A stretch of DNA of 57,931 nucleotides from a virus (lineage: Duplodnaviria; Caudoviricetes). The position numbers and the translations under genes are program-made. The notes beneath the pieces were generated by a model, which made no database searches, was not told the origin of the DNA, and worked only from the letters and a program-made list of their open reading frames with translations. The stretch is taken from positions 1 to 57,931 of IMG/VR virus record IMGVR_UViG_3300027763_000069; one strand, given 5' to 3'. Each line of letters starts with the position of its first letter. Position 1 is the first letter of the stretch. This document shows, piece by piece, positions 1-57,931 of this stretch.

Positions 1-785
1 TTCTGTCCGCAGTAGTCAATTTCAGGTCCACCTCCACGGCCGCCACCGCCACGACCACCGGCTCCGCCTGTTCCGCCTGATTGTACTGAGCCACCGCCAC
101 CGCCAGCATACCATGTTGTCACACCAGTAATAGAATTTGCTACTCCTACTCCTCCTGCGCCTGCAACAGTAGCACCTGACCCGGCAGTTCCTGCTCCGCC
201 TGCACCGCCACCGCCACCACCTGGATAGTTGGTTCCGTAAGTTCCGCTAGCACCGCCAGCATTTCCTTGACCAGTAGTACCCACTCCGCCTGCTGGCACA
301 CTAGGATGACGTGCTCCGCCACCTGAGCCAACAGTTCCGTTGCCGCTACCTGGCAATACATCTGCTGTTCCTCGTGTTCCTGCATAGGAATTTCCCTGGC
401 CGCCATTGCCGCCACCGTATGCTGTTATCGAAGAAAATACACTATTACCGCCAGACAATGCTGGAAGACTGCCATCAGCTTGTCCGGTTGCGCCTCTGCC
501 TCCTGCGCCCACAGTAACAGTATAACTATTACCTGGTGTTACTGCAAATGAACTGTTGTAAACTAAGCCACCAGCACCTCCGCCACCTGCTGAGTTGTAG
601 TTTGAACCTCCACCGCCACCACCTACTACTAATACCTGTACAGTGGTAACACCTGCGGGTGCCACCCATGTGTAAGTGCCAGGAGTTCTATAAGCAAATA
701 TAGGACGTTGGGCACTAGTACCAATTGGTAGTTGAATACCGTTGGCTACTGCGTTTGTTATCGACGATGTTGTTAACTGTGCCAT
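1..785 (-). CDS. Glycine-rich fibre/virion protein, runs off the left edge (paralogue of 796..3177)
   Basis: Not in ORF track; manual translation from ATG at 785: MAQLTTSSITNAVANGIQLPIGTSAQRPIFAYRTPGTYTWVAPAGVTTVQVLVVGGGGGGS..., same TWVAPAGVT-VLVVxGGGGG module as the adjacent gene. Confidence 0.85.
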   Translation of the reverse strand, partial: MAQLTTSSITNAVANGIQLPIGTSAQRPIFAYRTPGTYTWVAPAGVTTVQVLVVGGGGGGSNYNSAGGGGAGGLVYNSSFAVTPGNSYTVTVGAGGRGATGQADGSLPALSGGNSVFSSITAYGGGNGGQGNSYAGTRGTADVLPGSGNGTVGSGGGARHPSVPAGGVGTTGQGNAGGASGTYGTNYPGGGGGGAGGAGTAGSGATVAGAGGVGVANSITGVTTWYAGGGGGSVQSGGTGGAGGRGGGGRGGGPEIDYCGQ

Positions 786-795
786 ATTTTATCTC

Positions 796-3177
796 TTATC
801 TTCTAACTGGAAATCTGTGTTGCGTTGCTTCGTAGTTTTGAGTAACTTCAGCATCACTTAGGGCTCGATCATAAATTTGAATCATATAGTATGTGTTGTT
901 TGCAGGATATTGATTATCCCAACCAGAGCCGCCGCCGCGCTCACCAAACTTGGTATAATAACCTGTTTGGTTAGCTAGAGTTGAGTTGCCGCTGTATGCA
1001 TAATTTTGAATTAATCTACCATCCATGTATGTTCTGACGTTGTTGCCGTCCCAGGTAAATGTAAAATGGTAGATGGTACCAGCAGTTGAACTAAATCCAA
1101 TGTTTTGCCAGAACCAACTTGTGTTTGATGTCCACACAGCAAAGTTAAAATTACCGTCATTAAAGTGAGCAAACTCGTAGGTATTTTCTTTGTTGACCAG
1201 TTGACTTTGACTGCTATTATAACCGTTAAATCTATACCAGATAGTTACTGTGACATAGTCGGATGGTTGGATAGTATTAATTCTAATAGCATGACCGTTA
1301 ACCAACATGCCGCCGTAGTCAATGCCGTTTGATGCGCCGTTATATGTTGGACTGTTTAACAGCGTACCGTTAAAGATACTTAATCCAGTATTAGACCAGT
1401 AGCTTGGATTGCGTACAGGGTTGTAAACTGGTGATATGTCGTTAACAAAGTTTGTAGCACCGCAATATGATGTTGGATTACCAAAGTCATACATGGTTAT
1501 TAAGTTTTGCGTAACAATGCCTAACTGAAACTGTTCAAGGTTAAAACGTTGGCTGTGTGCGTTAAAGTTTTGTTGAATTTCTTGTGGATTCAATGCTCGC
1601 TTGTACACACGCACAGCACCAATTTTCTTAGCAACATTTTCAGATCCTGTACCATTACCAATGTTGCATATTTGTGCAGTGAAGTTATTAGTAAAGCCAG
1701 CCTTTTGACCAATGTATAAACCGTTGATGTAGCAGTATGCTTGTCCTTGTACTCTGGTTAGCACAATATGATTCCAATAAGTATTGGCCGCATTCCAACC
1801 GTTGGTACTGGCATAGGTTGTAAATCCTGGACTGTAGAAATAAATTTCGTTGTTGTTTGAGTTAATTTTTAAACAATTTGTATTTTGGTCAGGAAAAGCC
1901 ATCACGTGAGTGTATGCACTGTAACTGGTATTCTGACAATATACCCATGCTTCCCATGTGAAGTCTTGTGTACCAAACGCAAAATCTTGAGTTGATGGTA
2001 CTTGAGCTTGGCCTAGACTGCCGGTAAACTGAATACATCCACCTGCAACTGAGTCATACGCAATACTGCCACTTAAGGTAGCATGATTGCCGCGCCCACT
2101 TAAATCGTACCAAGTTGATTTATCTTGATTACTATAACTTAGCGGATCTCCTGCATCTAAATGCAATACTAAACCGCGTGTTACAACGTTTTCAGTATCC
2201 CTACTTTTTACAGAGCGCCATTCTCTTGCTTGTGGATCATAGTTTTCTATTTGACCGCCAATACCTTTATTACTATTGAAGCGTGTTATTCCCGCAGGGT
2301 TTGCGCTGTTATCTTTATTGTTTGCACTAATAATTACAATGCCACTGCCGCCATTACCTGCGCCGGCAATTTGTGCTTGTCCTGCACCGCCACCACCACC
2401 ACCTGTACCAGGTTGGCCGTCTTGTGCTCTGGTATCGCGGCACGATCCGTTACCGCCACCGCCATTTCCACCTGCTCCTGGCAAGTAGCCAATGTATGTA
2501 CCACCACCTCCACCACCGCCGTAAAAATTTGATATACCGCCGATAGTAATTTGAATTCCTACTCCGCCAGCCCCGCCAACAGACCCTGCATTAAGTGATG
2601 CGTTTGGTGCATCGCCACCTACTGCGCCTGCGCCACCACCACCTGCTCCGCCGCCATTGCCAGAGTCATTTGATGCGTTTCCGCCACGATTACCGTAGAC
2701 TGTGGCGCCACTAAATGCTGATTGATTACTTGTGCCGTAGCTTGTTCTATTGATTTTAGCGGCACCGCCGCCTGATCCACCGTTACCGGCTGCGCCAGAG
2801 CTGTTACTTGCGCCACCTCCGCCGCCATTGGCAGTCAAACTATCAAATACACTGTTGCCACCGGTGCTTGCTGTGTTTGCATTGTTTGTAGATTTTGCTC
2901 CGCCGTTGCCAACTGTAACTGTATAGCTGTTTCCAGGAGTTACAGCATATGTGGGATGATAAACTACTCCACCACCACCGCCACCTGCGCCAAAGTCGTT
3001 GCCACCTCCGCCGCCACCTGCTACTACAAGTACAGCAATGCTAGTCACGCCTGCTGGCGCAACCCATGTATAAGAACCTGGACTATTAAAAACTTGCAGA
3101 TTTTTTTGGTTATCTGTTCCTGTCGGAAGTTTTAAAAATCCGGTGTCGTTAACTGTTAACCCAGATAAACGTGCCAT
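796..3177 (-). CDS. Putative fibre/receptor-binding protein: glycine-rich domain plus two LamG/concanavalin A-like domains
   Basis: GGG-rich N-terminal module; two copies of LxxxxDxGxPxSY...WxH..T...Y.NG...vriY.RALS..EI.QNF/Y, typical of phage LamG domains. Confidence 0.8.
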   Translation of the reverse strand: MARLSGLTVNDTGFLKLPTGTDNQKNLQVFNSPGSYTWVAPAGVTSIAVLVVAGGGGGGNDFGAGGGGGGVVYHPTYAVTPGNSYTVTVGNGGAKSTNNANTASTGGNSVFDSLTANGGGGGASNSSGAAGNGGSGGGAAKINRTSYGTSNQSAFSGATVYGNRGGNASNDSGNGGGAGGGGAGAVGGDAPNASLNAGSVGGAGGVGIQITIGGISNFYGGGGGGGTYIGYLPGAGGNGGGGNGSCRDTRAQDGQPGTGGGGGGAGQAQIAGAGNGGSGIVIISANNKDNSANPAGITRFNSNKGIGGQIENYDPQAREWRSVKSRDTENVVTRGLVLHLDAGDPLSYSNQDKSTWYDLSGRGNHATLSGSIAYDSVAGGCIQFTGSLGQAQVPSTQDFAFGTQDFTWEAWVYCQNTSYSAYTHVMAFPDQNTNCLKINSNNNEIYFYSPGFTTYASTNGWNAANTYWNHIVLTRVQGQAYCYINGLYIGQKAGFTNNFTAQICNIGNGTGSENVAKKIGAVRVYKRALNPQEIQQNFNAHSQRFNLEQFQLGIVTQNLITMYDFGNPTSYCGATNFVNDISPVYNPVRNPSYWSNTGLSIFNGTLLNSPTYNGASNGIDYGGMLVNGHAIRINTIQPSDYVTVTIWYRFNGYNSSQSQLVNKENTYEFAHFNDGNFNFAVWTSNTSWFWQNIGFSSTAGTIYHFTFTWDGNNVRTYMDGRLIQNYAYSGNSTLANQTGYYTKFGERGGGSGWDNQYPANNTYYMIQIYDRALSDAEVTQNYEATQHRFPVRR

Positions 3178-4311
3178 TTATTTTCCGCCTTTTAATTCAT
3201 TGATCTCGTCTTTTAATGTTTTGATCGCTTCAATTAGATAAGCACTCAATTTAGTATAGTTGATACCTTCAGGCTTGCCGTCTTTATCGCAAGTAACTAA
3301 GTTAGGTAAAACATTAACGACATCTTCAGCAATTAATCCTGCTTCATTTTTTCTACTACCGTCTCGACGATCGTATGTTACGCCAACTAGACTCATAATT
3401 GCATCTAGCGCACCACTAATTGGATTTACATTTTCTTTTAATGCAATACTAGAACTTTCTGTTAATCCTGTTACAGTCAATGTACCTGTTGCCGCATTAA
3501 ATGTAAATTTAGTTGCTGTTGTTTTACCAGAAGTCAAACTACCAGTTGCTCCTGTTGACATTACAGGATATAATGTAGTTGTTGCTGTGTCGTCAGCTAA
3601 TGATGCGCCTGCCGCCGCCCAACTTAATGTGCCGCTGCCGTTGCTTACTAAGGCATATCCACTGCTTGCCGCATCTGCACTTGGTAATGTATAAACTACT
3701 GATCCTGCTGTCGCAGGTGCCGCAAATGTCACGCTACCGCTAGTAGATCCTCTGATAGCCAATCTATTATAAATGTTAAATGCACTACCGCTATTTTGAG
3801 AACCAGCATTGATTGTTGTTGCCGCGCCGCCAATGTTAACAGTAGTAGCACTAGTGTTAAAAACTGCGGCAGTACTACTTGCACTATTAGTTGCAATAGT
3901 TGGAGCACTATTATTAAGGTTAATAGTAGGAGTAGCACCTGATAGTGTTACATCACTACTGAATGCGCCAGTTGTAGCTGTTATAGGGCCACCGCCTGCA
4001 CCTAAAGTTACCCAGTTTGTACCATCACTGTATAGTGTAATAGTTGTTCCTGTTGACAATGTTTGACTAGTTGTTCCACTTCCGCCCGGTCCTACAAATG
4101 TTCCACCACCGCTAGTACTAAAAGTTAAAGTGATAGTTCCGCTGGCTGCGTTATAAAACGTTTGATTTAGACCAGCAAACAGAACAGGATCTCCAATAGT
4201 TACAGTATATGTTGTACCTGTAAGTTTTGTAAATGCACCAGATCCCGGAGATGTAAAGGCTGCGGTTGCGGACGCAGTTGCTGATGATATTACCGTATTA
4301 TAACGTGCCAT
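3178..4311 (-). CDS. Tail fibre protein with C-terminal intramolecular chaperone (peptidase S74-like)
   Basis: C-terminus SSIALKENVNPI..ALD.I..L.GV.Y...EAGLIAEDV..VLP.LV...INY..L...LIEAIK.L plus coiled coil; Ser/Thr/Gly-rich fibre body. Confidence 0.85.
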   Translation of the reverse strand: MARYNTVISSATASATAAFTSPGSGAFTKLTGTTYTVTIGDPVLFAGLNQTFYNAASGTITLTFSTSGGGTFVGPGGSGTTSQTLSTGTTITLYSDGTNWVTLGAGGGPITATTGAFSSDVTLSGATPTINLNNSAPTIATNSASSTAAVFNTSATTVNIGGAATTINAGSQNSGSAFNIYNRLAIRGSTSGSVTFAAPATAGSVVYTLPSADAASSGYALVSNGSGTLSWAAAGASLADDTATTTLYPVMSTGATGSLTSGKTTATKFTFNAATGTLTVTGLTESSSIALKENVNPISGALDAIMSLVGVTYDRRDGSRKNEAGLIAEDVVNVLPNLVTCDKDGKPEGINYTKLSAYLIEAIKTLKDEINELKGGK

Positions 4312-4331
4312 ATTATTATCTCTCTTTTATA

Positions 4332-4685
4332 TTATACTGTTGATGTTTCGATGCCGTAAATATTAACGTTTACGTTAGCAGTTGAAGCATATACGGTAAT
4401 GTATTTTGCACCACTAGTGCTACTTAAAACTAAACCTGTTCTTTCAAATACACCTTTTGGTGCAACTACTGTGTCATACTCAATAGCTTCGCTAGGTACT
4501 AATGAACCAGTAGGAGAACCTGCGGTTCCCAAGCTAGTGCCTACGTACAGACGAATAGTTGCCGCTGATGTGCCTGTATTTGTAAAACTAACGTTACATA
4601 CTGTGTATGTAGTCGATGGTACCATATAGGCTGTAGTAGCAGTTGTTGCTCCTGGTGTACCAGTGTATAAAATTCCTGTTGCCAT
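4332..4685 (-). CDS. Small beta-rich virion protein (paralogue of 24817..25161 and 32412..32729)
   Basis: GGAG SD upstream; shared pattern YxVP..T..v.v...N......i.l...ie.d..v......e.lVL.....i.v. Confidence 0.75.
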   Translation of the reverse strand: MATGILYTGTPGATTATTAYMVPSTTYTVCNVSFTNTGTSAATIRLYVGTSLGTAGSPTGSLVPSEAIEYDTVVAPKGVFERTGLVLSSTSGAKYITVYASTANVNVNIYGIETSTV

Positions 4686-4709
4686 TTTTGTTTCTCCAAA
4701 TTTTTATGT

Positions 4710-7700
4710 TTATCTTTGTCCGAAATATACTAAAGCAACTGGTGCTCCATCTATCCCGCCTGTGAACAGCATCTTACTACTTACGTAGATTTGTGCATTG
4801 TTAGTATTACTTATCGTATTTCCAGCAATGTATATCTGTCCTGAAGTTATTGTATTTACGTTCAGCGAACTCTGACCGCCACCAATTTGTGCTGTAATAA
4901 ACGCTTTAATAGCCTTTTGTGTAGGTACTACACCGTCGCTGTTAGCTGTAAAGTACGGATCTGTTGAGAACTGATAAATCGTTGCTGAACCAACTCCCAA
5001 ACTAACTGATCCAAGTGTCAAACTCTGTAGTCCTGACAAGTTAAACGCACTAGCGTTCAATGTAGCAGTACCAGTTGACTGTTGTACTCCGAACAAGTTA
5101 CCAACGTTAAAGTTACCGTCTTGGTCGGTACTTGTAAAGAACACTCGTCCACCGCCCACAAACAACTGCTGGTTAGCCGATACTGCCTTAGTAGCATCAA
5201 CATATGGATAGTTAGTTGCTGAGAATCCACCAGTACCAATGTACAAGAAGTCATGTCCAGTTAAACGAACGTTACTATATGACAAGTTTGTTGTGATTAA
5301 GTCATTGTGTGACGGAGCAGTTAGTGTTGTTAATCCCGGATTAATCTGGAATGTTGCACTGTAGTTACCTGCAATACCCGTCACGTTTGTTACGCTAACT
5401 AGTTTATACCAACGACTTGTTCCAAGAATACTGCTGAACACTACGTTACACCCTGGTGTTGGTATTTGATATAGTCCACTTACGTTGACATATGTACCTA
5501 CTTGATACAAATCAGCATAACCGTCGCCTGCGTAACTTGCTGTAGCAGTTGTGTTAGCAGTACCACGATGAGCAAAACTTGGATTACCTAGTGCTCCGTT
5601 ACCAGTACGTGCGGCTAACGGTGCTGTGTTAACCTTGTTAGGGTCAGTTTGTGTGATAATTGGACCTGCATTATATGTCATGCCTGTCGGTGTTGATGCA
5701 GTTAGAGCAAATACTGATCCACCTGATGTAGTAGATATCTGGATTGTACCAGCTAGTCCACTTGTACTTGTTGGTGTGCCTTTGACAAAGTAGTATGTTC
5801 CTGCAACAATACCGCCACTATTTGTGCCGTTAAACACAATTGGTTGATTTGCTGTCAAGTTTGTGATATCATCAACAGTGATAGTACCAGTGCTTGTTGC
5901 ACTTGTTGATACAATGTTTCCACGTGGGAAGCCACTGCCTGGCTCAATCATTCTGATTTCACTAACTTGGTTATTAACTACCTTAGCACGACCTTGTGGT
6001 CTTGCACCAGTTGCAATCTTAGTAGCAATCTTACCACTAGTGTTAGATACTGCTACCCATGTAGGTACACGACCTAATGTAGCATTTACAGGGTTACCAA
6101 ATGCTAGACCTAACCATGAGCTAGAGCTTGATGCAGTTTGTCTAGTCCAATCAATACCGTCTGGGCTAGTTGCAAATACAGTTCCTGAAGATATTGCAAC
6201 AAATAAGCCTTGGCCATATCTGATCTTAGTCCAAGTATTTGATGAACTTAATATGCTAGTTGATGTGCCACCGCATGTTGGTGCTTGGGTCCATGTATTG
6301 TTTGTTGCATAAGATGGTGTTGTTGTCCAGTTTTTTGTTTGCCAGTTAGTAGTATAGTAAACAGTACCGTCACTAGCCAATGCTACAAAACGTCCGTTAC
6401 CGTATGCTAGGCCTGCCCAAGTCTTGCTTGGTAGTGTTGCTCCTGCATACCACGCTGTTGGATTTGCTGCCATGAATGAACTTACTGTTCCTCCAATAGC
6501 ACAGAATACGCCTGCGCCGTAGGCAACGTTAGTATATCCTGATGAGTTTGCTGTAATATTACTTGACTGATCTGACCATGTACCTGTTGGGCTACCGCTC
6601 AATGATACTGCTGAAGCCGAACTTGTTCCGCCTACAGCAATGTATAAGTTATTACCGTATGCTAGGCTGTTAAGATTAGTCTTGCCAGTTGTTCCGCCAG
6701 TAGCTGACCATGTTGATCCTTGATCTGAACTGTATGCTGCCGAAGCGGTAGCTGTTGAAATAGCTACAAAAGCCGCATTTGGATCAGTCACAGTTACCGT
6801 AGGAGTTGTAGTATAACCATAGCCTGTTTGTGATATTGTATAGCTTGTTACACCGTAACCTGCGGCATTGGTATTTGTATTTGCACCGGCTACTGCTAGT
6901 GTTCCTACATAAGTTAATGCTACGCCAAATGTTCCGCTTGCGCCTGTGCCACTTGCACCATAACCAGATTTACCATAAATTGCATTTGTAAATGTTGGTT
7001 TAGTAGAGCTAAAGTTTCCGCTGCCGCCTGCTAGGTAGTAGTTGGTCACGTTCGGTGATACTGTTGTGTCAACTGCTGAGTAGTATGAACCGCTGGTTGC
7101 CGCGCCACCTGAACTCCAGCCTGTAGCAGTTACTGGTGCCGCAATAGTTACTATAGGACTAGCATAATATCCACTACCCCATGTTGTAGCAGTAATACTT
7201 GACAAGCTACTTGTTACCGCAGTAACAGTAACAGTTTCGCTTGCATAACCGCTACCAGTAATTATCATATCTACTGCTTGAATTTGACCGTTTAGAACAC
7301 GAGCTGTTGCTGTTGCTCCTGCAGAACCCGAAGCGCCAACAATTACAATAGTTGGCGGTGTTAGATAGTTATATCCGCCGTTCACTACTGTAATGCTGAT
7401 AATCTGTCCTTGTACGTTAGTGCCAGTAGCGCCAACTACTGCTGTTAGCACTGCGCCAGAACCGCCAACACCACCTACGACTGCCGTAGCTGTTGCGTTC
7501 TGTCCGCCACCATATACAACATTTCCCCACTTAGAGCTTGCATCTGTTGGTAATGCGCCGCCTGCGGCCCATGTTGTACCGTCTGTTGTTGTTGCAGTTG
7601 ATGCTACACCGGTAGCATTTGATGTAGCAACAAACTTACCTTGACCATATGCTAGCCCTGCCCAAGTTGTAGTTACTGCCGCAGTCATTGTAATGCCGGT

Positions 7701-10700
7701 GCTAGTAAAGCCAGGTGCTGTGTATGACAATGCTGGTTCAATAATATATGCTGATGTTGCATCTAATAATGACACAACTGTATCACCTGGAACAACATGG
7801 TCCCATCCTGCTTCATATACCGGAACTGCAATTGTACCTGTCAGTGATGTACTTGCTAAGTTTTGGCTTACGCTAACTGTCCAAGTTGAGCCTGCACCAC
7901 TTCCGCTGATGTTAGCAACAACGAATGTATTAGGTAATACTGATCCACCTGTTAGCAACATACCTGGATAGATTGTACCAGAAGTCAATGTTCCCACTGT
8001 TAGTGTTGTTCCAACAATAATTGAAGCCGCTGTTACTGCTGGAGTTGCACTTGTAGCATTCAGTGAAATGTTAGTACCAGCGGCAGCATTTGCAGCCGAA
8101 GTAGATAGTCTAAATGTTGTAGCAGTAAAACTAGTTGTACTTACATAATAAACTGTACCAGTACTTAGACCAGCAACTGCCGCGCCTAAGTATATTGGCA
8201 TTCCAACATACATAGTTGCTGTGCTAGCCACTGTGAATACTGTGGTATTATTTGTTGTGATAGTTAGTATTGCAAAGTTTGGACGTACTATGTTAGCAAG
8301 TTTGTTGCTTTGTGCATAGCCAATAATATTTGCAAACTGACCGACACCAGTACCGCCAATAAGTTGGATTCTCATGCCAACATAAGCAGAACTTAGTTGA
8401 ATATCACTGTTAGCAATAGTTATAGTTCCAACTGTACCAGTCTGTGCAACGTTACTTGCTGTTAGGTAGTTGCTACCACCAATACCGCGTCCGTTGTTTA
8501 AGTCAACTAGTCGTGTTTCAAATACTGCTGAATCACGGAACTCATCTTGTATTGCAACAATATTATATCCTGCACCGCTAACTGTTGGTAGTGCGTTTGT
8601 ATATGCATTACCGGCGTTTTGATATTCTAAGCGAAGAATCTCATCTGTGCCGTCAGTTACTACGTTTGTGATGTATGCTGGGTTAGCACGGTTATTCAAA
8701 CGACCATAGATTGGAGTTTCGTAACTGTCAATGCCTTCAGCAATAACACCATATGTACCATATGAGCTGTTACCGTTTGTAGCACGGATACGTCCGCCGT
8801 ATTCTGCTAGGTAACCTGCGTATGAGTAGTATGCGAACACAGAAACAAGTTCTGTTAATGCACCGCTACCAGTACACCAGCAACCAATACCGTCACTGAT
8901 AATAGTTGTGTAGTCGTTAGCAACGATAGATTTGTTACCACCGCTGTGTAATGCCGCATCAATTTTTAGACCTGAACAACCAGAACCGAACAATGTTAAG
9001 TTCTGTGGGTATGGTGATCGATTGCTAATCCATACTGCGCTGTCATTTGGTCCAAATCCTGCGTCAAGACTTGAATATGCGCCTGCTGTTGGTCTGCGAG
9101 TACCAAGTGCATTAGGCAATGTCATTGCGCCAGTTAAACCGTTTAATGTCATGTTTCTTAAACCAGTACCGTTACGTAAGTGGAATAAGTCATTTGCTGT
9201 TGCACCGCCTTGTGCTGACAAGTATACTTGTGCAGAGCGTGTTGATTTGTAGTTACCTGTTAATCCCAAATCGTATATTAGACCGTCTATGTGATATGTT
9301 GCGTCACGAACAGCCTTGTCAGTAAGGATATAATAACTGACAGTCATTGATCCTGAGCCACCGTTTAGTGTCTTAGTAGACTGTGTACCAGTTCCAGGTG
9401 CTGTTATTGTAAGAGTCAATGTTGAAGTAGATGGAGTTGTTAGTACCCAATATACTGTTCCTGCAACAATATTTCCGTCAAACATAGTTCCGCTGAACAC
9501 TACTGGATCGCCAACTGTTAAGTTGTGTGCGCCGGAGCAGGTAACTGTTCCGTTAGTTGCTGTAGTTGTTACAGTACCAGTGTATTGTGATAGAACATAT
9601 GCAACTGCTTCATTAGCCAAGAATGATTTGTTAGCACGGATAATCTCTGCACCTTGGATAGTAGCCAATGTGTTGTTGTAACCAGTGGCCATACTGTATG
9701 ATCCAGTTGGATTATTCCAAGGTTGAATAGTACCGTTGGTATTTTTATCATTAATGCCTTGGTTAATTGGCATGCCTGCTGTGCAAGTAGCTGTCAAACT
9801 GCCAACAGTATTAGTGATTGCAAATGCTGTACCACTCTTATATGATTCAGTAACTGTGATTGTTGTTCCTGCGGCTGGATATGTTCCAGCAGTTACAGAG
9901 TTAATCCAATACTGTGCGCCATTTACTAGTCCGCCTGCGGCATTAAAGTTTGCAGTTAAGGTTAAACCAGTTGCATTTGTTAATGTTAGTGCTGTTCCGT
10001 TCAATGTTGCGGCAATAGTAATTGCACTTGCACTTGCTGTTTTAACATAATAAACTTGATTAGATACAATAGTTGACTGTGTTCCGGTTGCTTGTGGAGT
10101 AAATCCAGTAAACCAAACTGGCTGTCCAACAACTACGCCTAGTGAGCTTACAGTTGCTCCAAGTGTAATGCTACTACTTGAAATAGTAGTTGCGGTTGTT
10201 GTAATATTTGCAGGTAATCCTGTGAATACGATTGGCATATTTACTAGCATGCCAGCATTGCTTGCAACTGTTATCAAGTTTGTGCTTGTAGTTACTGTTG
10301 TTACAGGAACAGTTGTTCCTGATGCCGTAATATCTGTTGTTAGTCCAAGTCCACCGTAGATACCGTAAACAACACCTGTCATTGCACCGTTTGCTGTACT
10401 AGTGATAGCAAATACTGATCCAAGATATGTCTGGCTAACTGTAAACTGTGTTGAACTTAGAACTTGTTTGATATAATAAGTACCAGCAGTTAGGTTACCA
10501 ATAGTTGTTCCTGTGATAGTAATAACTAGGCCTGGAACAAATCCACTGGTTGTACCTGCTGTAAGAATATTATTGTATGTGGTTCCGTTCAATACTACGC
10601 TAGTAGTTACGCTAGTAATAGAAGTAGTTGTTGAGGCAGCTGATTGATTGTAGTTTAACAACCATGTTGTACCGCTACCTGAAATAATACTTGTTCCAGC

Positions 10701-13700
10701 GGCAATACCTGTACCTGCTAGTTGCATACCCACTGCAATAGTTCCTGTTACTGCGCTGTTAACTACTAGTTGTGTACCAGTAATAGTGCCGTTGAATGTT
10801 GCTGTTACAGTAGGTTGACCATAAATCTGTGCAACCATTTCGTCAATAACAGTTCTAGTCTGTACAACTGAGCCGTTTGCCGCAAGTAGTTTAACACGCT
10901 CGCCGATAAATCCTAATGATCCGTATGTTGAGTCTGCAAGACTACTATGTAATGTAGCTACTGACGGAACTAGTCTGTTGTATGAACGACCGCATTGAAT
11001 ACTTTGGAAGTTGCCGCCAAACAATACGTCATAGGCTAATGCGCTAACCACATATCCTGCATCACGATTTGTTAGTGGCAGGATAGGGCTTTCATTTTGA
11101 TAGAAACGTGTCACCCAGGCCTGTGCATCATTTGCCGCTTCACTTGCGCGAGCTTGTATTGCATCATATGATGCTTTGTTTGATGTTGTTGCTAGGGCGT
11201 ATGCTCCGGATGTTACTGGAGTAATAACCAATGTAGAACCAGTAGCTGTAGCTGTTTGGCTCACGCTGATAGTCCAGCTTGTTCCAGATCCTGCTGTGAT
11301 ATAAGTGCCTGCGGCAATAGTTCCGCCTGTAACAATTTGTCCAATTTTAATTGTACCTGTTACGCTACTAACTGTTAGTGTTGTTCCGCTTGTTGTTCCG
11401 GTGAATGTGGCCGCTGATGAGTCCGCAACACCATTGTTGATCCAGTATAAAATATCAGCTACGCGAGCCTGTGCAAATGCAGCCGCTGCCGCTGATCCTG
11501 CTGTACCTGTTGTGTATTGTGTTGTTGTGTTTCCGGCACTCTCTGTGACATTGGCCTTGGTAATAACTTGACCAATAACTGTTGATAGTCTAGCTAGCGA
11601 GTTTTGTACACCTTTTAAATATGGTGCAACTAGCTGTGCTGTATTCAAACTGTAGTATGAGCTACCAGTGATTACTGATTGAGTGTTGCTACCATAAGTT
11701 AAGTCATAGCAGATTGCGTCAAGCATGAATCCTAGATCGCGTTTTGTTTCTGCTTTATAAGTTTCGCTGTAGTTAGTCCACTGTTCAGAACCAGTTAGAT
11801 TTGTGTCAGTGTTTAAGAAAGCAACGATTTCATCTTTAATGTACTGATAGTTTGCTTGAATCAATGTTACTGCATCGCCGTAGTTGGCTAGATATGATGA
11901 GTTATATCCAGTAACTGTTGGCATACTGATAGCTGGTTGATACGCTAGTCCGTTAGGATAGTTTGGATTGGTTGGGCCAGTAATAACTGTGCCTGCACTA
12001 AACATATCTTGAATAAGTTTAGTGTTGTTAACTACAAGATTAACAGCTGACAAGTTTCCTGTATCACCTGCGGGCAATGATTTTACCTGTGTTGCGGTGT
12101 TAGGGAATGTTGTTCCAGATGTTGTAGGAGTTATAGTAGTGTTAGATACCAAGTCAGCTAGCACTGATTGAATACGCAACAGTGCGGCAGATGTTTTTGG
12201 TCTGTCATTGTTCAAATATGTTTGTGGTTTTGCCACTTGAACAATAGTACTACGTAGTTCGTCTCCAACAATCGCTGTATCCACAGGCACTACGATAGGA
12301 CCATATTCGTTATATGTTCCAGTCTTTAAGTAGACTGTTGTATGTGGACGAGCTTCTTGAGGAATCTGTGAATATGTTCCTGCTGTTAGTGCGCCAGTAA
12401 TGATACTTAACAATCCCTGCGCTGTTGTTAGAGCACCTGTTTCAACTGAGCTGGCAGTAACAGTGGTTGTATTTTGAATAGCCTTAGTACTAATACCATT
12501 TAGTGTTTGGTAGTTGGCTGCTGGAGCAGAGTTAGCCATCACTGCTGGGAATAGTGTGTCTTTTAAGTATGAAAGACTGCCTGCAAATACAGGAGCCTGT
12601 TGAGTAGTACCGGTACTAGTGAAACTTGTTAGTGTTCTGAAGTACGCTTTTGTAGCTGTTTCAGTATACAAGTTTCCACCGTGTGTTAAATCAAATACGA
12701 TTCCGTCAATAACTGTACCTGTATCGCGTTCAGCTTTACTTTGTGTATAGTTAAATCTTGCAACTGATGCAGTATTACTACTAGGAGTTATTGCACGAGT
12801 CAGGCCGCTTTGATAAACTTCGCTGATTGTAAATGTTGTACTTGTTGGGAATGTGTTTACATAGTAAACTGTTCCGGCAGTTACGCCGCCTGTTGCGGCT
12901 GTAAAAGTAATAGGCATTCCATAATACATATTAGCAGTAGTTACTTGACTGCTAGTGCTCGAACCGCCAACAACAAAAGTATTTCCGCTTGCGCTTGTAC
13001 CTGTAACATTAAATGAATAGTTGACTTGAATAAAGTTATTAACTTCTTTCATCATGAACTGTTTGTTCACTGTCAATGCTAAGCCAGCATTGCTATTTAA
13101 ATAACCGTCTTCAACTTGTTTACAAGCGTATAGTAAACTTGACCATGGCTTATCTAGTGTTAGACCTTGTCCGTTACCTGATACGTCACTGCCTGATGGC
13201 GCTACGTATACAATATTTTGTAGTTCGCCGTAGTATTTCCAAGCAGGTTGATCACCGTCCACACGCAACACTTGTCCGTCTGTACCAATTGGTAGTCTTA
13301 CTGGGCCATTAGCCCCGTAGTAAACCATGTCACCTTGTGTAGTTAGCGCACCGCTATCTGCACCGCTTGCTAAAATATTCCAATATGTTCCGGTATCACT
13401 TAACGGATCGTTTACACCTGTAGATCCAATGTGAGCACTGATACAAATGTAGCTACTATTGCCGTAGTATACAGTATCACCGATAACATAAGTGATGCCA
13501 GTTTTCCATGTTGCCGCATAACCTGTTAATACGCTAACGGTACCAATTGGGCCTGTTCCGCCACCACCAGTAATAGTTTCTACTTTAACAACTAGATCGT
13601 TGCTTGGGCTTGCGCCGCCTAGCGCACTACCTAAAACTTTTAGTGTGTCATTAACTGTATAACCTGTTCCTGCTGTGCCGCCAATTACTGCTGAATAAGC

Positions 13701-14783
13701 AGTACCTGTACGAGTTACTGTAAATGTTGGACTTCCGGAACCAGTTGCTGTTACATTAGTACTAGCAACGTTTGTATATGTTGTGTTAGGAGCAGTAGCC
13801 CAGCGCATACCAGAACTTAGTTTGCTCCAGTTGGCGCCCGGAGGAGCCGATGCCGAGTTGTCTGCTGTTGCAATATAAGTGTAACCGCCTACATTTACGA
13901 CATTACCAATCTTGTAGCTTGTACCAGTATCCCATTCTCCTGAATATACTAGACCCGATGTGAATACTTTCCAATATGCTGTTTGTGTACTTGGTGTCTT
14001 TGGGCTACCCGATGTGCTATTTTGTATAGCGGTATATGTATATCCGCCGTAAGTTACAACGTCACCAACTTGATAGTCGTTAGCTGAGTTCCATGATCCT
14101 TCGAACTGGAAACCGTTAACAAATACGCTAAAGTTTCCTGTATCAATACTTGTACCAGTTGATGTGTGGTATGTGGTACAGATCCATAAATCTGCGCCAA
14201 ACTTGACCACATCATTTTGTTTGTAACGAACAGAGCTACCACTCCAATCGCCGAGATATGTAATACCTTGGTTGAATACGTCCCACTTTGAAATGTCGTT
14301 TTCTAAGCCAGAGGCCGCGGTTGAAGCAGAGGTATGTTGAGTCTTACAAACATACGTACTTCCGCCGTAGTAAACTAAATCACGAACTTTATATCGTGTG
14401 CTTGTAGCCCATGCGCCAAGCCATTTAAATCCTGCAGAAAACAAGTCCCACTTGCTTTGGTCGTCTTCTAAATATGTTTGGCTAGTATGTGCTGTTTTAC
14501 AAACGTATACTGTGCCGCCCCATAGGACAATATCACCTAAGTTATAATAGGTAGTAGCGGCCCATGTATTGCGCCAAGTTGTGCCATCTGCAATAAGATT
14601 CCACTTGGTTAATAACGGGTTAGCATTTGTGTCAGTGACAAATGCTGATGACGAAGTATGACTTATTACACAAATGTAAGTTTTTCCGCCATTTGTAACA
14701 ACGTCGTCAACAACATATCCACGACTCGCTGTCCATGTACCTTGGTACACAAACTTAATTCTACCTAATTTAAATTCTGCCAT
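4710..14783 (-). CDS. Giant (3357 aa) mosaic fibre/adhesin-like virion protein
   Basis: 10 kb uninterrupted ORF with GAGGA SD and late promoter; N-terminal W-x5-Y-x2-GD-x-V-x-YGG-x2-Y-x-C-x3-H repeats (CBM5/12-like), beta-helix start YVAPSGSD..G.TLDKPW, WxxLAYGxGxFVA propeller repeats, YYV-type beta repeats. Confidence 0.85.
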   Translation of the reverse strand: MAEFKLGRIKFVYQGTWTASRGYVVDDVVTNGGKTYICVISHTSSSAFVTDTNANPLLTKWNLIADGTTWRNTWAATTYYNLGDIVLWGGTVYVCKTAHTSQTYLEDDQSKWDLFSAGFKWLGAWATSTRYKVRDLVYYGGSTYVCKTQHTSASTAASGLENDISKWDVFNQGITYLGDWSGSSVRYKQNDVVKFGADLWICTTYHTSTGTSIDTGNFSVFVNGFQFEGSWNSANDYQVGDVVTYGGYTYTAIQNSTSGSPKTPSTQTAYWKVFTSGLVYSGEWDTGTSYKIGNVVNVGGYTYIATADNSASAPPGANWSKLSSGMRWATAPNTTYTNVASTNVTATGSGSPTFTVTRTGTAYSAVIGGTAGTGYTVNDTLKVLGSALGGASPSNDLVVKVETITGGGGTGPIGTVSVLTGYAATWKTGITYVIGDTVYYGNSSYICISAHIGSTGVNDPLSDTGTYWNILASGADSGALTTQGDMVYYGANGPVRLPIGTDGQVLRVDGDQPAWKYYGELQNIVYVAPSGSDVSGNGQGLTLDKPWSSLLYACKQVEDGYLNSNAGLALTVNKQFMMKEVNNFIQVNYSFNVTGTSASGNTFVVGGSSTSSQVTTANMYYGMPITFTAATGGVTAGTVYYVNTFPTSTTFTISEVYQSGLTRAITPSSNTASVARFNYTQSKAERDTGTVIDGIVFDLTHGGNLYTETATKAYFRTLTSFTSTGTTQQAPVFAGSLSYLKDTLFPAVMANSAPAANYQTLNGISTKAIQNTTTVTASSVETGALTTAQGLLSIITGALTAGTYSQIPQEARPHTTVYLKTGTYNEYGPIVVPVDTAIVGDELRSTIVQVAKPQTYLNNDRPKTSAALLRIQSVLADLVSNTTITPTTSGTTFPNTATQVKSLPAGDTGNLSAVNLVVNNTKLIQDMFSAGTVITGPTNPNYPNGLAYQPAISMPTVTGYNSSYLANYGDAVTLIQANYQYIKDEIVAFLNTDTNLTGSEQWTNYSETYKAETKRDLGFMLDAICYDLTYGSNTQSVITGSSYYSLNTAQLVAPYLKGVQNSLARLSTVIGQVITKANVTESAGNTTTQYTTGTAGSAAAAAFAQARVADILYWINNGVADSSAATFTGTTSGTTLTVSSVTGTIKIGQIVTGGTIAAGTYITAGSGTSWTISVSQTATATGSTLVITPVTSGAYALATTSNKASYDAIQARASEAANDAQAWVTRFYQNESPILPLTNRDAGYVVSALAYDVLFGGNFQSIQCGRSYNRLVPSVATLHSSLADSTYGSLGFIGERVKLLAANGSVVQTRTVIDEMVAQIYGQPTVTATFNGTITGTQLVVNSAVTGTIAVGMQLAGTGIAAGTSIISGSGTTWLLNYNQSAASTTTSITSVTTSVVLNGTTYNNILTAGTTSGFVPGLVITITGTTIGNLTAGTYYIKQVLSSTQFTVSQTYLGSVFAITSTANGAMTGVVYGIYGGLGLTTDITASGTTVPVTTVTTSTNLITVASNAGMLVNMPIVFTGLPANITTTATTISSSSITLGATVSSLGVVVGQPVWFTGFTPQATGTQSTIVSNQVYYVKTASASAITIAATLNGTALTLTNATGLTLTANFNAAGGLVNGAQYWINSVTAGTYPAAGTTITVTESYKSGTAFAITNTVGSLTATCTAGMPINQGINDKNTNGTIQPWNNPTGSYSMATGYNNTLATIQGAEIIRANKSFLANEAVAYVLSQYTGTVTTTATNGTVTCSGAHNLTVGDPVVFSGTMFDGNIVAGTVYWVLTTPSTSTLTLTITAPGTGTQSTKTLNGGSGSMTVSYYILTDKAVRDATYHIDGLIYDLGLTGNYKSTRSAQVYLSAQGGATANDLFHLRNGTGLRNMTLNGLTGAMTLPNALGTRRPTAGAYSSLDAGFGPNDSAVWISNRSPYPQNLTLFGSGCSGLKIDAALHSGGNKSIVANDYTTIISDGIGCWCTGSGALTELVSVFAYYSYAGYLAEYGGRIRATNGNSSYGTYGVIAEGIDSYETPIYGRLNNRANPAYITNVVTDGTDEILRLEYQNAGNAYTNALPTVSGAGYNIVAIQDEFRDSAVFETRLVDLNNGRGIGGSNYLTASNVAQTGTVGTITIANSDIQLSSAYVGMRIQLIGGTGVGQFANIIGYAQSNKLANIVRPNFAILTITTNNTTVFTVASTATMYVGMPIYLGAAVAGLSTGTVYYVSTTSFTATTFRLSTSAANAAAGTNISLNATSATPAVTAASIIVGTTLTVGTLTSGTIYPGMLLTGGSVLPNTFVVANISGSGAGSTWTVSVSQNLASTSLTGTIAVPVYEAGWDHVVPGDTVVSLLDATSAYIIEPALSYTAPGFTSTGITMTAAVTTTWAGLAYGQGKFVATSNATGVASTATTTDGTTWAAGGALPTDASSKWGNVVYGGGQNATATAVVGGVGGSGAVLTAVVGATGTNVQGQIISITVVNGGYNYLTPPTIVIVGASGSAGATATARVLNGQIQAVDMIITGSGYASETVTVTAVTSSLSSITATTWGSGYYASPIVTIAAPVTATGWSSGGAATSGSYYSAVDTTVSPNVTNYYLAGGSGNFSSTKPTFTNAIYGKSGYGASGTGASGTFGVALTYVGTLAVAGANTNTNAAGYGVTSYTISQTGYGYTTTPTVTVTDPNAAFVAISTATASAAYSSDQGSTWSATGGTTGKTNLNSLAYGNNLYIAVGGTSSASAVSLSGSPTGTWSDQSSNITANSSGYTNVAYGAGVFCAIGGTVSSFMAANPTAWYAGATLPSKTWAGLAYGNGRFVALASDGTVYYTTNWQTKNWTTTPSYATNNTWTQAPTCGGTSTSILSSSNTWTKIRYGQGLFVAISSGTVFATSPDGIDWTRQTASSSSSWLGLAFGNPVNATLGRVPTWVAVSNTSGKIATKIATGARPQGRAKVVNNQVSEIRMIEPGSGFPRGNIVSTSATSTGTITVDDITNLTANQPIVFNGTNSGGIVAGTYYFVKGTPTSTSGLAGTIQISTTSGGSVFALTASTPTGMTYNAGPIITQTDPNKVNTAPLAARTGNGALGNPSFAHRGTANTTATASYAGDGYADLYQVGTYVNVSGLYQIPTPGCNVVFSSILGTSRWYKLVSVTNVTGIAGNYSATFQINPGLTTLTAPSHNDLITTNLSYSNVRLTGHDFLYIGTGGFSATNYPYVDATKAVSANQQLFVGGGRVFFTSTDQDGNFNVGNLFGVQQSTGTATLNASAFNLSGLQSLTLGSVSLGVGSATIYQFSTDPYFTANSDGVVPTQKAIKAFITAQIGGGQSSLNVNTITSGQIYIAGNTISNTNNAQIYVSSKMLFTGGIDGAPVALVYFGQR

Positions 14784-14803
14784 TTTATATCATCCTCTGA
14801 TAG

Positions 14804-14810
14804 TATTTAT
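14804..14810 (-). promoter_or_regulatory. T4-type late promoter (ATAAATA)
   Basis: Minus strand AGATAAATACTA in the intergenic gap ~20 nt upstream of the 3357 aa gene; matches the gp55 consensus TATAAATA except at position 1. Confidence 0.7.
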
Positions 14811-14830
14811 CTTTGTTGTATTTCTTAGGT

Positions 14831-17800
14831 TTACAATCCGCGCTTTGTTGCGCTTCTCATAAACATATCCAATGCTGCCATACTGCCATCTACGCCCTTG
14901 CCGTTAATATATACTTTATTAGCCATCTTAATAGCTGATCCAACTAGACCGTTAGATACTGTTGATTTAATAAAGTTTGGTGCACCAATGCTTACTGTAC
15001 CTGCAATAAAGTTACCGGTATAGGTATTTGCACCACCCTGGCTCAAACGTCCTGTTAGATAAGATTTGACTGCTCGCTGTGTTGGAACTATTGCGTCCGA
15101 GTTGGCTGCAAAAGTATTGTCTGTACTAAACTGAGTAATAACAACACTTGAGCTACCGACTGCTATACCGCCTAGGCTTAGGGTTTCTAGTCCGCTTAGT
15201 CCAAACTGTGTTGCATTTAAAGTAACTGTACCAGTTGCCTGTTGTACCCCAAACAATCCGCCAACGCTAAAGTTTCCGTTTTCGTCTGTACTAGTATAGA
15301 AAACGTGTCCCTGGTTTGTCTCAACTGCCTGTTGATTAATCTTAGCAGTTGTAATGTCAGTGTATGGATAATTAGCTGTGGCCCTATTGCCTGTTCCTAC
15401 TAGTAGGAAGTCATGGTTGGTTACACGACACTGACTATATAGTTGTCTTAACTCTACTGCTGTTCCGTGATTAGGACTTCTTGCTGTAGTCATCTCCGGC
15501 GATATCTGTATTGTCGCTTCAATAAACGGTGCAGTAGTTCCAAAAACAGCACTTGCACTTGTTACTTTATATATTTGGCTACTGCCAGCAATAGATAAGT
15601 TACTTCCGACTAGAGGAACAGATTGTAGATTTTTAACGATCAAGTTTAATCCTGTTTGGAAAGTATCTGCATATCCGTTTCCTGTAATTGTTACCACAGT
15701 TGATGTAGTATTATATCCGGTTCCTCTATTAATAAATGTTGGGTTAGCTAGAGCCCCATTTCCAACACGAGGTGTTATTGATGCTGTAACTGAAACATTA
15801 TAGTCTGAGAAGGTAACTGATGGAGAGGATGTATAGTTTGATCCAGGTTCCCACAATGATACCGCAGTTATAACTCCGGAGTCAATGGATGGTCTTCCTT
15901 GTGCTCTGGCGCCTTCGCTGATTACAGTGACATTGCCTGAAGAACTACCATCTCCGGTTAGTGTTGCAAATAAACCAATATTTGATGTACTATAACCAAA
16001 TACCATTGCGCTAATACTGCCGTAGGTCAATGTTCGAGTTTTCCAATATATGCCGTGTTCTGATGAGTAAGCATCAGTTCCGTTAGCGTTTACTGCGACA
16101 AACACACCTTGACCGTAGGCTAAGTTTGTTGCCGACATATAAGTTGCAGATTGTGTCCAGTTAACTCCGTCAAAACTGATTGCTGATCGTAATCCTCTAC
16201 CTGATTGTATTGCTACAAACTTATTATTACCAAACGCTACGTCTGTATATGCCGGACCACCTACTGCAAATGACAATCCAGTTGTGCTACCTGCACCTGT
16301 TGTTATAGGATTTGTACCTTGGATTGCATTGATATATGTTGCCGCTAATGTAAATGATGATTTACCGTTAGTTTCACTTATGTAATATGTACCGTTAGTG
16401 ACGGTTCCGTCGCCTGTTAACGGCCCACTAACTACAACACTTTGTCCAACTACTAGTTGAGTTGCAGTTGTTGTGGTACAAGTAAACTGTCCAGCACTAC
16501 CAATAATAGTTACACCTGACAATATAACGTTACTTGTAGGTAGTGTAGAAGAGTTCCAAGTTATTCCATCTGGGCTCCATGCCGTTTGTCCGTTATTATT
16601 AACTGCAACAAATATACCTGAACCGTAAGTTAATGCTACCCAAGATCCGATAGTACTTGTAATTGCTGTACTTGCATCAGTATTATTCAAGTGCATTAAT
16701 AATGTTGTATTTGCATCTGAAACAAATTCTTGTAGAGTAGGAGTAAATGTAGTTGTGTACCTACTTACTCCACGGCTAACTCTTACTTCATCAATATAAC
16801 CTGTAGCAAGTGTTGCACCGGTAAATGATGCTCCAATTACTATTGGGCGAGTTGCATAGGTGTTAGCATCTGTATAAGTTGTAGGAGTTAGTGTTCCGTT
16901 AACAAACAGTCTAGTTGTTCCACTTGCACGTGATACAGCAACATGGTTCCATGAACCTGCTGAACAAGTTACGCTAGATGTAATTTGATATGCGTTGTTA
17001 ACAAATAATCTTATATTACCAGAAGTATTCATTTCTAGATATATTGCCGCATCATTACTAGTACTGCGTTGATCGATTAGTACCTGTTGTGCGCCAAGAG
17101 CCGTTGGACGCCAGAAAAATTCAACAGTGAAATCTTCTTTGTTATAGGCAAATCGCGCATCACTTGCAACTGTGACATAGCTTGAACCATCTAAGTATAA
17201 ACTAGATATGCCAAATTTTTGTTGTGTAGTGCTTATTACAGGAGTGCCTGTTCCTGTTATTGGAGTACTACTCGGCAAGCTAGTTGCTGTCCAAGTTAGT
17301 CCTTGATTAGATGAGTATGCCGCACGAGTATTATCACTGCTTATCGCTACAAAAGTACCATTACCATAAGCAATTTTACTCCATGAAGAGTTTGTTGGTA
17401 GTGAGCTAGTTCTCCATCCTAATCCGTTGGAATTAGAGTAGGCTACTACCGAGTTGCTTCCTGAAGTTGTTGTACCTAATGCCGCCCAATAAGAGTTTCC
17501 GTAGGCAATACCGGTCCATGCATTAACAGTCGATGGTAGTGATACTGGTGCCCAAGTTGTGCCGTTAGATGATACAGCACCTTTTGTTCCGCTAGTAGGA
17601 ACCGCTATAAAATAATTGTTTCCATATGCAACTGCACTAAATGATGCGCCATTTGATAACGGTGATGATACAACTCCGCTAGCTTGTTGGTATGATGGTA
17701 AACTAAATGTTGTTTTAGGCTCTATAATATATGAGCTGGTAGAATCAAGCGTAACAACATCCGGAGTGCCGGGAGTAATATTGTCCCATCCGCTTGCTGC

Positions 17801-20800
17801 CATTTGCATATTTCCTACTCCCGTAGCTAATGTAATAGGAGTTCCTGCTCTTGATGTGCTGATTGACAATGTGGTATTACTACTGCCTTGTCCCGGAGGA
17901 GTTATTGCAGTTATAAAATAACGAGTATAGGAGTTTATTCCTCCAAACAAGCTAGTTGAAAATGTGCCGTTCATTGTACTAATATTACCAACGCTGTTAG
18001 TAACAACTAGTCTAGTTCCAGTACTAGTCAATGTCATTGATCCTGTACCGGCACCTAATGATATTGCTTCGGGACAAGTTCTTGCTAGTATTAATCCATC
18101 TTTATTAGTTAAAGTAAATGTATTTGTTTTATCTAATGTGATAGTAATTTGATTAGTAGACGGGTTAATAGTTTGAATGTAATATACAGTCTCAGGAGCA
18201 ATGTTACCAAATGTTGTTCCACTAGGGATACCGCTGAATATTATTGGGTTGCCTACAACAAAATTAGTAGTGTCACTAACTTTAATCAAGTTTGTACTGA
18301 ACTCAGTTTGTGTTGCAGTAAATCTAATAATGGTATTTGTTATGTTAAAGTTATTAGCATCAACAATTTTGCTGATATAATATGTTGTGCCCGGACTAAT
18401 AGCCGCATCAAATATTGTTCCACTGAATACCACTGGATTCAATGCTACTAAACTAGAAGTCGTAGCTCTTACTGTGTTAGTTGTACCGCCAACTGTTTCT
18501 ACTGAGGTTAATGTAACTTTATTTGTAGATACAGTAAAGTTATTTGCATCAATAATGTCATTAATATAGTAAGTACTACCTAATGATAATCCACCTAAAG
18601 ATACACCGGTAAACTGAATGTCAATGTTTGGCACCATGTTTGAAGTTGGTGCTTTGATATAACCGGAATATCTTGGGTATGTCATAGTCTGACTTCCAGA
18701 TGCTACTGTAGATAACTGTATTGGGTTGCCCGATATCTCGGTAGACAGTTGAATAAGATCAAGATCGTAATCAATATCTACAATATAGTACAAGTATCCT
18801 TCTGTAATATTAAAACTGCCTGCACCGAATGTCACTGGCATGTTTAATGCTAGGCTTGCTGTTGGAACAGCAATCGTGTTTATTACTCCGCCGACTGTTG
18901 CAGTAACTACTACTGTATCAATGGAAGTGGCTGTTGCCGTTGTTGTATAGTATGTTGGAATAAATTGTACTGCTTGATTAACATACCATGTGCTTATATC
19001 TGTACCCGATGACAGTGTTAGCAAGTTAAGAGCGGCTGTTGCACTATAAGTTGATGATATTACACTTACTGGATCCACTGTTTCTTTTAATACCAATGCA
19101 GTTTTAGAAGTAACTCCGTTTGCATCCACACCTGAAGAGTTATTATAATAAGACACAAAGCCGTATTGTCCTGCACCTGTACCGCTACTGACAAATATAC
19201 GCATACCCAAGTAGTTATAAAGCCCTTGGTCAGTAGATGCTAATCTAATAGAATAATCATTTCCTTCTTGAGCGGTGTTTACACTAGTTGCATAGCCAGC
19301 GCCGCCGGTAAATCCATTATTGTCTGTTATAATTCTAGCATTAAACACTGACTGGCTTCGAGATTCTTCGCCGGATAGTATTGCGCCTGCACCTGCGCCG
19401 ACTACTTGATAGTTTGCATATGCTGTAAATCTATTAGTTGTTGTTTCAAGATAAAACTCTGGCAGAACTTCTACTGAAGAAACTTCTAACTGTGCGCCAT
19501 AAATTATTGAATATGTATTGGCAATTGGAGCATTTGCACCTTGTGGGAAAAACTTGTAAGTTAGTGAGGTATTAACGCCAGTGGAATCATTTATTGACAT
19601 CCAAACTCTATACCATCCGGTTACTAGTGTTTTCTGAGCACCGTATGATGCTGGTAGTGTTCCACCATTGGCTGAATTTGTAATACTTGTTCCGCTATAA
19701 GGCGTTACAGTATGACTAGAAACGTTATAATTGATGCCGCTAGTTACTGTTGTTGCTCCAGAAAATACAGCTTGCATATCAATGCTTGCTGAGTTTCCTG
19801 CATACACATACATACTCAGTGTAAATGACTGACTGCTACCAGCAGGTACTGTACCAGATGTTGCATCAATAGTTGAAATGCCTGTACCTGATAAGTTGCC
19901 TACAACAATAGTCAAATCATTTGTAATATCTAAACCGCCTAATTGCGAACCGCTAATTAAAATATTGTTTCCTGTTTGATACAATGTTCCCGCGGTATTA
20001 ACAGTTACTACATAACCAGCAGGAGTAACTTTAATATCGAATGTTGCACCGTTACCTGGAGCACCATCTTGTGTAACTCCACTGATGTTGGTATAACTAT
20101 ATCCTGCAGGATTGATTGCAATGCTTTGTTGAATATATCCTGTACCAGGTGTGCTAGTTGATCCAGTTAACAACCATGCTTCTGTGTAGCCCGTTGGTGC
20201 AATGTTGTTCTTAATGAACGATACGTTAGCATCGTTAGTCCATACAGTAAGAAACTCATTACTCCATTTTAGCATGTTAGTTGTAGGGTTATAGTATGCT
20301 GAACCAGCATTGCTATAGTTTAATTTTAACAACTGATCAGATGTACCAAACGCACTAATAACTCCAGCCTGAACTTGTTGTGATTGGTTGTTCACAGTTC
20401 CTGTTAAAGGAACTTCTGTTAAATCGTACCCTTCACTAACAACTCCAAATGTACCGTATGAGCTGTTGCCGTTGGCTGAACGAATGCGACCGCCTGCTTC
20501 TGCAAAGTAGCCAGCGTAGCAGTAGTATGAGAATACTGAAATAGCTTCTGTGATAGCACCAGGACCTGTACACCAAATGCCAATACCATCGCTGATTACC
20601 ATAGTGTAATCATTAGACACGATCGATTTACTTCCGCCATTATGTAATGTACCGTCAATCTTAATTCCGGTAGATCCGTCGCCAAATACTGTTAAGTTTT
20701 GAGCATACGGACTCTTACGAATAATCCAGGCACTAGTATCATTAGGTCCGGTTCCTGGATCTAAACTTGTGTAGGACCCGCCTGTTGGACGAGCTGTTTG

Positions 20801-23800
20801 ATATTGATTGTTTGCTGATACTGTTCCTTTAAGACCAAATAACGACATATTACGGATTGTTGTGCCGTTTCTCATTAAGAACATGTTCTTTAAGCAATCA
20901 CCAGCATATACGGTCATGTTTCCTGAGCCATTACTAAATGACACTAGATTTCCGCTAGATGTAAATGTTTGTAGGATTCCGCTGAGTGTTGCATTAGATG
21001 CGACAAATATGTAGTTTTCCGCTAATGGATATCCTAAACATAAAGTAATATTAGCTACACTATTAACTTCTTGTGCAAAGTTATAGACATAAGTGTTGGC
21101 CGGAATTCCGGGACCAGTTATCTTCATACCAACTGCTAGTTGAGTAATATTAGATACGTTTGAAATAATGTTACTATTGTTAGTAGTACTACCTCTAAAA
21201 CTAAATGTAGGGCCATCGTTTATTTGTAATGATGTGCTGGTAATACTGCTGCCAACAATATAGTATGTTTGTCCCGATACTACTCCGCCAAAGGTAGTGC
21301 TTGCATTGTTAATGAAAGGACTAATGAACTGCATTGGCATTTGATCTGTTAATCCCACTGTACTATTAACAACCATAGTGTTTGATGTTATAGGGTTAGC
21401 ATTTGCTTCAATAGTTTGAGTGCAATAGAATGTCTTGCTTGTGATCGGTTGTACTACTGCACTACGTAGTTCGTCTCCGATAATCGATACGTTTTCTGGT
21501 ACAACGATCGGTAGCATTTCATTGTATGTGCCAGTCTTAACATATATTGATGCAGAGATACCTGTGTTGGATCCTGGAACACTATATGTATTTTGGTTAG
21601 TTAATGCTGTCAATACGATTGACATTAAACTTGATATTTCAGTTGCTGTTCCAGCTTCAGCAGTTAGTGTATTATCAATAATTTGATTAACAACTGCGCT
21701 TGGTGTAACGTTATTCAATAGTTGATAGTTTGTTGACACACTAGTGTTAGTTATAACGCTTTGCATTACACTTAACAAGTAGGTCAACGATGGGCTATAG
21801 TAAGCTACTGTAGATGCTACTAGACTGTTGATGAACTGTGTTTTACTGCCAACATAAAAATATGATAATGTAGCCGCAACAGTTTGACTATTGCCGCCAC
21901 GCTTCAGATCGTAAATGATTGCATCAATAATTCTTTCAGCATCTCTTTGAGTATAGTTTACATCCCATAGACTATCAGGACTAAACGGACTAATATTTTG
22001 ACTCATTTGATACAGCATCCATTGGTACATTTCTGCAACCATAAACGCTTTATTGTTCTTTAAAAGTGTTACTACATTAGTATAGTAAAATCCTTGATTG
22101 ATTTTATCACAGGCATATCTAATAGTCTGCCAAGGTTGGTCCCATGTGTTTCCGTATGATGCTATATCTTGGCCGGTAAATGTATCAACATAATAGACGG
22201 CTGGTACTACATTTAGTTTCTTCCAGTTAGGAACATCTGACATTACTCCCAACACATATGTATCAGTTCCAATCTCTACTGTACTAGGTCTGTTGTTTTT
22301 AAATGTTCTTAAATCTCCTCGTGCGTTTAAAGAGTTGTTAAGATCATGTGCTATTAATAAAATCCAATTGGCTGAAGTAATGTCGTAGTCTGGTCTATTA
22401 GTAGCCACAGGAGAAATATATGATGCTGTATTTTTATTCACGCAGACATATGTTCCGGTTGCCCAAGAAACTACATCACCTACGGAATATTGAGAGCCAA
22501 CAGTCCAGCGACTTGCCCACTGTTTGCCCGGTATTAGTAATGACCAGTAGTTAGAATTTAATCCTAAGAATGATAAAGTCTGTCCGTCAATGAGTGTGCT
22601 AGTTGGTGCGCTTGACAGAACAACAGAGTTTAAAGTTCCAGTAACAGTTGTTGAACTAACTGATTGTGCAGTACTAACTACCCATGATGTTCCTGAACCA
22701 GATACGATATAGCTACTAGAAATACCGGTTCCTGAAATAACCATGCCAACAGTAAATGTTCCGGTTACAGTTCCGCTTAATGTTAAAACGGTTCCGCTGG
22801 CCGGAGTAACAGTAGTAGTTCCCGAGCCGTATGCTCCTGGATTAGTAGCATAGGATAGTGTAATGCTAGTAGTAGAACTTGCTGTACAACTAAATGTTCC
22901 GTTGAAGGATGTATTGCTATTTCCTGCTATAATATATTGCACATTTGTTGACGGCGCAGACGACTGCGTTGGAATAGCAAATGCCACAGCGTATGAGCTT
23001 GGAACTTTTGATGTAAATGAACTAGCTGTAATAGTTGCTACAACAGATGTTAGTGTAGTAGTACCTGTACCATATGATCCAGGATCCGTTGGATAGCTTA
23101 GAGTAATACTAGACGTAGAACTTGCTGTCGCTGTAAAAGATCCGTTATATGAACTATTACTGTTTCCTGCTACAGTATAAGAAATACCAGTGCTAGGTGC
23201 TACGCTTTGAGCTGGAATAGCCAAGGTTACTAGATACGGGCCATTGGCGGTTGCAGAAGTAAAGGAAACAATAGTTATTGGCGTTCCAGTAATCTTTCCT
23301 GTTGCTGATGCTGTTGAAGTAGATACTGATGATACTCGTTGACCGCTAGTCAAGCCGGTACCAGCTACTATCATACCAGGACTAATGCTAGTGCTAGATA
23401 AAAGATTTATTGTTTTTCCCGAGCTTCCGCTGGCAATATAACTCTTAGTTAAAGTGCTAGTGTTTGGGTCTTGGGCAGTATTTCTTGCAGTTGCTTCATA
23501 TAAAACGCCATTGCGTGAAACTAAATCGCCAGGAGCGTAGGCAGTAGCAGAACTCCAGTCATTTCTTACAGTATAACCAACGTTAAATAATCCCCAATTA
23601 GTGTCGTCTGTGTTTGGAAAATTATTTAAATTATTTGCTGTTTTAGAAATGTATGCATCGCCACCATATATAATTGTGTCACCAAGTTGATATGTTACTG
23701 AGCTTGTCCACATTACATCGGACATTTGTCCAGGAATCCATAGCGTAAAGTTGCTAGTATTTAAATTTGAACTAGCTGTATGGAACTGTGTGCAGATGTA

Positions 23801-24388
23801 AATGTTTGCATCAACCTTAACTAGGTCATTAAGTTTATATCGGGCACCATTGGTCCACGCTCCCTTGTACTCAACACCAGAATAGTATACTGCCCATGAT
23901 GATTGATTTGCTTCAAGACCTAAAACAGTTGATGAGGCACTTGTGTGGTTAGCAATACATTTATAAACAATACCTCCGTATTTTACAACATCGTTAACTC
24001 CGTATGCGGTATTAATGTTCCAGCTTGGATTCCAACCTTCAAACTCAGTGTAGACTGTCCAGTTTGCCGTATCTGCGGCAAATGTAGAACTAAGGTGTGC
24101 TACTGTAGAAGCATAGGCTTTACCACCAAATATAACAATATGGCCAACACCGTATGAATAATTTGATTGCCAAGGACCGACCCAAGTTTTACCGTCGAGC
24201 ATTATTGCCCAGCGAGGGAAAATATTATACAAATCTGTATAAAAATTTGCACTTGCGGTATTTGGAACTAGGCAAGTATATGCTTTTCCGTCATTAATAA
24301 CTATGTCGTCTCGTGCGTATTCTGTACCAGGAGTCCATGTGCCTGCCCAGTTGTAGCGTAGTCTACCTAGTTTAAATTCTGCTGCCAT
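14831..24388 (-). CDS. Giant (3185 aa) mosaic fibre/adhesin-like virion protein, paralogue of 4710..14783
   Basis: Same N-terminus (EFKLGR), CBM-like repeats, beta-helix segments and C-terminal HDFLxxGTG..NYPY..FxTSTDxxGNFxVG domain; additional LamG and carbohydrate-binding-like inserts. Confidence 0.85.
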   Translation of the reverse strand: MAAEFKLGRLRYNWAGTWTPGTEYARDDIVINDGKAYTCLVPNTASANFYTDLYNIFPRWAIMLDGKTWVGPWQSNYSYGVGHIVIFGGKAYASTVAHLSSTFAADTANWTVYTEFEGWNPSWNINTAYGVNDVVKYGGIVYKCIANHTSASSTVLGLEANQSSWAVYYSGVEYKGAWTNGARYKLNDLVKVDANIYICTQFHTASSNLNTSNFTLWIPGQMSDVMWTSSVTYQLGDTIIYGGDAYISKTANNLNNFPNTDDTNWGLFNVGYTVRNDWSSATAYAPGDLVSRNGVLYEATARNTAQDPNTSTLTKSYIASGSSGKTINLLSSTSISPGMIVAGTGLTSGQRVSSVSTSTASATGKITGTPITIVSFTSATANGPYLVTLAIPAQSVAPSTGISYTVAGNSNSSYNGSFTATASSTSSITLSYPTDPGSYGTGTTTLTSVVATITASSFTSKVPSSYAVAFAIPTQSSAPSTNVQYIIAGNSNTSFNGTFSCTASSTTSITLSYATNPGAYGSGTTTVTPASGTVLTLSGTVTGTFTVGMVISGTGISSSYIVSGSGTSWVVSTAQSVSSTTVTGTLNSVVLSSAPTSTLIDGQTLSFLGLNSNYWSLLIPGKQWASRWTVGSQYSVGDVVSWATGTYVCVNKNTASYISPVATNRPDYDITSANWILLIAHDLNNSLNARGDLRTFKNNRPSTVEIGTDTYVLGVMSDVPNWKKLNVVPAVYYVDTFTGQDIASYGNTWDQPWQTIRYACDKINQGFYYTNVVTLLKNNKAFMVAEMYQWMLYQMSQNISPFSPDSLWDVNYTQRDAERIIDAIIYDLKRGGNSQTVAATLSYFYVGSKTQFINSLVASTVAYYSPSLTYLLSVMQSVITNTSVSTNYQLLNNVTPSAVVNQIIDNTLTAEAGTATEISSLMSIVLTALTNQNTYSVPGSNTGISASIYVKTGTYNEMLPIVVPENVSIIGDELRSAVVQPITSKTFYCTQTIEANANPITSNTMVVNSTVGLTDQMPMQFISPFINNASTTFGGVVSGQTYYIVGSSITSTSLQINDGPTFSFRGSTTNNSNIISNVSNITQLAVGMKITGPGIPANTYVYNFAQEVNSVANITLCLGYPLAENYIFVASNATLSGILQTFTSSGNLVSFSNGSGNMTVYAGDCLKNMFLMRNGTTIRNMSLFGLKGTVSANNQYQTARPTGGSYTSLDPGTGPNDTSAWIIRKSPYAQNLTVFGDGSTGIKIDGTLHNGGSKSIVSNDYTMVISDGIGIWCTGPGAITEAISVFSYYCYAGYFAEAGGRIRSANGNSSYGTFGVVSEGYDLTEVPLTGTVNNQSQQVQAGVISAFGTSDQLLKLNYSNAGSAYYNPTTNMLKWSNEFLTVWTNDANVSFIKNNIAPTGYTEAWLLTGSTSTPGTGYIQQSIAINPAGYSYTNISGVTQDGAPGNGATFDIKVTPAGYVVTVNTAGTLYQTGNNILISGSQLGGLDITNDLTIVVGNLSGTGISTIDATSGTVPAGSSQSFTLSMYVYAGNSASIDMQAVFSGATTVTSGINYNVSSHTVTPYSGTSITNSANGGTLPASYGAQKTLVTGWYRVWMSINDSTGVNTSLTYKFFPQGANAPIANTYSIIYGAQLEVSSVEVLPEFYLETTTNRFTAYANYQVVGAGAGAILSGEESRSQSVFNARIITDNNGFTGGAGYATSVNTAQEGNDYSIRLASTDQGLYNYLGMRIFVSSGTGAGQYGFVSYYNNSSGVDANGVTSKTALVLKETVDPVSVISSTYSATAALNLLTLSSGTDISTWYVNQAVQFIPTYYTTTATATSIDTVVVTATVGGVINTIAVPTASLALNMPVTFGAGSFNITEGYLYYIVDIDYDLDLIQLSTEISGNPIQLSTVASGSQTMTYPRYSGYIKAPTSNMVPNIDIQFTGVSLGGLSLGSTYYINDIIDANNFTVSTNKVTLTSVETVGGTTNTVRATTSSLVALNPVVFSGTIFDAAISPGTTYYISKIVDANNFNITNTIIRFTATQTEFSTNLIKVSDTTNFVVGNPIIFSGIPSGTTFGNIAPETVYYIQTINPSTNQITITLDKTNTFTLTNKDGLILARTCPEAISLGAGTGSMTLTSTGTRLVVTNSVGNISTMNGTFSTSLFGGINSYTRYFITAITPPGQGSSNTTLSISTSRAGTPITLATGVGNMQMAASGWDNITPGTPDVVTLDSTSSYIIEPKTTFSLPSYQQASGVVSSPLSNGASFSAVAYGNNYFIAVPTSGTKGAVSSNGTTWAPVSLPSTVNAWTGIAYGNSYWAALGTTTSGSNSVVAYSNSNGLGWRTSSLPTNSSWSKIAYGNGTFVAISSDNTRAAYSSNQGLTWTATSLPSSTPITGTGTPVISTTQQKFGISSLYLDGSSYVTVASDARFAYNKEDFTVEFFWRPTALGAQQVLIDQRSTSNDAAIYLEMNTSGNIRLFVNNAYQITSSVTCSAGSWNHVAVSRASGTTRLFVNGTLTPTTYTDANTYATRPIVIGASFTGATLATGYIDEVRVSRGVSRYTTTFTPTLQEFVSDANTTLLMHLNNTDASTAITSTIGSWVALTYGSGIFVAVNNNGQTAWSPDGITWNSSTLPTSNVILSGVTIIGSAGQFTCTTTTATQLVVGQSVVVSGPLTGDGTVTNGTYYISETNGKSSFTLAATYINAIQGTNPITTGAGSTTGLSFAVGGPAYTDVAFGNNKFVAIQSGRGLRSAISFDGVNWTQSATYMSATNLAYGQGVFVAVNANGTDAYSSEHGIYWKTRTLTYGSISAMVFGYSTSNIGLFATLTGDGSSSGNVTVISEGARAQGRPSIDSGVITAVSLWEPGSNYTSSPSVTFSDYNVSVTASITPRVGNGALANPTFINRGTGYNTTSTVVTITGNGYADTFQTGLNLIVKNLQSVPLVGSNLSIAGSSQIYKVTSASAVFGTTAPFIEATIQISPEMTTARSPNHGTAVELRQLYSQCRVTNHDFLLVGTGNRATANYPYTDITTAKINQQAVETNQGHVFYTSTDENGNFSVGGLFGVQQATGTVTLNATQFGLSGLETLSLGGIAVGSSSVVITQFSTDNTFAANSDAIVPTQRAVKSYLTGRLSQGGANTYTGNFIAGTVSIGAPNFIKSTVSNGLVGSAIKMANKVYINGKGVDGSMAALDMFMRSATKRGL

Positions 24389-24430
24389 TTTATATTTTTC
24401 CTTATCTCTCTATTACTTATCTGTTTGTTT

Positions 24431-24805
24431 TTAGCTGACAATTTGATCTTGCGAGTAAGGGTAAGATTTGTTAATTCTTACCACTAGCTCGCCTTGAGCA
24501 TTAATGTAGTAGTAGCAATCTTTACCGTCCCAACGATACTGATCAAATGCCAAGTTTGGGTACGGACGACTATGGTCCGATGCTAGTCTTCCGTCAAAGA
24601 AATCAATACCGTATTCAAAACTTTCAAAGTTATTGTCAGTTGATCCAGGCACGTTTAATGTGATAGTGTCCACATCTTTGATCTGATCAATCTTACTAAA
24701 ATACAATATATTATCGTCACCTCTGCGAAGTGCATAGAAAAATCTAGGATTGCCTTCACCTAATACTTCGTTTAAACTAATTTCGCCGCCAACATAGTAA
24801 GTCAT
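24431..24805 (-). CDS. Hypothetical protein (124 aa), probably virion-associated
   Basis: AAGGA SD; tightly packed in the late fibre operon; aromatic-rich; no family recognised. Confidence 0.7.
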   Translation of the reverse strand: MTYYVGGEISLNEVLGEGNPRFFYALRRGDDNILYFSKIDQIKDVDTITLNVPGSTDNNFESFEYGIDFFDGRLASDHSRPYPNLAFDQYRWDGKDCYYYINAQGELVVRINKSYPYSQDQIVS

Positions 24806-24816
24806 AATATATTCCT

Positions 24817-25161
24817 TTAAATAATCTCAACGTAGCTCATTACAAGATCTAAGCTGTCATCTATACTTGATGAGATTGTAATTGTAGTACTTGCACCTAA
24901 TACCAATTTCTCGCCACCATTAACTACTCGCAAACTTTGATTTGGTGGTACAAGAACATCTTTTATAAAATAAGCAGTCACAGGGCTACCGTTGTCTCCA
25001 GTAGGATCAGTTAGCTTAATGCTTGCTAACAAAATAGAGTTTGTTAGGTTAGACAAACTAAGACCAATAACCGTAGTCTTTGAACTTGCGCCAGTTGTTA
25101 GTACGTCCGTGTCCGTTGTGCCTAACTCAGACTTTAATACGTTTTTAAAATATGTTGCCAT
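24817..25161 (-). CDS. Small beta-rich virion protein (paralogue of 4332..4685 and 32412..32729)
   Basis: Pattern TTVIGLSLSN...ASIKL...FIKDVLVPPNQSL....EKLVL.....I.ISS shared with the two other small genes. Confidence 0.75.
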   Translation of the reverse strand: MATYFKNVLKSELGTTDTDVLTTGASSKTTVIGLSLSNLTNSILLASIKLTDPTGDNGSPVTAYFIKDVLVPPNQSLRVVNGGEKLVLGASTTITISSSIDDSLDLVMSYVEII

Positions 25162-25167
25162 GTTATG

Positions 25168-28100
25168 TTATCCAAAAATAATTGCAGAAGTTATACCTTG
25201 CATTTCAGCTTCCGCGGCTGTTATACCTGCATTCGCACCGGCAATTCCTGTCCAGAATTGTCCGGTCCATGTTTCAATTCTTTGATCAGTAGTATTAAAT
25301 CTCATCATACCCGGTTCTAATACTACTGGTCTTGATCCTGTATCACCTTTTGGAACTACAAATCCGCCAGTTCCGCCAATCTTAAAATATCCTGTTCCAG
25401 TGTGTATAATCTCAGTTATACTACCCAAAACTGTATTAGTAATTGTATTTCCTTGTATTCTAAAGTTTTCAATAGAAACTGTGCCACTTAATACTAAATC
25501 TGTTCCAGGAACTGTAGTACTTATCGTATTTCCGTCTATTAATATATTTTCAAACTGTCCAGTTCCTGTAACAGTTAGAGTTCCGTTAATATCGGTATTA
25601 CCGTTTTGTGTAAAGTCGCCAGTTTGTGTGTAATCACCGGTTTGATCCACTGTACCTGTAATATTAGTGTCTAGTAAAGTACTAGTTCCATTAACAGTAA
25701 CATCTTGCCCGAACTCAGCATCATTATTAGGAATAGAAATTATTCCGCCGTTTGATGATAATACTAAATCTGTGTTAGTTTCAGTTGTGGTAATTGTATT
25801 TTGACTTATGTTAACTAGTCCAATAGTTGACTGGTTAGCATACAAGTTATCCCAACGGAGATCACTGCGTCCTAGATCATATTCATCGGTTGTGCTAGGA
25901 AGAATATCACTGTTAACTCCTGCTACAAAATTTACAGTATCAGTGGTTTGATCACCTACTTGAATATTACCAGAAATAGTAATGTTGCCAGTAACATCTA
26001 AATTTCCTGCAATGTTTACATTATTAAGAAAGTTAATTTCATCAGTTGCTGACTCTACATTTATTGCGCCAGTAATGCTTTCAAACGTGTTACCTGATAA
26101 TCTCAAGTTACCAGTTTCTATCTTAGTGCCGTCAATGAAGGTAGTATTGCCACCGTTGGTAAATGTTATTCCGTTTTGAGAGTTAATAAAAAAGTTTGAG
26201 TTAGAAAACTCAATGCTTCCGTCTTGTTGATTAACATAGAATAAGTCGCCGATACGGAAATTGCCTTTGTGATCTACTGAGCTGTAGTATATTTTTGCTC
26301 CGCCTGTTTCTACTATTTCGTTATCTTGAATGACATGACTTATATCATTATCACTGCGTTTACCCACACCAATGTAGGCCAAGTTCTGTCCAATTAGATA
26401 TGCAACAACACCTAATCCCGCACCTTCAATGCCGTAGTTTCCGTAGACCGTTGCTGATCCAATAGCACGAACTTCTACACCAAAGTCGCTGTAGTCAACT
26501 AGATCAATCTTAGTAGCAGTAGCACCATTTGTACTATTACGTATATCCTGTATTAATACATTTTCATCTACAAATATAGTTGATGCGTTTGCGCCATCAA
26601 ATCTACTTAAGAATACTGTGTAGGTATCGCTTGATAAAATACTTGTGGGTGCTGTGAATGTTGTAGTATAACGTGCTACACCTTTACTAATTCTTACATC
26701 GTCTAAATATCCTAAAAACCCGCTGGCACCGTCAAACCGTGCTCCAATAGTTAATGGGCCTTGAATATAATTATTATTATCTGTATAGGTACTTCCGGTT
26801 TGTGTACCATTAATAAACATTTTTGTGCTTGTTCCTGATTTTGAAACAGCAATATGAGTCCATGTATTATTTGCAACAGCTGAGCTAGCTGTAATAACAT
26901 TAACAGCATTAACGTTAAATGTTGGTGTTCCAACTGCTGTTAGATAAAGTGTAGGCGCTAGTTGTGGTGCAGCCGAACGGAAATCAATTAATTGTTGGAT
27001 ACCGCCAGTCGTTCCAGTTTTATAAAACCATAGTTCAATAGTCCAGTTACCTGTGCCGTATCTAAAATCTGGGTGTGTTGGTACACTGGCATAATCGCCA
27101 GTTCCGTCTAAAGATAAACTTGCTGAGCCCCACTTCTTAACACTTGTAGAAAGTTTAGCATTGCCGTTTGCTACAATAGTTTTTCCGCCTCGAGCTGTTG
27201 CTGTTTGTAACCCTGCAACTTTACCAGTTAGATAAAGTTTACCATCTGTATCTTTAGCGGCAATAGTGCCACTAGCCAATACAGTGACTCCGTCAGTATC
27301 ATAGTAACTGATAGTATTACCAACATTAAATGTTCCTGTAGTGCCACTTAGCCGTAGAGCTGTTTTGCCCGCATTGGCAAATCCTGTAGCACCACTGTAT
27401 AGATACATGCCTTTATCAGCAAAGTAACTAAAACTGTTTAACCACTCAACGCGAACGCCGTTAGTTGCTATCAAACATTCTTGATTTGGTGTAAAGAACG
27501 TTACGCTATTGAATAAACAAGCGGCTTCTTTGCTTAGGATGTTAGCAACGCTACCGTCAAGTAGTATGCCTTTGCCTGCATCGTTACTGTCAAATCCGTA
27601 AGGATCTCCTGCACTAGTTACACTACCTCTGCTAATAACTGTAACATTTCTTACATAAGGGCTTTTTGTAGTTACTGTAAAGTTGTTAGCAAAACGGAAA
27701 GCATAACCAGTATTGTTTGTGCCGTTGTATCTATAACCTGTAATGGTTAGATCTTCAACCGTAGTTTCGCCGTTGAGTAAAAATGCATCTTTATCAACAG
27801 TAGCTACTGTAGGTTGAATAGTAACTGAACGTATACTTTTGCCCTTAACTACTACTCCTACTGGTACAGTTAATGGAAAAATTTCAGTGTATGTTCCTGG
27901 ATACAAGAATACAGTATCGCCGGCGCTTGCTGATGTTAGAGCTTTCTTTAAACTAGCATATGGGTCGTTTTGATGTGTTCCACTATATGTGTCGTTACCG
28001 TTTGTAGCAACATAGTAGATTTTGCCTTGTCTACGATTTAGCTGTACGCCGTCAACTGATAGATCAATTACTTCAACGCTGTCGGTATATAAAGTACTGG

Positions 28101-28689
28101 TATAAACATTGTTCCAACGCTTGTCTGAGCTACCTAGATTGTAAGTTTCAGTTTCATTAGGTATAATACTACTAGCAATATCAGCATTAAATGTAATATT
28201 GTCAGTGTTAGTATCACCAATAGTGATATTGCCGTCTGCTGTAATATTGCCCGTAGCATGTAGGTTACCGTGTACTGTAGTATCTGCATAGATTTCTACA
28301 GTGCCAAGGCCATCCGGGCGAAGTTCTAAGTTTTTATTAGTATCATTGGTTGAAATAATATTACCGTCAATGGTAACAAAATCAACTTTTAACTTATTTT
28401 GGTATACTATTGCGGCGCCATTAAATCCTGCTAGATTTAAAATGCCTGTTGAACTATCAACTGTATTACCTGAGATGGTAATATCACCAACATTTAAGTT
28501 GTCAGTTTCTAGATATATTGTTCTTGTTGTGCCGTTTACCTGTAGGTCATGTGTCGGAGCATCGGTATTCACGCCGATACGCATGTTGTTAACATCGAGA
28601 TATAGAAGGTCAGTCTCAAAGGCTAAGTTCACACCTTCGCGAAGAAGGTTTGCCTTTAAGAGCGGACCGGAAATTCGACCAATGGACAT
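25168..28689 (-). CDS. Fibre-like virion protein (1173 aa) with beta-helix and LamG domain
   Basis: GRISGPLLxANLLR N-terminus; YYVATNGND...PYASLKKAL..GDTVFLYPGTYTE.FPL beta-helix start; LamG insert; C-terminal VPKGDTGSRP..GMMRFNT motif; AGGAG SD. Confidence 0.85.
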   Translation of the reverse strand: MSIGRISGPLLKANLLREGVNLAFETDLLYLDVNNMRIGVNTDAPTHDLQVNGTTRTIYLETDNLNVGDITISGNTVDSSTGILNLAGFNGAAIVYQNKLKVDFVTIDGNIISTNDTNKNLELRPDGLGTVEIYADTTVHGNLHATGNITADGNITIGDTNTDNITFNADIASSIIPNETETYNLGSSDKRWNNVYTSTLYTDSVEVIDLSVDGVQLNRRQGKIYYVATNGNDTYSGTHQNDPYASLKKALTSASAGDTVFLYPGTYTEIFPLTVPVGVVVKGKSIRSVTIQPTVATVDKDAFLLNGETTVEDLTITGYRYNGTNNTGYAFRFANNFTVTTKSPYVRNVTVISRGSVTSAGDPYGFDSNDAGKGILLDGSVANILSKEAACLFNSVTFFTPNQECLIATNGVRVEWLNSFSYFADKGMYLYSGATGFANAGKTALRLSGTTGTFNVGNTISYYDTDGVTVLASGTIAAKDTDGKLYLTGKVAGLQTATARGGKTIVANGNAKLSTSVKKWGSASLSLDGTGDYASVPTHPDFRYGTGNWTIELWFYKTGTTGGIQQLIDFRSAAPQLAPTLYLTAVGTPTFNVNAVNVITASSAVANNTWTHIAVSKSGTSTKMFINGTQTGSTYTDNNNYIQGPLTIGARFDGASGFLGYLDDVRISKGVARYTTTFTAPTSILSSDTYTVFLSRFDGANASTIFVDENVLIQDIRNSTNGATATKIDLVDYSDFGVEVRAIGSATVYGNYGIEGAGLGVVAYLIGQNLAYIGVGKRSDNDISHVIQDNEIVETGGAKIYYSSVDHKGNFRIGDLFYVNQQDGSIEFSNSNFFINSQNGITFTNGGNTTFIDGTKIETGNLRLSGNTFESITGAINVESATDEINFLNNVNIAGNLDVTGNITISGNIQVGDQTTDTVNFVAGVNSDILPSTTDEYDLGRSDLRWDNLYANQSTIGLVNISQNTITTTETNTDLVLSSNGGIISIPNNDAEFGQDVTVNGTSTLLDTNITGTVDQTGDYTQTGDFTQNGNTDINGTLTVTGTGQFENILIDGNTISTTVPGTDLVLSGTVSIENFRIQGNTITNTVLGSITEIIHTGTGYFKIGGTGGFVVPKGDTGSRPVVLEPGMMRFNTTDQRIETWTGQFWTGIAGANAGITAAEAEMQGITSAIIFG

Positions 28690-28790
28690 GCGCTCTCCTA
28701 ATGACCCCGTGTTTCACGGTTAACCACCTTACATTGCGGGTTTACCACAGTTTGATATCGGGGGTTTATTGGTCAAACCCCTCAGTAATA
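28690..28790 (-). promoter_or_regulatory. Structured 5' leader (three hairpins, possible pseudoknot) downstream of late promoter CTAAATA (28792-28798)
   Basis: Stems GGGGUUU/AAACCCC, UGUGG/CCGCA and CCGUG/CACGG lie between the promoter and the AGGAG SD. Confidence 0.55.
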
Positions 28791-28810
28791 TTATTTAGCC
28801 GTTTGGGAAA

Positions 28811-31516
28811 TTAGCCTAGTACTAAGCTCCAAACATTAAGAGATTCTTCTACTTGTTGTGCGCTTGCTTCGCCTACTAGTCCTTTAGCAGGGATCCATCC
28901 GTTGTCACCTAGTGCTGGGTTTCCAGAGTATACTTCACCTTCAAAGTTATCAGTATTAATTCTAAACTGTCCCGTTTCAGGATTGGGTTCTCTAGTGGTA
29001 GCGTCCCCTACAGGAACTACGACCCCGTTATCTCCAGTTGTTTTAAAATAACGATTACCAATATCTATAGTCAATGGAGTAGTAATAGTGTTGTCTTTTA
29101 TAGTTAGTCCAGCAACTACTACAGACTCTGCGGCAGTTGCGTGTGCAAGTGTAATAGTTGCACTAGATATTGTCCTACCTAGGAAGTTAATATTTCCTAT
29201 CTGTCCGCCTAACCTTGCACGAATGTTTCCGGTAATAAATGTATTACCGATACGAGTAATTTGACCAGTGTTTCCTAAGTTAAGATATGTGTCTTCTAAC
29301 ACTAGAACATTACCGTCTTCGGTTATTAAAATTTGGCTGTCTTCCGTTATTAATCTATCCCCTGCAATAATTTGGGGTTGATTAAACAGATAATTTCCAG
29401 TATGTATAACATTGCCTATTATTACTGTATTTGCTAGATACCCTTTCCCTAATATTGTTAAGTTTTGTCCTATTACTAGATCAGATGTCGTAGTAGTGAC
29501 CTTAGCATCAAACGATGCTAATACTAAATCATCATTTAAATTAGAAGGGCGTATTTGATTGCTGTCTAGAGTCGTGTTTCCTGCATAGGCTTTTTTCAAA
29601 TATGCATGATTCCACCTTAATGCTGTAGATCCTAAATCACGAGTATTATTGGCATCGGGTAACAAATCACTAGCAACGTCAGCAGTAAACGCCACAGTAT
29701 CAGATGTTTGATTACCTACAGTAAGGACACCGCCGACAGTTACATCTCCGTCAACTGATACATTTTTATCAACTTGTACATCGGCGTTTAAGTTTACCTG
29801 TGTAGACTGTGCGCTAAAATTAAAGTCTAGACTTTTGGTTAAGATAGTGTTATCTCTAAGTACAAAATCACCGGTATCTACTTTTGAATAATCAATGACA
29901 GTAACATTAGGCTGTGTACCAACAACAAGTCCGCTTGCTCCGTTAACACTACCTGATGCTAGGTCAATAGAAGTTGTACCTTTATCGTAATCAATATAAA
30001 ACTGATCGCCTACTCGATAGTTACCAATTTGGTCAACACTTTGATAATAGATCTTTCCTGTGTTTAGTTCTACAGTTTCGTTAGCTTGTATTACTAGCGT
30101 ATTGTCATTGCTTGAATCTAGTCCTGAGCCAATGTAGCCAAAGTTGTATTGTATCAAATACATTAGTGTACTTGCACCGTCTGCTACTGCACCATATGTT
30201 CCGTAGACACTGGCACTGGCAATAGCACGGACTTCAGCTCCAAATGTAACCCCTAAACTAGCAAAACCTAGTGAGCCTCTTGTGGCATATAGACTACGAT
30301 TGGCATAATAGGTAAATGAATTTAACCATTCTACCCTAACGCCGTTAGTCATTGTTAGCGCATCTACTCCAGGTGTGATAAATGTACAACTATGGAATAA
30401 CATACTAGCTTCGTTGCTAGTGGCGTTAACTACTGATCCATCAACTAGAGCACCTTTACCTGCATTAACTCCGCTAGTAATAACTGAACAATTTTGTACA
30501 TAAGGGCTACGAGTTGTTATATTTGCTCCGGCGGCAAAGCTAAATGCATACCCTTGATAGAAATTTGTAACAGTTAGATCAGCAACTGTTGTTTCGCCAT
30601 TAAGCAAAAATGCGTTGTTTGTATTAGTGCCAACTGTAGGTTGTATGGTTACTGCTCTAAGGCTAAGGCCTTTGACAGTTACTCCAGTTGGTATGGTTAA
30701 TGGAAACGCTTCAGTATAAGTACCCGGATAGATAAAAATAGTATCACCATTAGTAGCTACACTTAGAGCTTTTTGTATAGTAAGATAAGTTCCATTTTCG
30801 TGATTACCTTGATTAGTATCTAATCCGTTTGAAGAAACAAACCAAGTTTTACCCGGACGAAGTGCTGTATTAAGTCCTGCGTAAACCAATGTGCCTGTGT
30901 TTATTAGTGTGCCAAAATAGTTTTTAGCGTGTAGTTCATTCCATTTTTTATTACTAGCACCTAAAGAATAAAAAATATCTCGATCGGGTATAATGTTGCT
31001 GTCAACATCTGCAGCCAGTGTTACGCTGTCACTGCTGTCACTACCAAATATAATGCTGCCATCCGCAGTAATATCATTGGTACTGTGTATGTTACCGTAG
31101 ACATTGGTGTTAGCATGTATTTCTAACGTGCCTGTTGGACGAACTTCTATTTGAGTGTCAGGAGTTATTGTAGTTATTGCTCTGTCAGCAATGCTTAGGT
31201 CTAGTGTTTGTATTTCGTTAGTTAACACATAATCAGAGGCATTCATGATTACTGTACCGCTTGTTGCTCTGATTAAGTTATCTGGACCAATTTCTAAATT
31301 GCCAACATTGATCTTTGGAGCGTCAATAATGATGTAGTCAGTACGCAGGGTACCGTCAACATATAACTCCTTGTTGATAGGAGTACTGTTAATGCTCAGT
31401 GTTTTACCTGTGACGTCTAGATAAAGTAGCTGATTTTCAAATCTTAGATCATTACCATCTCGCAATAAATTTGCGTTAAGTAACGGACCTGAAATTCGAC
31501 CAAGCTGTTTAGACAT
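28811..31516 (-). CDS. Fibre-like virion protein (901 aa), paralogue of 25168..28689 lacking the LamG insert
   Basis: GRISGPLLNANLLR N-terminus; NAFLLNGETTV, TNGVRVEWLNSF and KIYYQSVDQIGNYRVG motifs collinear with the 1173 aa protein. Confidence 0.85.
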   Translation of the reverse strand: MSKQLGRISGPLLNANLLRDGNDLRFENQLLYLDVTGKTLSINSTPINKELYVDGTLRTDYIIIDAPKINVGNLEIGPDNLIRATSGTVIMNASDYVLTNEIQTLDLSIADRAITTITPDTQIEVRPTGTLEIHANTNVYGNIHSTNDITADGSIIFGSDSSDSVTLAADVDSNIIPDRDIFYSLGASNKKWNELHAKNYFGTLINTGTLVYAGLNTALRPGKTWFVSSNGLDTNQGNHENGTYLTIQKALSVATNGDTIFIYPGTYTEAFPLTIPTGVTVKGLSLRAVTIQPTVGTNTNNAFLLNGETTVADLTVTNFYQGYAFSFAAGANITTRSPYVQNCSVITSGVNAGKGALVDGSVVNATSNEASMLFHSCTFITPGVDALTMTNGVRVEWLNSFTYYANRSLYATRGSLGFASLGVTFGAEVRAIASASVYGTYGAVADGASTLMYLIQYNFGYIGSGLDSSNDNTLVIQANETVELNTGKIYYQSVDQIGNYRVGDQFYIDYDKGTTSIDLASGSVNGASGLVVGTQPNVTVIDYSKVDTGDFVLRDNTILTKSLDFNFSAQSTQVNLNADVQVDKNVSVDGDVTVGGVLTVGNQTSDTVAFTADVASDLLPDANNTRDLGSTALRWNHAYLKKAYAGNTTLDSNQIRPSNLNDDLVLASFDAKVTTTTSDLVIGQNLTILGKGYLANTVIIGNVIHTGNYLFNQPQIIAGDRLITEDSQILITEDGNVLVLEDTYLNLGNTGQITRIGNTFITGNIRARLGGQIGNINFLGRTISSATITLAHATAAESVVVAGLTIKDNTITTPLTIDIGNRYFKTTGDNGVVVPVGDATTREPNPETGQFRINTDNFEGEVYSGNPALGDNGWIPAKGLVGEASAQQVEESLNVWSLVLG

Positions 31517-31551
31517 AGATAATCCCCGGGTACTAGATGTACCTTATAGTA

Positions 31552-31558
31552 TATTTAT
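31552..31558 (-). promoter_or_regulatory. T4-type late promoter (ATAAATA)
   Basis: Minus strand CAATAAATATAC in the gap upstream of the 901 aa gene. Confidence 0.65.
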
Positions 31559-31569
31559 TGGGATTTAGA

Positions 31570-32412
31570 TTAACGGTCGAAACCGTGTAGTACAGTCACG
31601 TGCTTAGGATCTACAGTACCTAAAGGAACTGGGCCTTGGAACTGTAAGTAGTAGCCTGTTGGATAAACGGCACCTGCAAAAGTTTGTCCTGTTGTTGCAC
31701 TACTTAATCCAAGTACAGTAATAGCTACGCCTGCTGATTCGTTAGCTACTGTTTGACTAACTGTGATATCGCTAGCAGTTACATTGGTAATTGTGTAAGA
31801 ACCGCTGTTGCTGTTACTGCCTGTTACTGTGATAGTTTGGCCGTTGCGGAAGCCGCGATCAACCCAATTAACAGTGGCAGTGTTAGCACTACGAATCTTG
31901 TTACTAGGCGGGCTATCTACACGAACAAAACTGATGACCGTATCAGTTACACGGCAGGGATTTTGTAAAATTACATAGTTAGTGGTATGTAACTGCATGA
32001 CGTTTTCAACGAACACTAACAAGTTAGCACCTGACCATGTTGACTTATCATCTACTAGATCAGTTGTTGGAGGTGCAGGATTCAATGGGCCAAAAATGTA
32101 TTCTTCATCATCGCCGGTGCCTAGATCTTGTTGCACAATCTGTGTAGATTCTTTATAACGAAGACTGCGCCAAGCCGCGCGGCCGCCTGCTCCCTGATAG
32201 ACTTCTAATTCGTTTGATGTGGTATTGTATCTTAATTGTCCAAGGCTTGTTGGATTAATGCTGTCAACACCTCCTGGACGCTGACCAGTAGTTCCTTTTG
32301 GAACTCGAACTGCATTAGAAGTGCCCAGTGTAATTTCATTGCTGATCTGTACAGCAATACTATCGTCTTTTACATTACGAAAGTTAATTTGGCTTTTCTT
32401 TAAAAACTTCAT
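31570..32412 (-). CDS. Virion/fibre-associated protein (280 aa)
   Basis: VRVPKGTTGQRP...GQLRYNTT..LEVY..W motif shared with neighbouring fibre proteins; start overlaps the upstream stop (TAATG). Confidence 0.75.
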   Translation of the reverse strand: MKFLKKSQINFRNVKDDSIAVQISNEITLGTSNAVRVPKGTTGQRPGGVDSINPTSLGQLRYNTTSNELEVYQGAGGRAAWRSLRYKESTQIVQQDLGTGDDEEYIFGPLNPAPPTTDLVDDKSTWSGANLLVFVENVMQLHTTNYVILQNPCRVTDTVISFVRVDSPPSNKIRSANTATVNWVDRGFRNGQTITVTGSNSNSGSYTITNVTASDITVSQTVANESAGVAITVLGLSSATTGQTFAGAVYPTGYYLQFQGPVPLGTVDPKHVTVLHGFDR

Positions 32413-32729
32413 TAGCTTACTCTCATAGCACTTACTGTAGAGGCAACTGCATCGTCTGCAGAACAGGTTGCATGTATTCTGTCGCCTTCATTTAATACAA
32501 ATTTTTCTGTGTCAAATGTAAATGTTTCACTTGCTGGTAACTCTAACTGTTTAATAACTAAACTTGCATTACTTACAGCGCCACCACTTGGTACAGCATA
32601 TACATTGATAGTTACCGTTGATGCAGAATAGTTGCAAAACACCACACATGTAATTGCATACTCTACGTCAGCAGGGCATAAAAATAAATTATTTCCGCCA
32701 GTACTTAGTGTTTGATTATTGATTGCCAT
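32412..32729 (-). CDS. Small beta-rich virion protein (third paralogue)
   Basis: AITCVVFCN...TINVYAVP...VIKQLELPASETF...EKFVL..GDRI; AAGGA SD. Confidence 0.75.
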   Translation of the reverse strand: MAINNQTLSTGGNNLFLCPADVEYAITCVVFCNYSASTVTINVYAVPSGGAVSNASLVIKQLELPASETFTFDTEKFVLNEGDRIHATCSADDAVASTVSAMRVS

Positions 32730-32738
32730 TTTGTGTCC

Positions 32739-33794
32739 TTAAAATATCATACTGTAGGCTAATGCTTTTCTACGGCTGACTAATTCATCTCTTGTTGTTT
32801 CATTATTTACAAAATATATACCAGTGCCGCCAAATGTTTCTGGCTTAGTGTAAAGCACAATGCTACCGGGTGCCTGAGCAGGATCTTCTGCGGCTGTTGT
32901 AATTTTTAAATTGTCATCAACTACAACAGAGCCAGTTCCTGCGGCTCTTAACACTAGATCTAATCCTAGATCAGTTGTAGCTATTGTACCATTTGAGAAA
33001 CTAAAATTCTGTGTGGTAAATGCGTCAATTTTAAATTCAGCGTTTACTACACCATTTATCAATAGGGTCGCTTTGTTTTCAGCTTCACCGTTTTGCGTGT
33101 CAAATACTTGAAAGCGTGTATTGCTACGTGCAATAAAATTTGGAGGAGTAGCATCAAAGTATCCTGCAATCGCACCGTTGACCCATTTTACGTTTGGTAT
33201 TGCTTCTTCATAAGCCGTTTGGTTTTCTTCTACATACAGCTTATTATTAATTCTGTCTGCGTAATTGACTACGCCATGTACTGCAATAATAGCAGTGCCT
33301 GTTCCTGTTTCGCCAGGATGTGGACTTGGTCCAAGTAAGTTTAAATTTTGATCTTTGTCGTTAGTAGTAATGCTGTTAGTACGTATGCCTGTTAATAGTG
33401 TATTCTTTGTTTTAAAAACAAAAGCACCTTGCTTGTTACTGTTAGTTTGATTGTCAAACCACCATAGGCTTTCACTGAACAACATCTGTCCAGCACTAAA
33501 GACTCCACGACCAATTTCAATGCCAGCTTCACCGGTAGGGGATAAAATTCCGCTACCAGTGGGCTGTCCATTTTCGCCAAGTTGATTATTGATTACAATA
33601 ATGTTGTCAACCATTGATATAGTAGTTGACTCCACTGTTGTAGTATTTCCGTAAACCGTTAGGTCACCTGTAACAATAACATTACCGGGACTTGCGCCAA
33701 CATCTAAAGTAATAACACCATTACTGTCGTCTTGTCCGTTGTAACGAACTTTAACCTTATAGTCGGAATCGTTTACTTGTATAATTCTTGACAT
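32739..33794 (-). CDS. Fibre-like virion protein (351 aa)
   Basis: GNVIVTGDLTVYGNTTTVESTT....DNII..N and AGIEIGRG motifs, common in T4-like phage fibre proteins; AAGGA SD. Confidence 0.75.
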   Translation of the reverse strand: MSRIIQVNDSDYKVKVRYNGQDDSNGVITLDVGASPGNVIVTGDLTVYGNTTTVESTTISMVDNIIVINNQLGENGQPTGSGILSPTGEAGIEIGRGVFSAGQMLFSESLWWFDNQTNSNKQGAFVFKTKNTLLTGIRTNSITTNDKDQNLNLLGPSPHPGETGTGTAIIAVHGVVNYADRINNKLYVEENQTAYEEAIPNVKWVNGAIAGYFDATPPNFIARSNTRFQVFDTQNGEAENKATLLINGVVNAEFKIDAFTTQNFSFSNGTIATTDLGLDLVLRAAGTGSVVVDDNLKITTAAEDPAQAPGSIVLYTKPETFGGTGIYFVNNETTRDELVSRRKALAYSMIF

Positions 33795-33806
33795 GTTTTA
33801 TCCTTG

Positions 33807-33824
33807 TAGGGGCCGAAGCCCCTA
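33807..33824 (-). other. C(UUCG)G-capped 7 bp RNA hairpin between genes, no U-tract
   Basis: Minus strand TAGGGGC-TTCG-GCCCCTA followed directly by CAAGGA (SD). Confidence 0.7.
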
Positions 33825-33830
33825 TTACTA

Positions 33831-35108
33831 TTAAGCGTTTTCGATCTTTACTGTTGATACAGTAGTTGAACCAAAAACCCACTTAGCACCTTGGCCATTT
33901 TCAAACAGCCATGACGCTTCACCGTTTTGGGTATTACGAGTCAATCTTACTCTGTGTGCTGTTAGTTTGGTAACAAAGTATGTGTTGCCGTTATTGTCAG
34001 TAGCAGTAATGTATGCTTGATTTGCATCAGGTGTAGCATCTGCAACTAGTTTGCAAACTGCAATACCATTTGCTGTCTTAACTTTATAGCTACGAGCATT
34101 AACTTGACGAATAATGTCGCCAATTTCTACGCTAGCTTCAACATCAACTTTAGCGCGAATGATAATTGCATTTTCTTGATTAGTAGCTGAACCAACTAGA
34201 CCGCTGTCAGTTGTTAGAACTGCTGTTGCGGCTGCGCCCGTTGATCCGCTGAATGTTACAGCGGCATCTGCTGGTGCTGTATAACCAGAACCTCTTTGAG
34301 ATACTATAACACTTAATAGTCCCATTGTAATGTCTGCTTTGGCTCCGGCGCCAGTTGCTGGAGAAACTGATGTTAATGTACCTGCGGTACTAGTACTTGG
34401 GAATGATGTGTAATCGCCTGCTACAGAAACTGTACCAAATGCGTAAACACCCCAAATGCTTGATGGGAAAGAAAGTACTAACCCGATACCGTTGGCGTCG
34501 CCACCTGGAAAGCCTGCGATTGTAGTTGCCGAAAACCCGCCTACACCGTCGGCCATGCTAGTTGGAGCACCAGCGCCGTTCCATACACCTGCTTGAACAA
34601 CAGAAATTGTTAATACTGAACTTTCATCAACTGTTTCAACTTGAACAATCAATGGTGTTGTCAAGTTGGCATGTTCAAATCTGATTCTGTCGTTTTGAGT
34701 GCCTCTTAAATCATACTGTGAGCCACCGTTGGCAACTGTTGGGATTCCCATTGTAGTGATGCTTGCTACCGGAGCACGAGCTTTAGTTGTAGCTGTGCCG
34801 GTATATACTTCTAATACGTCACCAACTGCGTAACCTGTACCGTTGGCTGTTGTAGCAAATGATAGTGCTTTATAGTGTGCTGTACCTGCAACAGTAACTC
34901 CGCCTGGAATATTAGGTGCGCTAAATGTCACTGTTGGAATAGTTGTCCAACCTGATCCTGCTACGATTGAGCCGTAACTTGCTACACCTTCTCCGCCAAT
35001 ACGATCATCAGCGTAGTTTTGATTGTTTGCATTATTTCCAGTGATTTGATTACCACCAACACCTACGTTGCGGTTACCAAAATATTTTTTATTTAAAGGA
35101 CGAGCCAT
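33831..35108 (-). CDS. Putative structural protein (425 aa, MARPLNKKYFG...)
   Basis: Strong AAGGAG SD, own late promoter; GSGW/GTGY/GSGY beta repeats; function not recognised. Confidence 0.75.
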   Translation of the reverse strand: MARPLNKKYFGNRNVGVGGNQITGNNANNQNYADDRIGGEGVASYGSIVAGSGWTTIPTVTFSAPNIPGGVTVAGTAHYKALSFATTANGTGYAVGDVLEVYTGTATTKARAPVASITTMGIPTVANGGSQYDLRGTQNDRIRFEHANLTTPLIVQVETVDESSVLTISVVQAGVWNGAGAPTSMADGVGGFSATTIAGFPGGDANGIGLVLSFPSSIWGVYAFGTVSVAGDYTSFPSTSTAGTLTSVSPATGAGAKADITMGLLSVIVSQRGSGYTAPADAAVTFSGSTGAAATAVLTTDSGLVGSATNQENAIIIRAKVDVEASVEIGDIIRQVNARSYKVKTANGIAVCKLVADATPDANQAYITATDNNGNTYFVTKLTAHRVRLTRNTQNGEASWLFENGQGAKWVFGSTTVSTVKIENA

Positions 35109-35203
35109 TTTGTTTTCTCCTTAAGAAATCACGGCGTTCTAGGCCGTACGCGGTTGCTGTTCCGCATAAAACTTGCACCATGCAAGCCATACAAAGTATT
35201 TAT
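35109..35203 (-). promoter_or_regulatory. Late promoter ATAAATA (35197-35203) followed by a three-hairpin 5' leader
   Basis: Stems CUUGCA/UGCAAG, UAUGCGG/CCGCGUA and ACGGC/GCCGU, then UUUCUUAAGGAG SD. Confidence 0.6.
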
Positions 35204-35659
35204 CTAGTTTACTAAGTTAAAGGCTAGGCTTATTCTGTTTTCACTAGATTTGTTGGCTAACACTCTGTGCTCTGTACCGCTAGGAAATATCAATAACAAA
35301 CCTGTATGAGGAGTTATAGCTGATACTTGATTGTTCATTTTAAACTCTATATCTCCGCAGTTCTCAGATGTTTGTAAGTATAATACACCCACAGTCGTTG
35401 CTGTTCCGTGACTGTGCCATCTATGATGTCCCCCTGTGGGATTAACATTAAACCAAAATTTATGTACTGGCTTAGATGCAGTCATTGCCTTAAGGCAAGC
35501 TGTTACTGTAGATTCTGCCCAATCTAATTCTTTAAAGTTTCCGTATTGTTTTGACTGCCAACCCGATATATTGCTTCTATTATCCGAAGGATACTTAGAT
35601 TGCAGTTTATAGATTTGGTCTATGATGTCAGGAACGGCTAGAGTGTATTGCTGTATCAT
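35204..35659 (-). CDS. Putative 2OG-Fe(II) oxygenase
   Basis: WFNVN..GG.H.WHSH...GVLYL...GDIEF...P..G.LLIFPS..EHRV..N.S...RISLAFN: HxH...H...RxS double-stranded beta-helix pattern. ATG at 35659 preferred to TTG at 35662. Confidence 0.85.
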   Translation of the reverse strand: MIQQYTLAVPDIIDQIYKLQSKYPSDNRSNISGWQSKQYGNFKELDWAESTVTACLKAMTASKPVHKFWFNVNPTGGHHRWHSHGTATTVGVLYLQTSENCGDIEFKMNNQVSAITPHTGLLLIFPSGTEHRVLANKSSENRISLAFNLVN

Positions 35660-35663
35660 CAAG

Positions 35664-35670
35664 TATTTAA
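35664..35670 (-). promoter_or_regulatory. Late promoter variant (TTAAATA) 4 nt upstream of the oxygenase ATG
   Basis: Minus strand TTAAATA-CTTG-ATG immediately after the capsid terminator; no SD. Confidence 0.55.
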
Positions 35671-35676
35671 GTCAAG

Positions 35677-35700
35677 AAAAAGCCCACCGAAGTGGGCTTT
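35677..35700 (-). terminator. Rho-independent terminator after the major capsid gene
   Basis: Minus strand AAAGCCCAC-TTCG-GTGGGC-TTTTT. Confidence 0.9.
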
Positions 35701-35722
35701 GACTTTATTACTAAGTCAGTGA

Positions 35723-36895
35723 TTAACTGAACTTTAGTTCACCGCTAGTTACTTGAACAGTACCTAGGTAGTCGGCAGCGTTACCTAAAGATGACGCTGT
35801 GTTTGTTAACTCAACATAACCATAACGTGTCATGAATGAAACGACTGGTTCGAATGTTGATGGGTCAAGAACAACACCACTGCTCATCAATGGAATGTAT
35901 GGGCAATAGAAAGCGGCTGCGTCAGATTCGCTAGAACCTTTGTAACCGATTAGAATGTCGTCTGTACCTGCATAGGTATTAACATAGATCTTCATTGCTG
36001 AGTTCAATGTACCAACCATCTTTGTGTTAGTTGGAGCTTCGAATGTACCTTCTGTTGTACGAGCAAATGCGCTTGTAGTAGCAGATTGTAACACTGTCAA
36101 CATTGTTGGGCTAACAACAGCCCAGTTACCAGCACCACGACGTGTACGCTGAGCGATACGGTTAGCAACACGGTTGATCTGAACTGCCAATGCGGCATGC
36201 TCATCACCAACGAATGTAGCTGTACCAGAAACATTGCTCTGATCATATACTTCGAAGTTTTGTGAACCAGCTAATGATGCTAGAGATGCTAGGATCTCTT
36301 GATCGATTTCAGCTGTAATTTCTTGCGCTAGTGCAGCCATGATTTCTGCTTCGATGTCAATGCCTTGTTGGGCTTGTGCATCTTGAGCAGCCTCGAATGT
36401 CCAACGAGCAGACAACTTACGAGTTTTGGCTTCAACTGTTTGCTTCAAGATTTGAATGCTTAACTTGTTACCTGCTACGCCTTCTAGAGCGGCTGTTGAG
36501 GCAGCACGTCCTGAAGTAGCACCAGAGTAGCTTTCAGCAATCTTGAATGGTGATAGAGCTTCTTCACCAGCTACTGCACCAGATGTTCCAGAATTATATG
36601 TATCGCTGTAGCGAACACGTAATGTGTGGATTTGTCCAACTGGTCCAGTCATTGGTTGTACACCAACTAGTTCATTAGCAATGACTGTTGGCATTACACG
36701 TCTGATCACTGGAAGGATCACACGATTTAGGGTTGCAACGTTACCGGCAGAAGTGGCACCAGCTGTAGCAGATTCTGACAAGTACTTACGAGTATTCTCT
36801 AAAGTAGTAGCCATTACGCTCTTTTTGGTTCCTTGAAGGCCTTCTAATAGTGCCTCTTTAGTTTCTTGCCAGCGGCTTTCTAGTAGTTCTGACAT
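35723..36895 (-). CDS. gp23: Major capsid protein (T4 gp23-like)
   Basis: LPVIRRVMP..IA.ELVGVQPMTGPVGQI..LR..Y, VEAKTRKL.ARWT.E.AQD, EI.AEID.EI, FYCPYIPL, DP.TF.P...F.TRYG: diagnostic gp23 motifs; GGAG SD. Confidence 0.97.
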   Translation of the reverse strand: MSELLESRWQETKEALLEGLQGTKKSVMATTLENTRKYLSESATAGATSAGNVATLNRVILPVIRRVMPTVIANELVGVQPMTGPVGQIHTLRVRYSDTYNSGTSGAVAGEEALSPFKIAESYSGATSGRAASTAALEGVAGNKLSIQILKQTVEAKTRKLSARWTFEAAQDAQAQQGIDIEAEIMAALAQEITAEIDQEILASLASLAGSQNFEVYDQSNVSGTATFVGDEHAALAVQINRVANRIAQRTRRGAGNWAVVSPTMLTVLQSATTSAFARTTEGTFEAPTNTKMVGTLNSAMKIYVNTYAGTDDILIGYKGSSESDAAAFYCPYIPLMSSGVVLDPSTFEPVVSFMTRYGYVELTNTASSLGNAADYLGTVQVTSGELKFS

Positions 36896-36905
36896 AAATT
36901 TCTCC

Positions 36906-37997
36906 TTATTTTAATCCAGCTAGGCGACGAATGTCTATTACTTCGCCCTGGCTATTAGCACTACTAATGCTATGATTTTCTTTATTGCCTGTGATTTCTT
37001 TTGCCTCTACAAGAGCCTTCTTCTTCTCCGGTGTGCTACCGTTTAATACAGCTGGTAGATACTTGTCAAAGCTAGTTCTTAGCTTGGCAGTTTGCACACT
37101 TTCTAGTAACTCACTCATAATCTCTTTCTGATCCTTGTTCAAAGGACTTAGAAGCTCACCCATTACTTCTTTACGAGCCGCAGTAGCTTGAGCACGAGCA
37201 ACTTGTTGCTGTGTACTTTCTACTAATGCTTGCTTTTCGGAAATAGCTTGTGTTGCTTCAGCGAGTTGTTTATCTTTTTCTGCAACTACTTTCAATAGCT
37301 TGCTTGTCTCAGATTTCTCATTTAACAAACTGTGCTGGAATTCAGTAGCATATGCTTCAAAAATCTTACGTCCAAAGTCGTTCTTACGTGCTTGATCAAT
37401 GTCTTCTTTAAGTTGTCCGATCTCTTTTGAGAGACCTTTTGTAACAACTGATTCAACAAGCTCAGCACTTTGTTTAACAAACTTGGTCTTTAATAAACCA
37501 AATTGTTCCTTAGCTTCTTTAATGAGACGTACCTTAGTCTCAGCTAAATCTTTCTTATCTTCATAGAAATCAGCGATTTCTTTAGCTAGAGCTTCTACAA
37601 TGAAACCTTCCAACTTGGCAAAATTTTCAGCCATAACTTTTTGGTCACCATGTAATTCAGTGATTTCTTTAGCTAGGCTGTTAAGAACAAATCCATTTAG
37701 TTTATCTGAATGTTCACGGATTGCAACAGCATACTTGGCTTTCGCTTCTGCTAGCTGTGCGCGATCTTCTGTGAATTCTTGGATTTCAGCAGTTAAACGA
37801 TCAGTAACCATCTTGTCGATAGCTTCGATCATTGTTTGCTTGTCATGTTCGTATTTTTGTGCGAATTCTTCGCGTAGTTGTTGAGTAGCTTGTTCACGGT
37901 TCTCTTGGATCTTTCTGTCCCAAGCAGACGTGATATCAGCTCTGATCTCTTCAGAAATCACATTGTTCTCGAATAATTGTTTAAGTGCGTCCAACAT
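36906..37997 (-). CDS. gp22: Prohead core scaffold protein (gp22-like)
   Basis: Long acidic coiled-coil protein between the protease and capsid genes, as in T4. Confidence 0.8.
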   Translation of the reverse strand: MLDALKQLFENNVISEEIRADITSAWDRKIQENREQATQQLREEFAQKYEHDKQTMIEAIDKMVTDRLTAEIQEFTEDRAQLAEAKAKYAVAIREHSDKLNGFVLNSLAKEITELHGDQKVMAENFAKLEGFIVEALAKEIADFYEDKKDLAETKVRLIKEAKEQFGLLKTKFVKQSAELVESVVTKGLSKEIGQLKEDIDQARKNDFGRKIFEAYATEFQHSLLNEKSETSKLLKVVAEKDKQLAEATQAISEKQALVESTQQQVARAQATAARKEVMGELLSPLNKDQKEIMSELLESVQTAKLRTSFDKYLPAVLNGSTPEKKKALVEAKEITGNKENHSISSANSQGEVIDIRRLAGLK

Positions 37998-38013
37998 ATG
38001 TGATTCTCCCTTG

Positions 38014-38643
38014 TTATTGGAGTCCGCCTATTATTTTCAATAGACTTTCTTTCAGGTATTTCTGTGCCTTTGCGTCGCCTGATACTTCTTGTGCTGTTAA
38101 AAATGCCTTATAGCCTCCACGAGTATTCATGATATGCTCATAAATGGGCGTTGGATACGCACCTGGGGCTGATGGTTGAGCTACCACATCCACTGTGATA
38201 ATCTCGAAATCTGTAACTTCACCGGAACCGTCTTCTTTGACGTTTCCGGATCCGCGTGAGCTAACACCTAACTTAACACCGGATTCTAACATAGTACGAA
38301 CTAAGTTACCCATTGGTGTAGGAAGGATTTTCATTTTACCGTAACCGTTTGGGCCATCCATCCACATTTCTGTGATCATATGGCTTACACGGTCTAGGTT
38401 AATTTTTAAATCATCAGGATGGTCTACTTCGCCTAAAACTGAATATCCGCCAGTTACCTGGTCGTTTAGTGTCTTGACAGCCCTGCCGATTTCATTCACA
38501 GGGTACACACGCTGATTTGCGTTTCGGATGCCGCCCTGGATGCAAATGCCCTTCATGTAAAGGTTTTTGCCCTCAGCACCATCCGACTCAACAACCATGC
38601 GAGCTTGGTCGAAAGTCAAGTTTTCACGTAAGTAAAGACTCAT
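38014..38643 (-). CDS. gp21: Prohead protease (gp21-like)
   Basis: GI.IQ...RNANQRVYP, GEVDHP, NLDRVSHMI, TPMG.L...L.SGV.LGVSSRGSG, DVVAQPSAPGAY. Confidence 0.95.
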   Translation of the reverse strand: MSLYLRENLTFDQARMVVESDGAEGKNLYMKGICIQGGIRNANQRVYPVNEIGRAVKTLNDQVTGGYSVLGEVDHPDDLKINLDRVSHMITEMWMDGPNGYGKMKILPTPMGNLVRTMLESGVKLGVSSRGSGNVKEDGSGEVTDFEIITVDVVAQPSAPGAYPTPIYEHIMNTRGGYKAFLTAQEVSGDAKAQKYLKESLLKIIGGLQ

Positions 38644-38647
38644 TTGA

Positions 38648-39448
38648 TTAGCGGCCTAATGTGCTTTTCGTATTTTGGCCGTTGTCGCCACCTGCTGGCT
38701 TGCTAACACCTTTAAGATGTTTAATACCAGCTTTGCCACCTGGAACATTTACGTTACCAGAGTTCAAATCTTTTGTGCTCGGGTTCAATAGGCCGCCTTG
38801 TGTGCCACCAGTTTCACTAGTTCCACCTTTAGCGATATTAGCAGTTGTACCGCCCATATCATTCTTACCAGCTACGATAGACTTGGAGTTTTGTCCGTTG
38901 TCGCCGTGCTTTGGAGCACCAACTTTCTCAACGTATTCACGAACGCTTTCTTTAGCAAAAGGATTTTCTTCCTCTTCGCCTTCGTCATCGCCCATGTCTT
39001 CTTCACCTTCTTCGTCACCTATTTCTTCTTCGCCGTGCTCTTCTTCACCGGACTCACCAGCTAGCATAGCTTCAAATTCTGCTTTTAGATCAGCTAAAGC
39101 GTCTTTAATGTCCATGACGTCATCTTTAGTAGCGGCTTCGTCACCACCTTCTTCGTCACCCATCATGTCGCCTTCTTCGTCGTCTCCGGCTTCTAGGTCA
39201 CCCATCATGTCGTCTGCTGGATCAGCACCGACTTCGTCCATGCCCATTTCAAAACCTTCTTCAACTTCTTCGTCTTCTTCGTCTTCTTCTTCAGAAGCTT
39301 CATCTACTTGGATGTCATCATCTAATAGATTTTCGTAAATTTCGCGAGATTTTGCTACCACTAGTTCGTGGAATAGTTCCTCGGCTTTTGATTTGTCTTC
39401 ATTAATAAGATATTCAAGCATCTGCTCGAACTTTGCGCGATCAGTCAT
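38648..39448 (-). CDS. Highly acidic prohead core-like protein (position of T4 gp67/gp68)
   Basis: D/E-rich low-complexity protein directly upstream of gp21; AGGAG SD and late promoter. Confidence 0.7.
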   Translation of the reverse strand: MTDRAKFEQMLEYLINEDKSKAEELFHELVVAKSREIYENLLDDDIQVDEASEEEDEEDEEVEEGFEMGMDEVGADPADDMMGDLEAGDDEEGDMMGDEEGGDEAATKDDVMDIKDALADLKAEFEAMLAGESGEEEHGEEEIGDEEGEEDMGDDEGEEEENPFAKESVREYVEKVGAPKHGDNGQNSKSIVAGKNDMGGTTANIAKGGTSETGGTQGGLLNPSTKDLNSGNVNVPGGKAGIKHLKGVSKPAGGDNGQNTKSTLGR

Positions 39449-39500
39449 GTTATGTCTCCTGTATAGTTATGAGGCAGTTACGCCCGCAAGGCTGTCGATG

Positions 39501-39507
39501 TATTTAA
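39501..39507 (-). promoter_or_regulatory. Late promoter variant (TTAAATA) for the core/protease/scaffold/capsid operon
   Basis: Minus strand ATTAAATAC directly after a terminator, ~50 nt upstream of the ATG at 39448. Confidence 0.6.
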
Positions 39508-39516
39508 TACTACTGT

Positions 39517-39538
39517 AAAAAAACCGGTCAATACCGGC
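39517..39538 (-). terminator. Rho-independent terminator after the 78 aa gene
   Basis: Minus strand GCCGGT-ATTG-ACCGG followed by T7; a T-run on the plus strand as well, so possibly bidirectional. Confidence 0.8.
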
Positions 39539-39565
39539 TGTTTTTTGTCAGTTTTGATGATTTAA

Positions 39566-39802
39566 TTATTCTGCGGCCACTGGGGTGGCATACATTCTAG
39601 AAATAAACTCCATTTCTGCTTCATGTTCTTTAATATGTAAATCACTTGCCCTGCGTAATTCGTTGATTTGTTTTAAGGTCAAACGTGTTTTACGTGTGTC
39701 ATCATCGCTGATAACACTGGTGTCATGTTTAGTCATATACTGGTCATCTTGTTCAGACTTGGCAGTATCTCTATTAAAATAAAACAGTTCTCTTAAAATC
39801 AT
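39566..39802 (-). CDS. Small head-module protein (78 aa)
   Basis: Between portal and core genes; DTRKTRLTLKQINELR motif; own late promoter. Confidence 0.75.
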   Translation of the reverse strand: MILRELFYFNRDTAKSEQDDQYMTKHDTSVISDDDTRKTRLTLKQINELRRASDLHIKEHEAEMEFISRMYATPVAAE

Positions 39803-39807
39803 AATAG

Positions 39808-39814
39808 TATTTAT
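39808..39814 (-). promoter_or_regulatory. Late promoter (ATAAATA) 5 nt upstream of the ATG at 39802
   Basis: Minus strand ATAAATA-CTATT-ATG overlapping the portal stop codon. Confidence 0.65.
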
Positions 39815-41517
39815 TAAGCAGGCATCGAACCAGCGGCAGGAGCAGCCATTTCTGCGCCAGCATCTGGTATTTCCATATCAGCAGGAGCTTCTTCACTACC
39901 GTCTAATGCGGCAGTATCTGATTCCATTCCTGTTGGACTTACGCCTGCACCGCGAAGTTGTCCGGCTGCATCTTGTCCAGGTGCTCGGCCTTCTCCGCTT
40001 TCTTCTTGCCACATCTTTTCGTTTTCTTTTAGGTCTTCGTCCGTCATACCTAAGAAGCGTTTTAGTGCAAAGCGTTTGCTGACAAACGGCAATGCAACCA
40101 TCTGTGCAAAGGTTGCAATACGTTGGTTATCTAGTTCTGCTTGACGATAAGCGGCAAAGTTTTGCGGACTTTGGAAGCGAATTTCAAACAGGCTAAAGTC
40201 AATGTTGACACCTTTGTTGTGTAAGAACAGCTTAAACTCAGTGTCAAATGTAGTGACCATTAGATTTTGTAAGCGTTCACAATACTTGTTAAAACGTAGT
40301 TCTTGAATATATGCTGTGCCAACGCGACCATCGTTATACTGTGCTTGGCTATCATCTGCACCTGTTGGCAGATAGCTACTTGGAATTCTTAAAGCTCGCA
40401 TTAACTTGTTGGTAAAGTAACGTAAGTCGTCAATTTCGCCTAGGTTAGTACCGCCCGGTAGTGTTTCAACTTTTGATCCACGACCTTCTGCTGTCTGCGG
40501 AAAGAAGTAGTCTTCATTGATACTTAGAGGATTATATGTGCTGTCAATTGAACTTCCACCACCTGTTGCACTTGGAATACGTCTTTGATGTATTTCGTTT
40601 TTTACACGCTCAACAAAGCCCATTGCTAGGTGACTTGGCATGTTACCCACGTCAATATAAAAGACTCTGCGTTCTGGAGCACGTTGTACACGATAGATAA
40701 TAATAGCATCTTCAAGCAGTTCTTTTTGCTTGTAGACTTTAAAAACACTTTCTAATAAGCTATTTCCAAAAGGATAGTTGTTGTCTAGTCCCTCTGATAG
40801 ACTTAGATGTACTACGTGTTTTGCGTCAATTGCATGTTCGTTTTGCTGTAGACTAAATCTGCTGCCGGCTGCAGGAGTTGCTGTGCCAACCATACCTCTA
40901 CCACCGCCGCCACCTTGTGTATAAGGTGCGGCTCCTGGCGCTTGATTTTGTGTGTTTGGATTAATCTGTGTAACAACTAGATGTTGAAAGTTGATGTTAA
41001 TGTCACGAATAACATACTGCTCAGGCTGTTTACCTTCGCTTTCGTTGACAATAATTTTTGTAATTTTGCTTGGATCTACATAGAACCACTTTTGTGTTTC
41101 TGGATCACGTAGAAAGAATCCGTCGCCGTACTTGAACAAGTTACGTGCAATACGGAACATACGTGTGTCTAACTTTTGCATCTTAGTCCACTGTTGTAGA
41201 TACTCTTTTAAGATGCCTACTTCACTAGTAGTTGGGCTACCACGGAACTGTAAGGTAAACGGTGTGTTATTTTCTTTGTTCTTTTGTGTAGTAAATTCTG
41301 CTAGGATGTCTAGTGCCGCGTTAACTTCACTGTCCCAATCCATTGTGTCGTACTGTAAATATCTTTCAATACGATTTGGGCTACCTGAATATACATCTGG
41401 CAAATAGCTTGAATAATTTGTGCGGGCCGGACCTGGTTTTCCACCGCTGCCGTAGATTGGGCTAACTGTTCCCGACTGGTTACTAGTTACGGGTGAAAAA
41501 TACTTTTTCCAACTCAT
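39814..41517 (-). CDS. gp20: Portal vertex protein (gp20-like)
   Basis: LLEDAIIIYRVQRAPERRVFYIDVGNMP...A..F, EDYFFP...GRG..VETLPGG.NLGEIDD.RYF..KL.RAL.IP.S.L, ELRF.K..RLQ: diagnostic gp20 motifs. Confidence 0.97.
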   Translation of the reverse strand: MSWKKYFSPVTSNQSGTVSPIYGSGGKPGPARTNYSSYLPDVYSGSPNRIERYLQYDTMDWDSEVNAALDILAEFTTQKNKENNTPFTLQFRGSPTTSEVGILKEYLQQWTKMQKLDTRMFRIARNLFKYGDGFFLRDPETQKWFYVDPSKITKIIVNESEGKQPEQYVIRDININFQHLVVTQINPNTQNQAPGAAPYTQGGGGGRGMVGTATPAAGSRFSLQQNEHAIDAKHVVHLSLSEGLDNNYPFGNSLLESVFKVYKQKELLEDAIIIYRVQRAPERRVFYIDVGNMPSHLAMGFVERVKNEIHQRRIPSATGGGSSIDSTYNPLSINEDYFFPQTAEGRGSKVETLPGGTNLGEIDDLRYFTNKLMRALRIPSSYLPTGADDSQAQYNDGRVGTAYIQELRFNKYCERLQNLMVTTFDTEFKLFLHNKGVNIDFSLFEIRFQSPQNFAAYRQAELDNQRIATFAQMVALPFVSKRFALKRFLGMTDEDLKENEKMWQEESGEGRAPGQDAAGQLRGAGVSPTGMESDTAALDGSEEAPADMEIPDAGAEMAAPAAGSMPA

Positions 41518-41529
41518 TGTGTTATCCTA

Positions 41530-44500
41530 TTAATAAATCTTGCCGGCTTTCTTGCTAGCAATAGTATCTAAGTGTTTCTTAGAAGCATCTTCAATTGTGA
41601 CTAAAGAATTTACACTACTATTTAACGTATCTAGCTTGGCTCCGAGGTCGGTTAAGATTCCTTCTTGTGTCTTGCTCCTAAGCTCTTCAAACTTTGGAAT
41701 AAACTTATTAATGAAGCTTTCATTAAAGTCTTTGAAGGCTTTGCTTAGTCCCTCAACACCTTCTTTGATATTTTTAAGACCTTGAGTATCTAACTTTTGA
41801 AAACCATCTTTGCTGGATCTTAGCTGTTCAGATAGCTGTCTTAGCTTAGTAGTACCGTCTGCTAGGCTAGTTAATTGTTCTTTGGAGAATGAAAAATCTT
41901 TAAGATCAAACCCGGTGGTTGCTTGCTTAAATGCTCCAATTGCTTGTGCTGTAGCAGTCATGTTAGCCGCTTGTGTTCCAAGGGCTGTTATTGTTTTAGT
42001 AAAATCTGGTAGTCTTCTAGTTAGTGTTTCAAAACTGCTAGTTTGATCACTAGTCATAGACAAATTGGCCAGTTTCATGCCATCTATTGCTGTCTTAAAC
42101 GCAGTAAACCCAGCGGCAGAGTTCTGTAATTGTGGTCCTAAAACTGCCATTTGTTTTAATGGTGCTGTTTGATCTCCGGAAAATAAACTACCAAGACCCT
42201 GACTTATGCCACTTAAGAAGCCTGGATTAAATCCGTCTAAGGCTTTCTTAATTGCTTCGATACCTGCGGCTGCGGCTGTCATATTTGCTGATGGTATGTT
42301 GGCAAGTTGTTTTACGCTGTCTGTTGCTACCTTAGTTCCTTCAGTTTTATATTTAGAAATAGTGTCAATTATTTTACTAATACTGTCGCCGATTGCTGTA
42401 ATTGATCCAATAATAACCGAGCCAATACTTTTAACTACTTTAGCAATACCGTTAAAAATAACTTCAAAGCCGTCTTTGGCATTAGTAATAGCAGTACCTA
42501 TATCTTTCATTACAGTGCCAACTGCCTTGCCAAAAGATTCTATTACTGGGGCTACGCCTTCAAGTATACGTTTTACCATTGTACCAAATGATTCAAATCC
42601 TGGACTTGCAATTTCAAATGCCTTGGCTAATCCCATGATTGCTAAAGTAACTGCTCCTAATCCAAGTAGTGCCATTGGATTTGCTATTGCCTTTAAACCG
42701 CCTGCTAATCCTGTTAGGCCTGCTCCCATTCCTCCACCTGCACTTGCGGCTGCGCCGCCACTTGCTACTCTACTTGCGGCACCACTTATTAGTCCACCAC
42801 CAACTTTAAATGCGGCCCAAACTGCAAATAGTGCTAATATGCCTTTGATTCCTGCATTTCTAATGTCGTCATTATTCCATAGTGCTGTGAATCCTGATAC
42901 TATTCCAGCTTTTATTCCGGGCCACATGGATGCAAATGCATCGCCTATCATTATACCCACTTTCTTCATAGCGGCTTCAGATACAGATACCGCTTGACCT
43001 TTCCCATCAATTAGATCTTCAGGGGTTATACTGAATAAATTCTTTAAAATATTCTCATAGGCTTTCTTCATTGCACCGCCCCAACCAATGTTGGGATTTT
43101 GCACATCTTCTATAAAGTCGCCTATACCTTTTAACATTAATTCAAAACCTGATATAACACTTTCTAATAACTTTGGTAGTTTTTCATCTGACCCCTGTAG
43201 CAAGTTGTCCAGCATGCCGCTTAATCTAGTAAATGCTGGACTCTTGAGTAAAGTATCCATCAGCTTGCCTCTAAAGAGTTCTATTACATTTGAGAATTTA
43301 AGATAAAATTCTTCAATGCTTTTGTTTCTCTTTGCTTTGGCCATTGCTTCATCAATTTCTTTTTGTGATTTAACAGTCTTTGAAGCCATTTCCATCACGG
43401 CCGCATAGGCTGTTTTAAATCCAGGTATGGCTTTTTCTCTAGCGTCAATTTCAGCTGGACTTAATTTTATTAATTTTTCACGTTGCCTTTGTGCTTCAAC
43501 TATCATACGATTCTGTGCTTCAGTTGCGTCAAGTCCGCCTTCAGCATAGAGTTTCATAGTGTTCATAATTTCAGGAGATACTGCGGTCATAGCAATGCCT
43601 TCTGCCGAACTAACAAATCCCTTAGCACCTTCTAATAATGCAGGTCCACCAATCTTAAATGAGTCAAGGATTTGTGTTAGACCAACTTCAAATGCCTGCT
43701 GTTTATCTTTTGGAATTCTTGCTTTTAGTGCTTGTATGCTGAGTTCTTTACTCATAGCATCAACACCTTTCATTAGTGATTGTCTGCTAAGTCCCGAAGC
43801 TGCCGCAGATTTGTTAAGCTCTTCACCAAATATTCCAGCACTTGCAATTAACTCTCTGTCGGATAACTGACGATCTCGTCCCATACGACTGTTAATACTA
43901 GCATACGTCACTAGCGTGTCGTTAAGTTCGTCTATAGTGAATCCCATTTCTAATAGGCGTTGCCCTGCTTGACCTTCACGCATATTCTTGCTTAGTTCGC
44001 CAAATCGTTTTGCACCTTGAGTAACTGTGCCGCCTAAGCTAGCAAACGCTTCTGAATTCTGTTGCACAAAGTTAGCAAAGCGATCCATGCTCATACCAGA
44101 CTGTGCCGCAGATTGGCGCATAGCTGTAATATCATTTCCAAAGTTTGCGCCAACTTGACTTAGGCTTCTAAATGTATCAATAGTTTTATCAATGTAGCTA
44201 GATAGACTATGTACTAATCCTCCAAGTACTCCAAATATGCTTGGCAATTTTGACAAGTGTGCAGTGAAGTCACTAACACGATCTCCGCCCATTAGTAATT
44301 CTTTGCTAAGATCTAACATGACCTTAGCGGTACCGCCTATTAGATTACCAGCAAAGCCTAATAGCTTGCCCGTAGCATCTGCAACTGCTCCTGCAAATCT
44401 ACCAACTGCATCGCCAGCTTTGTTAAGAGCAGTAGCGGTAGTAGTAGCGGCTTTACCAACAGCTCCACCACTGCCTCCAGCAGAACCACTACTAGCACCG

Positions 44501-44631
44501 CTACCTCCGGCACCTGTACCACCAAATTTATTAAATGCTTCTAGTAATTTTTGAAGCGTAGCTTCGCTAGCGGCATTTGTTAATGCAACTTCTTGATCAC
44601 CTATTCTACCGGTTACTGTGGTATCTGCCAT
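41530..44631 (-). CDS. Tape-measure / gp29-like tail length protein (1033 aa)
   Basis: Long Ala/Gly-rich amphipathic helical protein with hydrophobic segments; NAASEATL..LL N-terminus; adjacent to tail chaperone-like genes. Confidence 0.75.
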   Translation of the reverse strand: MADTTVTGRIGDQEVALTNAASEATLQKLLEAFNKFGGTGAGGSGASSGSAGGSGGAVGKAATTTATALNKAGDAVGRFAGAVADATGKLLGFAGNLIGGTAKVMLDLSKELLMGGDRVSDFTAHLSKLPSIFGVLGGLVHSLSSYIDKTIDTFRSLSQVGANFGNDITAMRQSAAQSGMSMDRFANFVQQNSEAFASLGGTVTQGAKRFGELSKNMREGQAGQRLLEMGFTIDELNDTLVTYASINSRMGRDRQLSDRELIASAGIFGEELNKSAAASGLSRQSLMKGVDAMSKELSIQALKARIPKDKQQAFEVGLTQILDSFKIGGPALLEGAKGFVSSAEGIAMTAVSPEIMNTMKLYAEGGLDATEAQNRMIVEAQRQREKLIKLSPAEIDAREKAIPGFKTAYAAVMEMASKTVKSQKEIDEAMAKAKRNKSIEEFYLKFSNVIELFRGKLMDTLLKSPAFTRLSGMLDNLLQGSDEKLPKLLESVISGFELMLKGIGDFIEDVQNPNIGWGGAMKKAYENILKNLFSITPEDLIDGKGQAVSVSEAAMKKVGIMIGDAFASMWPGIKAGIVSGFTALWNNDDIRNAGIKGILALFAVWAAFKVGGGLISGAASRVASGGAAASAGGGMGAGLTGLAGGLKAIANPMALLGLGAVTLAIMGLAKAFEIASPGFESFGTMVKRILEGVAPVIESFGKAVGTVMKDIGTAITNAKDGFEVIFNGIAKVVKSIGSVIIGSITAIGDSISKIIDTISKYKTEGTKVATDSVKQLANIPSANMTAAAAGIEAIKKALDGFNPGFLSGISQGLGSLFSGDQTAPLKQMAVLGPQLQNSAAGFTAFKTAIDGMKLANLSMTSDQTSSFETLTRRLPDFTKTITALGTQAANMTATAQAIGAFKQATTGFDLKDFSFSKEQLTSLADGTTKLRQLSEQLRSSKDGFQKLDTQGLKNIKEGVEGLSKAFKDFNESFINKFIPKFEELRSKTQEGILTDLGAKLDTLNSSVNSLVTIEDASKKHLDTIASKKAGKIY

Positions 44632-44656
44632 TTATTTTTTCACCTAAATCTGCGTA

Positions 44657-44664
44657 TATAAATA
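44657..44664 (+). promoter_or_regulatory. Late promoter, perfect T4 consensus TATAAATA
   Basis: Exact match upstream of the gp26-like gene. Confidence 0.8.
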
Positions 44665-44684
44665 CAATATGATATCTTATCCTT

Positions 44685-44691
44685 TATTTAG
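44685..44691 (-). promoter_or_regulatory. Late promoter variant (CTAAATA) for the tape-measure/portal unit
   Basis: Only TAAATA core on the minus strand in this gap; same variant as at 28792-28798. Confidence 0.55.
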
Positions 44692-44706
44692 TTGGAGTTA
44701 AACCCT

Positions 44707-45564
44707 GTGGAAAATCAAACATTAAACCCGTTAAAGAAGTACTTTAGACAACCTAAGATCTATATTAAGTTGCCCAGCAGTGGCAATTTTTATCCTCCAG
44801 GTGTTCTAGAAAAATCTGAAAACGGAGAGTATCCCGTTTACGCAATGACAGCAAAGGATGAGTTGGTTATGAAAACTCCCGATGCTCTAATGAACGGACA
44901 AGCAACAGTAGATGTTATACAAAGCTGTTTCCCTAGTATTAAAAATGCATGGCAAATCCCTAGTGTTGATATGGATGCAATTTTAATTGCTATTCGTCTT
45001 GCTACCTATGGTGAAAAATTAGATATTACTATAACTATTCCAGTAATTGAAGACTCAAGAACATTTGAATTAGATCTACGCACGGTACTTGATTCGTTAT
45101 TAAATGCGGCTTATGATAATGAAATTCAAATTGGTGAAGACATTAAAGCATTTGTTAGACCTTTGACATATAAAGAGTTTACTCAGACTGCAATTAAAAC
45201 TCTAGAAGAACAACGTATCTTTAGCATTGTTAATGATAATGCAATGGAAGATACTAAAAAGATGGAGTTGTTTAATGCGGCTTTTAAAAAGCTAACTGAC
45301 ATCAATGTTGACATGGTTACCAACAGCGTTGTTAAGATTGTAACTCTTGATGGAGAAACTAGCGATCCAATATTCATTAAAGAGTTTATTGACAATGCTG
45401 ACAAAGATTTCTTTAAAGCTATAATGGATCATCTTGAGATACAAAAAAATAAGTTTGCAATACCTGTACAAAAGGTTGCTACTACTGAAGAAGATCAAGC
45501 AGGTGGGGCACCTAAAATGGTTGAGATTCCAATTACTTTGGACGCCGCAAGTTTTTTCGCGTAA
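44707..45564 (+). CDS. Baseplate hub / tail assembly chaperone (gp26-like)
   Basis: P.IYIKLPS.G..Y, MTAKDEL..K, D.DAILIAIR..TYGE, RPLTY, C-terminal ...ASFFA resemble T4 gp26-family proteins; GTG at 44707 follows GGAG (44694-44697), so preferred to TTG 44692. Confidence 0.75.
   Translation: MENQTLNPLKKYFRQPKIYIKLPSSGNFYPPGVLEKSENGEYPVYAMTAKDELVMKTPDALMNGQATVDVIQSCFPSIKNAWQIPSVDMDAILIAIRLATYGEKLDITITIPVIEDSRTFELDLRTVLDSLLNAAYDNEIQIGEDIKAFVRPLTYKEFTQTAIKTLEEQRIFSIVNDNAMEDTKKMELFNAAFKKLTDINVDMVTNSVVKIVTLDGETSDPIFIKEFIDNADKDFFKAIMDHLEIQKNKFAIPVQKVATTEEDQAGGAPKMVEIPITLDAASFFA
45552..45558 (+). other. Candidate -1 ribosomal frameshift heptamer T TTT TTC
   Basis: X XXY YYZ in the correct phase one codon before the stop; the -1 frame is open and continuous with ORF 45600..45788. 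Confidence 0.7.
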
Positions 45565-45599
45565 GGCTCTTTACTATCCCACTTGAAGATGCTCTCCGG

Positions 45600-45788
45600 A
45601 TGGTGGACCATATAGATAATGAAGCCAAAAATTTCAAACTAGAATTATATAAGTTAGCGTGGTATATGAGAGGTGCGATTTCCATGGAAGACGCATTTTA
45701 CCTTACCTACGAGGATAGAGAAATCATTGGAAAGATTGTTGAAGACAATCTTGAAACAACCAAGAAAAGTGGACTGCCTTTCTTTTAA
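45600..45788 (+). CDS. gp51-like / GT-like chaperone C-terminal segment, probably made as a frameshift fusion
   Basis: LAWYMRGAISMEDAFYLTYEDRE pattern; no SD before ATG 45600; frame open back to the slippery site. Confidence 0.7.
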   Translation: MVDHIDNEAKNFKLELYKLAWYMRGAISMEDAFYLTYEDREIIGKIVEDNLETTKKSGLPFF

Positions 45789-46879
45789 GCTAGTCCAACT
45801 TTCTTTTCAATAGCGGCAATGCGCTGTTCTAGACTGGCAAGATCAGGACTTGCTTTAGCTTTGCCAGTAAACCCTTTCTTTAATCCAGCGGCAAACCCAC
45901 CACCCGATGAAGATTTAGAAGTGTCTGTGGCATCAATGTCACCGTCACCATCTGTATCAGTAGGTGCACCACCAGCTAAGTTAGCTGATTTTGTTTGTTG
46001 TGTAGATGTTTTACCTTGCTTAGTGTTCATTATCTCTGCTTCTTGAGCAGCCTTGAGTATAGCTTTGTCAATAATACTCTGTGGTAAAACACCAGGACCT
46101 GCTTCTGCCAATGCATTGCCACGATTAATTTTACCTGCTGATACAGCTTTACGTTTTTTAATCTTATCTGTTGCTGACTGTAGGAAACCTGGCTGTTCTG
46201 GTTCAGCTTGTGGAGATTTATTTGTAGTAGGATTAGTAGTATTTGGAACTCCGCCAACTGACTTAGGATCCATTGGCTCAGATGTATTCTTCATTGTGTT
46301 ACGATCAAAACCAGTAGATCTATTATAAGTTGCTTGCCCGCCACCTAGTTGATTATTAAAACTGCCACCTGTCTTAGTAGGAGCAGCCGCTGTAGTATCA
46401 GCAGGAGCAGTAGTTGTTGGAGTTTCATCGCCCATTGTTGGCTCAGTTCTATCTATTGGAGTTGCCTTAAGTCCAGGTTTCATCTTATCTGCTATGTTAC
46501 CCGCTTGTTTAACCATTGCGTCTTTGGCTTTACCAACAAGTCCTCGTGCAGTGTTTTTCATGTTGGCTAACGGACCAGCAGGGGCATTAGCCGCGCCTTT
46601 AAGTGCAGTATTAATAATAGTTGCCGCGCCCTGTGTAGGATATCCTTTACTTGACAAGAAACCCATAACAGCATCTTTAGTAGCTTCACGCCCAGTCTTA
46701 CCTAAATATGTTTGAAACTCTTTGTGAAGTTGATTAGCTAAACTACCTGTACTAAGTTTACCCGTAGCTCGAGCATTACCTAATTTAGACATAGCCTTAT
46801 TACCTAGAGTATTCAGCATACCCATAGGTGCTTCTTGCACTTGTTTCTTATCTTCTAATAGAACTTCGTATAGCTTCAT
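45785..46879 (-). CDS. Hypothetical late protein (364 aa), possible internal head protein
   Basis: Perfect late promoter and AGGA SD; N-terminus MKLYEVLLED..VQEA with LxE motifs; low-complexity linkers. Confidence 0.75.
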   Translation of the reverse strand: MKLYEVLLEDKKQVQEAPMGMLNTLGNKAMSKLGNARATGKLSTGSLANQLHKEFQTYLGKTGREATKDAVMGFLSSKGYPTQGAATIINTALKGAANAPAGPLANMKNTARGLVGKAKDAMVKQAGNIADKMKPGLKATPIDRTEPTMGDETPTTTAPADTTAAAPTKTGGSFNNQLGGGQATYNRSTGFDRNTMKNTSEPMDPKSVGGVPNTTNPTTNKSPQAEPEQPGFLQSATDKIKKRKAVSAGKINRGNALAEAGPGVLPQSIIDKAILKAAQEAEIMNTKQGKTSTQQTKSANLAGGAPTDTDGDGDIDATDTSKSSSGGGFAAGLKKGFTGKAKASPDLASLEQRIAAIEKKVGLA

Positions 46880-46903
46880 AATTGTATTCCTGAACAGTTA
46901 GTA

Positions 46904-46911
46904 TATTTATA
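46904..46911 (-). promoter_or_regulatory. Late promoter, perfect TATAAATA
   Basis: Exact consensus 24 nt upstream of the ATG at 46879. Confidence 0.8.
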
Positions 46912-46924
46912 TCGGGATGTATGT

Positions 46925-47012
46925 AGATGTACTGCGTACATCTGTGTTTCGCTTTCGCTCACACTATTCTTCTTCTTTCTTATTATGTACTTATGATTTA
47001 GTGCGAAGCACT
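46925..47012. repeat. Cluster of short inverted repeats with GNA/GAAA loops and a purine/pyrimidine tract
   Basis: Minus AGATGTAC-GCA-GTACATCT (46925-46943); minus GTGT-GA-GC-GAAA-GC-GAA-ACAC (46944-46964); plus AGTGC-GAA-GCACT (47000-47012); TTCTTCTTCTTTCTT tract between. Confidence 0.75.
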
Positions 47013-47015
47013 TAA

Positions 47016-47376
47016 GATATTATCTAGATTGTTCAGTCACACTTTGCCCAGGCAGGGCAAAGATTTAAACGACATTATCTGAGTTGAACATGTCACACTA
47101 GCGTTACTGCATTACAGTGGCGGTTGTCCGGTACCACGAGCAGAGTCTTTATCACAACGGCGGTGTGCAAATATACGCTAACATACGTACACACGTAGGG
47201 TATTTCTCCCTTCCTTCTTGCCTTGAAGTTTTATAACAGCAAAACCGCGGCATTTGCGATCGTCGTCCTGTTAAGGATAGTTGCTGAGCACTCTTAACGG
47301 CAAGAGATTCCCCTCCCTGTGATCCGAGATCCAGGTTTCCGGGCACTAGATATTAGCCAGTGCGAGCTTTAACCGT
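47016..47376 (-). ncRNA. Candidate large structured non-coding RNA
   Basis: At least nine stems read by eye in a gap with no credible ORF; several contain G-U pairs only in the minus orientation; loop-distal complementarities suggest pseudoknots. No known family recognised. Confidence 0.55.
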
Positions 47377-47811
47377 TTATTTTGCCTGAGATTGTTCTAA
47401 AAGACGTTGCCTGAGTATGTTTGATCCGCCGACTCTGACATTTATAATACCATTATAATAGTCATCAGACTCTAAAACTCTGCGTTCAAATTGCTCTCTT
47501 GCCTCTAGATATGACATTTCTGCCTTGGATTTGCAAAGGTAAAGTATTTCTCTTGTAAAATGTTCTGGACCTAATGCTTGGACGTCTGCGTTTAACCTGT
47601 CAGATGAACCATAGTATTCGCGCCAATCGCTTTCTACTACACTTCTTCTTTTGAGTTTTTTGCCTTTGAGTGGGGGTTTAGTACGCTTAAACTGCGCTAG
47701 TTTCTTGCCTATGTACTTTTGTCCAGTTTTGAGATTTGTAATGATATAGACAAAACCAATATGATCTTCTGGTATTTCGTCTAATGGTTGATGTTGATAA
47801 ATCCATTGCAT
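47377..47811 (-). CDS. Stand-alone GIY-YIG family endonuclease
   Basis: GFVYIITNLKTGQKYIGKK...YYGSS...FTREIL..C.....YLE..EQF...YYN: GIY-YIG fold with the conserved E and N; no C-terminal DNA-binding domain. ATG at 47811 preferred. Confidence 0.9.
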   Translation of the reverse strand: MQWIYQHQPLDEIPEDHIGFVYIITNLKTGQKYIGKKLAQFKRTKPPLKGKKLKRRSVVESDWREYYGSSDRLNADVQALGPEHFTREILYLCKSKAEMSYLEAREQFERRVLESDDYYNGIINVRVGGSNILRQRLLEQSQAK

Positions 47812-47814
47812 CAA

Positions 47815-48045
47815 CTAGTTATCGTCACTATCCTCTTCGTTGCCTTCATTTTGGATTCCGTGTATTAGATTTTTCTTTGCCTGTATTTCTGCTCGCCGAA
47901 TCATTATTAGTCTGCGTATTTCGCCTAGAGCTACTCGTGCTTTAACAGCACTTTCTTTATAACCGTGGAGCTCAAATCGAGTACTCCATTTAGAGTACTC
48001 CATGAACTCTCTAATGATCAGCTCGTGAGTATCAATGTCACTCAT
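47815..48045 (-). CDS. Small helical protein resembling the histone H1-like Hc1 family
   Basis: F...GYKESAVKARVALGEIRRL...RRAEIQAKK resembles the GNKAA..RAR..L.E pattern; ATG 48045 overlaps the gp46 end. Confidence 0.55.
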   Translation of the reverse strand: MSDIDTHELIIREFMEYSKWSTRFELHGYKESAVKARVALGEIRRLIMIRRAEIQAKKNLIHGIQNEGNEEDSDDN

Positions 48046-49810
48046 AGATCTCAACGTCATTTGCATAAGACGTAAAGCCATTTTCTTTGATTACCTTGAG
48101 CACGTTGTTCACTCGACCCACTAATTCGTCCCTATGAGAGATTAGATAAATGTTCTTATTACGTTCCCGAGCCATCTTTTTAAGAATACCAATAGAGTTT
48201 TCAACTCCGTTGGCATCCATGCCGGAATCAATAAGTTCATCTATGAATAAGAGATTGATGTTTTGATATAACGACTCCCAAACATCACGGAACGCCCACG
48301 ACAATCCTAAGATTAAGCGATTCCTTTCTCCTCGTGACAAGTTATCGAAGTCGAGATCTTGCCCGAGTTGGGTTATTTCTACCGTTAGGTCATTTTGGAA
48401 TACAACGGTGTGAGGTAGACCCACCTTATCAAGGTAATAGGTTAGTCGATTATTCAAGTAAGCAAGATTCTGATCAATGATCTTCTTACGAATAAACGAA
48501 TCTTTAGAGGTTAGAAGTTTTAATAAAAACTCCTGATGTTCTTTCATAAGATTTAAACTGTTAACTGTGTCCCAGTTTATCTCTTGTAGAGCAGTATGCT
48601 CTAGTTCTGTAATTTGTTCTTGGTATGTATCAACTTCTTCTTGCTTGTTTTTCAACTGGACACCAAGACTTTCTAAATTTGTTCTATGATTAAATGCTTC
48701 GCTAAGGCTGTCGTAGAAGGTTTTAGGGCGACCGTTAATATCTCCGATGGCTTCTAGTTCTGTAACTAACACTTCTAAGTCCTCTGCTACTTTGGACATG
48801 TATGTATCTGAATCAGCAAGGTTTTTCTCTGCTAGCTTTTTCATCTCATCATGCTTGTGATCGTGTAGTTCTTGGTCACATGCTGGACATTTATTAGCTT
48901 CTAACTGTGCTATTTCTTTTTGATATTTCTTAACTGACTTATCTGCTTGCATAAGTGCAGTTTCAAGTGTGGCCTTTTCTTTATTAAGACTCTTAATTAG
49001 TGCGGCTTGTTCATCGTAGACTTTTAACTTTTCGTGTTGACTGATTTCTGCATCAATATCAACCTGTGCAAGCTCTGCAATAGCTTCTTCAATCTTTTTA
49101 ACATCACTATCGCGGTTCTTTTGCCACATGCCCTGTTTAAGTTTTAGACTATTGATGCTTTCTTGTATGCGCTCATTAGAACGCTTGATAGCTTCAATAC
49201 GAGCACCTTCTTGCACTACTTCTTCTTTGCTAATACGGATCTGTTCTTTAAGTGCTTCTGCCTTTTCACTTAGAATAGTAATACCCAATAACTGCTCAAT
49301 AATAGCACGTTGATCATTGGCCTTCATACTCAAGAAAGGTTCTGTATAGGTGTTTAAAGCTACAATATGCTTGAACATGTCGTGACTCATACCCAACAGA
49401 GCATCAATGTCTTTTTGCGTTTCGCGACTATCGCCTTGTCCGTCATCTGCGGCTTCTTGTTCTTGATCGTCAATATAAAACTTAAGAATGTTGGGTTTAC
49501 GACCACGTTCAATCTTATAAAGAATGCCGTCTTTTTCGAACTCAACAGTAACTAACATGTTCTTGCTGTTGATCTTGTTGATTAGGTTATCTTTCTTGAT
49601 ATTAGTCAGCGCATTGCCAAAGATAGCATAGCTAAGTGCGTTAACGATAGTTGTTTTACCTGTACCGTTACGACTTCCGCTGTCATCTCCGCCTTGATCT
49701 AAGTTCTCACCTAGTACAAGCGTAAGATGACCCTTCTTAAAGTCTACTGCCTGCGTGGCATTTCCCACGCTCATAAAGTTTTTAACTGTTAGGTCTTTTA
49801 TTTTTATCAT
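48038..49810 (-). CDS. gp46: Recombination nuclease ATPase subunit (gp46, SbcC/Rad50-like)
   Basis: KNFMSVGN, Walker A NGTGKTT, CPAC zinc hook within coiled coil, LSRGE signature, LLFIDE Walker B, ISH. Confidence 0.95.
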   Translation of the reverse strand: MIKIKDLTVKNFMSVGNATQAVDFKKGHLTLVLGENLDQGGDDSGSRNGTGKTTIVNALSYAIFGNALTNIKKDNLINKINSKNMLVTVEFEKDGILYKIERGRKPNILKFYIDDQEQEAADDGQGDSRETQKDIDALLGMSHDMFKHIVALNTYTEPFLSMKANDQRAIIEQLLGITILSEKAEALKEQIRISKEEVVQEGARIEAIKRSNERIQESINSLKLKQGMWQKNRDSDVKKIEEAIAELAQVDIDAEISQHEKLKVYDEQAALIKSLNKEKATLETALMQADKSVKKYQKEIAQLEANKCPACDQELHDHKHDEMKKLAEKNLADSDTYMSKVAEDLEVLVTELEAIGDINGRPKTFYDSLSEAFNHRTNLESLGVQLKNKQEEVDTYQEQITELEHTALQEINWDTVNSLNLMKEHQEFLLKLLTSKDSFIRKKIIDQNLAYLNNRLTYYLDKVGLPHTVVFQNDLTVEITQLGQDLDFDNLSRGERNRLILGLSWAFRDVWESLYQNINLLFIDELIDSGMDANGVENSIGILKKMARERNKNIYLISHRDELVGRVNNVLKVIKENGFTSYANDVEIYE

Positions 49811-50811
49811 AGGTTATTATAGATCGCTAGCAATACTTTTGGATCAAAGCTGTCGCTTTGAATATTAGCCAGCTGACTGCTGACAATCTGATCAACTGAT
49901 TCAAAATGTTCTACATCTAAATCGTTATTAATTTCAACATCTTTCTTTTCTGGGATAAGAGTAAGTTCTCTAATGTCATATTGTGCTAAGAATGTTTCTT
50001 TAATGAAACTGGCTTCTTCATAGCTGATAGGAATATCGATACCTACACGCAGATAACTCTTACTTTTAATAAGTGTTTCAGCATCATCAATAAGTTGACT
50101 TAGTTTAACTGTCTTAAACTTAGGAGCATCGGGCCATATGCGATATTCTGGCTTGCTTCCGTGCTCAAGAATCATCATTCCTCGGTCATCATCCCATGCA
50201 TCTGCATAGTTGTGAGGAAAAGCATTGCCGATATAGACAATATTTTCTTTAGCTTGTCGTTTATGGAAGTGTCCCGAGAATACATATTCGGGATTTTTAA
50301 AATGTGTGCCCTGTAGTTCGCCGTGATCCGGCATCTGTATCATAGCGTTCATATAAAATAAGGGAAGCTCAAAGTGACCAAAGACATAACGGCTCTTTAG
50401 CTTTTCCATTTTCTTCCACTCGTCCCCTACTAGCCACGGAACTAGGGTAGTATCACCGATTGTTGTAATCTCATTAACAACAGTAACGCCCGGAACATAC
50501 TTGCCAAACTCAACTGAATGAATGTCACGCTTGTCTTTATAGTACAAGTCGTGATTGCCTGGGAAGAAATAAAAGTTATCAAATGCTTTACCCAGCTTTT
50601 CTAAACTACGCAAGGTATAATCCATGGTAGTAATATTCAAACTGTTTCTATTATGATGCCAGTCACCTAGAAAGATACCGGTTTCACACCCAGCCGCTTT
50701 GGCTTCCGCAATGAACCAATCTACGAAATCTTCGCAGTCTTGATTATGAGTTGCGCTATTTGATTTTAATCCAAAGTGTATGTCAGTAAAACAGGCTACT
50801 TTTTTAAACAT
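49807..50811 (-). CDS. gp47: Recombination nuclease subunit (gp47, SbcD/Mre11-like)
   Basis: DIHFG, GDWHH, GNHD, GHFE and SGHFH metallophosphoesterase motifs; ATGA overlap with gp46. Confidence 0.95.
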   Translation of the reverse strand: MFKKVACFTDIHFGLKSNSATHNQDCEDFVDWFIAEAKAAGCETGIFLGDWHHNRNSLNITTMDYTLRSLEKLGKAFDNFYFFPGNHDLYYKDKRDIHSVEFGKYVPGVTVVNEITTIGDTTLVPWLVGDEWKKMEKLKSRYVFGHFELPLFYMNAMIQMPDHGELQGTHFKNPEYVFSGHFHKRQAKENIVYIGNAFPHNYADAWDDDRGMMILEHGSKPEYRIWPDAPKFKTVKLSQLIDDAETLIKSKSYLRVGIDIPISYEEASFIKETFLAQYDIRELTLIPEKKDVEINNDLDVEHFESVDQIVSSQLANIQSDSFDPKVLLAIYNNL

Positions 50812-50829
50812 TCATTGTCCTTTTAGGCT

Positions 50830-50859
50830 ATTATAACAGAAGTTACTCTGCAGGGTCAA
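50830..50859 (-). promoter_or_regulatory. Sigma70-type promoter for gp47-gp46
   Basis: Minus strand TTGACC-N18-TATAAT with a TG extension (TGTTATAAT). Confidence 0.65.
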
Positions 50860-51706
50860 CTTCAATATCGCCAACAGGCACAACCGCAGTGGAATCTGCA
50901 TCACGTTTTGCCGCACTGGCATACTCTGCATTGATCATTCTAGTATAACTTGGATTCATTCCGTTCATTTCTAAAATATCATCTCGAATGTTTTGCATTT
51001 TCTTTTCAATATTGATTACTCGAACAAAACTGTTAGTCACTGCCGCAGTGAAATAGGCAAAAGGGTTATCTGATTTAGATTCATCAAACTGTAGACCGAT
51101 CTGAGTCAGCTGTAAAATAGCCTGACCTTTCATTTCATCATTGTAAGTGTAGCCACGCACGTTGCCACGGGTTGCATATCGTTCACATAACTTGATATAC
51201 ATTCGAGCCAGCGTATTAGTAACCTGCCCGTGATCCTTGCAAAACTTACCAGTCTTCATAGGACCTTTCCAATGACTTTTACCAACGCAAACAAGCTCGT
51301 CATTTTCGTCAAACTTCCAATGTTGGAAAGCTGGAAAGTTAACTTTTTCTCTGTGATCAGCTAGGGTCTTTGGTGTGCGTTTACGTCCCGGCTCTAACGG
51401 TATATGATCATAGGTCATAATTCGAAAGACTACATCGGGCTTTTCGATAGTTTTATAATCTACTTCAAATTCAGCGGCCTTGCATTTAGGGTTGACGGCT
51501 TTTGCCGCTTCAAATGCCTGTTGCCCTAGCCTTTTTGCTCGAACTCGTTTGGCTTCTGCAATGGTTCGAATGTTAATCTTTTCTATGCTAGGCAGAATAA
51601 GATCGTATTGATGATATTCGGGTTTTGTATAGCTGGAGTAACTGTTTTTACTTCTATGTATTTCTAATAACAAGTCTTTGTTATTTAGGTAGTTTACTTT
51701 TTTCAT
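50843..51706 (-). CDS. gp55: Late transcription sigma factor (gp55-like)
   Basis: NYLNNKDLL N-terminus; N.RGYTY.DEM, FD..KS.NPFAYFT....NSF.R.I..EKK; adjacent to gp47 as in many T4-like phages. Confidence 0.9.
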   Translation of the reverse strand: MKKVNYLNNKDLLLEIHRSKNSYSSYTKPEYHQYDLILPSIEKINIRTIAEAKRVRAKRLGQQAFEAAKAVNPKCKAAEFEVDYKTIEKPDVVFRIMTYDHIPLEPGRKRTPKTLADHREKVNFPAFQHWKFDENDELVCVGKSHWKGPMKTGKFCKDHGQVTNTLARMYIKLCERYATRGNVRGYTYNDEMKGQAILQLTQIGLQFDESKSDNPFAYFTAAVTNSFVRVINIEKKMQNIRDDILEMNGMNPSYTRMINAEYASAAKRDADSTAVVPVGDIEVDPAE

Positions 51707-51729
51707 TGTTCTTATGACTCCTCATGTAC

Positions 51730-51758
51730 ATTATAATGTCAGCAGTTAATAAAGTCAA
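51730..51758 (-). promoter_or_regulatory. Near-consensus sigma70 promoter driving gp55
   Basis: Minus strand TTGACT-N17-TATAAT followed by GAGGAG SD. Confidence 0.8.
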
Positions 51759-51764
51759 TAAATA
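51758..51764 (+). promoter_or_regulatory. Late promoter (ATAAATA) for the baseplate operon
   Basis: ATAAATAC followed by GGAG SD and ATG 51787. Confidence 0.7.
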
Positions 51765-51786
51765 CTACTGACGGAGATTACCAAAT

Positions 51787-52623
51787 ATGCCAGATAATAG
51801 TTTTTTAACAACAGCAACTAGTGTGTCAGCTATTGCCGCCGCAACAGGCAATAACAAGTTAGCTAAAATAGCAGGTGGAGTTGCAATTGGCGCTGCCGCT
51901 GTGAATTTCTTTAAAGGACCGATGTTTGGCGGTAGTGAAGCTCCTTTGGGACGTATTCCCGGAGCAGTGACATTTTCAAAAGGTTCTATTGATTGGCGAG
52001 TAAAATTAAGTTTACCAACAAACAATCTTGCATACATAGCTAGTCCAATATTAGCACCTTTAGTAGATTCGGGAAACAGTTTGATTTTTCCTTTTACGCC
52101 ACAAGTTAATTTAACACACTCAGCATCTTATAACTCTCTTGACACCACACATAATAATTATGCCTTTATGGCCTATGAGAATAGCAGAGTTGAAACAATT
52201 AGCATTACTGCTGACTTTTACTGCGAAAATAGTGTCGATGCCGCATATTGGGTCGCTGCCACCCACTACTTGAGATCCATTACAAAAATGTCGTTTGGTG
52301 ACTCATCCGATGCAGGCCAACCTCCGCCCGTTGTTCGATTAAATGGTTATGGAGCATATGTTTTTAATAATGTTCCTGTAGTGGTTAAAACATTTACTAT
52401 GGACCTACCAAAAGAAGTCGATTATATTTCTGCCAGTGTAGGAGGATTCCATGATCCGCTAGATTTTGGAGATGCCTTAGTCGATGGCAAAACAAGTTAT
52501 GCTCCTGTAAAAAGTACAATGACAATTCAACTAATGCCAATTTATAGTAGAACACAGCAACGTAAATTCTCATTAGATGCATTTGTCAATGGAAATTATT
52601 TGGATGACGGAGGTTACATTTAA
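51787..52623 (+). CDS. Baseplate tail-tube initiator/cap-like protein (gp48/gp54-like)
   Basis: FPFTP.V...HSA.Y, ISITADF, PPPVVRLNGYG...F..VPVVV..F pattern of tube-initiator proteins; position before the LysM/hub/spike genes. Confidence 0.65.
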   Translation: MPDNSFLTTATSVSAIAAATGNNKLAKIAGGVAIGAAAVNFFKGPMFGGSEAPLGRIPGAVTFSKGSIDWRVKLSLPTNNLAYIASPILAPLVDSGNSLIFPFTPQVNLTHSASYNSLDTTHNNYAFMAYENSRVETISITADFYCENSVDAAYWVAATHYLRSITKMSFGDSSDAGQPPPVVRLNGYGAYVFNNVPVVVKTFTMDLPKEVDYISASVGGFHDPLDFGDALVDGKTSYAPVKSTMTIQLMPIYSRTQQRKFSLDAFVNGNYLDDGGYI

Positions 52624-52919
52624 TGGCATATAAAATTACTAGTCCGTGGCATGATACTGCTATGTCAAACGGCTATCTTGGAAATTTTAACATACGTCCT
52701 GTTAGTGCAGAGCCTGATGATATTCCCTATACCATTGACCCCCATTATAACTATAGACCAGACCTGCTTTCTCAAGATTTATATGGCACTCCAAAGTTGT
52801 GGTGGGTGTTCACTCAGCGAAATATGAACGTTATACGAGATCCAATTTTTGATTTTAAAGTAGGTACACTAATTTATCTTCCTAAAAAAACTACGCTATT
52901 CAGAGTATTAGGAATATAA
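52623..52919 (+). CDS. gp53: Baseplate wedge protein, LysM-like (gp53-like)
   Basis: Y.I....YRPDLLS.DLYG.P.LWWVF..RN...DP.FDF..G..I.LP. Confidence 0.8.
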   Translation: MAYKITSPWHDTAMSNGYLGNFNIRPVSAEPDDIPYTIDPHYNYRPDLLSQDLYGTPKLWWVFTQRNMNVIRDPIFDFKVGTLIYLPKKTTLFRVLGI

Positions 52920-52920
52920 G

Positions 52921-55900
52921 ATGGCAACAACAATTGCAGGGCTAACGCCGGCTAACTATGAAAAGTATAGAGCTCAACGCCTTTATGATGAAAGTCGCGG
53001 AAACTATACTGTTGTAAATCAATTTGGTTATGCTGGCGGTTATCAGATGGGCGCACAAGCATTAGAAACTGTTGGTCTCTTAAAACCTGGCGCAAGTAAA
53101 TTAGGCAATGCCGCACTAAACGATCCCAAAAATTGGGTAGGCGCCGGTGGCCAGCCAAAAAGCATACAAGAATTTTTATATAATTCTGCCGCACAAGACA
53201 AAGCATACGAAAAGTACACAGCGGTCAATGCTAGAACATTAGAAACTGTAAAAACTCCAGAAGGCACTTATAGACTTACAGCTGATACTCCGCAAGAACA
53301 ACGAGCAGGTTGGCTAGCCGCTTCTTCTTTATCGGGCGCTGGAGCAATTGCTAAAGACGGATTGAACGCCAAGGCCGACGGGAACGGAGTATCTCCTAAG
53401 ACTCCATTCATCGCCGCACAAAAAGCAGTTAGCGGTGCAACAGGCGTACCGACTACAACTGCTACCGCAGGCGGTCAAGTTCCTGCAAATACCACCACTA
53501 CCACACCAGATCAAAGCGCAGCCGAAACACAAAGATTAAACGCCGCCGCAGCCGCAGCCGCTATTGATAGAGGCTCAGAAATATCTGCCGAAAGCGTAGC
53601 AAATTTACCTACAACACTTGACCTTTCTTCTAACGCTGGCGGCGGCCAAGAAAAAATTACATTGCCAATTGTTAATCCTCTAGAAAAATTTGTCTCAAGT
53701 AATTATTTGTTTACCTTGAGTAGTTTGTCTGCAGATGCTGTTAACTTTCCTGACGAGAGTTATAGAAAAGGTCTAGTTGGTAAAATTATTTTAAGCAGTG
53801 GCGGCAGGTTTTCAGAGTCGAGAGTATCAACAGCTTATCAACCACGAGATAATCCTTCCGGAAAATATGATTATTTTATCGACAATGTAGAAATGTATTG
53901 TCAAATTACACCGTCGTCGTCAACAAAAGGAACTAACGTAATTACTTTAGATTTTGAAGTAACGGAACCCTACAGCATGGGGCAGTTTTTACAAAGCTGT
54001 CAAATTGCCGCAGTACAAAATGGTCACACAGATTATACACAGGCTCCTTATCTATTAAGTTTAGAATTTAAAGGGTACACTGATGACAATAAATCTAAAA
54101 CAGTGTCGGTTAGATATTTTCCAATTAGGATGTATAGTATCAATATGACTATTACATCTGCAGGATGCAAGTATCAAGTAAAGTCACAAGCATGGAACGA
54201 ACTAGCATTAAACGACAATTATAATTTTTTAAAATCTGACTTTGCAATAACCGGAGCAACAGTTGTTGAAATGCTACAAAGCGGTACTACTAGTTTGCAA
54301 CATCTAATGACTAGTAGATTATTAGAAACGTCAAAGACGGATGAAAAAAAGCCTTATCTGCCCGACGAAATTGCTATTGTGTTTCCTACAGAATTACAAA
54401 CGATTGCCCCGCAAGAAGCGCCTGATAATGGAGCAACAATAAAAGAAGGCACCGTCGGCGGCGGCAATGTATTGTCTCGAGTTAAATTAACACGAAGTGA
54501 TAAGACTAAGATCTTAATACAAGCAGAAAACGAAGTTAGCACATTAGGCAAAGCCAGCATGAATTTTTCTCTAGCACAAGGCGGCCTTGACGCTAAAAAA
54601 CCAGACGATCCCAATGCTAACGATAAAAATATCACAGTGGCTGCGCTGACAAATAAAAAATTTCCACGTAATGCTTATCAAGTAGATAAAGATAAAAAAG
54701 AATTTGTATTTAGAAAAGGTACTAGTATTATCAATGCAATTACAGAAGTAATGTTAATGAGCGATTATTGTACCGGAGCAGTGACTAAGACTCCTAAAGA
54801 TGGCTTTTATGATTGGTTTAGGATTGAAACTCAAGCCTATATAATAAATGCCAATAAACAAAATGAAAATGTGGGTGTTAATCCTAAACTACTAGTGTTT
54901 AGAGTAGTGCCATATAAGATTCATCAATCGTTATTTGCAACGCCTAACATTACAGCTAGTGGTTATCAACAACTTGTTGATGAGGCAGTTAAGGAATATA
55001 ATTACATATACACCGGAAAAAATGTTGATGTGTTAGATTTTAAATTAACCCTAAACAATAATTTTGGTGTACCGTTACTGGCAGAAGGCCTGGGAGCCGC
55101 CGCAGGCGAAGCATTAATGTCTCGTTTAGGACAAGCAGGGGTTGCTCCGTCAGACAGCTTACTGCCTTATGTTCCTTCAATTAACGGCAATGCCAACTCT
55201 GGCGGCGACGTAGCGACCGGAACTGCTATAGGTCTAGCTAAAGTTGACAGATGGAAAAGCAGTGACGGCGGCGGTGATGCTGATACGTACAAGACCCTTG
55301 TGGCAAAGCAATTCCAAGCACGTATATTAAATTTAGGAACTGAAAAAGTTCAAGCAGATATGACTATTTTAGGAGATCCGTATTATTTGGCAGATAGCGG
55401 ACTAGGAAATTTTACTAATACTAATTCAACTAGTAGAATAAATTTAACAGCTACCGGTGCAATGGATTATCAGTCAAGCGAAGTAGATATATTAATTAAT
55501 TTTCGTACACCTGTTGATTTAAACTCAAGGGGGAGCTTAACATTTCCAGACGAGATTAAAACACAGTTAGAAATACCCTTTAGTGGATTATATAAAGTAA
55601 TCACTGTAAAGAGTAGTTTTGTTAAGGGAAAGTTTACACAGGTATTAAATTTAGCACGTAGATCAAATCAAAATCCTCCAGGTCTAACAGCACTTGATCG
55701 ATCTGAGAATTCTAACGAAGGTGATATATCTACAGACAGTTTAGGCAATGTATTTAGAACAGACGCCAACGGCAATGCAGTATTTTATCGCGCAGCCGAT
55801 GTTGAAGAACGAGATCGAGGAGCTCAAGTAACTCCAGGAGACCAAGAAAAAACTAATGACGTTGACATTGTTGTTGCATCCGGCGAAACTGTGGTTGCTT

Positions 55901-55959
55901 TTGCAGAAAGTAAAGACGGTTACTCCAGAGCTTCTTCGGAGACCTCAGATCAGGCATAA
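52921..55959 (+). CDS. Baseplate hub protein (gp27-like position) with N-terminal lysozyme-like domain
   Basis: N-terminal ES.GNY..VN..GY.G.YQMG; C-terminal MTILGDPYY and FSGLYKV..V.S.F..GKFTQ.L typical of hub proteins; lies between gp53 and gp5. Confidence 0.7.
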   Translation: MATTIAGLTPANYEKYRAQRLYDESRGNYTVVNQFGYAGGYQMGAQALETVGLLKPGASKLGNAALNDPKNWVGAGGQPKSIQEFLYNSAAQDKAYEKYTAVNARTLETVKTPEGTYRLTADTPQEQRAGWLAASSLSGAGAIAKDGLNAKADGNGVSPKTPFIAAQKAVSGATGVPTTTATAGGQVPANTTTTTPDQSAAETQRLNAAAAAAAIDRGSEISAESVANLPTTLDLSSNAGGGQEKITLPIVNPLEKFVSSNYLFTLSSLSADAVNFPDESYRKGLVGKIILSSGGRFSESRVSTAYQPRDNPSGKYDYFIDNVEMYCQITPSSSTKGTNVITLDFEVTEPYSMGQFLQSCQIAAVQNGHTDYTQAPYLLSLEFKGYTDDNKSKTVSVRYFPIRMYSINMTITSAGCKYQVKSQAWNELALNDNYNFLKSDFAITGATVVEMLQSGTTSLQHLMTSRLLETSKTDEKKPYLPDEIAIVFPTELQTIAPQEAPDNGATIKEGTVGGGNVLSRVKLTRSDKTKILIQAENEVSTLGKASMNFSLAQGGLDAKKPDDPNANDKNITVAALTNKKFPRNAYQVDKDKKEFVFRKGTSIINAITEVMLMSDYCTGAVTKTPKDGFYDWFRIETQAYIINANKQNENVGVNPKLLVFRVVPYKIHQSLFATPNITASGYQQLVDEAVKEYNYIYTGKNVDVLDFKLTLNNNFGVPLLAEGLGAAAGEALMSRLGQAGVAPSDSLLPYVPSINGNANSGGDVATGTAIGLAKVDRWKSSDGGGDADTYKTLVAKQFQARILNLGTEKVQADMTILGDPYYLADSGLGNFTNTNSTSRINLTATGAMDYQSSEVDILINFRTPVDLNSRGSLTFPDEIKTQLEIPFSGLYKVITVKSSFVKGKFTQVLNLARRSNQNPPGLTALDRSENSNEGDISTDSLGNVFRTDANGNAVFYRAADVEERDRGAQVTPGDQEKTNDVDIVVASGETVVAFAESKDGYSRASSETSDQA

Positions 55960-55962
55960 TTT

Positions 55963-57543
55963 ATGATAAACGATACACTTCCAGAAGATTCAAGATCAGA
56001 AGAACGGTACTTTGATTACCCGGGCCCATATATGGCTCGAGTAGTCAGTCACATCGATGCAAAGTACATGGGTTCATTGCAAGTTGAATTAATTAACGAT
56101 GTTGGTAGAGATGAACCTGGTATTACAGGATCAGTAATTACAGTTAGATATCTAAGTCCATTCGCAGGACAAACTAGTATTACTTTTACAAATGCTGAAC
56201 CTAACGACTACGACAGCACACAAAAAGCCTACGGCATGTGGATGGTTCCGCCTGATGTAGGCACTATTGTAATGGTTATGTTTGCCTATGGTAATGCGGC
56301 AAAAGGCTATTGGATTGGTTGTGCTCCTGACGAGTATGTAAATTTTATGGTGCCTGGAATGGCAGCAACGTCTACCACTACAGAAGCAGGTAGTGACGAA
56401 AGAAAAGTTGTAGCTGAATACAATAAGAGGGCTAGTAGTGCTGCCGCACAATCACAACCTGATATAACACAATTACCAAAACCAATACATCCGTTTCATA
56501 AAATATTAACAACGCAGGGGCTAAACAAAGATGATACTAGGGGCATAACTTCTAGTAGTGCTAGGCGAGAATTACCGAGTACTGTATTTGGCATTAGCAC
56601 TCCTGGCCCAGTTGATAGAAAACCTAATGCTCCTACTGGCCAAATAGGTAAAAAAGAAAGCAGGATGAGTGCATTTGTCAGTCGACTAGGCGGAACCACA
56701 TTTGTTATGGATGACGGAGACGAAAGTTTTATTCGTAAAACTCCTGCAAGCGAAGGCCCTCCAGAATATGTCAGCGTAGAAAACGGAGAGTCTGGCGGTC
56801 AGCCAGATATTCCACACAACGAACTTGTACGTATTCGTACTCGCACAGGGCATCAAATTCTTTTACACAATAGTGAAGACTTAATTTATATTGGCAATGC
56901 CGCAGGCACTACATGGATAGAATTAACCAGCATGGGCAAGATAGATATCTATGCACAAGACTCCGTTAGTATTCATACAGAAAAAGATATAAACATCAAG
57001 GCCGACCAAGACATTAATATGGATGCTGGCAGAAATGTTAACATTCGGTCCGGAGCAAAACACAATGTTGAAGTTGGTTCTGCACACAGCTTAATAGTTG
57101 GCACTGACCAAAAAATATCTGTTGTGGGCACAAAACATGAAAGTATTGGAGCCAATAGAAATACCAGTGTTACAGGTGCAAGTAGCGAAGCTATTGGGCA
57201 AGCATTTAATTTACAAACTGGGTCAAATGTAAAAATAACTTCAGGAGCAGATATTGCATTGCTGTCCTCGGGAGGAAATAAGTTTACCTCTGGAACAGCA
57301 ACGTCTATTAATGCCGCATCGAATATTAATCTTACCAGCGGAGCAAAAATTAATCTAAACGGACCATTAGCTGAAGCCGCAACTGCCGCATCTATAACAA
57401 ACGCAGTACAACCGGATGCCTTGGCCATTGTAGTAGCAAGAACACCTATGCATGAACCTTGGGACGGCCACGAAAATTTACATGGTCAAGACCCAACGAA
57501 GTATACTACTTCAACTGATACATTTAGGAAAATTAGCAAATAA
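55963..57543 (+). CDS. gp5: Baseplate central spike (gp5-like OB fold plus beta-helix, no lysozyme domain)
   Basis: ARVV...D...G.LQV, GMWMVPPDVG..V.V.F..G....GYWIG OB fold; RTRTGHQI, beta-helix repeats, I.LNG and P.HEPW..H C-terminus. Confidence 0.8.
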   Translation: MINDTLPEDSRSEERYFDYPGPYMARVVSHIDAKYMGSLQVELINDVGRDEPGITGSVITVRYLSPFAGQTSITFTNAEPNDYDSTQKAYGMWMVPPDVGTIVMVMFAYGNAAKGYWIGCAPDEYVNFMVPGMAATSTTTEAGSDERKVVAEYNKRASSAAAQSQPDITQLPKPIHPFHKILTTQGLNKDDTRGITSSSARRELPSTVFGISTPGPVDRKPNAPTGQIGKKESRMSAFVSRLGGTTFVMDDGDESFIRKTPASEGPPEYVSVENGESGGQPDIPHNELVRIRTRTGHQILLHNSEDLIYIGNAAGTTWIELTSMGKIDIYAQDSVSIHTEKDINIKADQDINMDAGRNVNIRSGAKHNVEVGSAHSLIVGTDQKISVVGTKHESIGANRNTSVTGASSEAIGQAFNLQTGSNVKITSGADIALLSSGGNKFTSGTATSINAASNINLTSGAKINLNGPLAEAATAASITNAVQPDALAIVVARTPMHEPWDGHENLHGQDPTKYTTSTDTFRKISK

Positions 57544-57546
57544 ATA
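57540..57546 (+). promoter_or_regulatory. Late promoter (ATAAATA) 5 nt upstream of the gp25 ATG
   Basis: ATAAATA-CTACT-ATG overlapping the gp5 stop codon; no SD. Confidence 0.65.
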
Positions 57547-57551
57547 CTACT

Positions 57552-57931
57552 ATGAGCATAGAAAAATCACTATACACTAGAACAGTTGTTCCTGAAGTTA
57601 CAAAAACTACTGCACCACCTTTAAGCAAAACTTACAGGGGACTTAGCACGGTAGGCAATCCAACCGGCGGCTTTGCTCTATACGATCTAGCATTAATTAA
57701 GCAAGATATTGTCAATCACTTTCACATTCGTTACGGCGAGCGCCTTGAAAACCCAGATTTTGGTACTATTATCTGGGACCTGTTATTTGATCCCCTAACT
57801 GAAGAAGTTAAAAGTCTTATAGTAGAAAATGTATCCACTATTATTAACCATGATCCTCGTGTTAGAGTTCAAAATGTCATAGTAAGTGAATATGAAAGCG
57901 GCATACAAATAGAGTGCGAGCTGACCTATTT
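57552..57931 (+). CDS. gp25: Baseplate wedge subunit (gp25-like), runs off the right edge
   Basis: Not in ORF track; manual translation MSIEKSLY...D..LIKQDI.NHF..R.GERL.NP.FGT.IWD.LFDP...I...DPRV. Confidence 0.9.
   Translation, partial: MSIEKSLYTRTVVPEVTKTTAPPLSKTYRGLSTVGNPTGGFALYDLALIKQDIVNHFHIRYGERLENPDFGTIIWDLLFDPLTEEVKSLIVENVSTIINHDPRVRVQNVIVSEYESGIQIECELTY

Follow-up and report, generated by a model that had tools for sequence, protein, structure and literature searches.

The longest intergenic gap in a 57,931-nt stretch of phage DNA (positions 1 to 57,931 of IMG/VR record IMGVR_UViG_3300027763_000069; hereafter the window) very probably encodes a real structured RNA that extends the Polynucleobacter-1 motif, Rfam family RF01718. 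As judged from sequence comparison, the motif, with its 141 positions, covers no more than the 5′ domain of a longer conserved RNA. That RNA, of about 450 nt, runs on the minus strand from 47377 to 46926, and its larger conserved 3′ body, about two-thirds of it, seems to be undescribed. Our main reading is that this is a stand-alone structured RNA of ~450 nt that extends RF01718 and acts in trans; we put the probability of this statement as a whole, including the role that we infer, at roughly 55%.

RESULTS

Rfam match and literature

With the covariance models of Rfam release 15, RF01718 matches the minus strand at 47234–47368 over its full length (model positions 1 to 141 of 141) with 105.8 bits (E 6e-22; gathering score 37 bits), which places this region in the family. 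The consensus helices of RF01718 (P1, P2, P3, and the three-way junction), counted here as helices 2 to 7, are 88 to 100% paired among homologues, and double changes, in which both sides of a pair have changed, occur in 21 of the 36 pairs. At gathering thresholds the entire window gives two Rfam matches, RF01718 and RF02980. Between 46800 and 47500, four further matches appear at E values up to 5, with 13 to 19 bits (E 0.55 to 2.3) against gathering scores of 33 to 70. The Rfam scan gave no match to the models of GOLLD, ROOL, OLE, HEARO, raiA, or other large Rfam RNAs. The 3′ body (47233–46926) matches no Rfam family at E values up to 5 in the window or up to 1 in one bacterial copy. A first-pass annotation of this DNA had proposed a novel RNA here; that description fails for the 5′ 135 nt, where a known family is matched with confidence and the stems drawn in that annotation are its consensus helices, and may hold for the 3′ body and the PK1 5′ strand, for which Rfam has no match. 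In the literature on Polynucleobacter-1 and on large phage noncoding RNAs, and among the listed titles and abstracts on structured RNAs linked to GIY-YIG genes or freshwater phages, we found no description of the 3′ body, although pieces of it may sit among the 8,495 short candidate RNAs (29 to 151 nt) that one study reports as predicted from IMG/VR (PMC10690425).

Conservation and covariation along the gap

The gap is 497 nt long. It had been called the only long intergenic gap; it is indeed the longest, but there are three ORF-free gaps of at least 150 nt (497, 365, and 220 nt). Conservation extends over the entire gap in sets of 58 and of 79 non-identical relatives, and its flanks (the upstream spacer and the downstream ORFs) are not conserved. 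The structure had been ended at 47016, and we observed that conserved structure continues to 46926. Our alignment A1 comprises 79 distinct sequences, the window and 78 others, and gives the following features.

46926–47377 (minus strand): whole conserved structured RNA, ~452 nt, from the PK1 5′ strand to the last conserved hairpin; covariation over the full length in 79 distinct sequences; ends predicted
47372–47377 (minus): PK1 5′ strand AACGGU, paired with the P3 loop at 47296–47301; helix 1, 91.6% paired
47234–47368 (minus): 5′ domain, the RF01718 match, with P1, P2, P3, and the three-way junction
47343–47363 (minus): P1, GCACUGG/CUAGUGC; double changes in 5 of 7 pairs
47316–47335 (minus): P2, CCUG-GAUC/GAUC-A-CAGG; 6 of 8 pairs invariant, 2 covarying, 99.2% paired
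47291–47306 (minus): P3, CUCUU/AAGAG; double changes in 5 of 5 pairs
47281–47286 with 47237–47242 (minus): P4, junction stem CAGCAA/UUGCUG; double changes in 4 of 6 pairs, 100% paired
47266–47277 (minus): P5, three-way junction arm (UCC/GGA kept)
47243–47261 (minus): P6, three-way junction arm (GAUCGC/GCGGUU kept)
47197–47211 (minus): H6, AGGG/CCCU; double changes in 4 of 4 pairs, 98.7% paired
47163–47194 (minus): H7 and H8, GUGUGUAC.../...UUGCACAC with an inner stem; helix 9, double changes in 12 of 13 pairs
47176–47181 with 47098–47103 (minus): PK2, between the H8 loop and a downstream strand; helix 10, double changes in 6 of 6 pairs, 98.1% paired
47107–47158 (minus): knotted three-helix module H9/H10/H11; helices 11 to 14, from mutual information and the tree
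47073–47098 (minus): direct repeat R1, GUGUGAC-N7-ACUC-NN-AUAAUG, NN at 47080–47079
47042–47062 (minus): H12, CUUUGCCC/GGGCAAAG, between R1 and R2; helix 15, 84.8% paired, 2 pairs with double changes
47018–47042 (minus): direct repeat R2, GUGUGAC-N6-AUCU-NN-AUAAUA, NN at 47025–47024
46926–47012 (minus): 3′ hairpins H13, H14, and H15; helices 16 to 20
47000–47012 (minus): H13, with UNCG-type loops in relatives; 72.8% paired, double changes in 3 of 4 pairs
46944–46964 (minus): H14, with an inner C-GNNA-G hairpin at 46951–46958; 87.9 to 100% paired, double changes in 4 of 5 pairs
46926–46942 (minus): H15; 80% paired, double changes in 6 of 7 pairs

Across the 79 sequences, 92.4% of the alignment cells in these helices can pair, compared with 36.8 to 41.7% when the partners are slid by 1 to 3 columns, and the covariation score is 0.374, compared with 0.055 to 0.076 for the slid partners. 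Double changes occur in 72 of the 104 pairs, and none of 500 shuffles reached the observed values. The pairs of highest mutual information are nearly all Watson-Crick pairs of the helices, and the pseudoknot pairs have each undergone at least 4 to 14 independent changes on a maximum-likelihood tree. This covariation among homologues bears out the proposal of a large, pseudoknotted minus-strand RNA co-oriented with the gp55-gp47-gp46-nuclease genes. The helices contain 588 G-U cells and 192 A-C cells (about 3:1), in keeping with the earlier argument that selection acts on the minus-strand RNA.

Thermodynamic folding did not set the 361 nt first annotated apart from shuffled controls, an outcome that the annotation had named as counting against its proposal: z was −1.32 for the minus strand and −2.36 for the plus strand, not distinctive by usual standards. 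By this z-score the plus strand folds slightly better than the minus strand. A helix finder that allowed G-U pairs returned mostly noise, and mutual information was used instead. Assembled contigs from four RNA libraries of four studies, in which DNA can also be present, hold pieces of the stretch; one of them, a 212-nt assembled contig from a library that may likewise contain DNA, covers 47194–47405 with zero differences.

Architecture of the RNA

The alignment supports ~20 helices and three pseudoknots (PK1, PK2, and H9 crossing H10 and H11) in a single-copy minus-strand RNA. All of the stems listed in the first-pass annotation were found where it had placed them, and all but one are supported by the 78 other distinct sequences. 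The exception is a CGG/CCG stem: C47130 is A in about one-third of the sequences without compensation, and C47123 is used by the covarying helix H9.

In the 5′ domain, the P1 pair G47358-U47348 is not kept (unpaired in 63 of 79 sequences), and an additional pair, 47280/47264, covaries (CG in 59, GC in 20). The 5′ strand of PK1 lies outside the RF01718 model, which starts at 47368, by 4 to 9 nt. Its proposed pairing, loop GCCGUU with AACGGU, covaries: the pair 47376/47297 is AU in 26 sequences, UA in 24, and GC in 18, with at least 14 changes on the maximum-likelihood tree. In the window this strand overlaps the stop codon of the upstream nuclease gene (47377–47379), and the nuclease ORF ends no more than about 15 nt from it in nearly all loci.

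The second pairing that had been suggested, UUAGCGU with ACGCUAG, covaries as UUAGCG with CGCUAA/G in PK2; one of its pairs is UA in 40 sequences and CG in 38, and the tree requires at least 10, 14, and 5 changes for pairs of this helix. The third pseudoknot arises where H9 (47154–47158 with 47123–47127) crosses both H10 (47140–47143/47107–47110) and H11 (47134–47137/47117–47120). The H9 pairs 47156/47125, 47155/47126, and 47154/47127 are among the top mutual-information pairs, and the tree calls for a minimum of 9, 7, and 8 changes in them, respectively. All four pairs of H10 (CUGC/GCAG) show double changes, as do two of the four pairs of H11 (GUGG/CCAC), of which the remaining two are invariant. 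The module also contains two conserved single strands, AUAAAGAC and ACCGCC.

Toward the 3′ end, the pairing of H12 is affected by slips of register in alignment A1 and rises to 95.9% on alignment A2. At least five T residues among the eight bases after H15 occur in 4 of 73 sequences, and a terminator scan found no minus-strand terminator there. Because a U run is so rare, H15 is not a typical intrinsic terminator, and early in infection transcription might continue into the next gene. We also considered a conserved GGUACC as a kissing palindrome and rejected it, as the variants GGUACA, GGUAUA, and GGUAUC are not palindromic.

Two direct repeats that vary in concert

The repeat module noted earlier is confirmed. 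R1 and R2 are direct repeats of ~26 nt that lie 55 nt apart and flank hairpin H12. In all 102 loci compared, the NN letters of the two repeats are identical rather than complementary. Positions 47080 and 47025 are both G in 53 sequences and both A in 26; positions 47079 and 47024 are GG in 68, AA in 8, and CC in 3; and positions 47076 and 47021 are AA in 72 and GG in 7. The NN letters have undergone at least 14 concerted changes on the tree. No complement to the repeats with a matching NN was found inside the RNA, the only one in the window is the repeats' own opposite strand, and a search of all loci gave ~20 nontrivial matches where 18.9 were expected per control dinucleotide.

Since both repeats carry the same dinucleotide, they would most likely present it to one two-fold partner or to each other, like with like. 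A pair of repeats that covaries by identity has no explanation in ordinary base pairing and poses a concrete structural puzzle; if the like-with-like contact is real, the repeats could be joined by a parallel contact, by homo-base pairing, or through homo-oligomeric assembly of the RNA. Anticodon-loop mimics, short reading frames ending in UAA or UGA, and a pairing of UGUUCA with UGAACA were dropped as readings of the repeats, as none had consistent support; the flanks of the repeats do not covary, and the bacterial repeats differ in having CGAAA where the phage repeats have AUAAU.

Phage loci and bacterial copies

The carriers are freshwater T4-like jumbo phages, one of them 364.5 kb and estimated complete, in which the RNA occupies one fixed locus; five long records (145 to 365 kb) hold one copy each. 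The gene order of the clade is gp47, gp46, small variable ORFs, the GIY-YIG gene, the RNA, the late promoter, and a hypervariable late gene. Among the 117 other loci, 103 have gp46 upstream and 66 have a baseplate hub gene downstream. A blastn search of 50,697 cultured phage records with the 497-nt gap gave no match. The features that border the RNA in the window are as follows.

47377–47814 (minus strand): upstream gene, 145 aa, a SegE-type GIY-YIG nuclease domain only; Pfam PF19835, E 2e-37, residues 4–124
46904–46911 (minus): candidate late promoter motif TATAAATA, between the RNA and the next gene; read from the sequence
45785–46879 (minus): downstream gene, a 364-aa ORF with no Pfam or PHROG match

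The motif TATAAATA, which we take to be the T4 late promoter consensus, is exact in 69 of 100 loci and present as one-off variants in 23 more, compared with 16 of 4864 background windows (0.3%). The 364-aa ORF has homologues in 3 of the 117 other loci, and the ORFs at its position range from 189 to 719 aa; on a comparison of the loci, this downstream position is hypervariable in the clade.

Among 151 sampled Burkholderiales genomes, four carry RF01718 above cut-off. Three of the bacterial loci are conserved over ~510 nt in the same layout as the phage RNA, and these lie in genomic islands. Their R1/R2-like repeats also have identical NN letters (AG/AG, GG/GG, and AU/AU), with CGAAA replacing AUAAU, and an H14-like GAGCGNNAGCGAA is present. 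A model of the 3′ body derived from the phages gives no significant match in the bacterial 3′ regions, the best one at the right place having 8.9 bits (E 0.44); we therefore base homology of the bacterial 3′ body on our reading of the three-sequence alignment. A pattern scan of bacterial genomes gave 28 matches, 25 of which we judged by eye to be chance; the motif is present in loci L124, L130, and L145. L124 and L130, both short contigs from a single metagenome bin, match the phage 3′ model at 198 to 200 bits and are thus probably phage DNA that was binned with bacterial contigs.

The genes downstream of the bacterial RNA are on the same strand and are YbjN-like or of unknown type. A DUF6641 gene neighbors the RNA in all three loci with flanks, and an integrase gene neighbors it in one. 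We rejected DUF6641 as a shared partner, as further copies occur elsewhere and none is found in the window. The GIY-YIG protein has no match in the four bacterial genomes that carry the RNA, and no nuclease gene lies beside it there.

A possible leader of the downstream gene or partner of the upstream nuclease

We considered whether the RNA is a cis-regulatory leader or riboswitch, its 5′ domain sensing a ligand or protein and the rest setting downstream expression. The motif was tentatively classed in this way (Weinberg et al. 2010, PMC2864571), a same-strand gene follows the RNA in phages and bacteria alike, and the lack of a U run after H15 in most loci would permit read-through. In the phages, however, 69 to 92 of 100 loci have a T4-type late promoter that separates the RNA from the next ORF, and the downstream genes are mutually unrelated, the window's own being shared by only the three loci mentioned above and those in bacteria being of different types again. 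Moreover, the 3′ 310 nt are conserved and covary like the 5′ domain and are therefore unlike an expression platform, and no alternative pairing partner for R1 or R2 was found. A leader role in the phages thus appears unlikely. In the bacterial loci there is no late promoter between the RNA and the downstream gene, so such a role may apply there.

A tie to the GIY-YIG gene, which the first-pass annotation implied, is somewhat less probable again. The RNA could be a 3′-untranslated-region element, coupled to termination of translation, that controls or stabilizes the nuclease message, or a targeting subunit. Structured nuclease-associated RNAs of the latter kind are HEARO and the omega RNA of IscB and TnpB, and the likeness to them is that here, too, a structured RNA abuts a small nuclease gene. 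Of the 117 other loci, 107 have the gene immediately 5′ of the RNA, and the closeness of its stop codon to PK1, with overlap in the window, could reflect coupling. It carries the GIY, YIG, Arg, Glu, and Asn motif residues of PF19835, which include the presumed catalytic ones, and G.VY, Y.GKK, RE, E..QF, and YN are kept in at least 95% of 84 distinct sequences. Since the nuclease domain takes up residues 4 to 124 of 145, the protein has no room for a separate DNA-binding domain.

Against this, synteny is conserved over the whole region, and the adjacency of RNA and nuclease may therefore be merely inherited. The link proved to be positional only, as the protein occurs without the RNA and the RNA without the protein, rather than the two co-occurring constantly as an RNA-guided or RNA-assisted nuclease would require. 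Homologues of the protein are found in 694 cultured phage records; in the closest of these, Melnitz (62.8% protein identity), RF01718 has no match at E values up to 1 and the gap behind the gene measures just 148 nt. The four bacterial genomes hold the RNA with no nuclease gene nearby or elsewhere, an extra ORF intervenes between gene and RNA in five phage loci, and a homologue is absent from three. Apart from the NN dinucleotides, we saw no guide-like variable segment. In contrast to HEARO and omega RNAs, the nuclease fold is GIY-YIG, the RNA has no Rfam match to them, and neither a guide segment nor transposon ends were seen. The gene does match the same family, PF19835, as the free-standing SegE-type GIY-YIG genes of T4-like phages. 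It is a stable resident of a single locus across the clade, unlike a sporadic insertion, with 50 to 60% identity compared with 65 to 75% for gp46.

Less likely readings: intron remnant, DNA element, or protein gene

A large, pseudoknotted RNA that starts at the end of a nuclease ORF could also represent the 3′ portion of a ribozyme, group-I-like intron or other, that moves together with a gene for a homing endonuclease; GIY-YIG genes do sit inside group I introns in T4. We regard this as very unlikely. A group I intron would place structured RNA on both sides of the ORF within a split host gene, and neither is seen: a 5′ intron half is absent, since conservation is lacking in the spacer that separates gp46 from the nuclease gene, and gp46 aligns over residues 1 to 590 in relatives and is thus complete rather than split. 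No Rfam intron or ribozyme family matched at E values up to 5, and the downstream gene has its own promoter and start. The RNA is not scattered, with its one fixed locus and one copy per genome, and its bacterial copies lack the nuclease.

Marginally less probable still is an element that works as DNA, such as a replication origin, iterons bound by a protein, or promoters, with R1 and R2 as DNA binding sites. Repeats 55 nt apart that keep identical letters are what one protein reading two sites would give, and the gap lies at the border between replication/recombination and structural genes. The compensatory changes over ~100 pairs and the 3:1 excess of G-U over A-C cells are, however, signatures of single-stranded RNA from one strand. 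As sigma-70 promoters the repeats were rejected, because the 10- to 11-nt spacing between GUGAC and AUAAU is unfit and a promoter scan found none there. Finally, a small protein gene can practically be dismissed: a 64-codon ORF with a GTG start does lie at 47152–47346, and ORFs of at least 60 aa occur in the region in 21 of 79 sequences, but the longest ORF per sequence has a median length of 41 aa, the relatives share no common frame, the GTG belongs to the conserved P1 stem, no Pfam or PHROG match was obtained, and variation tracks base pairing and not codons.

DISCUSSION

The observations above favor a stand-alone RNA that is probably neither a nuclease guide nor a leader of the next gene. 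Its source would be either the transcript of gp46 and the GIY-YIG gene, of which it would form the tail, or a promoter located inside the end of the GIY-YIG gene. By analogy, its folded form would most likely act in trans, whether by scaffolding an RNA-protein particle or by building an assembly of RNA only. The RNA would not serve as leader of the next gene, which is equipped with a late promoter of its own on the 3′ side of the RNA. Carriage both by phages and by islands of the host order, together with the fast-evolving neighbor gene, makes phage-host conflict the most likely setting for its role. If the RNA is part of such an arms race, an RNA player would be added at the edge of a hypervariable phage locus.

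A bolder version, which we offer tentatively and would not ourselves bet on, is that the Polynucleobacter-1 motif is the head of an undescribed class of ornate RNAs of ~0.5 kb, whose repeats meet each other or a two-fold partner like with like and which works as a free-standing RNA machine in phage-host conflict. If true, this class would be common to freshwater jumbo T4-like phages and Burkholderiales islands. Large folded RNAs of bacteria and phages without known function are few, and each is a source of new RNA biology. In this case an orphan motif of 141 positions from 2010 becomes a target of ~450 to 510 nt with three pseudoknots, more than 100 natural variants, and a defined genomic address in an abundant clade, and the RNA is therefore directly testable by probing, cryo-EM, and pull-downs.

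The closest known relative is the Polynucleobacter-1 RNA itself, whose consensus helices P1, P2, P3, and three-way junction are present in the window. In the table that records the motif, the columns are reportedly RNA, cis-regulatory, and switch. The entry there is "y y ?", with the taxa "Burkholderiales, fresh water/estuary" (Weinberg et al. 2010, PMC2864571), and the freshwater setting and the Burkholderiales copies agree with this line of the table. To those taxa, our comparison adds more than 100 contigs of T4-like phages as carriers. The tentative cis-regulatory label is a poor fit to the phage loci, where a late promoter intervenes, and these loci argue against it in phage carriers. The RNA is thus not placed as a 5′ untranslated region, yet membership in RF01718 stands because the cis role is proposed and not defining. 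The RF01718 model ends after the junction and lacks the pseudoknot strand just upstream of its start, whereas in the phage RNA and the three bacterial loci conservation and covariation continue for at least 310 nt.

Further likenesses are to the "ornate" RNAs GOLLD, ROOL, and OLE, which also extend over several hundred nucleotides with many helices and pseudoknots, are carried by phages and bacteria, and have no known function. The phage RNA differs from them in being shorter and in having no match to their families, and no tRNA genes were found in the window. Large ornate RNAs are reported to form homo-oligomers (Kretsch et al. 2025, PMC12286853), and assembly of the kind described in that report would be one way to explain two repeats that match each other.

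A structured RNA extends well beyond the RF01718 motif

Scanning the whole window against Rfam 15 with gathering scores as the cut-off gave two matches, RF01718 (Polynucleobacter-1 RNA) and RF02980. The first lies in the longest of the window's three gaps free of open reading frames (ORFs), which the first-pass annotation had taken for its only long intergenic gap.

46880-47376: ORF-free gap with the RNA, 497 nt
47234-47368, minus: RF01718, 105.8 bits (cut-off 37), E 6e-22, model positions 141/141
47377-47814, minus: SegE-type GIY-YIG nuclease gene, 145 aa, directly upstream of the RNA
45785-46879, minus: downstream ORF, 364 codons, no family match
47377-47372 (AACGGU) with 47296-47301 (loop of helix P3), minus: pseudoknot PK1
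47181-47176 (loop of helix H8) with 47098-47103, minus: pseudoknot PK2
47158-47154 with 47123-47127, minus: helix H9, crossing H10 and H11
47098-47073, minus: repeat R1, core ACUC-NN-AUAAU
47042-47018, minus: repeat R2, core AUCU-NN-AUAAU
46911-46904: TATAAATA, T4 late promoter motif

In the printed model alignment, the first four structures of the first-pass annotation are the RF01718 consensus helices, namely GCACUGG/CUAGUGC, CCUGGAUC/GAUCACAGG, CUCUU/AAGAG and a three-way junction. Its proposal of a novel large pseudoknotted noncoding RNA therefore holds as to kind, as the RNA covaries and is pseudoknotted, but not as to complete novelty, since the Infernal comparison with Rfam confidently assigns the 5′ third to a known family. 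The rest of the gap has no credible Rfam 15 match at E up to 5, and we found no earlier description of this 3′ body in Rfam 15 or in the literature searched.

Relatives were gathered from viral contigs with a 19-base pattern of conserved P2 and junction letters, which returned at least 119 stretches. By eye, the motif is present in 117 of the 119 pattern matches listed; L067 and L074 are chance matches without it. In two alignments, of 58 and 79 non-identical sequences, conservation begins at the stop codon of the nuclease and reaches the late promoter. Upstream of the nuclease gene, the spacer lacks such conservation among relatives. The RNA is thus much longer than the catalogued motif, and RF01718 covers its 5′ third.

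The top mutual-information pairs, with average-product correction, are Watson-Crick pairs of specific helices. The structure that we drew (104 pairs, 20 helices, three of them crossing) was counted on a MAFFT alignment, with the columns of PK2, H13 and outer H14 mapped from locus L008, the window having local insertions there. As written, 92.4% of cells are paired, 72/104 pairs have double-sided changes and the covariation score is 0.374, versus 36.8-41.7%, 30-36/104 and 0.055-0.076 when partners are slid by 1-3 columns; none of 500 shuffles attained any observed value. The weakest helices are H13 (72.8% paired) and H15 (80%).

Pairs with double changes, by 3′-body helix
H6: 4/4
H7 + H8: 12/13
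PK2: 6/6
H9: 3/5
H10: 4/4
H11: 2/4, other 2 invariant
Outer H14: 4/5
H15: 6/7

Both pseudoknots proposed at first pass covary, and H9, which that annotation lacked, forms a third; its CGG/CCG stem is without support. By parsimony on one quick maximum-likelihood tree of a short region, whose errors could inflate the counts, pairs changed state at least 14 and at least 4 times in PK1, at least 10, 14 and 5 times in PK2, and at least 9, 7 and 8 times in H9. The catalogued RF01718 model starts at 47368 and the 5′ strand of PK1 is 4-9 nt further upstream, so the model cannot contain this pseudoknot.

Two repeats share a variable dinucleotide

R1 and R2 flank hairpin H12. Their variable dinucleotide NN is the same in both repeats in all 79 aligned sequences and in all 102 loci where both are readable (GG 55, AG 34, GA 10, GC 3). 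The repeats agree at a third variable position too (47076 = 47021; AA 72, GG 7). On the tree, NN changed state at least 14 times, versus 27-35 times in the five shuffles listed. Simple gene conversion between the repeats is disfavored because their fixed differences (CUC versus UCU) are kept, and a search of the RNA, the loci and the window found no complementary partner. The readings left are contact with one two-fold partner or a like-with-like contact between R1 and R2.

The RNA occupies one fixed site in a phage clade

The minus-strand genes upstream are a gp55-like late sigma factor, an SbcD-like gene (gp47), an SbcC-like gene (gp46), an 88-codon ORF and then the nuclease. Among the matches listed, a nuclease homologue, in most cases 50-62% identical to the window's protein, ends directly 5′ of the motif at 107/117 loci. 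The remaining 10 comprise two cut by a contig end, three without a nuclease gene and five in which another ORF separates this gene, 750-1870 nt upstream, from the motif. Also among the matches listed, gp46 is upstream at 103/117 loci, gp47 was found at 83/117, and an opposite-strand baseplate hub gene lies downstream at 66/117. Because these neighbors recur, we conclude that the RNA sits at one fixed site in one clade and is not a roaming cassette; exactly one copy is present in each of five long records, which span 145-365 kb. One of them, L079, is 364,554 nt long and estimated 100% complete, and the window's estimated completeness of 16% fits a genome of ~364.5 kb; the clade thus seems to consist of freshwater T4-like jumbo phages.

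Of 20 public runs holding part of the stretch, six are RNA libraries; the runs listed either come from water (fresh, lake or aquatic) or are labeled only “metagenome”. We mapped contigs of four RNA libraries, each of a different study, on 45700-49000. Contig pieces fall on the RNA as well as on the nuclease gene, and one 212-nt contig matches 47194-47405 with zero differences; being assemblies, from which ends, strand and level are not readable and in which DNA carry-over is possible, they hint at transcription.

Two further parts of the window may be mentioned. A freshwater-2 RNA (RF02980; 35106-35187, minus; 71.9 bits, gathering score 49.9) is preceded by TAGATAAATA, which resembles a late promoter, at about 35195-35204. 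The end of this RNA coincides with the start codon (35108-35106) of an ORF that has AAGGAG as its ribosome site. The second-longest stretch without an ORF of at least 80 aa on either strand, 39449-39813 (365 nt), gave nothing above the Rfam gathering thresholds.

Bacterial copies share the layout

In the order containing a Limnohabitans metagenome-assembled genome, 4 of 151 sampled genomes have RF01718 over the cut-off. Three bacterial loci with flanks share a conserved block of ~510 nt from a GATAAATAA-like box to an R2-like repeat, followed in two by H14- and H15-like hairpins, and all three obey the identical-NN rule, with CGAAA replacing AUAAU. A 199-position model of the phage 3′ body scores 198-205 bits on phage copies and, at the corresponding position of a bacterial locus, 8.9 bits (E 0.44); putative homology of the two bodies therefore rests on layout and motifs seen by eye. 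A divergent DUF6641 gene is upstream of all three (L154, G050:C4; L155, G003:C19; L156, G001:C226), and one of them has in addition a gene of the integrase family and another of 1331 aa that, judged by its sequence, looks like a helicase. These surroundings look like a mobile or defense island. Further DUF6641 copies occur elsewhere in the same genomes. Two short contigs in a Bacteroidetes metagenome bin (L124 and L130; 1.5 and 2.0 kb) contain the entire RNA in its phage version (198-200 bits with the 3′-body model) and are probably mis-binned phage DNA.

A stand-alone RNA is the most likely reading

Most likely, this is a stand-alone, trans-acting structured RNA with RF01718 as its 5′ domain. 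Its expression probably coincides with that of the early and middle recombination genes or closely follows it, and the RNA is probably independent of the late gene downstream.

A leader or riboswitch carries the most weight among the rivals. The columns of the motif table we take to be RNA, cis-regulatory and switch. In the part of Weinberg et al. 2010 (PMC2864571) concerning the Polynucleobacter-1 motif, its first description, the entry reads “y y ?” with taxa “Burkholderiales, fresh water/estuary”; we found no other paper naming the motif. H15 is not a typical terminator, and transcription may therefore read through into the downstream gene. Given the motif at 46911-46904, a dedicated late promoter, placed 3′ of the RNA, is predicted for that gene. 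In the interval from the final hairpin to the following ORF, TATAAATA is exact at 69/100 loci, one-off at 23 more and absent in any form at 8, with a background rate of 16/4864 windows. The pattern-to-ORF distance is 404-464 nt in most loci, ORF length ranges over 189-719 aa, and the window's version is common to only three loci among the matches listed.

Next comes an RNA linked to the nuclease. The end of the nuclease ORF falls on the PK1 strand, 8-14 nt before it or just after it, so a terminating ribosome would cover PK1. No nuclease gene was found at the three bacterial loci with flanks. The family has 694 records in cultured T4-like phages; the nearest relatives (62.8% identity) are in Methylophilales phages of the Melnitz group (Kyanoviridae in the record), which carry the gene at another locus and whose genomes have no RF01718 match. 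The protein matches PHROG 447, labeled “NAD synthetase”, a product name on many deposited GenBank phage records. By Pfam the protein belongs to SegE_GIY-YIG, and “NAD synthetase” is probably a misannotation that has spread from record to record.

An intron or ribozyme weighs less; a DNA element ranks below it, G-U cells (588) exceeding A-C cells (192), which identifies the minus strand as the RNA strand, as first annotated; a small protein comes last, with no reading frame conserved across relatives (longest ORF median 41 aa).

The hypervariable downstream genes (45785-46879 and the same place in L002-L120) begin M-[K/R]-I-x-[E/D]-[L/I]-[L/I]-x-E in 35/55 distinct N-termini, the window's version being MKLYEVLLED. 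This presumably resembles the short sequence that targets T4 internal proteins to the capsid; if the likeness is true, this would be a locus of injected, fast-evolving proteins under a late promoter.
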